DNA of 64,000 nt from Ostrea edulis. Lineage: Eukaryota. A model generated the notes under the pieces. That model searched no databases and had not been told where the DNA came from. It saw only the letters and a list, made by a program, of their open reading frames with translations. The stretch spans positions 31,310,001-31,374,000 of the forward strand of contig NC_079165.1 of assembly GCF_947568905.1 (NCBI RefSeq), read 5' to 3'. This document shows, piece by piece, positions 1 to 64,000 of this stretch (the stretch's first letter is position 1; every line of letters starts with the position of its first letter). The translations under genes and the position numbers were made by a program.

Positions 1-2790
1 TGCTTGAAGATCAGATATGTACTCATGGGTGTCAGACTCTGTTTCTTTGGTTGGGCAACATGTTACAGCTTCAAGAGGCATGGTGATATTCCTACCGAAT
101 ACCATTATATTTGGCGTAAAGTGTGTACTACTGTGAACTGAGGAAGGGTACGCCATCATTACTTGGGGTAGATACTCGTCCCATTTGTTCTGTTCTTTTT
201 CACAATGCATGGTAAGCATTGTTGCTAAGGTACGGTTAAAACGTTCAATATTTCCATTAATCTGGGGCCTCATACTTGTGGTTCTGATTTTGTCTATATG
301 AAAAAGTTGACACATTTGCTGGAAAAGCCGAGATTCAAAGTTGCGCCCTTGGTCAGAATGAATCTGGAGGGGAGTGCCAAAGCGACAAAGGAATTCATTG
401 ACTAAGGCTTTAACAACTGTCTCTGCCTCCTGTTTGGTATTGCATAGGCCTCTGTCCACTCGGTGAAACAGTCGCAGACAACTAGTATATACTTGCTGCC
501 TTTGAGGGATAGAGGAAGAGGACCCATGATGTCAATTTCAATCCTTTCCATCGGCTCACCAACTAAATACTGTCTAAGGGGTACAACTCTTTTGTCAACA
601 GGGTTCCTTCTGGCAGAACATCTAGAACAGGTTCTTATGTATTTTTCTACAGATTCTTTAAGGTTGGGCCAATAAAATTTATTTTTGATTCTTTCCAGGG
701 TCTTCTCAATGCCAAGATGACCAGCAGATGGAATGTCGTGGTAATACTTGATTACTTCAGACTGCTTTGTTAATGGTACAACTAAATGAGTTCTGGTTTC
801 TTTGTCATCAGATTCCCATTTTCTGTATAGCATTCCATCATGGATTTCCAATCTGTCCCATTGTCTCCACAATGTTTTCGCAGTGCCAGATAGGTGTGAA
901 ATATCATTCCAGGCAGGCCTTTCAGAAGAATCATCGAGGGGAGTCATGATTGGCGAAATATTCTGGTCTTGAAGCTGCAACAGACGTATCTCACTTGGTT
1001 CCCAACCTGATACCCAATACCACTGTATTCTGATAGGGGATTGGTACAGATTTCTTAGTTTGGTTTCTGGTAATAATGCACACACGATTTAACTCATGGT
1101 CTACTCCACTGGCTAAATTTTCTTCTTGGTCTGTCTCTGTATTTATGTCCTGTTGGCGATTACATGCTGTACGTGGTTTTCTGGACAAGGCATCTGCATT
1201 GTTGTGTTTGGCACCAGGGCGATGGACAACTGTGAGGTTATATGTTCCGAGTTCTTGCAACCATCTGGCAACCTGGCCTGTAGGGAGCTTTAGATTCCTC
1301 ATCCAGTTGACTGCAGTATTATCTGTTCGAAGCAATACAGGTTGATCATAAAGGTAGGGATGAAAATGCTTAAGTGTACTTATGACGGTCAACAGCTCCT
1401 TCCGTGTAATGCAATAGGATTGTTCTTGTCTACTCAGCGCTTTACTATAGTAAACTACAACTCTCTCCAAGCCATCATCCAATTGTGATAGTACTGCACC
1501 AACAACCATGTTGCTAGCATCTGTGTCTAAAATTAAGTTTTGATTAGGAACTGGGTGATATGAGAGCCTCTTTGAGTCTCTGAAAAGCTTTGGCACAATT
1601 TGCTGTCCACTCAAACTTCTTGTTTTTCTGCCAAGCAAGATGAAGTGGTCTTGCGATGTCTGCAAATGATTTGACGAATCTCCTATAGTACGAGCATAAT
1701 CCTAAAAAGCTTCGTATCTCCTTGACACTGGTTGGCTCAGGCCATTCTTGAACTGCTTTTGATTTGTCAGGGTCAGTGTGAACTCCCTCCTCGGAAACAA
1801 TGTGTCCTAATAAGTTGATTTTCTTTTGAAACAGGTTACATTTAGAAGGTTTTAACTTGAGATTGGTTGTTTGGAGCCTCATGAAAACATGTTCTAATCT
1901 CTGCAGGGCATCTGCTACTGTCTTTCCAGGTACAATGATATCATCTATATAGATAAGGCATTCGCGCCATTGAAGTCCATGGAACACATCTTCCATAAGT
2001 CTTTCGAAAGTTGAAGGAGAATTGGCAAGACCAAAGGGCATAACAGTAAATTGATAGAGACCTTGACTGGTGGAGAAAGCAGTCTTGTGTTTGTCTTCAG
2101 GAGCCATACCAATTTGCCAAAAACCAAAATTCAGGTCCATACAACTGAACCATTTTGAACCAGACCACGAATCCAGATACTCGTCAATACGTGGAAGGGG
2201 TAAGCATCTTTAACAGTGACGTCGTTCAGTTTGCAATAATCGATACAAAATCTAGTGGAACCATCTTTCTTGGTTACTAAAACAATAGGAGAGGACCACG
2301 CACTGTTTGAAGGTTCAATAACATTTCTGTGCAGCATATTTTCTAGTTCTTGTTTCTCAATCTCGCGTTTACCAAAGGGAAGTCGTCTGGGGGGCTGTCG
2401 AATAGGGTTAGCTGGGCCTGTATTGATTCTGTGCTGGACAAGGTATGTTCTGCCTATGTCATCCGAGGACTGAGAGAAGACACCTTTATATTTCATCAGG
2501 AGAGTCTCCAATTCCTTTGCTTCATCTTTCGTTAGATGTTGAGAGCTGCGTTCCAGAAGGTCAGTAAGGTGTTCAGGTAGTTTGGCTGGGATATTATCAT
2601 TGGTACTCTCAGGATGTTGACTTATCCTGCAACACGAGTTGGCATGATGTGTCTCGTAGTATGATTCGCAAGTGCCAAGGCTCATATTTGGGTAAAGAGT
2701 AACTGGAAAATCATTGAAATTTTGTACAACTGCAAACTGGTTCTTAGAGTGGTTGTTGATAATGCCAGAAATAAGTGCAAGGTGTCCATC
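1..2790 (-). pseudogene. pol: Gypsy pol (RT, RNase H, integrase), frameshifted; no protease motif seen
   Basis: ORFs 2131-2685, 1544-2140, 991-1665 and 402-1085; the integrase core continues in a shifted frame to base 1. Confidence 0.9.
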
Positions 2791-2800
2791 GAACTCCGAC

Positions 2801-3762
2801 CTATTGAGTCGACGGTTTGAAGTTTCCCTGGTTGTATGAGCCAGGCATATTGGAGCAACACGATTTGTCAGTATTCTGATTTTGCTGATTCCTAGGACAT
2901 TCCCTCATAAAATGATCTGGGGCTTGGCAAATGAAACAAGCTCTCGTATGTGGATTCTGTCTGCCATTAGGTCTAGATGACTGACCAGACTCTAATTTCT
3001 CAAGCCTTGACAGTATAGCTTTCAAGGTTTCCGATATCTCTGTTTGGGACACACTGGGACTGCCCTGCGTCTTCCTGGGTGCTTTATCATCGCTACCTAA
3101 GGCTCTGACAGGTTGTTTACGTTTTTCTCCGTCCTCCAAATCAGCTTCATATCGCTCAATGACTTCTACTGCGTCAGCAATAGTTTGGCAATCTTTGTCA
3201 ATGTAACGGCATTTCATCTCGAGGGATATGCTTTTGTAAAGTTGGTTAATGGAAAGAGCTTCCTGAGCTAAAGTTTTGGGTAAGCTTTCTGGGACATCTG
3301 TCGAAGATCATCAGCCAAGGCAGCTATAGATTCTGTTGGTTTACGTCGCCTGGATTCAAATTTGGAGAGCCACCGGTTCTGCTGTCGGGAGCTCCCAAAT
3401 CTCTGCTCAAGCTTGGTAATTAATATATTGTACGGCTGTCTGAACTCTGCAGGGAGACTTATGTAGAATGTGCGGGCAGGGCCTCGTAAACATGCTGCTA
3501 GGGCCAGGACCTTCTTGTGATCATTCCATCTTCCAAGTTCAGCACACACTTCAAAATGGGAGATGTACTCCTGCCAATCGTCACTGCCGTTGAAAGGCTC
3601 TGGTTTCAAGTTCAAACCTCGGGTTCCATGTGGTCTCCAATCACCTGCGCCACGTCTATTAAATTCAATGTCAATGTCATCTTCATGATCAGCAATAGAG
3701 TTGTCTGCAACTTCATTGTCCACCAGTATCTTAGCCATAACTTCAGGATCAGGGGATGCCAT
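2801..3762 (-). pseudogene. gag: Gypsy gag, split by a frameshift near 3270
   Basis: ORF 3268-3762 has capsid-like PEPFNG..DW..Y..HFE; ORF 2801-3217 has the CCHC knuckle. Confidence 0.9.
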
Positions 3763-3903
3763 ACTTTACATCAAAGAACTCTCAACACAAGAAGACACTT
3801 GGAAGAGAGAACAAACATCATCAACTTAGAAAATCAACCAGAAACCAAGATACCCAATAATCAGACGAGAGTCCGTATCCTGGAAATTACAAATATATGT
3901 AAA

Positions 3904-3920
3904 ATCCCCTACTGACACAG
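3904..3920 (-). promoter_or_regulatory. Degenerate primer-binding site (tRNA-Leu-like)
   Basis: Minus strand CTGTGTCAGTAGGGGAT sits 2 nt after the LTR end ...TGTTACA and resembles the canonical TGGTGTCAGAAGTGGGAT. Confidence 0.6.
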
Positions 3921-3922
3921 TT

Positions 3923-4529
3923 TGTAACAAGTCGAGCGGTTCCTTGTCACAAAGAAAGACAGAAATAAACACCATATACAAGTTAAAAACAACCAACAAT
4001 TTATTCAGGATGGCTCACAACTCCAAATACAATATGTCAGGATAAAACAACAACACATAGACCGAGATACTGACCCTTCAACAATGCATGACCAAAGGGG
4101 AATGACTCGTGACACCTAGGTTGAAAAATCCTAAAACGTGTATCTCCGCGGTCTAACGCTCTCAGCTTAATAAACATGCAGACTGAAATTATGCTTTGGT
4201 TATTTACTATAGATACTTTAAATATTTTATCAAAAGGAAATATTAAAAGTGTCGATCCGGACAGTCGAAAGTTTAACTGTGATAAAACAGACTTGACCCC
4301 CTCCCCCTTTTTGTTTTATTACCTGTCTTTAACTCCTAAATCACCAGCTAAAACCTGATGTGAATATAACAGTAACTTAATTACTACTCCTGCGGTCATA
4401 AACTCTGACATCTAATCTATACAACTTGACTCTTATGAACTAGAATCCAAACAGGTGATTCTTAAACGTTGTAAAACGTTCCGGACAACATTCCGGACAA
4501 CTAATCATCCAAGTTAAACTACTGTAACA
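3923..4529 (-). repeat. 5' LTR of the Gypsy element; outer boundary uncertain
   Basis: Inner end ...TGTTACA abuts the PBS; minus-strand AATAAA at 4000-4005. Outer end is tentatively placed at tgtaaca 4523-4529; the LTR could be longer. Confidence 0.5.
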
Positions 4530-5943
4530 CAGTCTTCAATAGACTAAAATATTAATAAGAACTATAATAATTTCCTACTTAATGAAATCTAAATTCATGA
4601 CTGAATAATGATAGGGACTGTCCGGACGAATAAAGTCCTTATAGAAATTAGCGTCATTAACTACCAAGTTCATTTTTTATCTACCTTGATTATTCTGCTT
4701 AATGAGATGTGTTCTCTAGGAGAAGATGATGGATACTGAGACTGAGCTTCCTTATATAGACTTGTCCAACCAATCACTGTTTGTCGTTATTGTCCGGATA
4801 AAAGTTATCCAATGAAATAATTGTTCGGATACGGACATTCCAGACAGGACTATCATAAAGAACAAGGTAAGATTGTGTACATAAAAAGGCCCCAAAAAAT
4901 TCTCCGATTTAAATGTGTCTTGAATCAAGCTTGATCTGTGTTTTGAATAAGTTAAATACATGCCAAGTATACTATCTCAACTTAAATCAAAGTTATTTCT
5001 TATTTTATAGCATTATTACGTCACGAATGAGAGTTCTTCCCGCCTTTTTTCAAAAAGAACTTGATAACTGTTAAATTTTATCCAGATTATTGCTTAGGAA
5101 AAGGTGTGCCCATCCGTCGAGCAAAATGAAATTAATATATATTGTGTATCAAGAGAAGATGAAAAATGCGTTTGAATATAAATTTGCTCGACGCATGGGC
5201 TGTATGTTTTCTGAAAGGAAAACCCCCTGAATTTCTGAAAATTTTCATCAAATTTTGCATTTTTTGGCAATTTTATGCCAACTTCACGCTCCTGTCATAC
5301 AACACAAAGCAATTTTGGATCAAATTAAAGGTAGTTTGGATTTGCTTATATATTCCTTATTTAAATGCCAGATTTTTGGACTCCTACTGAAATCATCTAT
5401 TTTCTGGGCCAGATGACTATAGAAAACGTCTCTACTTCTTCCGGACATGTGAATTTTAATGACAATAGATCCATATAAGATATATACAAAGCTTTGTCCG
5501 GATGTAATTAATTAAATAAAGCCTTCATTAATAACTAAAATTCATGTTTGGAAATTGTTCATTATCATAGTATTTATTAGACTTCTAGCATTTCGAATTT
5601 AAGCGCCCTGTGAATAATGCGCGTAGGAATATCGAAGAAAACGAAAGTGAGATACAAAAATTTAGGACTCGGGTTACATGCAAAAATAAGACAGATACGT
5701 GGTTTTATCGGGATAAAATTCATACAAAAAGGTTGGTCAGCATCTGTTTACGGAGCTACTACGGACTTCATTTTATGAATTGGGGTAAGAAATTCATTTT
5801 AGAAATGATATTTTATGCTGCACATTCTATTTGATAGCTTGTTGCAATGCTCAAACACTCTGTGTAGTCGCATAGTGTCAGGGCCCAGCTAAAAGTCGAC
5901 CAAAAAATAATAGGCATTTTTCCGAGTTCATTTCTGCATATGC

Positions 5944-6074
5944 AAGGTGAAGATAACGAACAGTGATCAATCACATAACTCCTACAAGCATACAAAATAG
6001 ATAGTTAGGCAAACACGGACGCCTGGACACACCAGAGGTGGGATCAGGTGCCTAGGAGGAGTAAGCATCCCCTG
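5944..6074 (-). mobile_element. Penelope-like (Naiad-type) element, 3' terminal fragment
   Basis: Reverse complement of the 3' UTR shared by the other copies (aaggtgaagataacgaacagtgatc...gtaagcatcccctg). Confidence 0.8.
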
Positions 6075-7114
6075 GAGTTGGGAAGTATACGGAATTTCGG
6101 GATGAACTTTGGTAGTAATGTAGATTGATTATGTATGAATAAATTAAAATACAAAGTAGAATTTTATATCAATTAATTTATTGTTTTTACATCGGCTAAC
6201 TTGGGTACCCTATATTTTGAGTTCTATACCTTTACTCTTTATATAGTAAATTCGTCCCCAAGCGATGCAATTGCCTATGGTCTGAATTTGTCGTACTTCA
6301 TTTACAGCTGGTGACAATTTTTTTCGACGGGTCGTAAAGCAATCATCAAACAAGCAATCGGTGAGCATTGTATTTCATTACGATAATAAACTAAATTTTT
6401 GTTTTAAGAATTCTTGGCCTAGACATGATACATATTACAGCTTATGATATCAAAATTTCACATTTAAACATGAATTTCACTCATTTTTCTTATTTCGTGA
6501 ATGAATAGAGACTGCATTGTGAAACTAATTTTTGTTTCCTTGACAATTTGCGTTTTGTGACTAGTTCGGATGACCTAATCCACACATGTGCCATAATTTG
6601 GTATCTATTGAATTGACTAAAGGAGATATACACCAGAAAATGAGGCGAAAATATTCCATTAAATCTCACTCTTCAAACATTCGTAACCTGTGTTAAAATC
6701 GAACCACCCAACTCCAAGCTACTGTCCATGTAGCGTAATTTTTTCTCTCAAAGAACTTGTTCTATTTCAAGAAAAAAAAGAGCAACTAATGATGGTAATC
6801 TTTTACTTTATTTATTTAGATTTTTTCCATTTTTACTTTATAGATAGTTTTGTTCCCGATAAAAGAAATTTAAGATTGCTTGATTAATGCATGGTTTGAA
6901 CACTAGATCGTCCAGCCATTCGGAAAATCATAAGATAAATCAGAATTGATTGGCATCAGTATCAAATTCACTAAGTTCAATTACTTAGAACGGTGTTCTG
7001 CACATTTTGATTTTTCATTCATTTAAACATCTATTTCATTTCTATCGTTGAACAAAAATACATTGCATTGTACCAGTACACTTCGTCGACATTAAGACAA
7101 TGCGCTCCATACTT

Positions 7115-7438
7115 TGGTGGACTGTTAGTCCCCGAGGGTCTCTACAGCCCAGTAGCTAAGTACTTCGTTACTAGCTTGAAAATACGGATGTATATTTAAT
7201 TGATGTTATAAAATTTAGAAATTCATTTCAAAATTAAGGATTATCTCCCTCATGCATAGCTCTTATCCTTAGACGAATTTGGCTCCACTTGTTTGGTACG
7301 CTGTTTTTGGCTATATTTAGATCTAAAACTTCGTACTTATTTCGGATTTCAAACATTTCGGTTGAGCATCACTGAAGAGACATTATTTATCGAAATGCGC
7401 ATCTGGTGCATCAAAATTGATACCGTATAAGTGTTACA
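7115..7438 (+). mobile_element. Retrozyme repeat, copy 1 (less than one unit)
   Basis: Reverse complement of the 351-bp unit at 15038-15388; contains a hammerhead core. Confidence 0.85.
7362..7413 (+). ncRNA. Type I hammerhead ribozyme with one stem II mismatch
   Basis: ttgagcatca CTGAAGA gac-attattt-atc GAA atgcgcat C tggtgc-a-tcaa; predicted cleavage after 7403. Confidence 0.75.
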
Positions 7439-7985
7439 TTACATCCACTTTACTTTTAAAATGCTGATCTAAATTTGATTGATGAAAATAGAAACATCAA
7501 CCTTTAAACATAGTTTCCTTTATAATTAATTGAAAATTAAAGTTTACTAGAATTTCATTTCTCATGACGCTGATCGTGTAAGGAAATGTGATTTTAAAAA
7601 AAAGATTTCGAACTTAAAATAAAAATCAATAATATTATTTCCTGTTAAAATGTATTTTTCTTTGAATTTCACTTTTTTGGAGTTGATCATTCATGTATTT
7701 TGAGCAGTCTCGGAGTTTGAATTATCTTCGACTTGAGCATATTTAGAGAATTGAGAGAGTGAATTTTCTTTGAGTTGAGCATTTTAAAATTCTTGGAATC
7801 AAAATGTCTTGTTTCGAAACATTCAAGACAAACTTCCTGAAGAGCCGTAAGGCAAAGGTACAAGCAGGAACTGAAGAGCCGTAAGGCAAAGGTACTAGTA
7901 GAAACTGATCGTTCACTATTATGTGATCAATATGGATTTTATTCTTTTAAATTATTTAACAACTGTGCTATTTAACAACTGTGCT

Positions 7986-8142
7986 NNNNNNNNNNNNNNN
8001 NNNNNNNNNNNNNNNNNNNNNNNNNNNNNNNNNNNNNNNNNNNNNNNNNNNNNNNNNNNNNNNNNNNNNNNNNNNNNNNNNNNNNNNNNNNNNNNNNNNN
8101 NNNNNNNNNNNNNNNNNNNNNNNNNNNNNNNNNNNNNNNNNN
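7986..8142. other. Assembly gap
   Basis: Run of N bases. Confidence 1.
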
Positions 8143-8203
8143 TTTTCAGTGCTTTATATTTTTTAATTTGTTCACTTAGGGCAGTTATGTTCATTTAAGA
8201 GTT

Positions 8204-8425
8204 CAAACACGGACCCCTGGACATACCAGAGGTGGGATCAGGTGCCTAGGAGGAGTAAGCATCCCCTGTTGACCGGTCACACCCGCCGTGAGCCCTATAT
8301 CCTAATCAGATAAACGGAGTTATCCGCAGTCAAAGTCAGTGTGCCAAGAACGGCTTAACAATCGGTATGAAACACGTCAGACAGCATTTGACCCAATCCG
8401 AGGTTGTATTGACGAACTAGATCGT
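8204..8425 (-). mobile_element. Penelope-like (Naiad-type) 3' fragment
   Basis: Matches the family 3' UTR and RT C-terminus in reverse orientation. A short plus-strand terminal piece also lies at 8591-8637. Confidence 0.8.
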
Positions 8426-8908
8426 ATATAGTTTTTAGTTAAGAATAAAATATCTTATGGTTTAAAGTAAAGTTTCTTGCTTATTTTTTCAACACGACCA
8501 GTCGGACTAGTAAATCGACATTTTACCCGACCAGGCCTATCATTTAGTAGACTCAGTCGGTCGGACGTGCCTTAATGTCAAACCCTGCCGGCTTATAGGA
8601 GTTATGAGATTGATCACTGTTCATTATCTTCACCTTTCCTTTAGAACAGATCTTGATACATAGTCATATTGTGATTGACAATCACTCTGATTTAAAAGTT
8701 AACTTTTTAAAAAATGTGTTCATAAGTTTTCTTTGTATTTCCCCCAATTGTAATGTGCAATGTAATTCATTCCTTTAGCAAAGTAATTTAATTAATTACT
8801 AATAAGAATGAAAGTAATGGTAATTGTAATTGAAATGGTGAAAATTCCAATGGAATTGTAATTTAATACATTACATTTTAAAGTAATTGACCCCAGGTCT
8901 GTATACAT

Positions 8909-8915
<7 letters not shown>

Positions 8916-8970
<55 letters not shown>
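8916..8970. repeat. (TA)n microsatellite
   Basis: Direct inspection. Confidence 0.95.
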
Positions 8971-8974
<4 letters not shown>

Positions 8975-9215
8975 GCATCGCGCTCTGAAAATCGGCTTTA
9001 ATGCCGAGTAGTTAGAGCATCGCGCTCTCAAAATCACACGGCCTCTCACCTCTGGTCGGCGCGGATTCGAAAGTTTCCCAGTTTACTTACGAAAGGTCGG
9101 TGGTTTCTTTCCAGGTACATTGTATCTGAGTTCTCTCTCAAAAAAAAACTGGGCGCTACCAGATAACTGAAAAGTTGTTAAGTGTGGCGGAAAGCACCAA
9201 CCAACCAACCAATCA
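8970..9215 (+). mobile_element. tRNA-derived SINE (V-domain-like), degenerate, with partly duplicated head
   Basis: Homologous to the copy at 38787-38991; (CCAA/TCAA)n tail. Confidence 0.7.
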
Positions 9216-9362
9216 ATCAGACAGTTATAAGATGAAATACCATTGCTAAGTAGCGTCAACAGATCACGACGTAAGAAATTGTCCTTTGTGACTTCATGTG
9301 TGTTGACGAAAGCGCTAAAAGTGAAATGTTATTCGAGTTTTGTGTTTCTTGATTTTTATTAT

Positions 9363-9365
<3 letters not shown>

Positions 9366-9401
<36 letters not shown>
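9366..9401. repeat. (GA)n microsatellite
   Basis: Direct inspection. Confidence 0.95.
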
Positions 9402-9404
<3 letters not shown>

Positions 9405-9454
9405 CTTGGAAGAACTAAGAAAACTAGTCGAATATACTGAATCGGCATTGTGCT

Positions 9455-10328
9455 AATTTTCATTTATATGTCGATTCGATATAAGCCTATCCCAATGAAC
9501 TCGAAATAAAACACACTACAGAGTCATCCACTTCTGCTTCATACTTAGATATTTTATTGAAAATGGATATTAACAGCAAACTAACAACTCAACTTTATGA
9601 TGAATGGGATAAATTTCAGCTTCTCCATCGTCAACTTTCCATATTTATGTAGCAATATTCCGCTATCACCTGCATGTGGTGTTAATATCTCTCAACTGAT
9701 TCGACACGCAAGAGCTTGTTCTGCGTATGATCAGTTTTTAAATTGAGGCAGGCTACTGACAAACAAGTTAATGATGCAGGGGTTTCAACAGTCTCGTTTA
9801 AAGTCAGCATTTCGCAAATTCTATGGTCTATATAACAATATAGTTTGCTAATACAACCTATCATTGGGTCAAATGCTGTCTGACTTGTTTCATACCGATT
9901 GTTCGGCCGTTTTTGGCACACTGGTTTGACTACGGATATCTCCGTTTATCTGGCCCCAAGACCACAGACTGAAAATAGATTAAAGTCAAAATTGTGATTA
10001 CTTATATCTTAATTAAGAATTATCTAGCACAGATATTTGAAAAAAATATATATAAAAAAGATTAAATTCATTCATATACTGAAAATAGTATTTGTTTATG
10101 AAAGTTATTGCAAAAGTTAGCTGGATTTGAAATTTAGACTTAAGTCTATTATCATTTTATGGTCTTGAGGCCTGATCAAGATATAGGGCTCAGTCAGGAG
10201 ATGGTCAGTCCTCCTGGGCACGTGATACCACCTCTGGTGTGTCCAGGGGTCCGTGTTTGCCCAACTCTCTATTTTGTATTGCTTATAGGAGTTATGAGAT
10301 TGATCACTGTTCGTTATATTCACCTTTC
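9455..10328 (+). mobile_element. Penelope-like (Naiad-type) RT C-terminus and 3' UTR, interrupted by a MITE
   Basis: Degenerate translation resembling SASYLDIL...LYD...IVNFPYLCSNIPLSPA.GV.ISQLIR.ARAC, followed by the family 3' UTR. Confidence 0.85.
9953..10171. mobile_element. MITE with 3-bp CTG target duplication (PIF/Harbinger-like)
   Basis: TIRs gccccaagacc / ggtcttgaggc; ctg at 9950-9952 and 10172-10174; removing it restores the host sequence. Confidence 0.7.
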
Positions 10329-10489
10329 ATGCAACTACTTGTGTAGATTTTTCAATATTAATAGATAGATAGATAAATGGATAGATAAATAGATTGATTG
10401 AGACCATGAGAAATATTTCCCTACATTTATTTTTTTCAATTAACATTCCTTGCGCATCTCAAATAAGAATTATGTAGAAGAGACTCTGA

Positions 10490-10870
10490 GAGTTATCTTT
10501 GATGAGACCAATGCAAATAGCTGGTAACCTGGTGGCTCCTTGATATCAAAAATGGATCAATGAGCTCATATATGAACTCTGTAGATGAGACCATAGAATA
10601 TTTCCGGTTATTCCGTGGCTCCTGAGGATAAAAAACCTGAATGGTACCATGTATCAATACTGTAGATGAGATAAAGGAAAATGTCTGATTATTATGTAGC
10701 TCCTGAGCATTAAAAGAATGAATTGTCTTATGTATGAATTCTGTAGATGAGACCTGGCTATTCATAAAAAATGAATAAATGGTCTCTTGTATTAATTTTG
10801 TAGATGAGACCATGACAAATAGAGGAGACCTTTCTTTGTTTTAAAATTTGATATGCTGTGTAGATGATAT
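10490..10870. repeat. Decayed tandem repeat, ~80-bp period
   Basis: Recurring tgtagatgagacc and gctcctga motifs about 80 bp apart. Confidence 0.6.
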
Positions 10871-11519
10871 AGTATGCACAAGAACTTCTCGTCCGGGTTG
10901 TGGAAAATAGAATAAAATGAAACTATGAATCATCTTTAAAATCACTTTGAAGTCTGTTGTAATAAAAACTTAATATACGATTATATTGCTTTTGGGGTAT
11001 GTTACATAAACGATGTATTAATTACCTACGCGTTTTAACGTGATTTTAAAGAGCATTCATACTTTTAATTTATCGTGAGTTCCTCCTTGTAAGACTATAT
11101 TTGAAGAACGTATTTCCTGTTTAACTGATATAAAAACAAAGCCAAGTCATGAGAGAATATTCTAGTTTCTTGCATCTATCTGGGCCCAAGTTCCGGTAAG
11201 AAATATATCTATACTCGTCTGTTTCATACATCGACTTCTCCATATCATATGTAACAGTAATGTTTTATTCATTAAATATAATTATTCTTTATTCATAAAC
11301 TGTATTTTTAAATTGAACTTTGCACCTCGTTTCTGTTGCAATTAAGTAAATTTAATAGCGCAAAATGTTAATTATTGTGATGCATGAAGTAAAATTATCA
11401 TACCAGGTATATAGATAACGAGAGCTACGGACATGCATGAAGTAAACAACAATCTCGCGGAAAAAAATTGAAAACCCATTAAGGATATAAAACACGTAAG
11501 AATAACCCATCTTCCGTTT

Positions 11520-12092
11520 TTACTTACTTACTTATCCTCTTCGTGTTAGGTAACAAATAAGGCTTCCAACAGCGTCCGCCAACCAGCTCTGTCCTTTGGC
11601 TTTCTTTCTAATTCAACCCAACTGTATGCGAACTCTTTTATCTCCCTTTCAAGCGTCCTCCTCCATGTACCCTTTGACCTTCCTGATTTCCTCTTGCCAG
11701 CCGGTGTCCACCTCAGTGCTCTTTTTACATGCCTGGTGTTATCCATTCTTAGTATATATACTGAAAATCTCCACCTTCCCTTCTTAATTTCATCGTTGAT
11801 GTTGTTGATTCCTGTTCTTTCTGTGAGTTCGATGTTCGATACTCTGTCCATTTGATGTTCATGATCTTCCTTAGTAGCCTGCCTTCTACTCCTCTCAGTT
11901 TCCTTACAATTTCCCTGTTTGTTCTCCGTGTTTCTGCGCCGTATAACAAAACTGATCTTATGTTGCATTTATATAACCTTATCTTTGTCTTGTACGATAT
12001 TTTTCTCGACTTCCAGATGTTGGACAGTTTATTAAAGGCTGATGTTGCTTTTCCTATTCTAATATTCACTTCTTTCATCTTTCTTCCGTTTT
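11520..12092 (-). mobile_element. RTE-clade LINE 3' fragment
   Basis: RIGKATSAFNKL..IW...KIRLY...SVLLYGAET and WTP.GKRK.GR...TW motifs; (TAAG)n tail. Confidence 0.85.
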
Positions 12093-12681
12093 TAGTGTTC
12101 TGTAATGCTAATAATGGCTTTAGTAGATAATTTTTGTAAGAACCATTTAATTCATTAATCACATAACTGAAAATAAGTAACTTTTTGTAAAAATACCTAG
12201 TATCTTGCAAATGATTTCGCCGATATTGTGAAAATGTTCCTCTTTCTTAAGAAAAGTATCCTTTTATCTCGTTTAGTACGTAATTCATCAAACAAAATCA
12301 TGATTTCTAAATTTGATCACGTGTTTACATGATAATTCCTAACGAGAGTCTACATTTACCATTCTTATATGCCACAATAGAATTACCTGCATGCTTTGTA
12401 CGCTACTGCGGGTGCTGCTTAATAGGTTATCCTTGCATGCAATGCTGCGCTCTTTGCACGGGACGATTCGGAACGCTTTTAATTCTAGTAGCATGTTTTA
12501 GGGTTTGTTATATGTCAATGTCATTGAAAGGGAAACTTCGCTATGCAGATTTAAGTTACGTATTTATTCATTTTTCTCCATTTTCAAGAAAGAAATCTTG
12601 CATTGATAGTTTTCAAGATGGGATAAAAAATGTCGAGTTAACTGGAAGGGCAGATTTCCCTATAAGCTTGTTGTGTAGTAC

Positions 12682-13515
12682 CAATCTGATTAAAACCAGA
12701 TCCTGAGATCCGCTCACTTAGATCGCTACACTAGGATCTGACGTAACCCCATATAGGGTCACGTCCGCATGACCTTTCGTTAAGCCAATCAAATTGACCC
12801 TGTCGATTTCTACCAACGATAATTTTTCTCCCATAAACCTTTGCGTCATTATTTACGTTAGAGATGCAATTAAAAAAAATGGCTGCGCGTTTGACAGACG
12901 ACTGCACACCTGTCAAAACATGTGATTTAAACAACGTCTGTTTTCTCTACGGGTTTTCTTTCATTCAAACGCTAAAAAATCCCGATGGAGTTCACAATTC
13001 AAGGAAAATGGCTGCGATTGTTTGGTTTGAAAGAAAACATATCGCAGCTAGATGCGACGTCACAATGCACCGTTTACGTCGACTGGCGTTATATTCCTCG
13101 CGTTATTTAAGTAATCCATCTTGAAATCTATTCAATTCGTACCCGTCCCTATTCATACATAAATCTGAATTCACAATTATTTTAATTTGGGTATATTTCA
13201 TATCGTACGTTTTGTTGTTTGAATGAACGGAATAGATTAAACATTATTGCGAAAGTTTGAAATTCGTTATGCGAGAATATACAAATTTACAGTGTGGAAT
13301 AAATTTCGTGGGAGAGAGATTACAGCAATTTGTTTACGAATTTCCAGGAACCGTCTAAATAGCCATCATTGTCTGTATGGCGCAATCTGACTGGCTGATA
13401 GTTCTCATGAATATTCCAAGCGAAAGGTCATGCGGACATGACCCCCTATGGGGTTACGTCAGATCCTAGTGGAGCGATTGTGAGCGTATCTCAGGATCTG
13501 GTTTTAATCAGATTG
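12682..13515. mobile_element. Non-autonomous DNA transposon with ~100-bp TIRs and 9-bp TSD (Mutator-like)
   Basis: TSD gtgtagtac at 12673-12681 and 13516-13524; TIRs caatctgattaaaaccagatcctgag / ctcaggatctggttttaatcagattg. Confidence 0.85.
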
Positions 13516-14404
13516 GTGTAGTACATGCAATTAACTTCAAATGCACTAGCAGGAATACTATCTTACGAAGTTCCTTGTATCTTGTTTTGAAGACATTTTC
13601 TTTAAAAGTTAAGTAAGTAGTATATAATGATGCACTTACGATTTTACACTCAGTCGGGGACTGTATCGGTCGGGGTAATTCTTTGGCTGCGTCCTACCTA
13701 TGACGTAATTGGGTAGTCAATGCTTTCTCGCCATATGTTCAGCATTTAGAAACAAGAGTCGCAGATCTTTCAAATGAGAGTACATAGTAAATAGATCACC
13801 CACCACTGTAACCTTGAGCAAACTTTGTGGCACTTCACTCACAATTACGTGTACTTTACGTCTCGATCTGAGGAAGAGAAACTCAAATGGACTTACAACT
13901 TAAATGAGTAAACAGTCTGCAAGTGTGGTTAACATCATCACATTGAATCTCATTTTACAAATTATATTTCAATTAGTTAAAAATCATTTAATTTTACTTA
14001 TAACGCGCAATTCCATTGGCTGAGACTGATGGAGGAACATACAATATTTTGTATAATATAACATGCTATGAGGACACACCCCCTTCACAACCATCTGCTG
14101 GAACTACTTTCTTTACTTACATATTCAACAAAATCTAAAATCTCACTATGATTTTTAAAAAAAAAAAATGAATAATTTATATAATTTCTTGGTTTAGTTT
14201 GTTGTTCTTTTTTCCAATTCAGCACAATTTTACCATACATGTACCTCGCGGATTATAAAGCGTAAACTGCACCAAGTTACATTATATCGTATAATATAGG
14301 TCAAAATTAGCTTCATTCCTTAAATACATTGGTATTTTTACATAATCTTGAATTTTGCGAATCAGGCAAAAAAACGCATTTGATAAAGTTTAAATCGATT
14401 ATTT

Positions 14405-14500
14405 CTAGGAACCTGATCCCACCAGGAATCCGTGTTTGCCCAACTCTCCATTCCTTATAGGAATTATGAGATTGATCATTGTTCATTATCTTCACCTTTC
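14405..14500 (+). mobile_element. Penelope-like (Naiad-type) 3' terminal fragment, degenerate
   Basis: cctgatcccacc...ccgtgtttgcccaact...ttatcttcacctt. Confidence 0.7.
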
Positions 14501-15036
14501 TTGTGATCTCGGAAATCCTGTTTCGAAAGTGAAGATACCAAATTCACTACAGAAGTTTGATTAGATTAAATGCAGGAAATATTCAAATTCAAATGCTTTA
14601 TTGACGATTACCAAACATGAGGCGTACATCATAAATTAACATCACATATTAGTATATATATATAACACAATACACATTTTCAGATTAACCACAATTGTCC
14701 TGATTTCTCAATGCAGTGTACCTTAGATTAAAACACCCATTCAAATACTGACAAAAATGTTTTGTGAATGTATAATGTCTAGGATTCATGAGGCTTTTTA
14801 TGGAATTTGCATTCAAATCACCCAAATGTTCTGAATATTTTTTCTTAAATGATAGTATTTTGTACAAAATAATAGGAAGTGTTTCTCATCCTCAACTTCA
14901 TTCAAGCAGAATTTGCAAAATCTATTAGATCGTGGAATTGGAGGTGTACAGCATCTCCCAACCTCAATATTGAGGGGATGTGCACTTAGTCACGATTGAA
15001 GTCAGCATTTCGCAAATTCTATGGTCGTTATAACGA

Positions 15037-15602
15037 TGTAAAACTTATACGGTACCAATTTTGATGCACCAGATGCGCATTTCGACAAATAATGTCTCTT
15101 CAGTGATGCTCAACCGAAATCTTTGAAATCCAAAATAACTATGAAGTTTTAGAGCTAAATATAGGCAAAAACAGCGTGCCAAAAAAGTGGAGCCAAATTC
15201 GTCTAAGGATAAGAGCTATGCATGAGGGAGATAATCCTTAATTTTGAAATGAATTTCTAAATTTTGTAGCAGCAATTAAATACACATCCGTATTTTCAAG
15301 CTAGTAACGAAGTACTTAGCTACTGAGCTGTAGAGACCCTCGGGGACTAACAGTCCACCAGCAGAGGCCTCGACCCAGGGGTCATAGTGTAAAACCAAAA
15401 TAACTATGAAGTTTTAGATCTAAATATAGCCAAAAACAGCGTGCCAAAAAAGTGGAGCCAAATTCGTCCAAGGATAAGAGCTATGCATGAGGGAGATAAT
15501 CCTTAATTTTGAAATGAATTTCTAAATTTTGTAACAGCAATTAAATATACATCCGTATTTTCAAGCTAGTAACGAAGTACTTAGCTACTGGACTGTAGAG
15601 AT
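15037..15602 (-). mobile_element. Retrozyme array, copy 2: one 351-bp unit plus an internally deleted partial unit
   Basis: Unit starts gtaaaac at 15038 and 15389; hammerhead at 15061-15113. Confidence 0.9.
15061..15113 (-). ncRNA. Type I hammerhead ribozyme, intact core
   Basis: Minus strand ttgagcatca CTGAAGA gac-attattt-gtc GAA atgcgcat C tggtgc-a-tcaa; predicted cleavage between 15072 and 15071. Confidence 0.85.
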
Positions 15603-16113
15603 CTAGTTCGTCAACGGCAAAATTGACAACTCAACTGTATGACAAACGGGATTATTTTACTTCTCCATCATCAACTTCCCATATTTATGTAGCAATATTC
15701 CATTATCACCTGCATGTAGTGTTTATATCTCTCAACTGAGGCAAGCTACTGACAAACAAGTTGATGGTACAGGGGTTTCAACAGTCTCGATCGAAGTCAG
15801 CATTTCGCAAATTCTATGGTCATTATAACGATCTAGTTCGTCAATACAACCTATCATTGGGTCAAATGCTGCCTGACGTGTTTCATACCGATTGTTAGGC
15901 CGTTCTTGGCACACTGACTTTGACTACGGATAACTCCGTTTACCTGATCAGAATATAGGGCTCATGGCGGGTCTGATCTGTCGACAGGTGATGCTTACTC
16001 CTCCTAGGCACCTGATCCCACCTCTGGTGTGTCCAGGGGTCCGTGTTTACCCGACTATCTATTTTGTATTGCTTATAGGAGTTATGAGATTGATCACTGT
16101 TCGTTATCTTCCC
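15601..16113 (+). mobile_element. Penelope-like (Naiad-type) RT C-terminus and 3' UTR; a related short piece lies at 14997-15037
   Basis: LYDKRD...IINFPYLCSNIPLSPA motif and complete 3' UTR. Confidence 0.85.
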
Positions 16114-16674
16114 CTTTAGATCTGTAAGCTTTTGGTAATGTAAATTTCAAATATTCTTGCAATTTAAAATTATAATTGTATACTTGGCTATAAAATACAA
16201 GTTTTCCACAATTAGTTTGTTTTATGTTATCAAATTGATTACATATTTTATTTTCATAATACATGTAGTTTCTTGCTAAATGTTTCATGGGAAATCGCTA
16301 AAGAGGAAAGTCCAATCATCTTTGTAATAATACTCATTGATTTAGTCATGCTTGGACTAGTTTTTATATGAGATAATTTTTCATCCTCTTCAAAAGCATC
16401 AATTAACAATGGGTTATTATTTTGGGATGCAAATTCCATATTTTTTAACCTACAGTAATATTTAAAAATTGATTCATATATCTTAATGTGTATAGGATAT
16501 AGACCTAATTCCAAAAGTACTGCAACATTAAAAGCTTTCTTATGAACACCTGGTATGTCTTTCAAAATAGTATTTTGTACTTTCTCAAAAGGCAACTTTG
16601 ATTGGCTATTTATGTCAATCTTAAAATCAGTAATCCAGATTTCAGATGAATGTAAAACTTATACGGTACCAATT

Positions 16675-16727
16675 TTGATGCACCAGATGCGCATTTCGAC
16701 AAATAAAGTCTCTTCAGTGATGCTCAA
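16675..16727 (-). ncRNA. Type I hammerhead ribozyme, intact core
   Basis: CTGAAGA gac-tttattt-gtc GAA atgcgcat C tggtgc; predicted cleavage between 16686 and 16685. Confidence 0.85.
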
Positions 16728-17032
16728 CCGAAATTTTTAAAATCCGAAATAACAGTAAACTTGTAGGACCTAAGAGCTATTTTAGGGGAAAACAGAGTGC
16801 CAAAAAAAGTGGAGTCAAATTTGTCCAAGGATAAGAGCTATGCATGAGGGAGATAATCCTTAATTTTGAAATTAATTTTTAAATTTTATCACAGCAATTC
16901 AATATACATCCGTTTTTAAAGCTAGTAAGGAAGTACTTAGCTACTGGGCTGTAGAGATCCTCGGGGACTAACAGTCCACCAGCAGAGGCCTCGGCCCAGG
17001 GGTCATAGTGTAAAACTTATACGGTACCAATT

Positions 17033-17085
17033 TTGATGCACCAGATGCACATTTCGACAAATAATGTCTCTTCAGTGATGCTCAA
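17033..17085 (-). ncRNA. Type I hammerhead ribozyme, stem III variant atgtgcat
   Basis: Core intact; one C-to-T change in stem III. Confidence 0.8.
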
Positions 17086-18144
17086 CCGAAATTTTTGAAA
17101 TCCGAAATAACAGTAAACTTGTGGGCCCTAAGAGCTATTTTAGGGAAAAACAAAGTGCCAAAAAAGTGGAGTTGAATTTGTCTAAGGATAAGAGCTATGC
17201 ACGAGGGAGATGATATGTAACAATAGGTAATATGAGAGCCTGATACATTTTAAGCCATACTTGGACAGAAAGATCATTTGAAAAAGGTATTTTAGATTTA
17301 ATTGAAGAATAAGCCTAGCTTTATCCTCAAGGCTAGCACTTGCTTGTCTTAAACTTCCATTTGATGAAAATATTGATCCTAAATATTTATATTCAACAAT
17401 ATCTCTTCCAAAATAAAAACAAAATGGTTCATTGTTAATCTTTCTCTTTGAGAAAATCATAACTTTTGTCTTATCAAGATTTACATCCAACTTCCAATAT
17501 TTGCAGTAATCCTTTAACCCATTTAGACAATGCTGGAGACCAGATGATGACTCTGAAATCAGTATTAAGTCGTCTGCACAAAATAGATGATTAATAAGAA
17601 TAGTATTTAGTATTGCAGGTTCTGTTTTCTCTAAATCTAAATATTCTTGAAAATCATCAATGAACATGTTGAAAAGTGTCGGACTGAGATTATCGCCTTG
17701 TTTTACTCCGATATGGTATCAAATGGCTCACTTTGATAATAACTATCTTTACAAGCACATATAGTTGATGAATACATGTCTTGTAATATTTTTGCAAACT
17801 TCCCCCTATTCCTTCTTATAATATTTTCAGTATCATTGATGATCTCCATACATAATCATAAGCTTTCCTAAAGTCTACGTGACATGCAAATAGTTTTTGT
17901 TTTTTAACACGTCAAATACTTATTCACAAAAGTTTTAAAAATAAATATGTTATCTGAAGCTCTGTGATTTCTTCTAAAGCCTGACTGATGTGGACTCAAC
18001 AAATCATTTTCTTCTAAATAGTCATTCAGTCTCTTTTGTAGTAACCCATTAAATAATTTTCCTAGGCAGCTTGATACACTAAGTCCTCTATAATTATTAG
18101 TATTAGTAAATATTGACCTTGATATTTTGTTTTACTTCAGGAAG

Positions 18145-18196
18145 ATGGTGGTTATTTCTGGAATCTTCCTCCTTTTGTTTATTCGGGGGGAAACTG
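18145..18196 (+). CDS. IgSF receptor signal-peptide exon
   Basis: MVVISGIFLLLFIRGET with phase-1 donor gtaagt. Confidence 0.75.
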
Positions 18197-21100
18197 GTAA
18201 GTGTTATGTCAGTATCTACCACTGGTTTCTATATTTGTATGTCTCTTTCATATGATATAAAGAATGCTGGCCATATATCCTTTATTTGCCCTTTTCAGAT
18301 GCTTCCTATGGGCGAAACTTGACCTTTTTAATCCAATGTTTCACACACGCACACACACATTAATATATATACCTCTAGTATATCCAGGGATCCGTGTTTG
18401 TCCAACTTTCTATTTTGTATTGCTTATAAGAGTTATGAGATTGGTCACTGTTCGATATTTTCACTTTCATAAAATACGGACAATCATACAAAAATTGAAT
18501 CAAACAGCTTCCTAAGATCCTACAACAGAAAAAATTCCTTACCACCATTATTCAATTGTAGAGTGCACAGTCCTGGTTCAGCCATCACCGATCGCTAACG
18601 TGACTTATGGAAAGCCTTTGTACTTCAATTGTACATTTTCACCTTCTTGGGAGTCTGCCACCCTTAACATTCCTGGTGAATCTGGCTTCAAATTCGCCAT
18701 ATTTAATGGCGGATCATGTAATATCCCAAATGATAAACGGGCCGATTACAGCATTGCTTGTCATGGGAACACACTAACGTATGGGATTATGAAGCCACGA
18801 GACAATACAATATGGCGATGTACCTTTAGCAGCTCGAGTGTTACGGAACACGGTAACACCACCGTCAGTTTACAAGCAGGTATGGATGGACGAAAGACGA
18901 ATGTATCATTCAATTTATAAATACGCTACTGCTTACAGGACGTAGTAAATATGACAGTAGTTTAAAATGCAATGCACTATCTTTGAAATTATTGTTGTAA
19001 TGCGCTTTCATTAGACTGAATACTTTTTGTAACAGTTACACTAATTTGAAAAGGAATGCCTTTGAAATGTTGTAGTGGAAAGTCACATTTGGCTTCTTGT
19101 TGGGCAATGTGAATGTTTTTTCTTAATCACAATGTACTTTGCTAATACAGATTTAAAAATATAAAACCTGTCATGTACAGATATTCCATTCTAAACTGAG
19201 AGGGAGAATCACATGCCAAATCAACGGGTAGTTTTCAAAGAACAAATTTTCCTACGACTATTGATGATATCGCACAACACATTCAATGGATGGGCGAAAT
19301 CGTCAAATCATTAATATACAACGTAAAACTATCTTGTAATAATTCGGCTATGTAATAATGGTCTTGAGCCAATACCATTGTAAACACCTTTGTACGATTA
19401 TCAACAGTTGGATTGTTTTAAGTAAGTTATGAAATCCTTCCAATGCTGTGAATTATAAGCATCATCATTTTTGTATGAATCCAATTCAACCATGCTTGAA
19501 TAATTTTATGATCATAAATGTGTGAGTGTAAGTAAATGTTCATATCAATGCGCATTTTGCTTCTGAATGGAACAGAATGTGTCTATGTACTGTGACAGAA
19601 TTAGTGGTGTTGTTAAATAAATCGTTTTTGCTGCAGATAAACCTGTCATATTCCCACAACGAAATACCTATACCATCATAGAGGGTTCCAACATTTCCAT
19701 TCCGTGTACATTTACTGGTGCACCGATATACAACACTACCTGGGAACACGACAATATTGTCCTGCAATGGTCCGATCAAACTCAGCCCTTGGTTCTGAGT
19801 TTACAGAATGTCTCCAGATCAGCTGCAGGAAATTACACCTGTAACGTAACTGTTACCTTTAAGGGATACTACACCGCCTCAAATACAGTAGATTTGATCG
19901 TTGAATGTAAGTTAAAAAATAAAATTCAAATGATATATTTATTCTTCAATCAATTTTACGCCTTTTACAATTCTACCTGACATTTCTTTTTGAGAAAATG
20001 ACATTCCTATATGCATGTTTCATTGCTTGACTACGATATTATATTTTAATGGATTTCTTAGATCCGCCTACACTTAAACCAAGTAATGACACTACCGTCA
20101 ATGAAGGAACCGGAACTGTGTCGCTTGCCTGTGAGATTTTAGTAGATGGGTATCCCAGAAATTACAGCGACCTCTACTGGCAGCACTGGATAGACGACCA
20201 GTTGATAAGAGAACTAGCTTCCGACACCCATTCTACTGTTCCTGCTACTAAAAAATATCATCTAACCTTGAAATCGGTGAGTAATTTAGACAATACTGGA
20301 GTTAGTTGTGTCTTGTTGGTCGATGATTAATAGCTGAAATTCTATTTTCGAACAGGTTTCGTATAATGACACCGGACGTTACATGTGTTTAATGGGAAAT
20401 GGAATTTCAAATTTTGATGGGAGTGTAGAACAAACTGCTGAAGTTGAACTGTTTGTGCAAGGTAATGTTGCAAGTCAAGTAATTGATATAATGTTACCAT
20501 AGCTTAAAACTTTTATAAAGGTGAAATGGGATAATTTCTAACACGATCGCATTTCTCATTTCCAAACTTCAGCTATTCCAAGAATGTTACGATCAAAACA
20601 TGAGTATCATAGCCATGTTGGAAAAACATTAAAACTACAGTTTCAAAGTGTGGGCCACCCAGAGGTACATTATCTTATCAATTTCTTGTCGGGAGATACC
20701 ACTATTCCGTTCAATGAAACGGAGACGTTAAGCACAATGGATGTAGACATAAATGATAAAGTAGTTAAAATGAATGGAACTACCTTGGAAATGGATTTTA
20801 GCAAGATAAGACACAGATTCCGCACACGTTACCAGTTGATAGCAGAAAATTCCATGGGAAGAGTAACTCATAACTTCTTGGTTCAAGGACACGGTAAGAA
20901 AACCTTTCCAAACTTAAGAGGATATATTTCCAATTGACGTTCATTATGGATATTTCTTCATGATGCGAGATTTTGTTTTTGTAGATTTTCCGAGTAAACC
21001 TTTCCATATCCATTTCAAAGAATACGAGGCCTCCGCTTTCCTTGAGTGGGAAGCTGTCAGTCCAGACTTAGACATGACTTATGAAGTTATTCTTAAGAAT

Positions 21101-23121
21101 TATACTGGAGACGACATTCTCAATATAATTCCTGGATCAAATGCAAATATATACGAATATTGGTTGACTAATCTCACACTGAACACCGATAATATCCTTC
21201 TGTTGTGTACAACAAATGTTGTGGGTAGAAATTGCAGTTCCACATTCAAAATAAAAATGGACAAACCTCTATCTATAACTTTGCAAGGTATGTTGTATTT
21301 TTTATCTTGTACCAGCCATAAATTCATCTTCTTAAAATCAAATATCACGAGAAAGAAATGGGATGTAAATTAGAAAAATCTAGATACATCAGGAGATTGT
21401 TTTCTCTTACACAGTCGGAAATACTTTCACATATATCAGACCTACCTATGAATCATGAAGAACATTGGAAAATTATGACCTGGTTAAATTTGATTCTTAA
21501 AATGATATTCGTCTTCTCCATGTTAGCTTACTATAACTTCCTATCAATGACAACTTTCAGCCAATCAAGTGATATCGGAAACGACTTTGATCCCTGTTGT
21601 TGTTGGTTGTGTGGGACTTCCGAGCATCCTTGTCTTTATTCTGATTGCCTGGAATCGAAGAAAGCATTGTAAAAGTAATCAATTGTTTTTGTATTTGACC
21701 TGTTCAATTCATGAAATAGTCTAATACATTCACTGATTCACGTATTATACTTAACTGGTGATTTGTTTGTTTTTATACAGGCAGAAGTCTCGTCTCCCTA
21801 GAAAGGTAAAAACATTTCGAAGATTTAATCTCGAGGAAAGTATACGCTTTAATTTTTTGCCTTTGATTACGAATTTTCCATCGTCAACTTCCCAAATTTA
21901 TGTAACAATATTCCATTATCATCTGTACATGGTGTTTATACATCTCAACTGATTCGATACACAATAGCTTGTTCTACGTATGGTCAGTTTTTAAATCGAG
22001 GCAAGCTATTGACAAACAAGGTGATGGCACAGGGGTTTCAACAGTCTCGATCGAAGTCAGCATTTCGCAACTTCTATGGTCGTTACAACGATCTAGTTCG
22101 TCGATACAACTTATCATTGTGTCAAATGCTGTCTGATGTGTTTCATACCGATTGTTAGGCCGTTCTTGGCACACTGATTGTGACTACGGATAACTCAGTT
22201 TATCTGATCAGGATATAGGGCTCAAAGCGGGTGTAGCCGGTCGAAAGGGAATGCTTACTCCTCCTGGGCACCTGATCCAACCTCTTGTTTGTCCAGGGGT
22301 CCTTTTCTGCCCAACTATCTATTTTGTATTGCTTATAGGAGTTATGAGATTGATCACTGTTCGTTATATTCACCTTTCATTGATAATTAACGTTACATGA
22401 CAATAAGTTGGACAAAAGGCACTTAAAAGCTGTATGGTCCGAATTACAATATTTTTTCTCCATGTGGTAAAAACGCTATTAAATCATCGCACGTATGTAG
22501 TTATGAGGCTGTATGACATATCATACATTATTTCACCTGTTTCAACCCAAATTATTTGATTTTAAATCGATGTTTACAAATAACTGCGTCACTCTGCCAT
22601 TTCAAGTGATAGTCATGTGACCAGTTCAAACTTTCATATCAGCGGTGGTCTTATCTGTGTATTTTGTTACAACAGTACCGTGCCATAAGTTTAATAGAAA
22701 TGTAAATATCAAACACCTCTTAGACGAGTTAGTACATCATGTTCGGATTCCCCTGACGCACGTGGGTCTATTTATAGACGTCTATCATGGAATGATTCAT
22801 ATATGTACCACATTTATTTACTTTCTAAATAATATTCTCACTATTTTCTTTTACATGCAGATATTTTCAAGCATGCAATTAAGGGAAAGTTAATAACTTT
22901 ATAAAGTAATTGATTTGCTTTAAAGTAATAATGCACAAAAATAATACATGAACATCGGGTCATACAGCTTTAAGGTAACTGTGTTGTTATAGATGGACTC
23001 ACTCTGAGACTTGGTTAAAGAATACTAGGATGCATAGAATGATGAAACGTTGGGTAATTTAACAGTCTTTAAAACAATCCGACATATAAAAGTCCGTATT
23101 TCATCTTAATGTTATGATTCT

Positions 23122-23175
<54 letters not shown>

Positions 23176-26100
23176 TGCTTTTTACAGACAAAATGCTTCC
23201 TTGGGAAGGAATAGTTATTCGATGCAAAGACTGACTAATGGTAACATTTCAATCAAATTGCGTGAACACTTTCATCATATGAAATATTGTGTCCAGTTTT
23301 AGCATTTGAATTAAATTATTTGTTGAATTTTAGATTACGGGTCCTCGGAAAATAACCGTGAAAGGTAAGATGATTTAATAAGGTAATTATAGTAGAATTA
23401 AAGAATTCTGTTATAATGATAATAATAATAAAGCCTTTATTTATCCAGGATTACATATTTAGCGATAACGCTAGTTTTCAATATGGTCCTGCATATAACA
23501 TACATACAGACAGTTATTAGTAAAATAAACACAGATTAATAGAAGTAGAATACATATAAACTTAAGAAATAATTATGAATGTAAGATATTAAATAGGAAC
23601 AAAATGAATCTTAAAAAGTATGGTGATAATCTCTAAGATAATTTCTCTTAAAACACACAACACTTGTTGAGTTTCTTATATTTTGACTCAAGGCATTCCA
23701 CAGTGTGCTTCCTGAAATGCTCAAAGATCTTCTATAATATTCTGTTTTTGCCCTGGTTATATACAATATATTTGAATAAGAATTTCTAGTTTGCCTCTGA
23801 CTGACTTCTGATACATATTTAAAAACATTTAAATAATCTGGCATTGAACCATGTAAAACTTTATACACTAAAATGACTTTTCTATAGACAAAGTAATCTG
23901 AAAGAGGCAACCAGTTAAGTTCTGTAAACATGATATTAGATGGTGTTTCAAAATTTCTAATGTTAAGAATTACCCTTGCAGCTCGTTTTTGCAATATAAA
24001 AAGCTTATTCACATTTTCAGCATTTCTTGGATTGCTCCATATAGTACAATATGTAAAATGTGGAAAAATCATAGTATTAAAAATCTTCAGCAGCGCATCG
24101 TTTGACATAAAATATCTTATTCTTCTTAAAATGCCAATTCTCTTAATGATTTTATCGGAATGTATGAACAATGATTAAACGTTTAATAGAATGTATGAAT
24201 GTATTCCGTATATTATGAAAAATACAACTACAGAAACCTCAATCGCCCATAGGAACCATGATGTGTTGTTTTTCTTTTGCTAGGACATTGGACCTCTCTA
24301 CTGACACTTACCTGACACAACAATGCCTGATCTCACCGGAATCGCAATCACAATCACGTAAGTAGTTTGATACACGATCCTTTACCCATTCCTTGTGTTG
24401 CACTTAGTTTAGCCTTGCTGTTAAATTGACCAAATATAGAATATTCCTCTTGAACAACCCTAAAGCTCAGTTATAACCTAGAACTTCTAGATGTTGGAAT
24501 TTGTTTTATAGATTTTAATTTATTGATTGTTCACATCTTTTTTTATTTGTCCATTCGATTTCAATGAACCCGAAATAAAACACCCCACAGAGTCTTTCAT
24601 ATCTGCTTAACACTTGGATAGTTCATTAAACATACAGATGTTAACGGGAAACTAATAATCCAACTTAATGACAAATGGGATTATTTCAGATTCGCTATCG
24701 TCAATTTTCCATATTTATGAATTAATGTTTTATCATCAAGGGGAAGATAACGAACAGTGATCAATCTCATAACTCCTATAAGTAATACAAAATAGATAGT
24801 TGGGCAAACACGGACCCCTGGACACACCAAAGGTGGGATCAAGTGCCTAGGAGGAGTAAGCATCCCCTGTTGACCGGTCACACCCGCCGTGAACCCTATA
24901 TCCTGATCAAGTAAACGGAGTTATCCGCAGTCAAAATCGGTGTGCCAAGAACGGCTTAACAATCGGTATGAAACACGTCAGACAGCATTTGACCCAATGC
25001 GATATTGTATTGACGAATTAGATCGTTATAACGACGATAGAATTTGCGAAATGCTGACTTCAATCGAGACTGTTGAAACCCCTGTACCATCAACCTGTTT
25101 GTCAGTAGCTTACCTCGATTTAAAAACTGACTATACGCAGAACAAGCTCTTGCATATCGAATCAGTTCACATAAATAAACACCATATGCAGGTGATAATG
25201 GAATATTGCTACATAAATATGGGAAGTTAACGATGGTAGAAGCTTAAATCATCCCGTTTGTCATATAGTTGGGTTGTCTGTTTGCCGTTAATGTCTACTT
25301 TCAATAAAATATCTAAGTATGAAGCAGAAGTGGACGACTCTGTGGTGTCCTTTATTTCGAGCTCACAGGGATATATCAAATCGACATATGAATGAAAGCT
25401 ATTATTGTAAATAGACAAAACATCATCGATATATCTAAATGTCGAATTGAAGGCCACAGCGAGAGATTTTCAACTGCATATGGTATTTATGTCTCAACTG
25501 ATTGAATACGCAAAAGCATGTTATGCGTATGATAAGTTTTCATAACGAGACAATCTACTGACAAATAAGTTAGAGTTACAGGTGGTCCAACAGTCTTGTT
25601 TAAAGTCAGCATTTCGCTAATTCTATAGTCGTTATAACGATCTATTTAGAAATGCAACCTGTCGTGTTTTATATCAATTATTAGGCCGTTCTTTACATAC
25701 TGGTTTTGAATACGGATTACTACGTTATCCCAATCAAGATATAGAAGTCATGGCGAGTGTGACCGATCTACAAGGGGTGCTTACTTCTCTTAGGCACCTG
25801 ATCCCACCTCTGGTGTGTCCAGGATTCCGTGTTTACCCTACTCTTAATCTTGCATTCTTTATTGAAATTATGAGACTGATATTACTGTTCTTTATAAGTC
25901 CCCTACCGACGAAGTTTGCGCTCCCTCCGTCCGTCCGTCTGTCTGTCTGTCCGTCAGTCCTGAAAATCAGTTTTCCGGACTTTTTTATGGGCATGCAGAT
26001 ATTCATTTGATATTTGGTACATCGCTTTGCCATAGCAAGTTACAGATCAAGTTCGAATTTCGTCTCGGTCCGTTGATTTTTCACCCAGTTATGGTCCTTG

Positions 26101-29100
26101 AACGTAGAAAAATAGCATGAATTATCAGTTTTCTGGACTTTTTTTTATTGGTTTGCAGATATTCGTTTGATATTTGGTATATCATGATAGTCTTTGTACC
26201 TGTATAGTGGTTGATGTCCAACCATTCCTATCCTGGTTTCCTAATCTTCCCTTTTACCTTAGTCTCATAATGAGCTTCGAATATTGTTGAGGTCCAATAA
26301 GTTTTGCCTTCGGTAGGAGAGTATGTATTGCTATGCAATACTCTCTGAATGCTTGTTTTCACTTTTTATTCCATTGTCATGATAGTGTCAAAAGAAAATT
26401 CAAACTGTATTTGTGCAAGATGATTAAAAAGTTGAAAAGGGGGTGTATTTGTTTGGTCGGTATGTCGGTCGGTAGACCAAGTATTTTCCGCTCAATCTCT
26501 TTCGAACCCTTTGCTGAACTGACATTGAACTTAAAATTCTTGTTCTATCTAGGGAGTAGAGATCACAAAGTCAAACGTCAAGGGTCAATCTACTCTGGAC
26601 ATAGGAAGATATTGTCCGGTTGGTACAATACATGTAGTTCCCCCTAAAAAGTAGATGCCCTTGTTGATTTTGATGTCAGAAGGTCAAGGGTCAAACTGGA
26701 TACAGTAAGATAGTGTCCAATACCCTTTACGTGACAGGTTCAATCTAAGAAGTAGATGGCCCTTATTGATTTTCAGATCCATGGATCAAAAAGCAAGATA
26801 TTGCTTGCTCAGTATCAGAACCCTTTACTTGGCAGCCAGCAAACTTGTTAGACTGGTACCCCATTTGCTGTCAAGTTGCAAGGACAAAAGCAATGACTCA
26901 AATGGTTGGTTATCTGCTCATTATCTTGAGAGGTCAAACTCAGTATTGTGGTTGCTCCTCTTTTGATTAGTAGGTAAACCTATCTTTCACTATCATACAG
27001 GCACTGTTCATTCTTTACAATATTGCCACATATATGTTCCTAACATATTTCTTGTTTATTTTAGATATTGTCCAAGCTATATATACATATTAAAAACAAG
27101 AGATATAGAATACGTCCCCAGCACCCCTTGCTTGTCGTAAGAGGCGACTAAATGAAGCGGTCCTGCGGATGAGACCGCAAAAACCGAGACCCCGTGTCAC
27201 AGCAGGTGTGGCACGATGGAGATCCCTCCCTGCTCAAATAGCGTAAGCGCCGAGCATAGCCGTAAATTTGCAGCCCTTCACCGGAATGGTGAAGTCTTCA
27301 TATGAATGAAATGTTTTCGAGTGGGACGTTAAACAATATACAATCATTTATTTGAAAAGGATGGGTTTCATCTCATATAAATGTCTAATAATATAACGTG
27401 TTCTCCACAAACATAACTCCAGGATGTTACCTCGAAACACAATGTAGATTCTAGATATGAATAAGGAAGTAGCATTATAATCAATAATCTACAAATCAAT
27501 AACTGACTATGCTGTTACATTTTGTAGCCTCGTGTCAATCAAAGTAAGTGATCATTTACTTATATGTGTATTCCACTTCTCATTTGAATATTTCTAATCT
27601 GTTCAATTTCTATGACAAACTTAGCTTTTGTTTCTATCGTAAATTGTAATGCCCAACTCTATCAGCAGTTAAAAGCAGTATACCTTCTACTTTGCGTAAG
27701 GAGGAATGCTACACCAGATGAAAGCGGAGGATATGTAAAACTAAATTGAAAACTTTCAAATTCACTTTATCTAGTCAAAAATGCAGTTTTAGTAGAAAGT
27801 AATCTAAAAAAAAAAGTTAAAACTCCTGCTGGAATCGAACCCGCGATCAATCGACACGATGAGCTACTCAACTAGGTATTTCAATCGAAAAAGAATAGAC
27901 AAATATTGCTGATGTCTATATTTTCAGCCATATTTTAAAAGGAAGTCAGCCATTATGACGATGTAGTACGCCTCCTTAACTATATAATATTTTTCTGTTT
28001 CTTTCTACAATCAAATCGTCAGAGACTTTGCTTGTAAAATGTTTGATATAATCAGTCTATATGTAATTGGTTACTATGGCAAACTCAAAACGGTTTTAGA
28101 AATCCCTTGATTGACAAACATCTATTTTAAGTAGTGAGTAAATTCCAGGTTTGTGGTATTGATGATGCATATTAAATATCATGGGGAATTCTTAAAATCG
28201 AACTTCGCAGCCGGGATGTCCAAAATTAGATTCTCCTTCCAGAACACAATTGCAGATTAGATATTCTTTACTTCTCTTCTGTAATGATTCGATTGCCGTC
28301 ATGTCAAAATAAGTTTGGAAATCTGATTTTGCAAAATGAGAAGATACCCTCTCTTTCTCTCTCGTTCTCTCCCTCTCATATGCGAAAAAGTTCAATCCTG
28401 GCGTCAAAACTTAAGATCTTTATCATGTGCAGTTATTGTTCATTAGCCAAGGGCCTGGCACTTGAAGTAAAAGTCACGGGGTTTCCTATATATGTCACGG
28501 TAGGCGTTTGCTCGAGAAAGAACCCTCACGTCTACGGTTTTTTGGCCCTTCACCTAAATGTTGTGAAGTCTAATTCTCGAAAGGGACCTCAAATAACATT
28601 CAAAAATATTGAAATTTGCATGCTTTTGTGTGATGTGCAGTCACTTCCTGTGTGAAAAAAAGAAGGCTTTCCCAGTCTTTGGGTTCAAATACCTCAAAAT
28701 CAATGGGTTTTTTTATTCGCTGTCAAATTTGCACATCTCGTGTCCGTTGATCTTTCTCTGACATTTCATTGTCGCTCTTCTGATTCATAGGCTACAATGG
28801 GCGAGCAAAATGTGTTGTCGTTGTTTTAAACTTTCCATATTTTCAACTTCTCCTAAATCACTGGAATATTTTCAACCATATTTAGCACAAAGTACCCGTT
28901 AAGGACAATCGAGGTTGTTAACACAAAAAGATGACTGTGAAATAGGATGATGTGGTTAAAAATACCTTGTTTTCAAAATAATATAGTCTACGTTTATTTA
29001 TTTTAATATACGTAGCTTTAACAGTTATCAACAATTTTTAATGAATTTATCGGATTGGATTTAAATTCACAGCGTTATATATACATGTATGAAGACTCCG

Positions 29101-29720
29101 CCTCTTTTTTAAATGAGATTTTATCATATATTCTCTGTAATATTCCACATACTATGTTACCTTATAGTAAATTTTGTTGAGTGTTAAGGATGATTTATAT
29201 CATTCGTATTAATTTGGTTCATTTAATTTCATTTTTTATTACTTTCTATTTACGTAATTTCATTAACGTGTTCCCCAAACAAAATTTGTTTTTCACTCTG
29301 TTTCTTCTTATTTTTATTCTCAATATGTTGTATGGTGTGGCAGATTAGACAAGTGAAGACCCTTGCTATACGACTTCAAACATTAATGGAAACATTATGA
29401 AATTTGTTATGTTGGTATTTGATACAAATGCCTGTTGAATGACATCACCAAATCAGTTAAGTCATTTATGTGCGCGTGCATGCACGTGCATAATTTTCAT
29501 TTAATTTCAGGTACTAAAATGGCCGCTACTTTCTGATAAAAGACTCGAATAAAATGAAATTTTCTCTATATGTTTATGATATTATTGCCTAATAAGTGGT
29601 GTAAACAAAATTTACTAAAGCAAATTTGCATGAGGGTGATTGTGCGTACATTGCAACTTTTCACATCTAAAATCGTACCGCCGCGGTGGTCTAGAGGTTA
29701 GAGCGTTGCGGGAGGCCGGG

Positions 29721-29753
<33 letters not shown>

Positions 29754-29926
29754 TAAAACAGGAAGTGACAGTTCCATCGCCAAACGCTCGGCATCAGGTG
29801 TGAATGTCACGGGTCCTCGGAGATGACCTTAAAAACGGATGCCCTGTGTCGCAGTAGGCGTGGTTCACTGCTTAAAGGCCGTAAGTGCCGAGCAAAGGCC
29901 TAAGTTTTGAAGCTCTTCACCAGTCT

Positions 29927-29958
<32 letters not shown>

Positions 29959-32608
29959 TCGAGAGATGTTAAAGGGAAAAGGCAACCCAAAAGATTTTTA
30001 CATGATAAATGAAAGGATTAATCATACGATAAAGATTTGTCATATAATTCTGTTGATACATGTATATGGCCTTGATAAGCTTCAGTACTAATTTGAAAAC
30101 GTCAAAAATTGAAATTCCCGCGATCTATAGAGGTTGCCATGATGTGTAATTCTTTTGTATTCAAAACCACAAAAATCAATAACTTTGACGTCACACCGTC
30201 TGTTCCGGTTTTGATGAGATTCTAAGATCATCCACAAGTGCTTAGGTTCATGACCCCACCCCTCACCCCCTCGAATAAGCTACATGAGTTGATTTAATAA
30301 TTTTTTCTTGAAAACATTTCTAGTGCATGTCAACAACATCTTGCATACCCATAAAATCCAAAGTAATTCAAAATAAGCCCTTTAAGAAAATACCCACACT
30401 GGTTATTATAACAGAACTTATAATAACCAGTGAGGGTATTTTTTTTAAAGGGCTTATTTTGAATTACATGTATTTTGGACTTTATGGGTATGCAAGACGT
30501 TGACATACATTAAAAATATTTTCAACAAAAAAATTAATTAAATTAACTCATGGGGGGGAGGAGGGGGTACTGAACCCAAGCACCTGTGAGATCATCAAAG
30601 ATGTACATGCGGTAGATCTTACGAATAAATAGGTTGGTGCCTTCCTGGCAAGCAGTTAATTAAACTAATGCAAAGTTTGTTAGTTTTTCTTTTTCTTCGA
30701 AATTCCCGACCCAACCAAGTCATTTGAAAAGAAAAGACTATGTAAACTATGGACCCATCATTTGCGTAATTACAAGTTGAGGTTCAAGCCATTTGTATGA
30801 AGAACGTTTACCGTCTGCCTTGTCTGAGACTCGAATGGCCACTCTCTTAGCGGCGGGTAATTTAAAATACATGATAGATTAATATTGATTTAATTGTTAA
30901 GCAAGGATTTTTGTAGTTAAAGACTGTCAATTACGGTATCAGTAAGTGATACTTTATTCATAAAAACAAATATGTGGTTAGGGTTGCCTTTCCCTTTAAG
31001 CAACAATTAATCAATTACATCTAAAATCAAGTATTGTTCTATTTCCTTTTTAGATTTCAATCAAATGTTCTAAAATTTATTTTGCATATATATTTGTACA
31101 CTCTCTACTGAATGCATACTTCAAAATTACTTCTACACGTGCGCAAGCACGCCCGTTCAGTTTTGATTGGCTAATTATCTAAATACCTATAATTTCTATA
31201 TGTACAATTTTACATTTTTCAACTTGCCTATATTCTCGAAAATAGTTGTACTCGTACTAGAAAAAAAGTCTGTATCATATGATATCATTTCATAGTCTGT
31301 ATGACTGAAATCTCTTTAATGTTCATCACAGTGTGGATGCGAATGAATATGCAAGTGTTGACGATCATACTGTTATGAAGATGGCTGCTCAACGAAATCA
31401 CAGTAATGTTGTTTTTTGTCCTCTCTTCTTTTTCTTTTGTTTATGAACTCGAAAAATAGCAAAAGTAAAGTATGTCATTATTCATATACCAATGTATGCT
31501 ATTTTACTGTATTTCAGATGTTGGAACATTCCAGTTAAATGGGTACTTAATTCTTTGTATTTGCACAATAAAACTTAGTTACAGCGAACTCCTAGAAATC
31601 TGATAAATTTCTATGCTATTCCGTAATTCGATTTACAATTTATATCGAAGGGAGCATGGGAAGAGAACTTCATAACGTATGAATTTATCGTTGGTTTTTT
31701 TTTTTTGGGGGGGGGGGGTTCTTTTGGAAGGAGGTCATAGTAAATCCTGACTTTATTTCCAAATGATTTTCATAAACGCAAAATAGCTCAATGATTTACA
31801 ACAGGATGGTGAAAATTATATTATATTGTACAGTGATAAACCAATGAGCACTGGCAGTGTGCCAAGCCTCCCATCCCGGGCAACTCATAACGCTAATCAA
31901 ACCATGGTAACTCCTGACACCACCCCAGGAAATGAGTGCATGGCGATGGGGAAGAGAGCAGGTAAAGTTTCCTTGACGAATGAAATAAGATTTCCAGGTG
32001 CATCTTAAAAACGACAAACTGTCAAAACATAGTACTACTATCAATGATGTTAATGATTTATGGGTAATGCTCTTCTTTTGTACAGGTATCCCGAAGTCAC
32101 ATATGTCTCCAAGGTAAAGATCTTTAAGATGGGCTTTCCGTAGAATGTTTTAAAAGTACAAGTTTACCCAAGAGCGATAGAGAGATAGAACGAGAAAGAG
32201 GTATATAATTAAATACTATATTTTGTCAATCCAGCTTGCTGCTTAAACTTCCCAACCAACCCGTCAGCGAAGACTGTGATATCACTCACTACGTCTCTAT
32301 AAATGATGAAGATGGTACGTTGAACCCTGTTTTAGAAACTAAATGATAATTGAAACAAGCATTCATTATATTCTAGATGTCTTCATAATAAAGTGATTAG
32401 TCTTTGATACGAACTGTGGAGGCAGGAATTCTAGCAGACGAATCTGACATAAAGCATGACGTCAGAAAACTTCCCCTGAAATATGAGGCCAATTTTTCTT
32501 TTTTGATACTTACTATTTTTCATACTCTTAGAAGATAAGAAAAGTCCGGAAGTTCAGAATGGTGGCCACGGTGAAGATAAACATCCCAAAAAGTACATTC
32601 GGAAGTGA
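18145..32608 (+). CDS. IgSF type-I membrane receptor: signal peptide, 4 Ig-like domains, FN3, TM, cytoplasmic tyrosine motifs
   Basis: Phase-compatible GT-AG exons: 18145-18196, 18562-18879, 19637-19906, 20062-20276, 20356-20461, 20573-20893, 20985-21287, 21561-~21674 (TM). Probable cytoplasmic exons: 21781-21805, 23334-23364, 24284-24357, 31332-31402, 31518-31542, 31805-31961, 32086-32113, 32235-32314, 32532-32608. Some cytoplasmic phase joins are unresolved, so more micro-exons are likely. Confidence 0.8.
18375..18470 (+). mobile_element. Penelope-like (Naiad-type) 3' terminal fragment in intron 1
   Basis: Family 3' end sequence. Confidence 0.75.
18562..18879 (+). CDS. IgSF receptor exon, Ig-like domain 1
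   Basis: 318 bp, phase 1-1; YFNC...IWRC. Confidence 0.85.
19637..19906 (+). CDS. IgSF receptor exon, Ig domain 2
   Basis: 270 bp, phase 1-1; IPC..TW..LSLQNVSRSAAGNYTC. Confidence 0.9.
20062..20461 (+). CDS. IgSF receptor exons 20062-20276 and 20356-20461, Ig domain 3
   Basis: LAC..YWQHW joined to VSYNDTGRYMC across a phase-0 intron. Confidence 0.9.
20573..20893 (+). CDS. IgSF receptor exon, Cys-less Ig-like domain 4
   Basis: 321 bp, phase 1-1; VGHPEV...YQLIAENSMG. Confidence 0.85.
20985..21287 (+). CDS. IgSF receptor exon, FN3 domain
   Basis: 303 bp, phase 1-1; PSKP..LEW..Y..LTNL..TTNVVG. Confidence 0.85.
21561..21674 (+). CDS. IgSF receptor transmembrane exon
   Basis: TLIPVVVGCVGLPSILVFILIAW followed by NRRK stop-transfer residues. 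Confidence 0.85.
21876..22381 (+). mobile_element. Penelope-like (Naiad-type) RT C-terminus and 3' UTR (intronic)
   Basis: Same family as 15601-16113. Confidence 0.85.
23128..23171. repeat. (TA)n microsatellite
   Basis: Direct inspection. Confidence 0.95.
23415..24180 (-). mobile_element. L2/Crack-like LINE 3' fragment
   Basis: ORF 23611-24171 with LQKRAARVIL, LNWLPL and LWNAL motifs; (TTA)n tail near 23420. Confidence 0.85.
24636..25875. mobile_element. Cluster of Penelope-like fragments: 24636-24735 (+), 24741-25458 (-), 25470-25875 (+)
   Basis: ORF 25227-25457 FRYIDDVLS...SASYLDILL...LYDKRDD; alternating orientations. Confidence 0.85.
25876..26175 (+). mobile_element. Helentron/HINE-like non-autonomous element with (TCCG/TCTG)n tract
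   Basis: ttttataagtcccctaccgacgaa start, internal microsatellite, repeated atcagttttc.ggacttttt core. Confidence 0.55.
27117..27346 (+). mobile_element. Meta-domain-like SINE (head missing)
   Basis: aaaaccgag.cccgtgt...ggcacgat...ccct..ctgctcaa core; homologous to 43492-43752. Confidence 0.75.
29677..29972 (+). mobile_element. tRNA-derived Meta-domain-like SINE; tail displaced to ~31000-31020 by an insertion
   Basis: A box (gtggtctagagg), B box (ggttcgaatcc), shared 3' region ggtgacgtctccatatgagtgaaaaattctc. Confidence 0.8.
29973..30995. mobile_element. Kolobok-like MITE with TTAA TSD
   Basis: TTAA at 29969-29972 and 30996-30999; TIRs agggaaaaggcaaccc / gggttgcctttccct. Confidence 0.8.
30231..30588. 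repeat. Long foldback palindrome, ~175-bp arms with an 8-nt loop at 30411-30418
   Basis: tacccacactggttattata-acagaact-tataataaccagtgagggta, with symmetry extending outward. Confidence 0.85.
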
Positions 32609-32722
32609 CTTCTTGTTTCCGTTGGTTTATCAGCTCGGCAAATAAAGTACTGGGAAGCGCCAGGCTTAGTCTGAAAGTAAATGAAATTTGAATATTGATG
32701 TCGAAGAATTTGTATGGTTAAT

Positions 32723-32875
32723 CATAGGCGTAGCTTGGGTTCGAATATTACCGAGGCAGGGGGTCTGGGGGCTGCGCCCCCCATAAGCTATCGACATTTT
32801 AACAACGTAAAAGGTGGTGTGTTTTTTTTTACCGAGGCAGCTGCCTCGGTTGCCTCAATCGAAGCTACGCCACTG
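32723..32875. mobile_element. Short MITE with CA..TG ends and 5-bp TSD
   Basis: TIRs cataggcgtagctt / aagctacgccactg; ttaat on both sides. Confidence 0.7.
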
Positions 32876-33742
32876 TTAATGAGAAGTTAAAGAAATGTGT
32901 CATAATACTTGCATTTGACAATATCAGATTTCAATGTGCTTCGTCAGTCAGTAAAAGGTTTTTTTCTGTATTGTAAACCCGATCGTATTTTATTTTCTGA
33001 AACATACCCATCATCTGTGAAATTATTTGTATATATAACACATTTCAACAATGGAGCTGCGTATACTAGTTTCGTTACATTAACCATTTGCATGCAAATA
33101 AAGCTCATGTTGTTTAGATATTTTACACATTAGATATACCAATTTTTACAGATTATTCCTCACTTGTGATTTGTTGTTATGACATGCAGACTCGTTGATT
33201 TTTTTTTTAATGTTATCTACACTCAAGGTCTTCACTTTTAAATTTCACTATATTACAAATTTCATATTTTAAAAACTTCACCAAAACTTGATCATTAATA
33301 TTATCATTATGAACTTTTTTAAAACATATGCAGAATTCACTCAAGATTCATGACAATTGTTACTTTTAGTGTTATTTTTTAGAATATTTTTTGTGGATCG
33401 ATTTATCAATTACGGGGTAGATTTTTTTAAATGCTAATTAATATGAAATATGTAAGTTCAAATAAAGTTTTTACATGATTATCCTAATAAGTGTTAAAAA
33501 CTGTAACACATACAGGAAAAATAACAAAAACAGGTTTAAATCTAGGTGATTATACAATATCTGTGGAAATTTTTACAGTAGAAATAGTTTTATCAGTGGT
33601 TTAAAAATTGTATTATTCAATGAATTATTTAGTGAAAAATCAACAGTGCAGATATACTTTTGATCCTTGAGTGTATTAATGAAACACTGGTTCAAAACAG
33701 CATGACCCTTCAACTTTACCACAATGCACGTAATAAATCCTG

Positions 33743-33983
33743 GGCTGGGGGTTATATAACTTTTTGAGCACATTTTCATACTCAAACCTGAATCCGTGCA
33801 CTACAATGTACTGGTACTCAAAAGTGAAGATTATAAATATTAAACTTAAAATTATTCTCGAACTCAAATGGAGTACATGTTCAACATTTTTCGAGTATGC
33901 TTTGAGCTTGCTCAGAGTTGTACTCAATAAAAATACGGCTGAGTTTGAGTATGAGTAGGGTAAAAGTTTTATAACCTCCAGGC
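33743..33983. mobile_element. MITE with CTG TSD (PIF/Harbinger-like)
   Basis: ctg|ggctggggttatataactt ... aagttttataacctccaggc|ctg. Confidence 0.6.
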
Positions 33984-36659
33984 CTGGTTTTGCCACTTAT
34001 TCTTTGTAACGCACCATATAAGAGAAACTACACATTCACATGAAATTTTAAATATTTCTCCATTGATCATCAACATAACAATAATTTGAAAACTCAGTTA
34101 TGTATACATAGTGCCTCGGGAAATTGATTTTCATTTGAATATTGGCATACTAAATTAATGTGTTAGAGTTACGTCATTTTCTGGAATTCTTTGTTGTTTC
34201 CCAAAGAGTTCTAAAGAGTACCTCTGACTTTTTTCCTAAATAATACCCAATTATCTGAAAATTATAATGATTTTTAGTTATGTTTCGTGAACTCGGGAAA
34301 TCACACTGTATTTCAATTCTCAGAAGATTCTCAATTGCATCGCATTAAATTCCAAAGAATTATATTCGTAAAAAGATTCTCAGTTCAGTCTTACTTCTGA
34401 CAAGTGTATCTCATTTTTTCAAAAGATTCTCTGTTATGCCTGAATTCTAGAGCAGTTGTGAACAATAATTTAGAAAAGTTCCTACAACAGGCTACAAAGT
34501 TACGATCTTCATGTAATTTAAGAATTCTGTACTTGCTACGACATTATTCACGTGTATTGTTATGTGTATGTTGAAATGCATTGATTTTATATCCTCAAAA
34601 TTGTATCTGTATGCCTACTCACCCTCTACGGTCTTATTTGTATATATTTGTAAATATTTTGTATTTATGAGCTGTATAGCTTAAGGAAATAAAGAATCTG
34701 AATCTGTGCAGTTATCGAAAGAGAGGAAGAGTTTTCGAGAAGCTACATCCAGTATTCTAATTTCAACACGCATGAGTGAGTTCAGGGTATAGAAATACGT
34801 CTAGTATAGACTAGTTACGTAGTTACCGATACAAGTTGTGATAACGTTAGCTTTATTAATAGCAGCCGGTGATATGATCAAATCAAGAGGAAAGTGTTTG
34901 AAATAAATCCTTAAATTAAATTTGTTAGTGTAAGTTATTTCCTTTTCGACACAATCAATACTTTTAACCAAAAAATGGAGAATAAATACTCATATAGACT
35001 TACTAAGTGTGTGCTTTCCCGCCGTTCGGGTGGGTGTATAGCAGCTTGTAGACACCCTTATGACAATGAAATCTGTACTCACCGCGTGTGTACGTAAATA
35101 TATCGTACGTAAGGGTTCATCGAAGGGTAACAATTATTGAACAACTCAGAAAGTTAGTATTGTGTCACCGATTTCCAGCAATTGTTGGTTAAGGAAATCA
35201 ACAGAATCAACATTTCTTTTTTAACTTAATCATTTACATACTATTGTAAATACGGGTTGGTTTTGTTTTTTTTTTTTTTTTATTATTATTATTATTATTG
35301 TTTGGGGGGGGGGTTTTGTTGGTTTTTTGTTTTCTTTTTGTTTTTGTTTTTTTATTGGTCAGATAAATTCTCTTTATTTATCGTAATTGCAGTCGGTTGC
35401 GGAATATACGTGTTGTCATGTACTGCTATTGATATCATAGATAGGGATAAACGGAGCATAACTTGAAATTGAATTGGAAAATAAAGAAATTATTAACTTA
35501 ATCTTGTCGCCGTTGTGAACTTTGATTAAAGATGGAACAACGAAAATAATTAAATTCTGTGTTAGAACTAAACTGAGGCAAAAAAAAAAGAAAAAAAGGG
35601 AAAGTGTATCTATCCAGTAGTTTAAAAATGACATCATTATCTCTACGGAAAAGGAAGACTGATGATAATGGGATCTATTTAAGGCATAACCTCGCGGGAG
35701 TTCTTAGGTTGACCTTGCATTTCTAATGTACACTGTAATTTATCCATCCAGATCAATGCTAATGATTTACATACATGTTTAAATAGAAGTATTGTGTGTA
35801 TACATAATGTGTAAGTGTTTTCATGACTGTACACCAACCTCTCTCCTATTTGGCCAATTGAAACAACAATTTATCAATAATTTGAATATACTTGTGCATA
35901 TATAAATGTGAAAAAAATATAGTATTCCTTTGTAATGTTACAATAGGAAGGGAAGACTTACTTGCGCAAATTAAATGTTTTTATCAACCTAACCGGTTTC
36001 ACAGTGGAAATGTTTTGGACAAAAATATTTGGAACCTTTTAAATTTGTTTGGATATTTTATGTGCATGCTGCTCATTTTCATTTTTAGTTTTGTAGTCAA
36101 TGTTTTTATTTGAAATAAAGGTATTTGATAATAACCGTCCTTATTTGTTTCAATTTTTGTCCACCCATCCGTTTGTCGCTGTGGTTAGTAAACGTTAATT
36201 AAGTTACTGCGTACACATTCACCATACATACTTTGTACAAGTGGTGATGCTTTTTGGATTGATTGAAATTCCAATATGACCACCATGAATATTGTATGGC
36301 TGAGACAAAACCATAAAATCAGTCACGATTAAGGAAGTTGTTTCGTTCTGATGAAATATTTACTTCAATAGGCATTGGCCATGCAAGGTAACTCCACCCT
36401 TATGTGACATATGTTTTTGCAAAATCTTTATTTAAATCAAACTTCTTGCACGTTAAAATATATCCTTTAGAGGAATTTTATTCACTGGGTAAAGTAATAA
36501 AAAAAAAATGGTAAAGTATTCGATACCGAAAAAAGTTATATTTTCGTTAATAATCAATTATCTCTATCAAAACAAGACTATCAGTAAAACTGATGGACAC
36601 TTTCCGAACTGCATATCTAACCAATAGACCACTTCATACATTGTATGACGAATGACTCG

Positions 36660-37462
36660 CACAATGATCAATAACTGTTGAAATGAATTTGTTTTTCATA
36701 CAAAGAGGTATATGTTGAGTGACCTTTATAAAATGACCTTGACTGACCTTTGTCTGAATGCCATTTTCCTATTACTTATTTGTGTAATATATGGTTAATA
36801 TCTGTTCAAAAACTCTGAATTAAGGAATTTTTTTTTCTTCATGTAAGGTATATGTTCTGAGTGATTTGGATTTTTGCAAAATGAGCTTGAGGGACCTTGG
36901 TCCAAAAATCAATATCTGTTGAAATGTTCAAATGAAATTTTTTTCATGTATAAGGCGTATGTTTTAAGTGACCTTCACCTCTATAAATGACCTTTTGAAA
37001 GCCATTTGTCAGTTCAAAAACTGTTGAAATAAGGAACTGTTTCCTTAAATAAGATATAAGTTCTGATTGACCTTTTCCTTTCCAAAATGACCTTTAGAGA
37101 CCTTGATCCAAAAGATCAATAACTGTTGAAATGAAGGTTATTTTCTTCGTATACATATAAAGTATATGTTCTGAGTGATCTTAACATTAACAAAATGACC
37201 TTCTAAAAGCCATTTGCCTATTACTTATTTGTGGGATATATGATCGATATCTGTTCAAAAATGGTTGTAATAAGGAACTTGAATATCCTTTTATATGTTC
37301 TGAGTGACTTTGACCTTCCAAAATGACTTTGGTCAGAAATCCCCTGTCCCAATGAATATTTGTGATCAGTTCTGATCAATTTCTGATGAAAGGCTTAGGA
37401 GCTCGGACAGACACGACGGCGACTATGTGTTCCCACGAAAAAAATTTGGGGAGCATAAAACT
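36660..37462 (+). repeat. Degenerate satellite-like array within a Helentron-like element
   Basis: Recurring atatgttctgagtgacctt / aaaatgacctt / ctgttgaaat units; terminal hairpin ttccc...ggggagcataaaa. Confidence 0.55.
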
Positions 37463-37619
37463 GCTACCAAGGTTAATAACTCTTATGATGGGTTTTCTCT
37501 ATGGAATTACTATTATACAATGATTTCCCCGATATCCACGATTAATTTATATCTATATCTATAATTTAAAGTAGCAATCTTATAAACTGTCGACATAAAA
37601 ATTTTGTCATTTTAACTAA

Positions 37620-37622
<3 letters not shown>

Positions 37623-37684
<62 letters not shown>
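37623..37684. repeat. (TA)n microsatellite
   Basis: Direct inspection. Confidence 0.95.
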
Positions 37685-37686
<2 letters not shown>

Positions 37687-37840
37687 TTATGCTGTTTAAT
37701 GAAAATGTGTAATTTTTTAATGTTGACAAACTTTTCTTAATCTATGCCTGACATCTTTAAAATTTCCGTGGCAATTGCTTGCTTTAAGAGCCGATTAAAT
37801 GGGGACGTTTCTTCGGATAAGACCGCACAAACCAAGGCCG

Positions 37841-38281
37841 CGTGTGAATTCCCGGTCTATCTCATCCCTCTTTCGATTCATGTAATCGTTTCAAGCTTTT
37901 TGTAAGCTTTAGAGCATTGATCGGACAGGGCTTCATCTCTTCCACTGGCAGCCAAAAAGGAGGTCACAGAATACGAATTTATGTCCGATCAATGCACGCA
38001 AGATTGTATCAAATAAAAGAGATGAGATGGGTTTTGAGTTGAAGAGACTTGTAGTATGACATCTCCCTGACCTGTCGCTCACCAAACGTCCTTAGGTAAC
38101 GCTGCAATTACTTGGAAAATGTGTCCCGAAACGGGGACCCCTGTTTGTTTAAAAAAAAAAAAAAGTTTCATACCTTGTGTATTTTATCATACCGGTAGAA
38201 GGCCAATCTCTAAAGCTTACAAAAAGCGTGAAACGATTACATAAATTAAACGAGGGATGAGATAGACCGGGAATCCACACG
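37841..38281. mobile_element. MITE with ~70-bp TIRs among Meta-SINE fragments (37790-37845, 38340-38425)
   Basis: cgtgtgaattcccggtctatctcatccct / agggatgagatagaccgggaatccacacg. Confidence 0.7.
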
Positions 38282-38786
38282 TTTTAGAGAAATTATTGCC
38301 ACCCCCAAAAAATATCAGAAAAGCGGGGGTAGTAATATCCATACTTCAGGTGCCTGTGGTTTTGGTGACTTCTCCATATCATATGAGTGAAAAATTCTCG
38401 AGAGAGACGTTAAGCAAGATACACTCAATCAATTACATGTATGTTGTTATCCTTTGGGGCTAGATTGGGGCCACAAGATAATTTTCATCGGAAAATGGGA
38501 TTGATATAAAAATCTTATAAAATTCACAACAGCTGAACAACGGCAGGGCCAAGGTGACTCAGGTGAGCGATGTGGATCATGGGCCTGCTGTTAATTTACA
38601 AGACTCGCTGTGTGTCAATCCTATTTTCCTACGCTTGGTATGCAACCTCCTTCGGTGAATAATCTAACAGTTTACTTAGACCATGATCAGATCTTTGATC
38701 AGTTAAGTTTTTGTGATTCTACATCCTCCTGTCCGAGACATGATCAACGCGGGTATGTTTGGTGATTATCTTATCTGACTTTCTAG

Positions 38787-38991
38787 AGGGCTTCCGTGGG
38801 CGAGTGGTTAGAGCATCGCGCTCAAAATCACACGGCCTCTCACCTCTGTCGGCGCGGGTTCGAATCCTGCTCGCGCCGGTAAGTGAGAAAGTTTCCCAGT
38901 TCCCAGTTGCGGTGGTCTCTTCCCAGGTACATTGCCTCTGGGTTCTCTCTTCCACCAATAAAAACTAGGCGCCATATAACTGAAAAATTGT
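38787..38991 (+). mobile_element. tRNA-derived V-domain-like SINE with 11-bp TSD
   Basis: A and B boxes (gtgggcgagtgg; ggttcgaatcc); TSD tgactttctag at 38776-38786 and 38992-39002. Confidence 0.8.
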
Positions 38992-40192
38992 TGACTTTCT
39001 AGACTGTCAAGACATGATCAGTGCGGGTATGCCTGGTGATTGCTTGACTTTCTAGGCTACTAACCCTTTCTTTCATGAGTTGGTCCACTTCGTTTACTTT
39101 CTTTGTCTTTTTAACTCCATGATTTTCTTTCCCAATACTTTTAGAATCTCACTGGGTACGAGTTTATTTTTACACTGATTACCATAACCAGTAAGCAGTA
39201 ATGCTTTTGAAAATAAACAATTAATACAATACCATAACTAATCAACTCGCCCTCCTTTGAGAATAATTATGTCACCCATTATCTCTTTCGCGTTTTATGT
39301 AGCAGTGCATTGGACGAATAGAACGTGTCCTAATTCGCTTCTTAAGGTATTCAATGTATAATGATCATATTTCATATCTAATAAATGGATGGTGGAATTT
39401 TTGTAATCATGGTATCATTTTGAAGGGTTCATCAAATAAAAATAATCCACCATAGGAATTTCCAAAATTTTGTTTACTGCTTGATTTATTTCACCTAGAA
39501 TTTAACATTGAAGTATATGGGGAAAGCATGTTTTATTACAATATTTTAAAGAGAAGTTATATTTTCATACAAATCTCTTGGTAGAAAGTTATAAACACTT
39601 TCTCTTAGTGAAAATGTGAAATAAAATTAAAAATTGACCATACACATTTTTAGAAAATTAGATTTTTCTTATTTTTACAAAGGGCAGACAACTCTTTTAA
39701 AAAGTCTTAAGTGCAAAAAGGTCAGCTTCTAATCATTTACCAGTCATGTGAATTCCATCTGCTTCACTTTCATCATTATTTAACAATAAACATTTATGTT
39801 GATCTAAATCCTTCAAAATTGTTCATTATCCTTTCATTATACATGGGATAGTTAAATAACTTACCGAGTAGCAAGCCCCAAATATTAACATGGAATTTGC
39901 AATGTATGGATGTTTGTAGATTTAGTGTTATCCTTTTTGTACTTATTTTACTTATGGAAAATGTTTCCGTTTATCCTGAGAAAGGGACAGGTCTTCCCGA
40001 AAATTTTACAACATAATTCTTCATGTCGTTGGTCATTTCAGTATATATATATGTAGATAGATAAAAAGAAAGATATTAATTTCATTAAGTTAAACTTACA
40101 ATATACTATATTTCAAACCTGATTAGGAACAAATAAGACAACACTAAATAGATGATATTATGTTCCTACAAGGCCATTACATATATTTCAAC

Positions 40193-41722
40193 TTAAGAAT
40201 GCAGCCAACTTTCACATACATGAGTCACGGTCTGATTGACCTTATCCACAATGACGTCGATTGGAATGTAGGTGTAAAAATCTGGAAACTCGTTTTGAGG
40301 GTCCCTGTTTTGCCACCTCAAGTAATTTAGATTCCTCCATTGTGCCATGGCTCGGAAGTGATTGTTCTTAGTAGATAAATATCGTGGGTAAAGTTCTATC
40401 AAAGAGGCATGTTTAGGAAGGAGAAGAGTGTATGAAAGACCAGCACCGTGCATCCCAACGAGTATGTCCGTGTTAGCAATGACGTCCAGTTGTTCTTTCA
40501 TGGTCAGTTTGTCAATCTGCATTCCGTTTACCTTGTGATATGGGAAGACTTGTTGCACAGCTCTTTGCATTTCCATTTCGTTTCTTATCTTGCGCTTGAT
40601 TATTCCTCGAGGGTTTCGAGGATGGGAAACATAATCTCTACGCCAAATAAATAGAATTGACAAATTTTCACAGTTAAGTTGTTTACTGTCTTGAACACTA
40701 TATCTTCTAAGAAAAAATTCGCGGAATTCTTCCAGGTATGGAACATGAGGCAACGAATGCTGGTTTATCAGGCTATTATACCCAGTTATACTCCATACAA
40801 GATCTTTGTACGTTGTGGTTTTTGACAAGTGACCCGCTCGGGTCACATGACCGAAAAGTGTTTCCCATGCACTATCGAGTCCACCAGTTGGGTGACTGTC
40901 AATCAAAAGAATAGAGGTAGTATCCGGATCCTTCCTAAAAATTAAAAGCATCAGAAAGGCGTTGAACCAGTCTGTCATGACATGATACATGTTTACATAC
41001 TCGTATCGGGTTACAGCTATCGTGAAGTTATTTATCATTGTTGTTGTCTGTTTTATGTTGTCTGTTGTTGTTTTAACGACAGCAAGCCAGAGTCGTAAGT
41101 GATCTTTTGGTTTGAAGTCATATAGCAACCGTCGACCTTGACAACTAATCTGGAAATATCCTCTATCCAGAATTACGTATTCGTGTTTCTCGGGTTGACC
41201 TATGACCTTTTCTATTGATTCTCCTCCCCTTCTTCCAAAAGAGCGCATTGGATTTAACGTAACGTTCTTTAAGTGAGCAAACAGATTCCTGTAGCCCACA
41301 AAATTACCATTACACAGTTCACGTTTAGTCTCAATCCAGAGGTTCATGGGATCAAGGTCTATAGAGAAATTTGGTTGTAGGTACGCAAGCGCAGACCGCA
41401 TCTTCCTCTGCTGTTCTACTGAGACAATATCTGACGAATCTTCCGTCTGCGATTTGTTTGCTAGTGACAAATTTCTAATCGAAAGTTCCGTTTGATCTTC
41501 TTGTGGCAAAACAGAAATTCGATTACTGTGGAATAAGAAAAGGGCACACAAATAAATGTAGACCAGGGAACCTACCGCTAATGATCGTCTTATACATGTA
41601 CTATTCACAGTTAGTCCTCTCTTCAAGATGGCAACGCCTTTCAGAAAGAACTCCAGAGAAATGAGTAAAATTCGTAGACTAAAGACAAATCGCAGTGTTC
41701 TCCAAACCAAATTATTTGGCAT
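40193..41722 (-). CDS. Glycosyltransferase family 61 (DUF563) protein, beta-1,2-xylosyltransferase-like, intronless CDS
   Basis: 509-aa ORF; N-terminal TM anchor; motifs TRYEYVNMYHVMTDWF, WRRDYVSHPR and DILVGMHGAGL. Confidence 0.9.
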   Translation of the reverse strand: MPNNLVWRTLRFVFSLRILLISLEFFLKGVAILKRGLTVNSTCIRRSLAVGSLVYIYLCALFLFHSNRISVLPQEDQTELSIRNLSLANKSQTEDSSDIVSVEQQRKMRSALAYLQPNFSIDLDPMNLWIETKRELCNGNFVGYRNLFAHLKNVTLNPMRSFGRRGGESIEKVIGQPEKHEYVILDRGYFQISCQGRRLLYDFKPKDHLRLWLAVVKTTTDNIKQTTTMINNFTIAVTRYEYVNMYHVMTDWFNAFLMLLIFRKDPDTTSILLIDSHPTGGLDSAWETLFGHVTRAGHLSKTTTYKDLVWSITGYNSLINQHSLPHVPYLEEFREFFLRRYSVQDSKQLNCENLSILFIWRRDYVSHPRNPRGIIKRKIRNEMEMQRAVQQVFPYHKVNGMQIDKLTMKEQLDVIANTDILVGMHGAGLSYTLLLPKHASLIELYPRYLSTKNNHFRAMAQWRNLNYLRWQNRDPQNEFPDFYTYIPIDVIVDKVNQTVTHVCESWLHS

Positions 41723-42542
41723 TGCTGTTGTGTCCTCGGATATATTAAATTAAAGGTTTGAAGTCATTTAGATGGACAAAAAGAGTCGCTCACACGGACG
41801 AGTGATTGCTCCTGGTTATCAGTCATTTAAAAGTCGCCAACAGTCTGGTGCGTATAGACAGAAATTCGTTCGTGCACATTTATAGTCATTTCGATAACTT
41901 GGTGGATTTCTTGTCCCGGATATATTAACTGACCCGGGTGTTTTCATGTTCACCATATACATGTTATGTACTAGTACACAAGTAGTGATTTACCGTCTGT
42001 CTTGCGGCTACGCGGAAGAAGCATATGGATTACCCGAGGTACAAGACTCTGTAATATTACAGTACCATGTTTGATAATGATTCGTGGGACATATCTTGTT
42101 TATTTCTGTATTTATCTCCCTCTCGATCATTATTCTTCACCTGATCTATATGAGGTCGGCAACCAGTCATTATTCCTTAAATTTACCAAATGAAAAATTT
42201 GTTGCAATATATATTTCAAACCGAAAGAATTCTCAGGACATATCTATATGTACTATTGTTTTCTTAGTAATAAATAAGGTCATTTTAAATACACACATAA
42301 ACGTCCATGATGAAGGCCTTTCCGGAATATAGACGTTTTGTAAGAGGGCGACTTCGATTCGTACTCTCGAATACGTACTTACTTAGTAGAGTAAATTCTT
42401 ACTCCCATGTTTAATACTCCTGTCAATCACATCCTTCGCTTGAAAACTGACACATGCGCAGTATCATTACAAGTTCGCCATATTGCTACCCACTCTAACC
42501 CCTCGTAGAAGGCATGGTTAGTGTAGGGTAGAGTTCAACAAT

Positions 42543-42951
42543 CAGTGGCGGATTTAGAGGGGGCGCATCCCTCTAAAATTTTCAAATTTAAGGTAAATCG
42601 CTGTGTCTTGTTTCGGAAAATGTCCTAAACGATAAAAGTAGCAATAATTTCTTCCACTCCCGGGGAAATAAATGGCAAAATCCTTTGATTTCTTGAATTA
42701 CTTTATTGGGAGAACTTAATTTTTTCCAAAAAACCCTTAAAATTTGGGTCATTTTATTAATTTCACCTTATTAAAATGACAGAAAATAGTACAAATGACT
42801 TAATAGGAGAAATATTTCAAGCCCCATAAAATCTGTAAAATCCAGGAGCTTCCGGGGGCTTCACCCCCTGGACCCCACCAGGGCTTCTCCTTGCACCCAC
42901 TGCCTCATAAAGAGGCGCCCCCCGTAACCACAATTCCTGGATCCGCCCCTG
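42543..42951. mobile_element. MITE with CAG..CTG ends and 5-bp TSD
   Basis: cagtggcggat / atccgcccctg; acaat at 42538-42542 and 42952-42956. Confidence 0.7.
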
Positions 42952-43491
42952 ACAATACGTCATAAGAGTTGAAATTCTCTTCGTTCGACAAACGCCTTTG
43001 AAATGTCTGCTGCTATCGCTCTTTCCCAAATGGTGACGTTTTAGTCAGTTGCCATTGGAGTGCTGACAAAGTACCGAAGTGACTAGAATATACTTTGCAA
43101 AAGAGGGAGTGACAGACACTTTTACGTTTTCTTTCAGCAACTTTTAACGAAGATTTATTAAGGGAAAGTCGAAAGATGTAAAATTCTTAAAGTGAAGATA
43201 ATATTAACATTGCTTCGTGTGGCTTAGTATGCAACAGATAAATATTTAGACATATGATTTCTTAGTAACTAGAAGTATTACAATTAATAATGATTATATT
43301 TTAGACAACTTACCTGAAATCGTAATATTAATCCTATTGTAATAGGTAGAATTCATCTGTTTCTATTTTCGATAGATCACACAATATATATAGATAACAT
43401 TACCGAAATTTCTCATTAATTTTTTTTCATTGTCTACCAACCTTCTACTCTGGGTTTCTCTATTGTTCTCTCTGTTTCATATTTCCATTTA

Positions 43492-43752
43492 ATCCCGTGA
43501 GGATCCGGATTAGAATTGGTCCTCAGTACCCCTTGCTTGTCGTAAGAGGCGACTAAATGGGGCGGTCCTTCGGATGAGACCGCAAAAACCGAGGTCCCGT
43601 TTCACAGCAGGTGTGGCACGATAAAGATTCATTCCTGCTCAAAGGCCGTAAGCGCCGAGCATAGGCCTAAATTCTGCAGCCCTTCACCGGCAATGGTGAA
43701 GTCTCCATGTGAGTGAAAAATTCTCAAGAGGGACGTAAAAATAATATTCAAT
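43492..43752 (+). mobile_element. Meta-domain-like SINE
   Basis: Same family as 27117-27346. Confidence 0.8.
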
Positions 43753-44599
43753 GTACAGCCAACCTATTTCCATTTGACGACAAATGTACTGACGATTGTT
43801 TCTAACTCGAAAATGAGCGCCTACATATCTATACATACACTAAAGATTAAAAACTCCCAAATACACTGTGATTTGATGAATAATGACCCTACAATATGTA
43901 AAGCCTCTCATGAAATAGTGTTACCTCCTTTCTATATTGATATCTAATTTATTTAATATCTAACTAGATGCAATCAGGTGATAAAACATGTACACAGATG
44001 CAAAATATATCAAAAGATGATGTGTGGATCGCTTAAAAACCGAACACCCTTCTCCGGCGCCCAAATGTACACAAAGGACATATGACTAAAAGCATATACG
44101 AGGACTGTTCGAACGCTGTCGTCCTAATTAGCTAAAATTTGTATAGGTAAACTGTTTTGGCTTGGTGGGGATGGTGTTCTGTTTTTACAGGTAAATATGT
44201 AAGCATGACTTTGCTAACTGATTTAAGGTAATCACAATGATATTAAATCATTTGAAATTTCTTTTTATTTCTTGAAGAAAAAAATTTCTTGTCGGAATTA
44301 TGTTAAGAAACTGATTCCATGAAATCATAATGATGGAAATAAAGTTGCGACACATCACCTGAATATTCTCCATTTTCTGAGCATACGTGTAGCATGAAAA
44401 ATTGGTCATTAGTTGGAATAAAGAACTAGGAATATTTTTCATGTTTTATTCAGTTCATAAATTGCTTAAAGTAGCTTAGAGTTTCAGAAACATACTTTCA
44501 TTATTAATGATACAATATGTGTGTGATTTACAATTGAATTGTATTGAAATCACTTCAATTGATATTAGTCTAATGTCTAATTGATAATATTTCACACAT

Positions 44600-45887
44600 G
44601 TGTACCAATTTTAGTAGATTTTTACATTTCACACATTCACAGTATGCCCTGATGATATCACTGTAGATGGAGTAGGTGGGAGACGTATACTCCATCACTC
44701 CGATGTTGTTCTGACGAAGTCTGTCCTTCACCTGCTGAATGCGCTGGTCCAGCTGCTGGTATTTCCTTTTCCTATGTCTTACTATACCTCTGCTATCAAG
44801 TGGAATCATTTTGGCCTCATTAGAAGCCTGCGCTCTTTGGATTATCTGGATGAAGAAGAAGATATTTGGATGAGGTCGTCGACACATAACATTCAATTTG
44901 TTATGCCATCCCTCCACTACGTTGGTTGATTGTTAAGTGAGTCCAGTGGCGGAGGTGGCCTTCAACCCAGATCTCGGTTACGTAGTCCTTAAATCACAGC
45001 ACATTCTCCACGATGTTTTCGGGTACCAAGGGAACAACAGTCGCTCTCCTTACAAGTTGATGGAAATATTCATCCTCTCTAAACGTAACCTCCAGTCCAG
45101 TGGATTGAACTTTCCTCCATTTGCGCTGTGTGTAGTGAAAGAAGCATCCCTTGGTGGAAGTTAGCAGAAAACTGGCTCGGATTGCGTTATGAGCGGCAAC
45201 TTCGGAATCCAGGATCCAATGTCCTGGTGTCAGCATAGACGGTCTCTCATGGACTGCATTCTTCAGGAGAGTAGAGAAGCGCTCGTACGTGTCCTCAGTC
45301 TTGTTTGACAGCAATCCAAACACAAGAGGAAATACAGTTCCATTTACTTTAGCATAGAGAATGTACAGTTGAGTGAACAATGTCGAGCAGGAATGAAATG
45401 TCCCATCACTAAACATCATCTCTGAAGCGCATAGTTTCACCAAATTGGCATCGGTAGCAAACACTAGTATACGGTCCCCTTGAGGATCGATATTCTCACA
45501 GAGTAGAAGCATTTTCCCGGCCAAAGTTCTGCCCTATGTTCCCTAGGTGTCGATCTCTTCTTGGGATGTTGGCAGTTCCGGTGTGGTCTTGGCACAGCTT
45601 TTGCATTAGGAGGGACTACATGCCTGGAATGTTGGAATCCAGCACAGTATTGTCATATTCTGTGTTCCGAAGTCCTCCAAACTCCTCATCATGAATAGCA
45701 TGGTGTTATTTCTACTCTATAACACTTCTTCACACCGGGCCACTGATGGAAGATTCAGCACCCAGACGACCAAGTGGGGGGTCTGCCAAAGTCACAAGGA
45801 TATTTTCAGATGTTGTCACAGTAGCAGGACGTTGTCAACACACCGCGAGTATTTTCTTTCGTTGTGGTAGTTGATTATGAATAGCAT
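44600..45887 (-). pseudogene. MULE (Mutator-like) transposase relic
   Basis: SDGTF, PLVFGLL..K...Y, GCFFHYTQ and EGWHNKLN motifs; stops and frameshifts. Confidence 0.85.
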
Positions 45888-46825
45888 GGATCTGTAGCTG
45901 ATTTTACAGTACTTGATTTTAATGAATGGTCTGATCACGCCCCAATATATCTTTCTTTTGATAAATGTACGGAAAAATTTCTGGATCAGAATATTCAGGA
46001 TTCCAAAGGTACATGTAATAATAGGTTTTTATATACTATTGGATATATGTATATCTATTATCTGAAATGAGAGTTGATTTACAAAATGTACTACATGAGT
46101 TAAGTTGTATGTTCTGTGGAAGATGGTGTACATATCTTTAAATTTCTAAATTTACACATTGTTTGAATGAGGTTTTGTGCCCTTTTGTAGACATTGTATA
46201 TATGATAAACAAAGAAGTAAAGATGTCATCAGGGACAAGCCTTGGCTTGACGAAAGATGTAGAAATATATATATGATTCACAAAGAAAAACTGTATTCAT
46301 TTAACAGATGTAGAAATCATTTTAATAGAAAGCGGTTGATTGAATGTAAGAGGACTATTAGAGATGTCACAATAACCACTGAAGAAATCCGTGGTAAGTA
46401 TTTAAATTAGATTTAGATATACATGCTCCAAGACATCGCAGGACAGTACCATTTTTATTTTTATATTTATTTATTCATTTGGTAGCTTGCCTACCATTCA
46501 TAATGAACGATTATAAAGCGATAACATTCTTTACCCTAAATTAAGACTTTCACAATATCGTTTCATTAATGTTGTGGCTGATATTAAATATCATGAGTTT
46601 TTACGCCCTGAAAAAAGTGCTTTGAATCAAAATATCAAATGCCTTTTTTATGAAAACGCACAACAACAACAACAAACAAACAAAAACAAAAAAACAAAAA
46701 AAAAAAAACAAAAAAAAAAACAAAAAAACATGGAGCATTCAAACATTCAGTCGGTTATATAATTTTTAAAATATTTACGTAGTTATTGGAATCTTCTCAA
46801 AGTATACAAAATTTTATTGTCTTCG

Positions 46826-46997
46826 AGATCAGGATATAGGGCTCACGGCGGGTGTGACAGGTCAACAGGGGATGCTTACTCCTCCTAGGCACCTGATCCC
46901 ACCCCTGGTGTGTCCAAGGGTCCGTGTTTGCCCAACTATCTATTTTGTATTGCTTATAGGAGTTATGAGATTGATCACTGTTCGTTATCTTCACCTT
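46826..46997 (+). mobile_element. Penelope-like (Naiad-type) 3' UTR fragment
   Basis: Near-consensus 3' terminal ~170 bp. Confidence 0.85.
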
Positions 46998-48751
46998 GCA
47001 TTATATAATACAATCTCATCGGAACTTTTTCAAATAGCCCTCGTTCATTTGTATGTCAATTTTAATAGCAGAATCTATTTCAATAAAATAATTGTGGTTG
47101 TCAGTATCTTAGATGGGATTATAGTGCAGTTACTTTTTTCCCTTTTTTAAGTTATCTTTTAATGAGTTTATATGATCAGTCAAAATGTGAGTTAACTTGC
47201 AGTCCAAATTTCGACATATTTATTTTCTTCAGAAACCCACGCCAGAAAATTGTGAAGTATTGCCATAAATGAACTTTTTTTAAATTTATGTTTAAAAAAA
47301 AAATTCTGTCATGGGAAGGGGGGGGGGGGCTTAAGTAGATCTGGAATTTTACTCGTTCACATTTTGAATGCTCAAATAAAAGAAAACCCAAATTTTAAAT
47401 CATATAAAGTCGATGCATTATTATAAACCGTTTCTTTTTTCTTCAACTTAGTCTGCAGAATCAGAACTTTTTAAACCATGTTAATTTTTGTTTACAAACA
47501 ACCATAAGTATTATATGACTGTAAAACACCACGCTAAATTACTGAGTAAATGTGATACTAGCATTGGTCACAAGCCCCCTGTGGTGTAGGAAAACTAAGA
47601 GTAGGCCTATATGTTTGACAGTTTGTCGTACTGTGCACCAACTGCAGTAATGTATCTCACCAATATTTGATAAACACATTGGATAAATGCGGTGATGCAT
47701 ATTTTTGTACTCTGAAAAGAAGAGTTTGTGCGTCATAAATATAGGGAGAGTAAGCTATCATTTTCTTTAACATATCCGGATCGCATTGCCCGCAACGTGT
47801 GCATTCCGTATTTAGTGTATGTATTGGATTTCCTACATGTGTTCCCTTGATTGACAAGTGAAGTGAGATATTTTTCTAGCTTATTCTTACTATTACCAGA
47901 CTACATAGGTGGGTTAGATATGATTCATGGTTATGCTAAACTTCATGCTTCAATCAGTCGATGACAATGGCCCTATATGTTCTCGTATGTAATTGACATT
48001 CTAGTCAGCTAGTAATTAGTAAAGTAACGCATGATATTCGGTTCCACTGTAGTGTCTAAGAACCTAGGAATGCTCGGATGTTTGGTTTCTGATCTTTGAG
48101 CTATAGCACATCTATGTTTTAATCACAAAGAAATAATTGAACATATTTATTGTACAGAAATAGTGCCCAGAATTTATACGATATTATATAAAGATGTAAC
48201 AGATAAAGTTAAACACTGAAGGCCATTCTGTATATCTGAATATATGTATCACGAACTTAATGGTCCCATTAAAAATGATATTTTTATCTTTGAAGCAGAA
48301 GGGTTCATAGATCAATGGTATTTAATATATGTGTTCAATTGTACATGTAATTTGTTACTAGAATGTTCTTTTACACATGCACAAATGACATTGTCATAGA
48401 CATGCCAGATTCTGCACACAATATAAAGACTAGTAAAGTAAATTTTATTTAAAGTCGGCACTATATACATTCAACAAATCAAACACAAGCTCCGTAGAGC
48501 TTTTTAACCGACTACCGGTATAAAAAATTGTAAACAATGAAATTGTTATTGACTTCTACCATCTTTGCGCAAGACCAGGCATTCTCACCATCTTGCCTTC
48601 TGACTACCATCAGCATGATCAAACAAGACATATTTTCGAGTAGGTCACAGATTCATAATGTGAATCCCCTATACAGAGTTGTTATTTGTTGCTCTCTTCA
48701 ATCGAATTAGAATCAGACTTCTTAGATCAGCGTCATATACTCTGCGTAAGA

Positions 48752-49260
48752 AGATCTGACATAATCTGACTAGGGGGTCATGTTCATGTGAACTTTATTT
48801 TATCCAATCAGTGCATTGCCTATGAAATCGTCGGTGTTCACAATTCAAGGAAAATGGCTACGATTTTTGGTTTGAAAAAATCCACATTGCAGCTAGATGT
48901 GACGTCACAATGCACCATTTTCGTCAACTGGTGTTATATTCCTCGCATTAATTAAGTAAACCATATTGAAAACTATTTAAATTGTACCCATTCCTATTCA
49001 TACATAAATCAGAATAATTTAATTTGGGTGTATTTTATATCATACATTTTGTTGTTTGTATGAACGGAATAGATTAGGCATTATTGCAAAAGTTTAAAAT
49101 TCCTTGTGTGAGAATATACAATTTTATAGTGTTGAATAAACTTTGTGGGAGAGAGATTACTGCAACTTGTTTACGAATTACGGGGAACTGCCTAAATAGC
49201 CATTATTGTCTGTATGGCACAATCTGACCGGCTGATAGTTCTCATGAATATTCCAAGCAA
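48752..49260 (+). mobile_element. Truncated copy of the 12682-13515 Mutator-like element
   Basis: Shared internal sequence ttcacaattcaaggaaaatggct...gatagttctcatgaatattccaagc. Confidence 0.8.
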
Positions 49261-49642
49261 AAGTATACTTTCATTAGATAACATGCTTGATGGTTAATGT
49301 AAGGTGTCTCTGACTGTAAGCATTGCAGTGGAGCAGTCTATTGTCTTATTTAAAGTTGTCTGAAGATAGTTTTGTAATATAATGAATATGACATTTTGAT
49401 TTCCGAAAAAAGTTTGATTAGAAATTGCAGATAGACAGACAGACAGTTAGATAGATATTGCATAGTTTAGTTTAAAGATTTTGTACCATTATTTACACTT
49501 CACTTTTTTTAATAAATGAAACATTGAATAGATTTGTGTAATGTGGACATACTTTGACAGTTTGTAGTTGTTACTATTTATATGATTTTGTAAGTATATG
49601 TAGTGCTTTAATATTTCCTTGACTTTTTTTGCAGTAGTCAAG

Positions 49643-52600
49643 ATGAGGCTAACCACAACTTTACTTAGACGAACAGACTATTGGGACAGATTTGTACATC
49701 GACTGGTCAGACAGACAATTGGACAAGGCCGGTACAAACCACTAAGGGGCTGGAAAGAATGGAACAAAGATTGGCATTTTACTAAATTTGGACCCACACA
49801 CCCAATAGAGCTGAGTTTAAATAGGATATTCCACTACAGGAAGAAACCAGAAGATTACATTCTGCCATACTATGAACCCTATATTTTTGAAAAAGACATG
49901 GTAAGTTAATTTTTTTATGTATTCCCTGCAATTGAATCGATTGTTGCAAAAACTTTAAATGAAATTTCCAAGGCTTGTATCCATAGCCTGAATGTGTTGG
50001 TAAGGAGGATATGCTATTTAATTCACCTGTACTAAAGCTCCATTAAGTTAATATCACCACTTGGTGTCAAGTGAAGAGACAGAATCATAATGTTTTTGAA
50101 GTAAAGTAAATATGTATAGAAGGTGTGACATATCAAACTATGAATCAAGGTCATTCGAACAAGGTCAAGGGCTAAGATTAGCACCTCTGTCAGTGATGGT
50201 TCTAAAAGGATTATTAATCGCACTCAAACATCTTTAGTGTCTTCGTACATGTATAAACTAGATAAAACTTTGAGGAGATCAATCTTTGTTTATTTTTCTC
50301 CTGTATAATATGTATTGCTTTAATTTGTGTATGTACTTATTTTTTACTTGTCAGGAATGATTTCCATTGTCTTTCTGTCTCAGGTTATGTGTATGGTCGG
50401 TAAAGACCGGGGTAAGATTGGAAGTGTGGCCCATGTGTATAGAGATGTCAATGAAGTGGTTGTGGAAAACATCAATGTGGTAAGTTTCTGAGCTGTGTTA
50501 ATAACTTAATAGATCAATTTTCATATGTTGATGGAAGGAAATAGTTTGTTAAACGTTCATGCTCGGAATAAGAAAATCATTATCATAGAGGTTTTATATG
50601 AATATACAGGGATTCAGATAAAGTATGCCTCTAATGTCTTCTGCTTTGTCGTGCGAGTTAAAACTCAACAAATCATTTATATCATATAGAAGGAGTGAAA
50701 ATTACTTTTAGTTCTGAAATATTTCAGTGTTACATAAGTTAATGAAAATCAAATAGTTCGGTTTAATGTTCTCACTTATATGATAGTAATAAAGATGCTG
50801 CGATTTTGTAGTTTCTATGGCAATAAGTTTTTATGTAAAAGTTTGCAAAGGAAGATGTTTATTTATTTTGATATTGTATAAAAACACAGGTAAAGTATAT
50901 GAAAATAAATTACAATTCTTTGAGGAGAAAAAATTGATTTACCTTGATTAAAAGACAAAAATATCATTATAAAATTTCAATTACATAAGTATACAGTGCT
51001 TTAAGTATGACATTGTGTGAATTAAAGAAGCTAGTAATGCCCAATAAGAAGAAGGCTGTAACTATACTTTGTGAATTACAGTGAAAACATGTGCTTACTG
51101 TTGTAGAGATATGAATTGATAAATGATATCCCCATCAGCAGACAAATCCCACTGAAAATTCCTGATGAGATCAAATTAGTTGACCCCACGGACAAGTACG
51201 TATTAATTCAGATTGTGACCTTATGATTTTGCATAGCCAACTTTGTACCTGTAATCTGCGATACACTGGTGTCCAATGAGTCATTGACTCTCATCAACTT
51301 AACACCCAGAAACAAGGTATAAACTTTATCAGTCTTGAGTTATGGAGAAATATGAACTTCTCAGACTCAATTCCAGTTGCCTGTGAGTGACAGGTTATTC
51401 AGTATATTAGCTTGGTCATTAGACAATTGGACTAACATGCCAGGAGGTTCAATTCTAGCCAAGCTTGACTCTTAGTTACGGTATCCCTCTCAATTGTCTT
51501 GCAGGCATCAGACTTGTTGCAAAACTTTCAATTGTGCAATGTACATGTATATAGAAACTGTACATCTATATATGGGGTTGTTGGCCACAAGTTTGGTGTC
51601 TGTGTGCAACAGTATTAGTTACTAAATGTATGGCATACCAACTTTCTGTTGAGCATGGGGTAGAGCATGGAGTTGAACTGTGTCAGAGATTCCATCCACA
51701 GCACAACATTGTGTATATAACAGCACTAGTTAGAAATTCACTGAGAACCAATTTAATAAAAGATCACCATCTCCACAATGCTTCATTCCACATTGTCCTT
51801 ATTAATCAAAGAGGTTTTTTTTTTTAAGCTTTTCACAGAAAAGCTTGAAAAGTTAATGAATCTGAAATATATCTCATTGATATTATTTTTGTGATAGGTC
51901 ACCAACAGACATTGTGTGGAGATATCTACAGGATGGATCTAGAGTTCGTGTCTCAAAGAAAACTGGCCGTATAATTCCCATTCCTGTGAACGAGGATCAG
52001 AAGACAATTGGAGATGAGATTGCTATAAATTCATATGCTGGTATGACTAGGAGTGTTGAAAAGGGGTCACCAATCTCCATGTTATTTTTTTTTTTTAAAT
52101 TGAGTACCAAATGACAAAAATTGTAACATTAAATTTGAGTATTTCATCTTTTTGCTGCCATTTGTATGTAAAATAGCAGATGATAAGTAATGGTTATCTT
52201 CTAGCATCCGAGTAATATTCACATTATCAAATACCGTATTTTGCCGAATATAATACGCACTTTTTTTAGAGAATTTTTTTGTGCCAGAAAGGGGTGCATA
52301 TTATATACCACAATAGGTTTTTGACCCTTTTTTCCGGATGAAACTCGGCGTTTAGTAGTGTAATATTTCACTCAAAGACCAAGGCTTCGGATACTGTATG
52401 TCTTTTCACGTTCACCTATTTAATAGCTAGAAAATTCAACCTCAAGAAAATTACTACAGAAACGGAAAATTGCAGAAAATGTGATACTTACAATATCTAA
52501 ATAATTCCATTATCATGAAACGGCCAATTAAATTGCATTGGATCTGACTATTCATCACATCGCATGCCGCCATTATCTAAAGCATATGTACACAATAATG

Positions 52601-55523
52601 CCTTGTCACGTGCATTATTTTTACAGACGGAACACTAATTATTTAGAGAACCCATTAAAGGGACTGACTCACGATTTTACCCAAAATTTTGTTTTTCACT
52701 TTTAATGATCAAAATCTACTGTCTAATGTGTTTGAAAGATTTTACATGAAAATTAAGGTTATACATTATCACAGAAGCTCATTTTAGAGAGTTTATTATT
52801 TGTTTTGTAAACAAAGATTGCGGTATGCTATTGTTTACGAAATTTTCAAAAGAAATGGATATCGATCTAAGTATTATTATATCTTTCACATTTCAAGCAT
52901 TTTTGGGGTGAAATGTGTCATCTAAAAGTTAAAATTTGTTACTATGCAAATTAAGATGCATTATATTGCAAAATCAATATTTCACTTGTTTGTTTGTTTA
53001 CATAAAAAGACTCGAGTCTTTGTTTACATAACACATATTTAAGGCTAAAATATTACGTTTATTCTTGCATTCAGAAGGTCAAAATTTTGGCTGTCAACAT
53101 TAAATGAGCTATATTTCTAATGTTTAACATCAAAAATGAAAAATATTTTTATCAAAAATCGTGAACCAGTCCCTTTAATGCCTTTGATCATAGTCATCAT
53201 AGTTAACGAGGAGTTGATAATTTGCACCTTTGTACCTACCATGGTGTGTTGATTACAGTAAAATAAGCGATAGTTTAATTGTGTAATTTTATTTTTATAA
53301 CATCGGCTATTTGATTGATTTTAACCCTTAGACTGCTACGCGCGACTTTTGTCGCGTTGTGTTTATCGGGCCGCCATTGCTGAGCGCAACTATGGTCGTT
53401 TTACATACCTGAGTGACTTTGGGGGATTTCCATTCGTCAAGGTTGTGTGACAACCCAAAATAAACTTGTAAAAATGTTTCTGATTGGTTACTTTATACGT
53501 TAGGAAACTTTATAGACTTTTTATTACAATACAATGACAAATACAGAGGCTTAATGTTAGGGGAAATATTTTGAATTGAAGTAAAATGGCGAATGTGAAG
53601 TATTTCAGTTTTTTAATGATGATAGCGATAATGGATCGGACTTTGAGGGCTTCAACCTTGCAGAAATACAAATTCAACAAAGGAAATATCGAGTCAGTTA
53701 AGACTTTAATGCTACAAAATCTCGTGCTTTGCTGAAATGAACAGGCTTGTCTGGGTTGATATTTCCCTGAAGATTCTCATTCAGTCATTGAAGATTACTG
53801 CGATGTAGACCTCATCTCAAAAAGTTTGCAAATTATTGTGCTTTGTTTAGAATTCATTATTTCTGCAAAAATATTAAGTGAAAATTACCACAAAGTATAA
53901 AATCAAGATTACCGCTTGGTCAAAATTTTTGCTGCGTATAATACACCCGAAGTGCGTTTTTTCACCAACTTTTAGGCTCAAAGTGGGGGGTGCGTATAAA
54001 ATACCACTGCGTATTATATTCGGCAAAATACGGTAGATGGGCGGTCCTTCTGTCACGAGTGCGCGGAGCGCACAAGTGAGAGAAGGACCGCCCATCTCTT
54101 TGATAATGTGAATTTTACTCGGATGCTAGAAGATGACCAACTTGTCACATACTTCAAAAGCTTCTCATTTTACATTTATTGAACCATACATTCAATACAA
54201 TGGTAGATTGTCATATACCATCGTCAGACTACACATGTGTATATAAAATTTAATACACTTTACCCGTAAAACAGAAAATTTACTATCCCTGTCAGTATCA
54301 ATCACATATTGGTGGCTTCATAAATAATTTTTCAGGAATTTTAATTCTATATATGTATTTGTACAAATGTTTTAAGAAAACATGTATAACACAAATATTA
54401 AAGTAGGAAAAGGATTAAAGACTTGCATTAGCAAACTCTTTATAAAATGAGAGAGAGGGGTATTTAACATTACTGACTGAAAAAAACGGTCACAGATATG
54501 TGTAATTCTGTTACATAACAATTCCTGTCTGCTTCAACGCCCATTATCAATGGGCGCACGCTTTACCTGTAAAACAGCAAAACTAACTTAACAAAAACTG
54601 ATTATCCCTGGCAGTATCTATCACATATTGGTGGCTGTATAACACAAATATTAAAGTGGGAAAAGGATTAAAGACTTGCATTAGCAAACTCTATAAAATG
54701 AGAGAGAGAGGGGGGAGAGAGAGAAAAACTATTTAACACTACTGACTGAAAAAACGGTCACAGGTATGTTTATACATGTATTTGTTACATAACATTTCTC
54801 GTCTGTTTCAATGCCCCAGACATTGATCGGCGCACGCTTTACCCGTAAAACAGCAAAAGTAACTTCCCGAAAACTGATTATCCCTGTCTTGTTTCTATTG
54901 TGTATTTCTGATGTTAGTACCGCCCATGTGATAACAAGGTGGGAGGAGCTTGTTTTATCACATATGCGATAACAAAACCCTGTTGATGATAACCAGATAC
55001 AATTCCTGAACAAAAAAAGAAAATCACTGTAAATATGTGACAAGAAAATCATACACAAATTGACAAAATCATTTTTATCAAGGTCTGAGGTGTCAAGAAT
55101 TTAGGACCAATTCAAAATTTTGCTCTTAGCCATGGATTATTTTGGTTTCCTTAAACAGTGTGATTATTAAAACACAGCTATAAGAATTATTCATTCATAT
55201 TTAAAAAACGAAACATCCCACATCATAATAATGCACATCCTATACACATATACAAAGTCTTCAGGAAAAAATAACTCTTTGTGACATAAAGTATAAAATT
55301 CTTTGTGCATTCTGGTGTATTTCTTGTCAAATTGCAGTCAGTGAGATACTATGTAGTGTGTAAGAGTGTATTTTCTTTTGCAGCCAACAAAGATAAAGAC
55401 ACAGTCAAAGATTTAGTGAACAAAGTGACATTCGAACCCAAATTAAAAACATTTGAACAGGATATAATGGATCAGATGGATATAAAGGAGGAACGTAAAT
55501 ATAGACCAACATTCTGGTACTAA
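49643..55523 (+). CDS. MRPL24: 39S ribosomal protein L24, mitochondrial (241 aa, 5 coding exons)
   Basis: Exons 49643-49900, 50384-50479, 51107-51195, 51898-52040 and 55384-55523 sum to 726 nt in frame. KOW motif VGKDRGKIG, VDPTDK, RVRVSKKTGRIIP, FEQDIM..TFWY; AATAAA at 55561. Confidence 0.93.
52234..54033. mobile_element. Tc1/pogo-like non-autonomous element with TA TSD
   Basis: ta|ccgtattttgccgaatataatacgca ... tgcgtattatattcggcaaaatacgg|ta. Confidence 0.8.
52659..53174. mobile_element. Kolobok-like MITE with TTAA TSD
   Basis: ttaa|agggactgactcacgattt ... aaatcgtgaaccagtccct|ttaa. Confidence 0.85.
54261..54890. repeat. Local tandem duplication, ~290-bp period
   Basis: ttacc.gtaaaacag at ~54261, ~54563 and ~54839 with shared downstream blocks. 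Confidence 0.7.
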
Positions 55524-56514
55524 ACAGTACTAAGAAGAAGTGCAACATATTCAAATACACAATAAATTGGGGGAAAACACACAATTTATCCTTGTTTTCA
55601 TTGAGGGTTAAATTCAGTTGGGATGAATGGCCTGCAGTGGGTATATTATGAATGATCCATGTTTATAACGATATTATTAAAAGTGTAGTCTTTTCAAACT
55701 CTGCTTCTAGGGTAAATAATGCCGAGTAGTAAATGAGATGTGTTGGGTTTCTGTTTGATCGTAGTGTGGTGCACAGGCCTGGATTTCTCGAAAGAAACTT
55801 ATGATGAAGGTTGGACTTAAGTCTGAGATTGTGCTCCAATTTTAATTGCTCAAATAAAAGAAATCTCAAACTTAAGTTTGAGTTTTTTTTGAGAAATTCA
55901 AGACAGCTTACTCAAAACCACTTGTAACAATGTTATTGTATTGCCCAATGATGATAGGAAGAACACTAGATCATCTGCTGACACAATATTATAGAAGTCA
56001 ATAAGGGAAAACTAAATATTAAAATTTTTAAAAAGACCAGCAAAATTTATTTGATAAAAATTAAAACCTAATAATTAAAAAACTGTTAAGGACAAGATAC
56101 GATTATAATCTACTGATTATAAAGTCTCCCAAATGAAGTATGGGCTGTATAAAAGTGGACATTTTCTGAGTACTACCATTTTCTCCCACATTAATAACTC
56201 CCTTGCACAAAATGCATGCCAATTTTAATTTTATTTAAAAATCTAGATCGCAAAGACCTTGCTTTTGGTAATTTTCGAAAAATCCCTTTGTTTTCTTTAG
56301 TAAAACTGGCATCACGTGACCTTGATCCAAGTTTGTAGGTCCCATCATCCTCTCATCATTTCTGAAGACCCAGTTCCCTATCAAACCTGGTTCTGAAGTT
56401 TTATCAGTTTATATATGTTCAAGGTAAGAGGTCAAGGTCACTGGAGTCTCTTGACCTAGATACTAATTTGTAGATCCCATCATCCTTTCGTTACTCATTT
56501 GATCCGAGTTTGTT

Positions 56515-58556
56515 GTCATGCGACGTCCATTGTGCATTGACAGTTGAACATTTTTAACTTCTTAATAACTACCATTCTAATTTTTTTCAAAGGTATTAAG
56601 CATCTTTGGGACCAGTGAGACGTAAATTTCAGGACTCATGAACTCCTGGGCTTTAGGGGCAGGGCAATAAGTGCCAAAAATTAACCAATTTTCAAAAATC
56701 TTTACAACTGCACATCTGTAAGAAAAACTAAATGCATAGCGATGTAGAGCAGGAACAGCTTTACCAAATTTGTAATTTTCATCATCCCTGGGTAGAGGTT
56801 TTTGACTCTAGGGTGGGGCCAAACTTAGTATATAGTATTTATGTTTAACTATTTAAATACATCTTTAATGCTATTGATACTAAATTGAAAGTAAAGAGAT
56901 ATCTAGAATGAGCAGGTAGCCCTTTACCAAAATTGTAAATTTCATGATCCTAGGGGGTAGGGGTTTTGGTATTAGGGTAGAGCCAATATGGAAAGTGATT
57001 AGATGTGTTGACAATTGAACACTTTTAACTCCTTTTTGATAACTACTATTCCAATTTTTTTAAATTTGGTATGAAGCATCTTTTGGACAAGGGCGACATA
57101 AATTGTAAATTTCAGGACTCCTGCCCCCCCCCCCCCTTCCGGAACCATAGGGACGGGGCAAAATCTGCCAAAAATTAACCAATTCTGCCAAAAATTAACC
57201 AATTTTCAAAAATCTTCTCTATAACTGCAAATCTCCAAGAAAATCTCTAGGGCGGGTCAAACTTGGTATATATATAGATGTACAGTAAAATTTCTCCAAA
57301 TCGGCCCCTCAGAAAACCGGTTCTCCCTAAATATCGACCGATTTTCAAAGTCCCGGCAGAAATCTTAACATTTCCTTACAAAGAAAGTCTTACAAAACCG
57401 GCCACCCCTGAAAACCGGACATCGGCCACTTTTTAAAGTAATTTGTGAACAAGCATGTGTAATTTACCCTTATCATGTCGGCCACTTTTTGAAGACAAGA
57501 AAAGTTTGGCCAGAGGGTGACAAGATTGTCCAGGTGTGCAAATTGACTGATGGACCGGCCAGGTGGAAAATTATCGACCGGAGGTGTGAAAAACACAAGG
57601 GGCCTCTTTGATTTCTATTGTTTACCTGTGCAGTCAAGGGTGTTAGTTGACACTTAGCTAATCCAAGTGACCCTTCCAAATCTGTACAAAATGTAAAAAA
57701 AAAAAAAAAAAAAACCAGTTAGGAACATATTGAATGAATACAATATCAAACGCCATATTGTTGCACCATTCTATTGTATGGATATAAGCAGTAGTTACAT
57801 GTAATAAAGAAAACAAACCCATGACTGTTAATGATAATTATTTTAAAAAGATAACTTAATTTTCTTTCAATAGACTTAAAATTCTCAAGAAATATTCAAA
57901 TAACAAATTTTTATTTACTACTGTACTTTTCAAAAACGTCAAAACAAATTTGTTAATGATATAAACGATGTGTGTGGACAGAGTTTTTATAGGTAAGAGG
58001 AATTCCAATAGGCCTCAGTGTTTTTGTGCATCGAAATCCTGTTGTAGATTTTCAGTTTAGATGACTTCAGTGAGAATATTTCTTATTAATTACACATGTA
58101 TAATTACCTGTAGGTACAATGTACAAGCGGACTAATTTGATCTCCGCCGATAATTGATCATAGACCACCAGAAGAAAGGGAACAGTACCTACTTTGTGAA
58201 TATTGAGATAAAATGGCTCCAAATGCTAAATTCTCGGTTAACCGGCCAACCCTCCAAACCGGTCATTTTTTCCGATGTCCGGTTTTCAGGGGTGACCGGT
58301 TTTATAAGACTTTCTTTGTAAGGAAATGTTAATATTTCTGCCGGGACTTTGAAAATCGGCCGGTATTCAGGGAGAAACGGTTTTCTGAGGGGCCGGTTTG
58401 GAGAAGTTTCACTGTAACTTCATATCCTTGAATATCTAATACTTTCATCAAAGGGTTACGGAGAAAAGCTGCGGACATTTTTAGGCGCTAGAAAGAAGAA
58501 TAATTAGAATCGAACAAAAACAGTAAGTCTCCTATCTTCGTTTTGGAGACTTAATA
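56515..58556. mobile_element. Helentron-like repeat element interrupted by a Tc1-like MITE
   Basis: Internal repeated blocks (aaaaattaaccaatt, aaattgtaaatttca); terminal hairpin taagtctcc...ggagactta. Confidence 0.5.
57283..58414. mobile_element. Tc1/mariner-like non-autonomous element with long TIRs and TA TSD
   Basis: ta|cagtaaaatttctccaaatcggcccctcagaaaacc ... ttttctgaggggccggtttggagaagtttcactg|ta. Confidence 0.85.
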
Positions 58557-59383
58557 AGTGACAACATTTGAGTTGGCATGACATAGTAACAGCAGTTGTG
58601 AGTAGTTCCATTACGTATATTAATCGTGTTACCCTTGTTTTGATTGTAAACTACTCTAGATACGGAATAATAATACACGATGCAATGCAAAATTTCTGTT
58701 CATTTGAAACCCTTTTCCTTAATTTGAATGGTCATGAAAATCATTTTAAAGTGAATTAGCGAAAACAGTTCTAATACATGTATTAAAAAAGTCACTAATG
58801 GAATAATTTCTACATTGAGGAGGGGGTGCACTTTGCTTACGTATGTGGTTCCATTCTTTTATAGTTACTAAATGATTCTTTTAGGTCAAAGATAATGTCC
58901 TCCGAACTCGTTGAAAAAAATATCCAAAGTATATTGCCTCATAATGATGATATAGATCAAGTTCTATGGCATTTTCAAAATTAAGCCCATTGTAACTTTA
59001 TGATCCCCTTGCAATTCATTGCGAAAGGGGATATTGTAAAGGAACCGTTTTTGTGTGGGTGAGTATGTCTGTTATAATGTTAGTGTGTCTGTAACACCGA
59101 ACTGATAGACACTCTATAAGCCACATTTTTTCATCGATTGATACGATACTTCACATGTAGCTTTGTTATCAAAAGAGGAAGAACCCTATCTGTTTTGAGG
59201 TTGAAAGCCAAGATCACTATGGGACTTCGTAGAAAAAGCTTGTAGACACTACTTGCAAAAGTATATGCCCCACCTTGCAGAGCTTTTGTTACTATTTTAG
59301 CTGTTTCAACCTTTTTCCCAAGGCTTTGCTATTTTCAGACGTAAAATACAAGCATGAAATAACTTATGTTTAACTATGAAAAA

Positions 59384-60620
59384 ATGAAGATAACGAACAG
59401 TGATCGATCTTATAATTCCTGTAAAGAATACAAAAGTGAGAGTTGGGCAAACACGGACCCCTGGACAGGCCAGAGGTGGGATCAGGTGTCTAGGAGGATT
59501 AAACATCTCCTGTTCACCGTTTACACCCACTGTGAGCCCTATATCTTTATGAGGTAAACGAAATAATCCGTAGTCAAAATTAGTATGTAAAGGACGGCCT
59601 ACAAATTGGTATGAAACACGTCAGATAGCATTCGACCCAGTTGCTTGTACTAGCAAATTATACCATCATAACGGCCATAAAACTTGCGAAAAGCTAACTG
59701 TAACATCAACATATTTGACAGTAACCTGCATCGATTTAAAAACTGTCATACGCAGAATATGCTCTTGCGTATCGAATCATTTGAGAGACATGCATACCAC
59801 ATACAGGTGATAATGGAATATTGCTACATAAAAATGGGAAGTTGACGATGGAGAAGCTGAAGTCATCCTGTTAGCCATAAAGTTGAGTTGTTAGTTTGCT
59901 GTTAACATCTGTGTTCAACAAAATATCCGAGTATGAAGCAGATGTGGAAGATCCTGTGGTGTTTCATCGGGATTTGTCGAATCAAAGTATGAATGAAAAT
60001 TATTGTTAATGAATAAAACGTCGTGATATATCTAAATGTCATGTTGAAGGCCACGGTAAGATATTTTATAGATAACTGATGGGGTGTTTTTTACTCAATT
60101 AAACACATAACACGGTTTGAGGAATTAGAATGGTCATTTATTACTAATAAATGACAAAGTATTTTGCCAAAAAATCATATAAAACAGTTAGAAAAATAAC
60201 AAACTAAAAACACAATACTGCAATTCATGCTAAGGAATTGTGACTAATAAAACATTACAAAAATGCCACAATCCTAAAAACTACAATATAAAAAATCATA
60301 AATACAATATTATGACTAGAAAAAACCTCAAGTTATAAGAGCAGATACTTTGGAAAATTGCATATACAAAAAATGTCAAAGATTGGGTATCTTCTGCCCG
60401 GTAATATATTTTTTCTGTTTAGGTAGAAGCTTTTGAACAAATTCTGCCTCGTAAGAATATCAAACGGGTCAGCTAAAAAAGGAGCACAGTTCATGTCCAT
60501 GGGAAGTCCAATAGCCTGTTGGAAGAACTTGATCACCAAAGACTACGTAGATATTATCATTGAGGAACTCCAGCATCTTTTAAATATCAATTTTAGAGTA
60601 CTTGTGTGTAGAATCGGAGT
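59384..60620 (-). mobile_element. Penelope-like (Naiad-type) fragments: 59384-60056 and RT motif region 60370-60620
   Basis: 3' UTR, FRYI.DV region and FQQAIGLPMDMNCAPFLAD (degenerate IPMGTNCAP). Confidence 0.8.
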
Positions 60621-61617
60621 GGTGTTTAACCAAATATTTTTATTTTTTTTTTGGATGACTGATCACAAGATATGAATATTTCTGTGTTCCATTTTTATGG
60701 AAGAAGCAGTTGTCTGTGATGCCGTAGACGCATAGACAGCGACGTTATGTCAATTACACACTAGCACTATGTATCTTTGAGTATCGCTATTGTTTGACTA
60801 CCAACACCCCAAAACCATTTATTGACTTTTTATGGTATGAAACCAAATAAATACATGAATTGGTATATCGTTCTGTACTCTCTGGTAATATGCTTCGGAT
60901 AAGCTACAATGTACTATCGGTATCGATTATTTAAAAAAATTAAATATTGGATATTGAAATTGCTTTCTTTTGAATCCTATGGTATTCGGAAATATAATAA
61001 AGTCGTTACAAAAATATTTTATGTGTGAAGTATTGACCAAAACCTTATACAAAGATTTTCTTTTATAGTGGTTTGTAGGAAAGCTTACTGTGCTCATTTT
61101 TGTAGGTTTTCGTGTGATAAAGCGAAACATTTGCATAATGATGTGAAAACTACTATAAAAGCAAAGTTTACATTTTGAACATTTAATTTAACAATGGACG
61201 ACGGACAATCAATATTTCTGGTTCTTCTTTTTTATAAGTGCATGTGAAAATAATGATTTGGACCCATTTGGAGTTTGCCTCCTTTTTATTTCATTTAAAG
61301 TATGCGAGTTTCAGGATGCGTCGATATCTACTTATGGTTTATAGACCTACAGTTAAATTTGTTTTCACCAAATTCCTATATGAATTGTTTTTGTAGCATA
61401 AATCACGTTTACCTTTGATATTATAATCGTTTTCCTGTCAACAAAGTTATGTGTTCGTATCGAGATTTTTTATACTAACCTTGCAATTCCTAGTACAGTT
61501 GTGCTTTGTTTGGAACATAGTTTATTGATCAAATCAAATGCATATTTCATACTGTCCAAATTTACATATACGATCTAAAACCGCTTGTAAACTACACCCG
61601 GTGCATACGAGAGTTCT

Positions 61618-61932
61618 CTGTAACAACACAAAATGTAATAACGACGCAAAATGTAATAAACTCAATTATTACAATTTGCGTTATTACATTTTGTTTTGAT
61701 CTCGAAGCAAAATGTAATAATTGCGCTGATGTCTTAAGACAATCGTTAATTCAATAAGAAAACGGTAACTCGATATTGATGTCATTAATTGATAGCACAG
61801 ATTTGATTTGATTCATTTAAAGCAGGTATCAATTCAAAATTAAAGATATTCAAAATTATATCTTCAACTGGACGCAAAATGTAATAACTGAGTTTGTATT
61901 TTTCGTCGTTACTACATTTCGCGTTGCTACAG
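61618..61932. mobile_element. MITE with subterminal aaaatgtaata repeats
   Basis: TIRs ctgtaacaacacaaaatgtaataacgacg / cgtcgttactacatttcgcgttgctacag. Confidence 0.7.
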
Positions 61933-62383
61933 ATTTCATCTCCTCGCGAAGTCTACCACTCCTGTGGTTGTCTTTCTTGACTAGTAACATGTAATTCTGG
62001 TCCCCAGAAGTCTGTTATGATCATCACTAATCATTTGTCGGTAACTAAATTGTGTACAAGAACTTTACTACATATCACTAATTCAGAATTCGAAATTATT
62101 CTTAAATCAACAGTCAACATTCAGAATGGGATTGGGTTTTAATAGTGCTTAAAATGTGAGAAGTGCATAAGGAGCAAATTCTGTGATCGAGAAACGCGAC
62201 AGTAAAATGTATATATTATTTTGTAGAGTATGCCAAATAGAAATATTTCATCAAGTGACATTCTGGAAAATATTCATTGATGTTAGTTGGGTAAGCTTGC
62301 TAAGGGGTTCAATTTTTTTCTCTTTGGGACGGGGGTCATAGAATCGTTAGCATTTTGTTGTTGGATTGGTGTTTTACAGTCGA

Positions 62384-62597
62384 AAAATGACTCCTCCCCC
62401 TGGGATATAGGAAAATGACTCCTCCCCTGGGATACCTGAAAATGACTACTCCCTCTAGGATATAGCAAAATGACTCCTCCCCCTAGGATATAGGATAATG
62501 ACTGCTCCCCCTGGGATATGGGAAAATAACTATTCCCCATGAGTTATAGAAAAATGACACCCCCCCCCCCCCCGGGATATAGGATAATGACTCCTGG
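62384..62597. repeat. Minisatellite, ~29-30-bp unit, about 7 copies
   Basis: aaaatgactcctcccctgggatatagg units. Confidence 0.9.
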
Positions 62598-63103
62598 TCT
62601 TCATTTTATCTGGAATATAAATATTTCCAGTCCCAATCATTATTTTTCGGAGTCCTTATTCTTTTTTTTTACACCCCTGATGTAACGTTAATGGAAACAA
62701 TCTTTTACCCTCAAACCAAGTCAATATGAAGTGCTTCACAGCTAGAACAGATTTAATGCAAACATCGAGCGGTACATGCAAATATTTCAAAATTCTATAG
62801 GGGTCTGTAGGAATTGGGGTAATTTATTTTTAATATGAGTAAATTATCTGTGATTGGGCCACAAATCTAAATAAAAGTCCATGTATCCCAAGATCGTGAA
62901 TTGAACTTTAACCGTGTCCCTTTAATCGACAGGACAATGCACACTTTGAATTACGCTCCAGTGGGCACAAGACTTGTCTGTTTTATATATATATAACAAG
63001 TACGAAATATAGAAGGGTTCGTGTACTCAAATACCGGTATATTTTATATTTGGTTTCTGGTACGCCAGACAGTTAAAATTAAAACCTTGATGAAGAAATT
63101 GAC

Positions 63104-63589
63104 ATGACAGACCAGGACAAAAAAGTCACCCCTAAGGTTTGTACTTCTACATATTCATTTGGGGAACCTTTATCTTTCTATTTTCAGATGACAGAGAGGA
63201 TTGCGAAAATCTTTTGTAAATAGGAGATATGGTGTATGCTTTGTTTAGGGCATGTTAATTGTGTATTGTATAACATGCTCTGAATAGTCAAGTGCGCGAG
63301 GAATACATGTTGTAATGAATAATTATTTTATTTTATGAGACGAAAGTTGGGCAATATTATCCAAGAAAACAAATAGTTTCAATAAAACAATTAACCTTTA
63401 ATCAAAAACTGTGTGTGTAGTACCGGGTGTTTCATAATCATTTGATATTCGAACTTGTCTTTGCAGCACACAGTCCAAACTCGGATCGTTTTCCTTAAGT
63501 TAAGCGACATTGACACTGTCAAAGAGCAGTTTGCTGCTGAAGTTTTCATCGAAAGCAGATGGCCAGAAAAATCTCTGGATCATGGAAAG
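63104..63589 (+). CDS. 5' exons of a pentameric ligand-gated ion channel-like gene; continues beyond the window
   Basis: Exon 63467-63589 (phase 0-0) encodes HTVQTRIVFLKLSDIDTVKEQFAAEVFIESRWPE, matching LGIC beta1-beta2 strands. Likely start exon 63104-63136 encodes MTDQDKKVTPK. Confidence 0.7.
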
Positions 63590-64000
63590 GTTAATTTTTC
63601 TGTCTGTAAATTAGGGATCACAGGGACTAAAATCGCATATGAAAGGTTTATTGCAAATATACAACAAGGCTTCCGTGTTAGCACCATAGCGCGTGATGAC
63701 CGCATTTGATTTTTCCTGAGGCTGTTGGTCCACATGCGAGGGGTTACTGCAGTACCTTTCAAGATAAATAACCAGAATTTCCTTATACATATGTCTTCTT
63801 GAAACTGTGGAAATACCAATCACAGTGAGAGACAATATCTGATAAAGTTCAAGGTCATATCATTGGTCAAGGGCACGACAGGTCACTTGTGATAGCTCAA
63901 ATTTCGTTGTACATTGCACCCCGTTAATTTTAATCTTAGCTTGAGTTTTTAATTCTGGACACGCGGTGGAGGGGGCACCTTCTTCCGAAACATTGACCTT

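What the first reader, a model, noticed from the sequence alone, without database searches (positions are those of the whole stretch)
7404..7438. All three retrozyme insertions end exactly 35 nt downstream of the cleavage site, consistent with copying of a circular RNA
Seen: in ribozyme orientation each insertion ends at ...ccgtataag(t/g)tttaca. The segments are 7404-7438, 15037-15071 and 16651-16685, each 35 nt. The 5' ends vary (324, ~565 and ~560 bp total). Inference: a fixed 3' end with variable 5' truncation indicates target-primed reverse transcription from a defined start. On a linear cleaved monomer, RT starting at +35 would run off after 35 nt. Lengths above one unit require a circular or multimeric template, which points to rolling-circle RT from a defined priming site.
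Basis: partly seen in the sequence, partly recalled or inferred. Interest (0 to 1): 0.8.

Follow-up and report, generated by a model that had tools for sequence, protein, structure and literature searches.

The report
Oyster retrozyme copies share fixed end
Thousands of copies of a small non-coding oyster jumping element with a self-cutting hammerhead RNA motif all stop at the same spot about 35 bases past the cut site. This shows that copying back into DNA starts at one fixed place on an RNA longer than one unit, but not whether that RNA is a circle.

Summary
The three window copies (7115-7438 +, 15037-15603 -, 16651-17214 -) belong to a 358-nt hammerhead retrozyme family and all end ...TTTTACA, 35 nt past the predicted cut.

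- **3' ends:** In 77 fetched loci, 56 of 58 independent copies end at this site. The 3'-terminal 20-mer occurs 10,144 times in the genome.
- **Exact end position:** It is ambiguous between +34 and +36. The next two bases (A, T) match both the next unit and the target, and short target duplications often begin with AT.
- **5' ends:** They are scattered, giving lengths from 48 nt to 3.2 units.
- **True insertions:** The flanks differ between copies. Copy 2 has paralogous empty sites in the window, and copy 3 splits a LINE reverse-transcriptase ORF.
- **Cut site:** Neither 5' nor 3' ends pile up there, so the template was intact across the ribozyme.

The data support target-primed reverse transcription from a fixed internal RNA site, as shown in vitro for a Penelope-like element in 2024. 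Circular RNA versus uncleaved multimer remains unresolved.

The circle model was published in 2014 and 2020, and other agents in this scan have already described this family. This is a new member of a known kind, with a useful mechanistic detail.

The parts
7115..7438 (+). Retrozyme copy 1, 0.9 unit (unit positions 28-358), 5'-truncated
   Evidence: BLAST to the reference unit, 88% identity; alignment A1
7366..7409 (+). Hammerhead motif of copy 1. Predicted cut between 7403 and 7404. Helix II carries one mismatch (TATC instead of TGTC).
   Evidence: Sequence read directly; no Rfam hit
7404..7438 (+). The reported 35-nt segment from the cut site to the 3' end of copy 1. The next bases, TTA, also match the next unit.
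15037..15603 (-). Retrozyme copy 2, 567 bp: one full unit plus an upstream partial unit (50-263). Its internal junction lacks unit positions 264-351, including that hammerhead.
   Evidence: the deleted junction is unique in the genome
15066..15109 (-). Hammerhead motif of copy 2 (cut between 15072 and 15071); 35-nt segment 15037-15071
16651..17214 (-). Retrozyme copy 3, 564 bp = 1.57 units, used as the reference (unit = 16651-17008)
16680..16723 (-). Hammerhead motif of the 3' unit of copy 3 (cut between 16686 and 16685); 35-nt segment 16651-16685
17038..17081 (-). Second hammerhead motif of copy 3 (upstream unit; one change in the helix III palindrome)
15783..15870 (-). Paralogous empty site for copy 2 in a neighbouring copy of the host repeat. 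It reads ...GACGAACTAG ATC GTTATAA...; ATC occurs once here and on both sides of copy 2.
   Evidence: further empty paralogues at 24985-25075 (+) and 22040-22130 (-)
17215..17667 (-). LINE-type reverse-transcriptase ORF piece that runs into the 5' end of copy 3. It appears to continue in the ORF 16254-16595 on the other side of the insertion.
   Evidence: Pfam RVT_1 E=8e-8; ORF list

Best explanation
These are insertions of a roughly 10,000-plus-copy, non-coding, 358-nt hammerhead retrozyme of an oyster genome.

Proposed mechanism. An endonuclease nicks the target, preferentially next to an AT. The freed DNA 3' end pairs with the AU at unit positions 358-359 of the retrozyme RNA. A reverse transcriptase then starts copying at C357/A358, which is 34-36 nt downstream of the ribozyme cut site. 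Copying runs upstream for a variable distance (48 nt to more than 3 units) and is then joined to the other side of the break, often through a few bases of microhomology. This leaves target duplications of 0 to about 9 bp.

What is shown by the DNA.
- The fixed 3' junction.
- The scattered 5' ends.
- The empty sites.
- The template was continuous across the ribozyme site just upstream of the start.

What is inferred.
- The enzyme is that of a Penelope-like element (about 0.6). These elements carry the same type of hammerhead and start reverse transcription internally at fixed RNA sites.
- The template is the religated monomeric circular RNA, copied round and round (about 0.5), and not an uncleaved multimeric transcript.
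For: - Fixed 3' end: 56 of 58 independent copies. After TTTTAC there is A in 49/55 and T in 46/55, then background composition.
- Word counts: 3' word 10,144, junction word 3,041, mid-unit word 4,481. This gives a 3'-anchored coverage gradient, which a satellite with random borders would not show.
- True insertions: empty paralogous sites for copy 2 with ATC duplicated; copy 3 sits inside a LINE RT ORF; L061 holds a nested inverted copy with a TTAT duplication.
- Target duplications: anchored duplications of 5-8 bp occur in 17 of 57 copies, against 7 expected from shuffled pairs. Many begin with the AT.
- No cleaved-RNA footprint: 71 against 61 discontinuities at the cut site and at a control position. 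Only 40 copies break right after C323.
- Passing the unit border: in the sample picked by the unit's middle, 18 of 31 independent insertions reach a full unit or more, and 13 of 31 exceed it. Yet genomic copies of two or more units are rare, and no cluster with more than 3 terminal words or more than 2 consecutive junction words appeared in the listed stretches. This favours an effectively endless template.
- Ribozyme design: helix III is a 2-bp stem with a palindromic loop. The monomer fold is -5.2 kcal/mol and the intermolecular duplex -11.9 kcal/mol. This is the dimer-dependent design that should leave monomeric circles uncut (PMC4209133).
- Literature: PMC11167929 reports internal RT initiation at fixed sites in a Penelope-like element. 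PMC7229834 reports that mussel retrozymes are abundant circRNAs and proposes target-primed copying of circles. Preprint 10.64898/2026.07.22.740005 derives vertebrate retrozymes from Penelope pLTRs.
- A Penelope-like family in this same genome (L077) likewise has a hammerhead followed by a fixed end about 92 nt further on.
Against: - No autonomous element sharing this 3' end was found. None of about 100 local hammerhead-plus-tail instances is preceded by coding sequence.
- No head-to-head inverted pairs and no second start site ('tail'), both typical of Penelope-like insertions, appeared in about 58 copies.
- Here the primer seems to share 2 nt with the RNA, whereas the in vitro Penelope study reports no homology.
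- Nothing in the DNA distinguishes a circle from an uncleaved multimer. There is no extra stop after exactly one round, which a circle with a bound nascent cDNA might be expected to cause.
- Rfam does not score the hammerhead, and self-cleavage was not tested.
- No RNA evidence was obtained.
Confidence: 0.45

Rival explanations
1. The same fixed-start target-primed reverse transcription, but on linear, uncleaved multimeric transcripts of a few long genomic arrays (master loci), not on circular RNA.
For: The DNA product would be identical. Copying passes the unit border smoothly, with no extra stop after one round. In the Penelope-like element studied in vitro, unprocessed RNA was the main substrate and ribozyme mutants did not affect insertion (PMC11167929). 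The dimer-type hammerhead is a weak cutter (PMC4209133).
Against: Copies of two or more units are a small minority, and no long array appeared in the listed stretches. Templates would therefore have to come from rare long loci. No 5' transduction of source flanks was seen in about 58 copies. In mussels, related retrozyme RNA is mostly circular (PMC7229834).
Confidence: 0.3
2. A SINE-like element mobilised by a LINE that recognises its 3' end. [quoted passage not shown]
For: Fixed 3' end, 5' truncation and short variable target duplications are also LINE/SINE hallmarks. LINEs are present nearby.
Against: There is no A-rich or simple-repeat tail: 2 of 55 flanks are A-rich. The same site is read through at 3,041 internal junctions, so it is not an obligatory RNA end. 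Type I hammerheads are a hallmark of Penelope-like elements and retrozymes, not of LINEs (PMC4209133, PMC7229834). No LINE with this tail was seen.
Confidence: 0.1
3. Not retrotransposition: fragments of a tandem satellite spread by segmental duplication or DNA-level recombination.
For: Some copies are duplicated together with their flanks. L008/L016 and L020/L027 are such pairs, and one copy starting at unit position 28 is carried inside another repeat at 6 or more loci.
Against: Nearly all copies have unrelated flanks. Copy 2 has precise empty sites. 56 of 58 copies share one end while their 5' ends scatter. Coverage falls 3.3-fold across the unit border.
Confidence: 0.03

Closest known systems
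Metazoan non-LTR retrozymes (Cervera and de la Pena 2020, PMC7229834), especially the roughly 350-390-bp Mytilus galloprovincialis family
   Same: Short non-coding unit (358 nt, 38.5% GC); one type I hammerhead per unit; thousands of dispersed copies in short head-to-tail runs; no LTR, PBS or PPT; bivalve host.
   Different: Here most copies are less than 2 units, not longer tandems. I saw no description, in the papers I read, of one precise 3' border 34-36 nt past the cut. circRNA expression was not tested here. Sequence homology to the mussel family was asserted by another agent of this scan and not tested by me.
Penelope-like elements with internal initiation of reverse transcription (Frangieh et al. 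2024, PMC11167929; Craig et al. 2021, PMC8557442)
   Same: A hammerhead lies upstream of a fixed reverse-transcription start. Insertion 3' ends fall at that internal RNA site. Copies are 5'-truncated, more-than-unit and head-to-tail. Targets are AT-type. Target duplications are variable.
   Different: No ORF. The start is about 35 nt from the cut, against about 85-92 nt in the Anolis element and about 92 nt in the oyster family of L077. There is a single start site, so no 30-40-bp 'tail'. No head-to-head inverted pairs were seen. There is an apparent 2-nt AT microhomology.
Plant LTR retrozymes (PMC4918200)
   Same: Non-autonomous elements with hammerhead-delimited RNA that circularises and is thought to be the reverse-transcription template.
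   Different: The plant elements have type III hammerheads inside LTRs, a PBS and PPT, 4-bp duplications and Gypsy-type mobilisation. None of these apply here.
SINEs with LINE-derived tails
   Same: Non-coding, 3'-anchored, 5'-truncated, high copy number.
   Different: No tail repeat or poly(A). There are multi-unit copies. A hammerhead is present.

Membership tests
Type I hammerhead ribozyme (metazoan form with minimal helix III) | Conserved core: CUGANGA, GAAA, A15.1-U16.1, cleavage after H17, G10.1-C11.1 | tested here: met
   CTGAAGA ... G-ACA/TGT-C ... GAAA ... A-TGCGCA-T C| read in all four motifs of the window and in about 100 local instances. This region is the best-conserved part of the unit: 0.98 against 0.94 majority fraction.
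Type I hammerhead ribozyme (metazoan form with minimal helix III) | Helices I (about 6 bp) and II (about 4 bp); short helix III with a palindromic loop | tested here: met
   Helix I 6 bp including one G-U pair; helix II 4 bp; helix III 2 bp plus a GCGC loop. The fold energy is -5.2 kcal/mol, which is not the MFE. The intermolecular helix III is -11.9 kcal/mol. Covariation was not assessed because the copies are too similar.
Type I hammerhead ribozyme (metazoan form with minimal helix III) | Match to the curated Rfam hammerhead models | tested here: not met
   No hit at gathering score on the window, and none at E up to 10 on 16600-17260.
Type I hammerhead ribozyme (metazoan form with minimal helix III) | Self-cleavage | not testable with these tools
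   Needs in vitro transcription of a dimeric construct.
Metazoan non-LTR retrozyme | Non-coding 150-450-bp unit, low GC, hammerhead in each unit, head-to-tail copies, high copy number | tested here: met
   358 nt; GC 38.5%; longest stop-free stretch 45 aa; 1 to 3.2 units per copy; 10,144 terminal words.
Metazoan non-LTR retrozyme | Expressed as unit-length circular RNA | not testable with these tools
Non-autonomous passenger of a Penelope-like element | Insertions end at a fixed internal RNA site downstream of the hammerhead, with 5' truncation | tested here: met
   56 of 58 copies.
Non-autonomous passenger of a Penelope-like element | An autonomous element in the same genome shares the 3' (pLTR/hammerhead) region | tested here: inconclusive
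   None among the local instances. The one Penelope-like family examined (L077) has a different hammerhead and a different end.
Non-autonomous passenger of a Penelope-like element | Head-to-head inverted twin insertions and a 30-40-bp 'tail' | tested here: not met
   None in about 58 copies. The two inverted arrangements found (L045, L061) are tail-to-tail or nested.
LINE-dependent SINE | A-rich or simple-repeat 3' tail; 3' end shared with a LINE | tested here: not met
   3' flanks have background composition, and 2 of 55 are A-rich. No LINE partner was seen, and the search for one was not exhaustive.

The most novel reading that the evidence does not exclude
The oyster family is a genome-scale record of rolling-circle, target-primed reverse transcription in an animal. 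On this reading, a Penelope-type enzyme primes on a 2-nt AU at one fixed position 34-36 nt past the hammerhead cut of a religated circular RNA and runs round it up to three times. This would make the start site, the template form and the processivity of retrozyme mobilisation directly measurable from DNA.
Probability: 0.35. Interest if true: 0.6.

Novelty: new member of a known kind. Interest (0 to 1): 0.4.

Why it matters
How animal retrozymes move is still stated as unknown in the latest work I could read (preprint 10.64898/2026.07.22.740005). This family gives a clean, nucleotide-level answer to one part of that question. Copying starts at one internal RNA position just downstream of the ribozyme, on RNA that is intact across the ribozyme site, and cleaved linear RNA leaves no trace. 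That links retrozymes to the internal-initiation behaviour found in vitro for a Penelope-like element. It also supplies a defined start site and a short RNA for testing circle against multimer templates at the bench.

Tried and rejected
- **Rfam scans** gave no hammerhead hit. I kept the call on core and helix inspection only.
- **Unbiased fetch.** I tried to fetch the first 79 genomic clusters of the terminal word. The end statistics therefore rest on 77 loci plus whole-genome word counts.
- **Copy 2's deleted internal junction as a marker of a heritable linear template.** The junction is unique in the genome. It is a one-off event and uninformative.
- **Pile-up of 5' ends at the cut site.** Rejected: 71 against 61.
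- **3' ends at the cut site.** Rejected: 40, about half of them a CATC...CATC slip deletion.
- **Excess of exactly one-unit copies as a circle signature.** The local hint (about 5-6 per sample) was not borne out: 21 discontinuities at unit position 2.
- **Calibrating word counts by local intact fractions**. The results were inconsistent because the samples are biased, so I report raw counts only.
- **Partner search.** The Penelope-like element at L077 has another hammerhead and ends about 92 nt after its cut, in (TA)n. A GIY-YIG hit in L070 lies on the other strand, 1.2 kb away. Same-strand pairs of terminal words 3.4-4.4 kb apart on C1 (5 seen, about 1.7 expected) could not be inspected.
- **Pol III termination at the TTTT run as the cause of the fixed end.** Rejected, because copies carry ACA(T) after the T run.

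Full report
**What is there**

The window carries three copies of a 358-nt non-coding repeat: 7115-7438 (+), 15037-15603 (-) and 16651-17214 (-). I use window:16651-17008:- as the reference unit.

Each unit holds a type I hammerhead motif:
- helix I GCATCA / TGGTGC
- core CTGAAGA
- helix II GACA-TTATT-TGTC
- GAAA
- a 2-bp helix III closed by the palindrome in ATGCGCAT
- C, followed by the cut after unit position 323

This is the "canonical metazoan" architecture described in PMC4209133: helix I 6 bp, helix II 4 bp, helix III 1-2 bp with a palindromic loop, active as a dimer. The monomeric ribozyme fold is weak (-5.2 kcal/mol, not the MFE). Two copies can form an 8-bp intermolecular helix III (-11.9 kcal/mol).

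Rfam does not score the motif, either at gathering thresholds or at E up to 10. The hammerhead call therefore rests on inspection and on its conservation across copies. The unit has 38.5% GC and no ORF longer than 45 codons.

**The observation**

The cuts fall at 7403|7404, 15072|15071 and 16686|16685, and each copy continues for 35 nt to ...TTTTACA. The lengths are 324, 567 and 564 bp. The flanks of the three copies are unrelated, so they are not segmental duplicates.

Copy 2 lies in a host repeat that has several other copies in the window. Four of these show the uninterrupted site ...CTAG ATC GTTA.... ATC stands on both sides of copy 2.

Copy 3 splits a LINE-type reverse-transcriptase ORF (RVT_1, E = 8e-8). 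That ORF seems to resume on the other side of the insertion. I scanned only the upstream piece, by reference, and did not join the two pieces.

**Genome-wide**

The window is G000:C2:31310001-31374000 of an 895-Mb assembly. Earlier notes of this scan call it an oyster.

I examined two samples of 40 loci. One was picked by similarity to the whole unit. The other was picked by unit positions 101-250 only, and is therefore blind to where copies end. After removing duplicates, 56 of 58 independent copies end within a few bases of the same point. The two exceptions are a 48-nt fragment ending at position 351 and a copy abutting an inverted fragment.

Whole-genome exact word counts agree:

| Word | Hits |
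|---|---|
| 3'-terminal 20-mer (339-358) | 10,144 (reversed control 0) |
| Word spanning the junction into a next unit | 3,041 |
| Mid-unit 20-mer (161-180) | 4,481 |

In the first 5.6 Mb of contig 1, 25 of 100 terminal words continue exactly into a next unit. A satellite with random borders would give flat coverage. This is a 3'-anchored gradient with a sharp step at the unit border.

**Where exactly is the end?**

Internal unit junctions in the family read TTTTAC-AT-TATGACC (22 of 25).

In terminal copies the base after TTTTAC is A in 49 of 55 and the next is T in 46 of 55. After that the composition is background. Short direct repeats flanking the insertions exceed the shuffled control: 17 against 7 with 5 or more bp. 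Many of them begin with this AT, as does the ATC of copy 2.

So the AT is shared by RNA and target. The RNA-templated part ends between +34 and +36, and in a minority at +38 (ATTA).

The simplest reading is a nick next to an AT, 2-nt pairing with A358-U359 of the RNA, and extension from C357.

**5' ends and lengths**

5' ends are spread over the whole unit. Lengths run from 48 nt to 1,150 nt, which is 3.2 units.

In the sample blind to length above 258 nt, 13 of 31 independent insertions are shorter than a unit, 5 are about one unit, and 13 are longer. Some local clustering appears at unit positions near 256, 281, 303, 314 and 337, in and around the hammerhead. The numbers are small.

**Does ribozyme cleavage leave a footprint?**

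No.
- Copies with a discontinuity immediately 5' of T324 number 71, against 61 at a control position 3 nt away. Many of the 71 look like 1-2-nt deletions.
- Copies that break immediately after C323 number 40. About half of them are a slip deletion between two CATC repeats.

The template was intact across the ribozyme site just upstream of the start. It was either never cut or cut and religated.

**Circle or multimer?**

The DNA cannot tell directly.

In favour of an effectively endless template such as a circle:
- More than half of the cDNAs that reach unit position 100 go on past the unit border.
- Genomic copies of two or more units are a small minority.
- No cluster of more than three terminal words, or more than two consecutive junction words, was seen in the listed stretches.
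- The dimer-type hammerhead should spare monomeric circles.
- In mussels, related RNAs are mostly circular (PMC7229834).

Against, or neutral:
- There is no extra stop after exactly one round: 21 discontinuities at unit position 2.
- In the one Penelope-like element studied in vitro, unprocessed RNA was the main substrate (PMC11167929).
- The internal junction of copy 2, which lacks positions 264-351, is unique in the genome and so says nothing about heritable templates.
- One copy (L032) has a 21-nt deletion that starts exactly at the cut site. This could be a template jump onto a cleaved RNA end, but it is a single case.

I put the circle at about one half.

**Which enzyme?**

Type I hammerheads of this kind are a hallmark of Penelope-like elements and retrozymes (PMC4209133, PMC7229834). 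Vertebrate retrozymes are related to Penelope pLTRs (preprint 10.64898/2026.07.22.740005). A Penelope-like reverse transcriptase starts internally at fixed RNA sites that coincide with genomic insertion ends (PMC11167929).

In this genome, the Penelope-like family at L077 shows the same layout at a different spacing. It has a GIY-YIG domain (E = 5e-6) and its own hammerhead. Its copies end about 92 nt after that cut, in (TA)n tracts.

I did not find an autonomous element that shares this retrozyme's end. I also saw no head-to-head twins and no second start site. The Penelope link is therefore inferred, at about 0.6.

A LINE partner is unlikely. There is no A-rich or repeat tail, and the "end" is read through at thousands of internal junctions.

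**Comparison and novelty**

The element is a member of the metazoan non-LTR retrozyme class. The idea that hammerhead circles serve as templates for more-than-unit, target-primed reverse transcription is published (2014, 2020). Other agents of this scan had already filed this family as an ordinary retrozyme and noted that only one end is fixed.

What this analysis adds:
- nucleotide-level definition of the start, +34 to +36, with AT microhomology
- its generality, across thousands of copies
- the absence of any cleaved-RNA footprint

None of these did I find in the papers I read.

**Limits**

- Word counts are not corrected for unequal conservation. My attempt at correction was inconsistent.

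Noticed in passing
L032 (G000:C5:80103877-80107026), element at about 1401-1745: A one-unit copy with a 21-nt internal deletion (unit positions 324-344) that begins exactly at the predicted ribozyme cut: ...GCGCATC|GTATAAG.... This could be a template jump onto the 3' end of a cleaved RNA. It is a single case.
   Followed up: partly
L061 (G000:C2:16794310-16797458), about 1320-1893: A 121-nt inverted retrozyme copy with the canonical 3' end is nested inside another copy at unit position 303-306, with a TTAT duplication and a 9-nt filler. The family therefore inserts into itself.
   Followed up: partly
L023, L046, L050, L052, L053, L062 (six loci on C1, C2, C4, C6): The same retrozyme copy (unit 28-358) with identical flanks on both sides recurs on several chromosomes. 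This one copy has evidently been carried along inside another mobile repeat. Copy 1 of the window also starts at unit position 28 but has different flanks.
   Followed up: partly
L077 4502-4902 (-) = G000:C2:16597501-16597901: A Penelope-like family (GIY-YIG domain with a zinc-finger linker, its own minimal hammerhead) has 878 or more candidate copies. These end about 92 nt after the cut in ...TTTACAAAC, directly followed by (TA)n and often by an inverted piece. Both this family and the retrozyme end in a TTTAC(A) motif.
   Followed up: partly
G000:C1, pairs of terminal words at 1568398/1572778, 1698694/1702112, 4027327/4030811, 4965903/4969587, 5405225/5409357: Five same-strand pairs of the retrozyme's terminal 20-mer lie 3.4-4.4 kb apart, where about 1.7 are expected by chance. 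This could be local clustering, or it could be an ORF-bearing element flanked by retrozyme-like repeats, which would make it a candidate autonomous partner. The sequence could not be fetched.
   Followed up: no
window 7837-7900 (+): Two tandem 34-nt repeats, each holding CTGAAGAG-CC-GTAA-GG-CAAAGG. This looks hammerhead-like (core plus a GNRA-capped helix II) but lacks the G of GAAA. It lies 400 bp downstream of copy 1 and just before an N gap.
   Followed up: no
window 14415-15036 and 15604-16120; also 5944-6074, 8205-8637, 9578-10331, 21874-22378, 24661-25289, 25547-25895, 46827-46997, 59386-59906: A dispersed host repeat of about 0.5 kb has ten or more copies in the window. Copy 2 of the retrozyme landed in one of them, and the others provide the empty sites.
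   Followed up: partly
window 402-2685 (-): A decayed LTR-retrotransposon pol region: integrase zinc finger and core, RNase H, RT and possibly a protease, in four consecutive ORFs.
   Followed up: no
window 44994-45524 (-) and 40193-41722 (-): A MULE transposase domain ORF, and an intronless 509-aa ORF with a glycosyltransferase 61 domain.
   Followed up: no

What the first reader, a model, noticed from the sequence alone, without database searches (positions are those of the whole stretch)
16651..17211. Hammerhead-ribozyme retrozyme array with two ribozymes 358 nt apart, able to release a circularisable monomer RNA
Seen: the minus strand of each 358-bp unit holds a complete type-I hammerhead. 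It has the CUGAAGA core, a 3-bp GAC/GUC stem II and GAAA. Stem III is the self-complementary AUGCGCAU, and the cleavage triplet is AUC. Stem I pairs gcauca with uggugc and extends to uuga/ucaa past a 1-nt bulge. Known: this architecture matches the non-LTR retrozymes of Schistosoma, newts and mussels, whose palindromic stem III favours dimeric folding and which yield small circular RNAs. Inference: this is a non-coding, self-cleaving, circRNA-forming mobile element family that standard repeat annotation would call a satellite. I cannot tell whether this family is already described.
Basis: partly seen in the sequence, partly recalled or inferred. Interest (0 to 1): 0.9.

Follow-up and report, generated by a model that had tools for sequence, protein, structure and literature searches.

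The report
Oyster hammerhead retrozyme, one ordinary copy
This is one ageing copy of a very abundant, non-coding mobile repeat of a bivalve (almost certainly flat oyster) genome that carries a self-cutting hammerhead RNA motif; it belongs to a kind of element already described in mussels, corals and salamanders, so it is real but ordinary.

Summary
The minus strand of 16650-17214 carries 1.56 head-to-tail units of a 358-nt repeat. It has two complete type I hammerhead motifs exactly 358 nt apart. Rfam Hammerhead_1 scores the lower one at 31.1 bits (cut-off 34) once filters are relaxed. A strict motif scan expects 0.035 chance hits per window.

The 53-nt ribozyme occurs about 14,100 times in the 895-Mb genome. 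The 53 nt just upstream occur only 116 times. The ribozyme is therefore kept across subfamilies whose neighbouring sequence has diverged.

In 30 of 30 sampled insertions the 3' end lies 35 nt past the predicted cut site. The 5' ends vary, giving from under one unit to about three. Autonomous Penelope-like elements of the same genome show the same layout and the same loop-less palindromic helix III.

My reading is a non-LTR retrozyme, that is, a non-autonomous Penelope-like element. Self-cleavage and RNA circles are inferred, not shown, because only assembled contigs were available. This copy sits in a dead LINE fragment, and its two units differ by about 6%.

The kind is known (Cervera and de la Pena 2020). 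The scan has already met this family elsewhere in this genome. It is a new member of a known kind, of modest interest.

The parts
16650..17214 (-). Whole retrozyme insertion: one full 358-nt unit preceded by a 5'-truncated unit (unit positions about 152-358)
   Evidence: Empty-site contigs join 16649 to 17213, skipping 563 nt.
16651..17008 (-). Full unit (3'-proximal), 96.6% identical to the subfamily consensus
17009..17214 (-). 5'-truncated upstream unit: 95.6% identical to the consensus, 94.2% to the full unit
16675..16727 (-). Lower hammerhead (53 nt, helix I to helix I). C17 is at 16686 and the predicted cut lies between 16686 and 16685.
   Evidence: (RF00163, 31.1 bits, 16680-16723)
17033..17085 (-). 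Upper hammerhead. Helix III is AUGUGCAU (one C-to-U, still pairs as G.U). C17 is at 17044 and the predicted cut lies between 17044 and 17043.
16686..17043 (-). 358-nt RNA that would be released if a minus-strand transcript were cut at both sites (inferred)
   Evidence: Geometry. No RNA-end data.
16651..16685 (-). 35-nt segment between the cut site and the fixed 3' end of the element (ends in GTTTTACA)
   Evidence: 30 of 30 loci end at unit positions 356-358
17215..17667 (-). Host: upstream part of a LINE-type reverse transcriptase fragment, interrupted by the insertion
   Evidence: Pfam RVT_1 at 32.7 bits.
16254..16649 (-). Host: downstream continuation of the same reverse transcriptase fragment
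   Evidence: The empty-site joint shows the two flanks are contiguous in other copies.
15037..15603 (-). Second insertion of the family. It has a full unit with an intact hammerhead (53 nt at 15113-15061). The upstream partial unit has lost its hammerhead through a deletion of about 88 nt.
7115..7438 (+). Third insertion, 5'-truncated within one unit (positions 28-358). Its hammerhead at 7362-7414 has helix II weakened (GUC to AUC).

Best explanation
The locus is an insertion of a non-autonomous, non-coding retroelement of the 'non-LTR retrozyme' kind. It is best seen as a non-autonomous relative of Penelope-like elements (PLEs).

Shown:
- A 358-nt unit, AT-rich (about 39% G+C), without an ORF.
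- A complete type I hammerhead whose helix III is a loop-less palindrome.
- About 14,000 ribozyme copies dispersed over all chromosomes.
- Insertions with a fixed 3' end 35 nt past the cut site and a variable 5' end, from under one unit to about three head-to-tail units.
- The same layout in RT plus GIY-YIG elements of the same genome.

Inferred mechanism: a minus-strand transcript that spans two ribozymes, or two transcripts, pairs the two palindromes into an 8-bp helix III. This forms a double hammerhead. Each core then cuts after C17. [quoted passage not shown] A host RtcB-type ligase closes it into a circle. A PLE reverse transcriptase-endonuclease starts cDNA synthesis at a fixed internal site (ending in UUUUACA) and runs round the circle for a variable distance. 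That would give the permuted, partly tandem copies seen in the genome.

This particular copy lies in a dead LINE fragment and is moderately old. It still has both ribozymes intact, so it could release a monomer if it were transcribed.
For: - Motif and chance.
- Dimer fold.
- Copy numbers: the 53-nt ribozyme with up to 3 mismatches occurs 14,122 times and its reversed control 0 times. The 32-nt substrate half occurs 16,411 times. The 53 nt just upstream occur 116 times. Unit positions 41-93 occur 5,897 times. The ribozyme is thus the segment shared by diverged subfamilies. It is also the best-kept block among 37 aligned units (0.979 against 0.942).
- Insertion anatomy: the 3' end lies at unit positions 356-358 in 30 of 30 loci. 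The 5' starts are spread from position 7 to 336, and some insertions have two or three units.
- Empty site of this insertion in DNA contigs.
- PLE context: more than 1,100 GIY-YIG candidates. ORFs with RVT_1 plus a C-terminal GIY-YIG domain. Their hammerheads have palindromic helix III (AAUU, AGCGCU, AGUACU). Their cut site lies about 29-50 nt before the element's 3' end, which is followed by the target or by the next tandem copy.
- Transcription: contigs of true RNA-Seq libraries of mollusc samples carry the family at 95-99% identity.
- Literature: the kind and its circRNAs in PMC7229834, the PLE link in PMC8557442 and 10.64898/2026.07.22.740005, and dimeric PLE hammerheads in PMC6765202.
Against: - No RNA ends, no cleavage and no circle were observed. 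All runs were assembled contigs. The RNA contigs run on into unrelated flank, so they come from genomic-copy read-through.
- The Rfam score is 2.9 bits below the gathering cut-off.
- The 74-nt and whole-unit folds are no more stable than shuffles, with z about 0. The RNA is not the compact, highly self-paired circle described for other retrozymes.
- Helix II is only 3-4 bp and the monomer cannot form helix III. Catalysis may therefore be slow, as reported for PLE hammerheads.
- No autonomous PLE that shares sequence with this family was found among 35 PLE loci. The partner is unidentified.
- There is no clear target-site duplication, only a possible 5-nt CATCT repeat.
- Part of the excess of ribozyme copies reflects 5' truncation, which favours 3'-proximal sequence.
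Confidence: 0.75

Rival explanations
1. A SINE-like element mobilised by a LINE (as proposed for the Schistosoma Sm-alpha repeats). The hammerhead only trims a linear transcript, and no circle takes part in copying.
For: The fixed 3' end with variable 5' truncation is also the hallmark of LINE-mediated target-primed reverse transcription. The element sits in a LINE fragment, and LINEs are present. No circle was observed.
Against: Insertions often exceed one unit and are permuted head-to-tail. The 3' end lies 35 nt beyond the cut site, so a cleaved linear monomer cannot be the template. There is no poly(A) or microsatellite tail at the 3' end. There is no tRNA, 5S or 7SL match. The geometry copies that of the PLEs in this genome.
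Confidence: 0.12
2. Solo pseudo-LTR fragments of an autonomous Penelope-like element, rather than an independent non-autonomous family.
For: PLE pLTRs carry the same kind of hammerhead near the 3' end and form partial tandems (PMC8557442).
Against: Successive units abut directly (3' end to 5' start) with no ORF between them in two- and three-unit copies. None of the 35 PLE loci examined shares sequence with the unit, apart from a chance insertion and an old fragment. There are about 14,000 copies against about 1,100 GIY-YIG candidates.
Confidence: 0.06
3. An ordinary satellite-like repeat spread by DNA-level processes. Its hammerhead-like motif would be a relic or a coincidence and would do nothing.
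For: Thermodynamic z-scores are about 0. The Rfam score is below the gathering cut-off. This copy is about 4% diverged from the consensus.
Against: Chance expectation is 0.035 per window. The ribozyme 53-mer occurs 14,122 times against 116 for its neighbour. About 100 perfect copies lie in the first 15 Mb of one chromosome. Copies are mostly dispersed at 1-1.5 units with a fixed 3' end, not in long arrays.
Confidence: 0.04

Closest known systems
Non-LTR retrozymes of invertebrates, above all the Mytilus galloprovincialis family (Cervera and de la Pena 2020, PMC7229834)
   Same: A type I hammerhead in a short AT-rich non-coding repeat of 350-390 bp. Thousands of copies (about 5,000 ribozymes in the mussel, about 14,000 here). 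Head-to-tail units. No LTR, PBS or PPT. Co-existence with PLEs that carry hammerheads. A bivalve host.
   Different: No sequence comparison was possible because the mussel sequences were not on hand. Here helix III is a loop-less 8-nt palindrome, which points to dimeric action. That paper reports efficient self-cleavage for most invertebrate retrozyme hammerheads and a need for dimers in the amphibian ones. Most copies here are 1-1.5 units rather than long arrays. The predicted circle is not unusually self-paired. CircRNA is proven in the mussel and not here.
Minimal type I hammerheads in the pseudo-LTRs of Penelope-like elements (Cervera and de la Pena 2014; Lunse, Weinberg and Breaker 2016; reviewed in PMC6765202)
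   Same: A palindromic, loop-less helix III and predicted action as a dimer. The ribozyme sits a few tens of nt before the element's 3' end. A full copy is preceded by a 5'-truncated copy. All of this is seen directly in PLEs of this genome.
   Different: There is no RT or GIY-YIG ORF, and the unit is 358 nt instead of 3-4 kb. The PLE families examined insert into (TA)n; this family does not. Helix I is longer (6 + 4 bp) and helix III is 8 nt rather than 4-6.
Newt satellite 2 and axolotl retrozymes
   Same: Repeats of about 330-350 nt with a type I hammerhead whose weak helix III requires a double hammerhead (PMC7229834; Forster et al. 1988 as cited in PMC6765202).
   Different: Vertebrate hosts, up to 120,000 copies, unrelated sequence.
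Plant LTR retrozymes (PMC4918200)
   Same: A non-autonomous retroelement whose ribozymes delimit a circular RNA intermediate.
   Different: Plants use type III hammerheads inside ~350-bp LTRs, with PBS and PPT, 4-bp TSDs and Gypsy-type mobilisation. None of that is present here.

Membership tests
Hammerhead ribozyme, type I (Rfam RF00163) | Conserved core: C3 U4 G5 A6 N7 G8 A9, G12 A13 A14, the A15.1-U16.1 pair, and H17 not G | tested here: met
   CUGAAGA, GAA, A...U and C17 are present in both copies.
Hammerhead ribozyme, type I (Rfam RF00163) | Three helices around the core, with helix I open (5' and 3' ends in helix I) | tested here: met
   Helix I is 6 + 4 bp with one bulged A. Helix II is 3-4 bp. 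Helix III is an 8-nt palindrome, as in the Rfam consensus ACGcgCGU.
Hammerhead ribozyme, type I (Rfam RF00163) | Score at or above Rfam's curated gathering cut-off (34 bits) | tested here: inconclusive
   31.1 bits, E 1.3e-6 on 81 nt, full-length match with no non-canonical pair. It was missed altogether in the 64-kb and 1-kb scans. The cut-off belongs to the model, not to the ribozyme class.
Hammerhead ribozyme, type I (Rfam RF00163) | Site-specific self-cleavage after H17 | not testable with these tools
   Only assembled contigs of RNA runs were on hand, so there is no end information.
Metazoan non-LTR retrozyme (PMC7229834) | Short repeat unit (about 170-400 bp), low G+C, carrying a type I hammerhead, in head-to-tail copies | tested here: met
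   Period 358, G+C 38.5-39.4%, and 1.56 to about 3 units per locus.
Metazoan non-LTR retrozyme (PMC7229834) | Non-coding and non-autonomous, without LTR, PBS or PPT | tested here: met
   The longest open frame on the circularised consensus is 41 aa. No terminal repeats exist other than the unit itself.
Metazoan non-LTR retrozyme (PMC7229834) | Multi-copy and dispersed by retrotransposition | tested here: met
   14,122 ribozyme copies on all chromosomes. Fixed 3' end and variable 5' end. Empty site of this insertion.
Metazoan non-LTR retrozyme (PMC7229834) | Expressed as linear and circular monomer RNA | tested here: inconclusive
   Family contigs occur in RNA-Seq and metatranscriptome libraries. 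They include genomic flank, and contigs cannot show circles or ends.
Metazoan non-LTR retrozyme (PMC7229834) | Co-occurrence with autonomous PLEs that carry hammerheads | tested here: met
Penelope-like element (autonomous) | ORF with reverse transcriptase and a GIY-YIG endonuclease | tested here: not met
   No ORF longer than 41 aa in the unit. It is therefore not a PLE proper, only PLE-like in layout.
Penelope-like element (non-autonomous derivative) | Sequence similarity to the pLTR or 3' end of an autonomous PLE of the same genome | tested here: inconclusive
   None was found among 35 PLE loci.

The most novel reading that the evidence does not exclude
The family may be active now. An estimated 6,000 or so ribozyme copies are still letter-perfect. 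All insertions end 35 nt downstream of the cut site and run for variable distances past one unit. This would then be a genomic footprint of a Penelope-type reverse transcriptase that starts at a fixed internal site on a ligated circular RNA and rolls round it. The flat oyster would become a tractable system for showing circRNA-templated retrotransposition, which is proposed for animal retrozymes but has not been demonstrated.
Probability: 0.4. Interest if true: 0.55.

Novelty: new member of a known kind. Interest (0 to 1): 0.3.

Why it matters
It adds a very large hammerhead retrozyme family (about 14,000 ribozymes, roughly 0.5% of the genome) to a commercially and ecologically important bivalve. 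The published satellite and repeat surveys I could search do not mention ribozymes in this species. The ribozyme is kept almost letter-perfect across subfamilies while the sequence beside it diverges, which is clean evidence of selection at the level of the source copies. The shared end geometry with the genome's own Penelope-like elements supports, in an invertebrate, the recent proposal that animal retrozymes are non-autonomous PLE derivatives. For genome annotation, these copies should be labelled retrozyme or PLE-related, not satellite. The single locus in this window has no special importance.

Tried and rejected
- Rfam on the whole window and on 1 kb gave no hammerhead. This was a filter effect, as the 81-nt scan showed.
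- Minimum-free-energy folding of the 74-nt ribozyme region and of the 358-nt circle gave z about 0. Thermodynamic stability neither supports nor refutes the motif, and the circle is not rod-like.
- I first thought the 5' ends of the upstream partial units clustered at unit positions 303-320. This was mostly an artefact of alignments breaking at the variable region (positions 215-300). With a more sensitive alignment the starts are spread out, so I dropped the idea.
- A search for an autonomous partner that shares sequence with the unit, in 35 GIY-YIG loci, found only a chance insertion (L037) and an old ribozyme-truncated fragment (L058).
- The reads step returned only contigs. There is no information on ends, strand or circles. 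The RNA contigs run into unrelated flank, so they are not evidence of circles.
- An exact-pattern scan of public metagenome contigs found 0 hits.
- Mussel retrozyme sequences and the oyster satellitome tables were not available as text. I could test neither homology to the mussel family nor identity with a named OedSat repeat.
- A clear target-site duplication was sought at this and 20 other insertions and was not found. Here at most a 5-nt CATCT repeat is present.
- The species name rests on genome size alone. The genome has 894,786,893 bases, and the only paper that holds '894.8 megabases' is the Ostrea edulis assembly note. The runs labelled 'mollusc metagenome' fit this. It is strong but indirect.
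- The N run at 7987 onwards was left untouched.

Full report
**What is there.** I read the minus strand of 16300-17600. It shows a reverse-transcriptase-like reading frame interrupted by 563-565 nt of unrelated sequence. That insert consists of a partial repeat unit (17214-17009) followed directly by a full one (17008-16651). The repeat finder gives a spacing of 358. It aligns 16651-16807 with 17009-17165 at 96%. BLAST puts the partial unit at 93.7% identity over 207 nt. TRF does not report the repeat because there are only 1.56 copies.

**The ribozyme motif.** Each unit contains, in order:
- helix I 5' strand, UUGA-GCAUCA
- the core CUGAAGA
- helix II, GAC(N7)GUC
- GAA
- an 8-nt palindrome, AUGCGCAU in the lower copy and AUGUGCAU in the upper
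- C17
- helix I 3' strand, UGGUGC-A-UCAA

The predicted cuts lie between 16686/16685 and 17044/17043. A transcript cut at both would release a 358-nt RNA.

**Is it more than chance?**
- Rfam found no hammerhead on the whole window or on 1 kb. On an 81-nt stretch, where Infernal's filters are laxer, RF00163 Hammerhead_1 aligns over its full length at 31.1 bits. The gathering score is 34, E is 1.3e-6, and there are no non-canonical pairs.
- The Rfam consensus itself has a loop-less helix III (ACGcgCGU), so this odd feature is typical of the class.
- My own scanner required helix I of at least 5 bp and helices II and III of at least 3 bp. It finds three hits in the window, all of this family. Two hundred dinucleotide shuffles average 0.035 hits.
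- Single-molecule folding does not recover the hammerhead and is no more stable than shuffles. This is expected, because a 2-nt hairpin loop is forbidden.
- Co-folding two 53-nt segments gives a minimum-energy structure of -30.9 kcal/mol. It is a double hammerhead with an 8-bp intermolecular helix III and both helices I and II formed. Each monomer alone reaches -9.6.

**The family.**
- The window is part of an 894,786,893-base, chromosome-scale genome. The only paper in the library that holds '894.8 megabases' is the Ostrea edulis assembly note (PMC10979132). The RNA runs that hold the sequence are labelled mollusc metagenome. The species name is thus very likely but indirect.
- A DNA search with one unit gave 4,628 first-look candidates. 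The scored copies were 88-95% identical.
- Pattern counts over the whole genome are sharper:

| Segment | Mismatches allowed | Copies |
|---|---|---|
| 53-nt ribozyme consensus | up to 3 | 14,122 (reversed control 0) |
| 32-nt substrate half | up to 2 | 16,411 |
| 53 nt immediately upstream of the ribozyme | up to 3 | 116 |
| Unit positions 41-93 | up to 3 | 5,897 |

- About 100 letter-perfect ribozyme copies lie in the first 15 Mb of one chromosome.
- Part of the ribozyme excess comes from 5' truncation, which favours 3'-proximal sequence. That cannot explain a hundred-fold drop over the adjacent 53 nt. The ribozyme is shared by subfamilies whose neighbouring sequence has diverged.
- Among 37 aligned units the ribozyme block is also the best conserved (0.979 against 0.942 mean column identity).

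**How copies are built.** In 30 loci, the insertion ends at unit positions 356-358 (GTTTTACA) in every case. That is 35 nt downstream of the cut site. The 5' start is spread from position 7 to 336. Some insertions have short tails of 10-22 nt and some have two or three full units. The three copies in the window follow the same rule.

An early impression that the 5' starts cluster just upstream of the cut site turned out to be an alignment artefact, and I withdrew it.

Contigs of a probable DNA run of the same species cover the flanks. Two of them join 16649 directly to 17213. This is the empty site of the host element and shows that the 563 nt is an insertion. I saw no convincing target-site duplication.

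The unit is non-coding, with a longest frame of 41 aa on a circularised consensus, and has 38.5-39.4% G+C. The predicted circle is not unusually structured (z 0.6 and -0.1). This differs from the 'highly self-paired' circles described for other retrozymes.

**Link to Penelope-like elements.** The genome has more than 1,100 GIY-YIG candidates. Two full-length ORFs carry RVT_1 followed by a C-terminal GIY-YIG domain, the canonical PLE architecture. Downstream of such ORFs lie minimal type I hammerheads with palindromic helix III (AAUU, AGCGCU, AGUACU) and differing helices I and II.

Comparing copies shows that the element's 3' end lies about 29-50 nt after the cut site. It is followed either by the (TA)n target or by the 5' start of the next tandem copy. 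The retrozyme has the same geometry at 35 nt, the same partial-tandem habit and the same kind of ribozyme.

This matches what is written about PLEs:
- a full copy preceded by a 5'-truncated copy forming a pLTR, and 30-40-bp tails (PMC8557442)
- palindromic helix III and action as dimers (PMC6765202)
- the 2026 preprint arguing from vertebrates that retrozymes are non-autonomous PLE sequences (10.64898/2026.07.22.740005)

I did not find a PLE that shares sequence with this family. I could not fetch more PLE families.

**RNA evidence.** Only assembled contigs were available.
- A run guessed to be RNA covers the retrozyme only and not the flanks.
- Four contigs from a true RNA-Seq library match at 95-99%, but they continue into unrelated flank.
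- A marine metatranscriptome holds one 321-nt contig at about 90%.

This shows that family members are transcribed, or at least present in RNA libraries. It says nothing about cleavage or circles.

**This copy.** Its two units are 96.6% and 95.6% identical to the subfamily consensus and 94.2% to each other. The insertion is therefore not recent. Each ribozyme carries one harmless change: the helix II loop in the lower copy, and a G.U pair in helix III in the upper. The host is a fragment of a LINE-type reverse transcriptase. Nothing shows that this locus is transcribed.

**Comparison and verdict.** The closest described relatives are the non-LTR retrozymes of Cervera and de la Pena (PMC7229834). 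The mussel family is nearest: about 5,000 ribozymes in 350-390-bp repeats, with circRNA shown by northern blot. That paper does not mention oysters. A search that combined 'hammerhead ribozyme' with oyster terms found only the PLE paper. The oyster satellitome study never mentions hammerhead, Penelope or retrozyme.

The family therefore appears undescribed as such, but the kind is well known. Other windows of this scan had already met the same family in this genome, and their follow-up reached the same reading.

It is a real, correctly interpreted and ordinary member of a known class. I found no step that needed referral.

Noticed in passing
window 7835-7900 (+): Two tandem 34-nt copies of a decayed Penelope-type minimal hammerhead: CUGAAGA-GCC-GUAA-GGC, then AAA instead of GAA, then a GGUAC(U) palindrome remnant. 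It is nearly identical to an intact one in locus L064. It lies 400 nt downstream of the retrozyme copy at 7115-7438 and just before a masked N run.
   Followed up: partly
window 7987-8143: A run of 157 N (masked stretch or gap).
   Followed up: no
window 15388-15440 (-): In the second retrozyme insertion the upstream partial unit has lost about 88 nt. The deletion removes exactly the hammerhead and rejoins just before the GTTTTACA end. The locus therefore has a single ribozyme.
   Followed up: partly
unit positions about 8-95; window about 16914-17001 (-): A G+C-rich block forms a long imperfect hairpin in the predicted fold. It is the second most conserved part of the unit (5,897 genomic matches for positions 41-93). 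Its role is unknown; it could be a promoter or a recognition site for the reverse transcriptase.
   Followed up: partly
loci L033-L065 (own genome): At least three families of canonical Penelope-like elements (RVT_1 plus a C-terminal GIY-YIG domain) insert into (TA)n microsatellites. They often sit head-to-head or in tandem (period 3,717 bp on C1 at about 110.50-110.51 Mb). Each carries a different minimal hammerhead 29-50 nt before its 3' end.
   Followed up: partly
window 16254-17667 (-): A fragment of a LINE-type reverse transcriptase (Pfam RVT_1) hosts the insertion. DNA contigs show it is itself multi-copy.
   Followed up: partly
window 40193-41722 (-): The longest ORF of the window (509 aa). 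Another note of the scan flags it as an intronless GT61-like glycosyltransferase. I did not examine it.
   Followed up: no
window 62382-62567: A tandem array of a 28-nt unit (84-nt higher-order period), 78-82% matches. Not examined.
   Followed up: no
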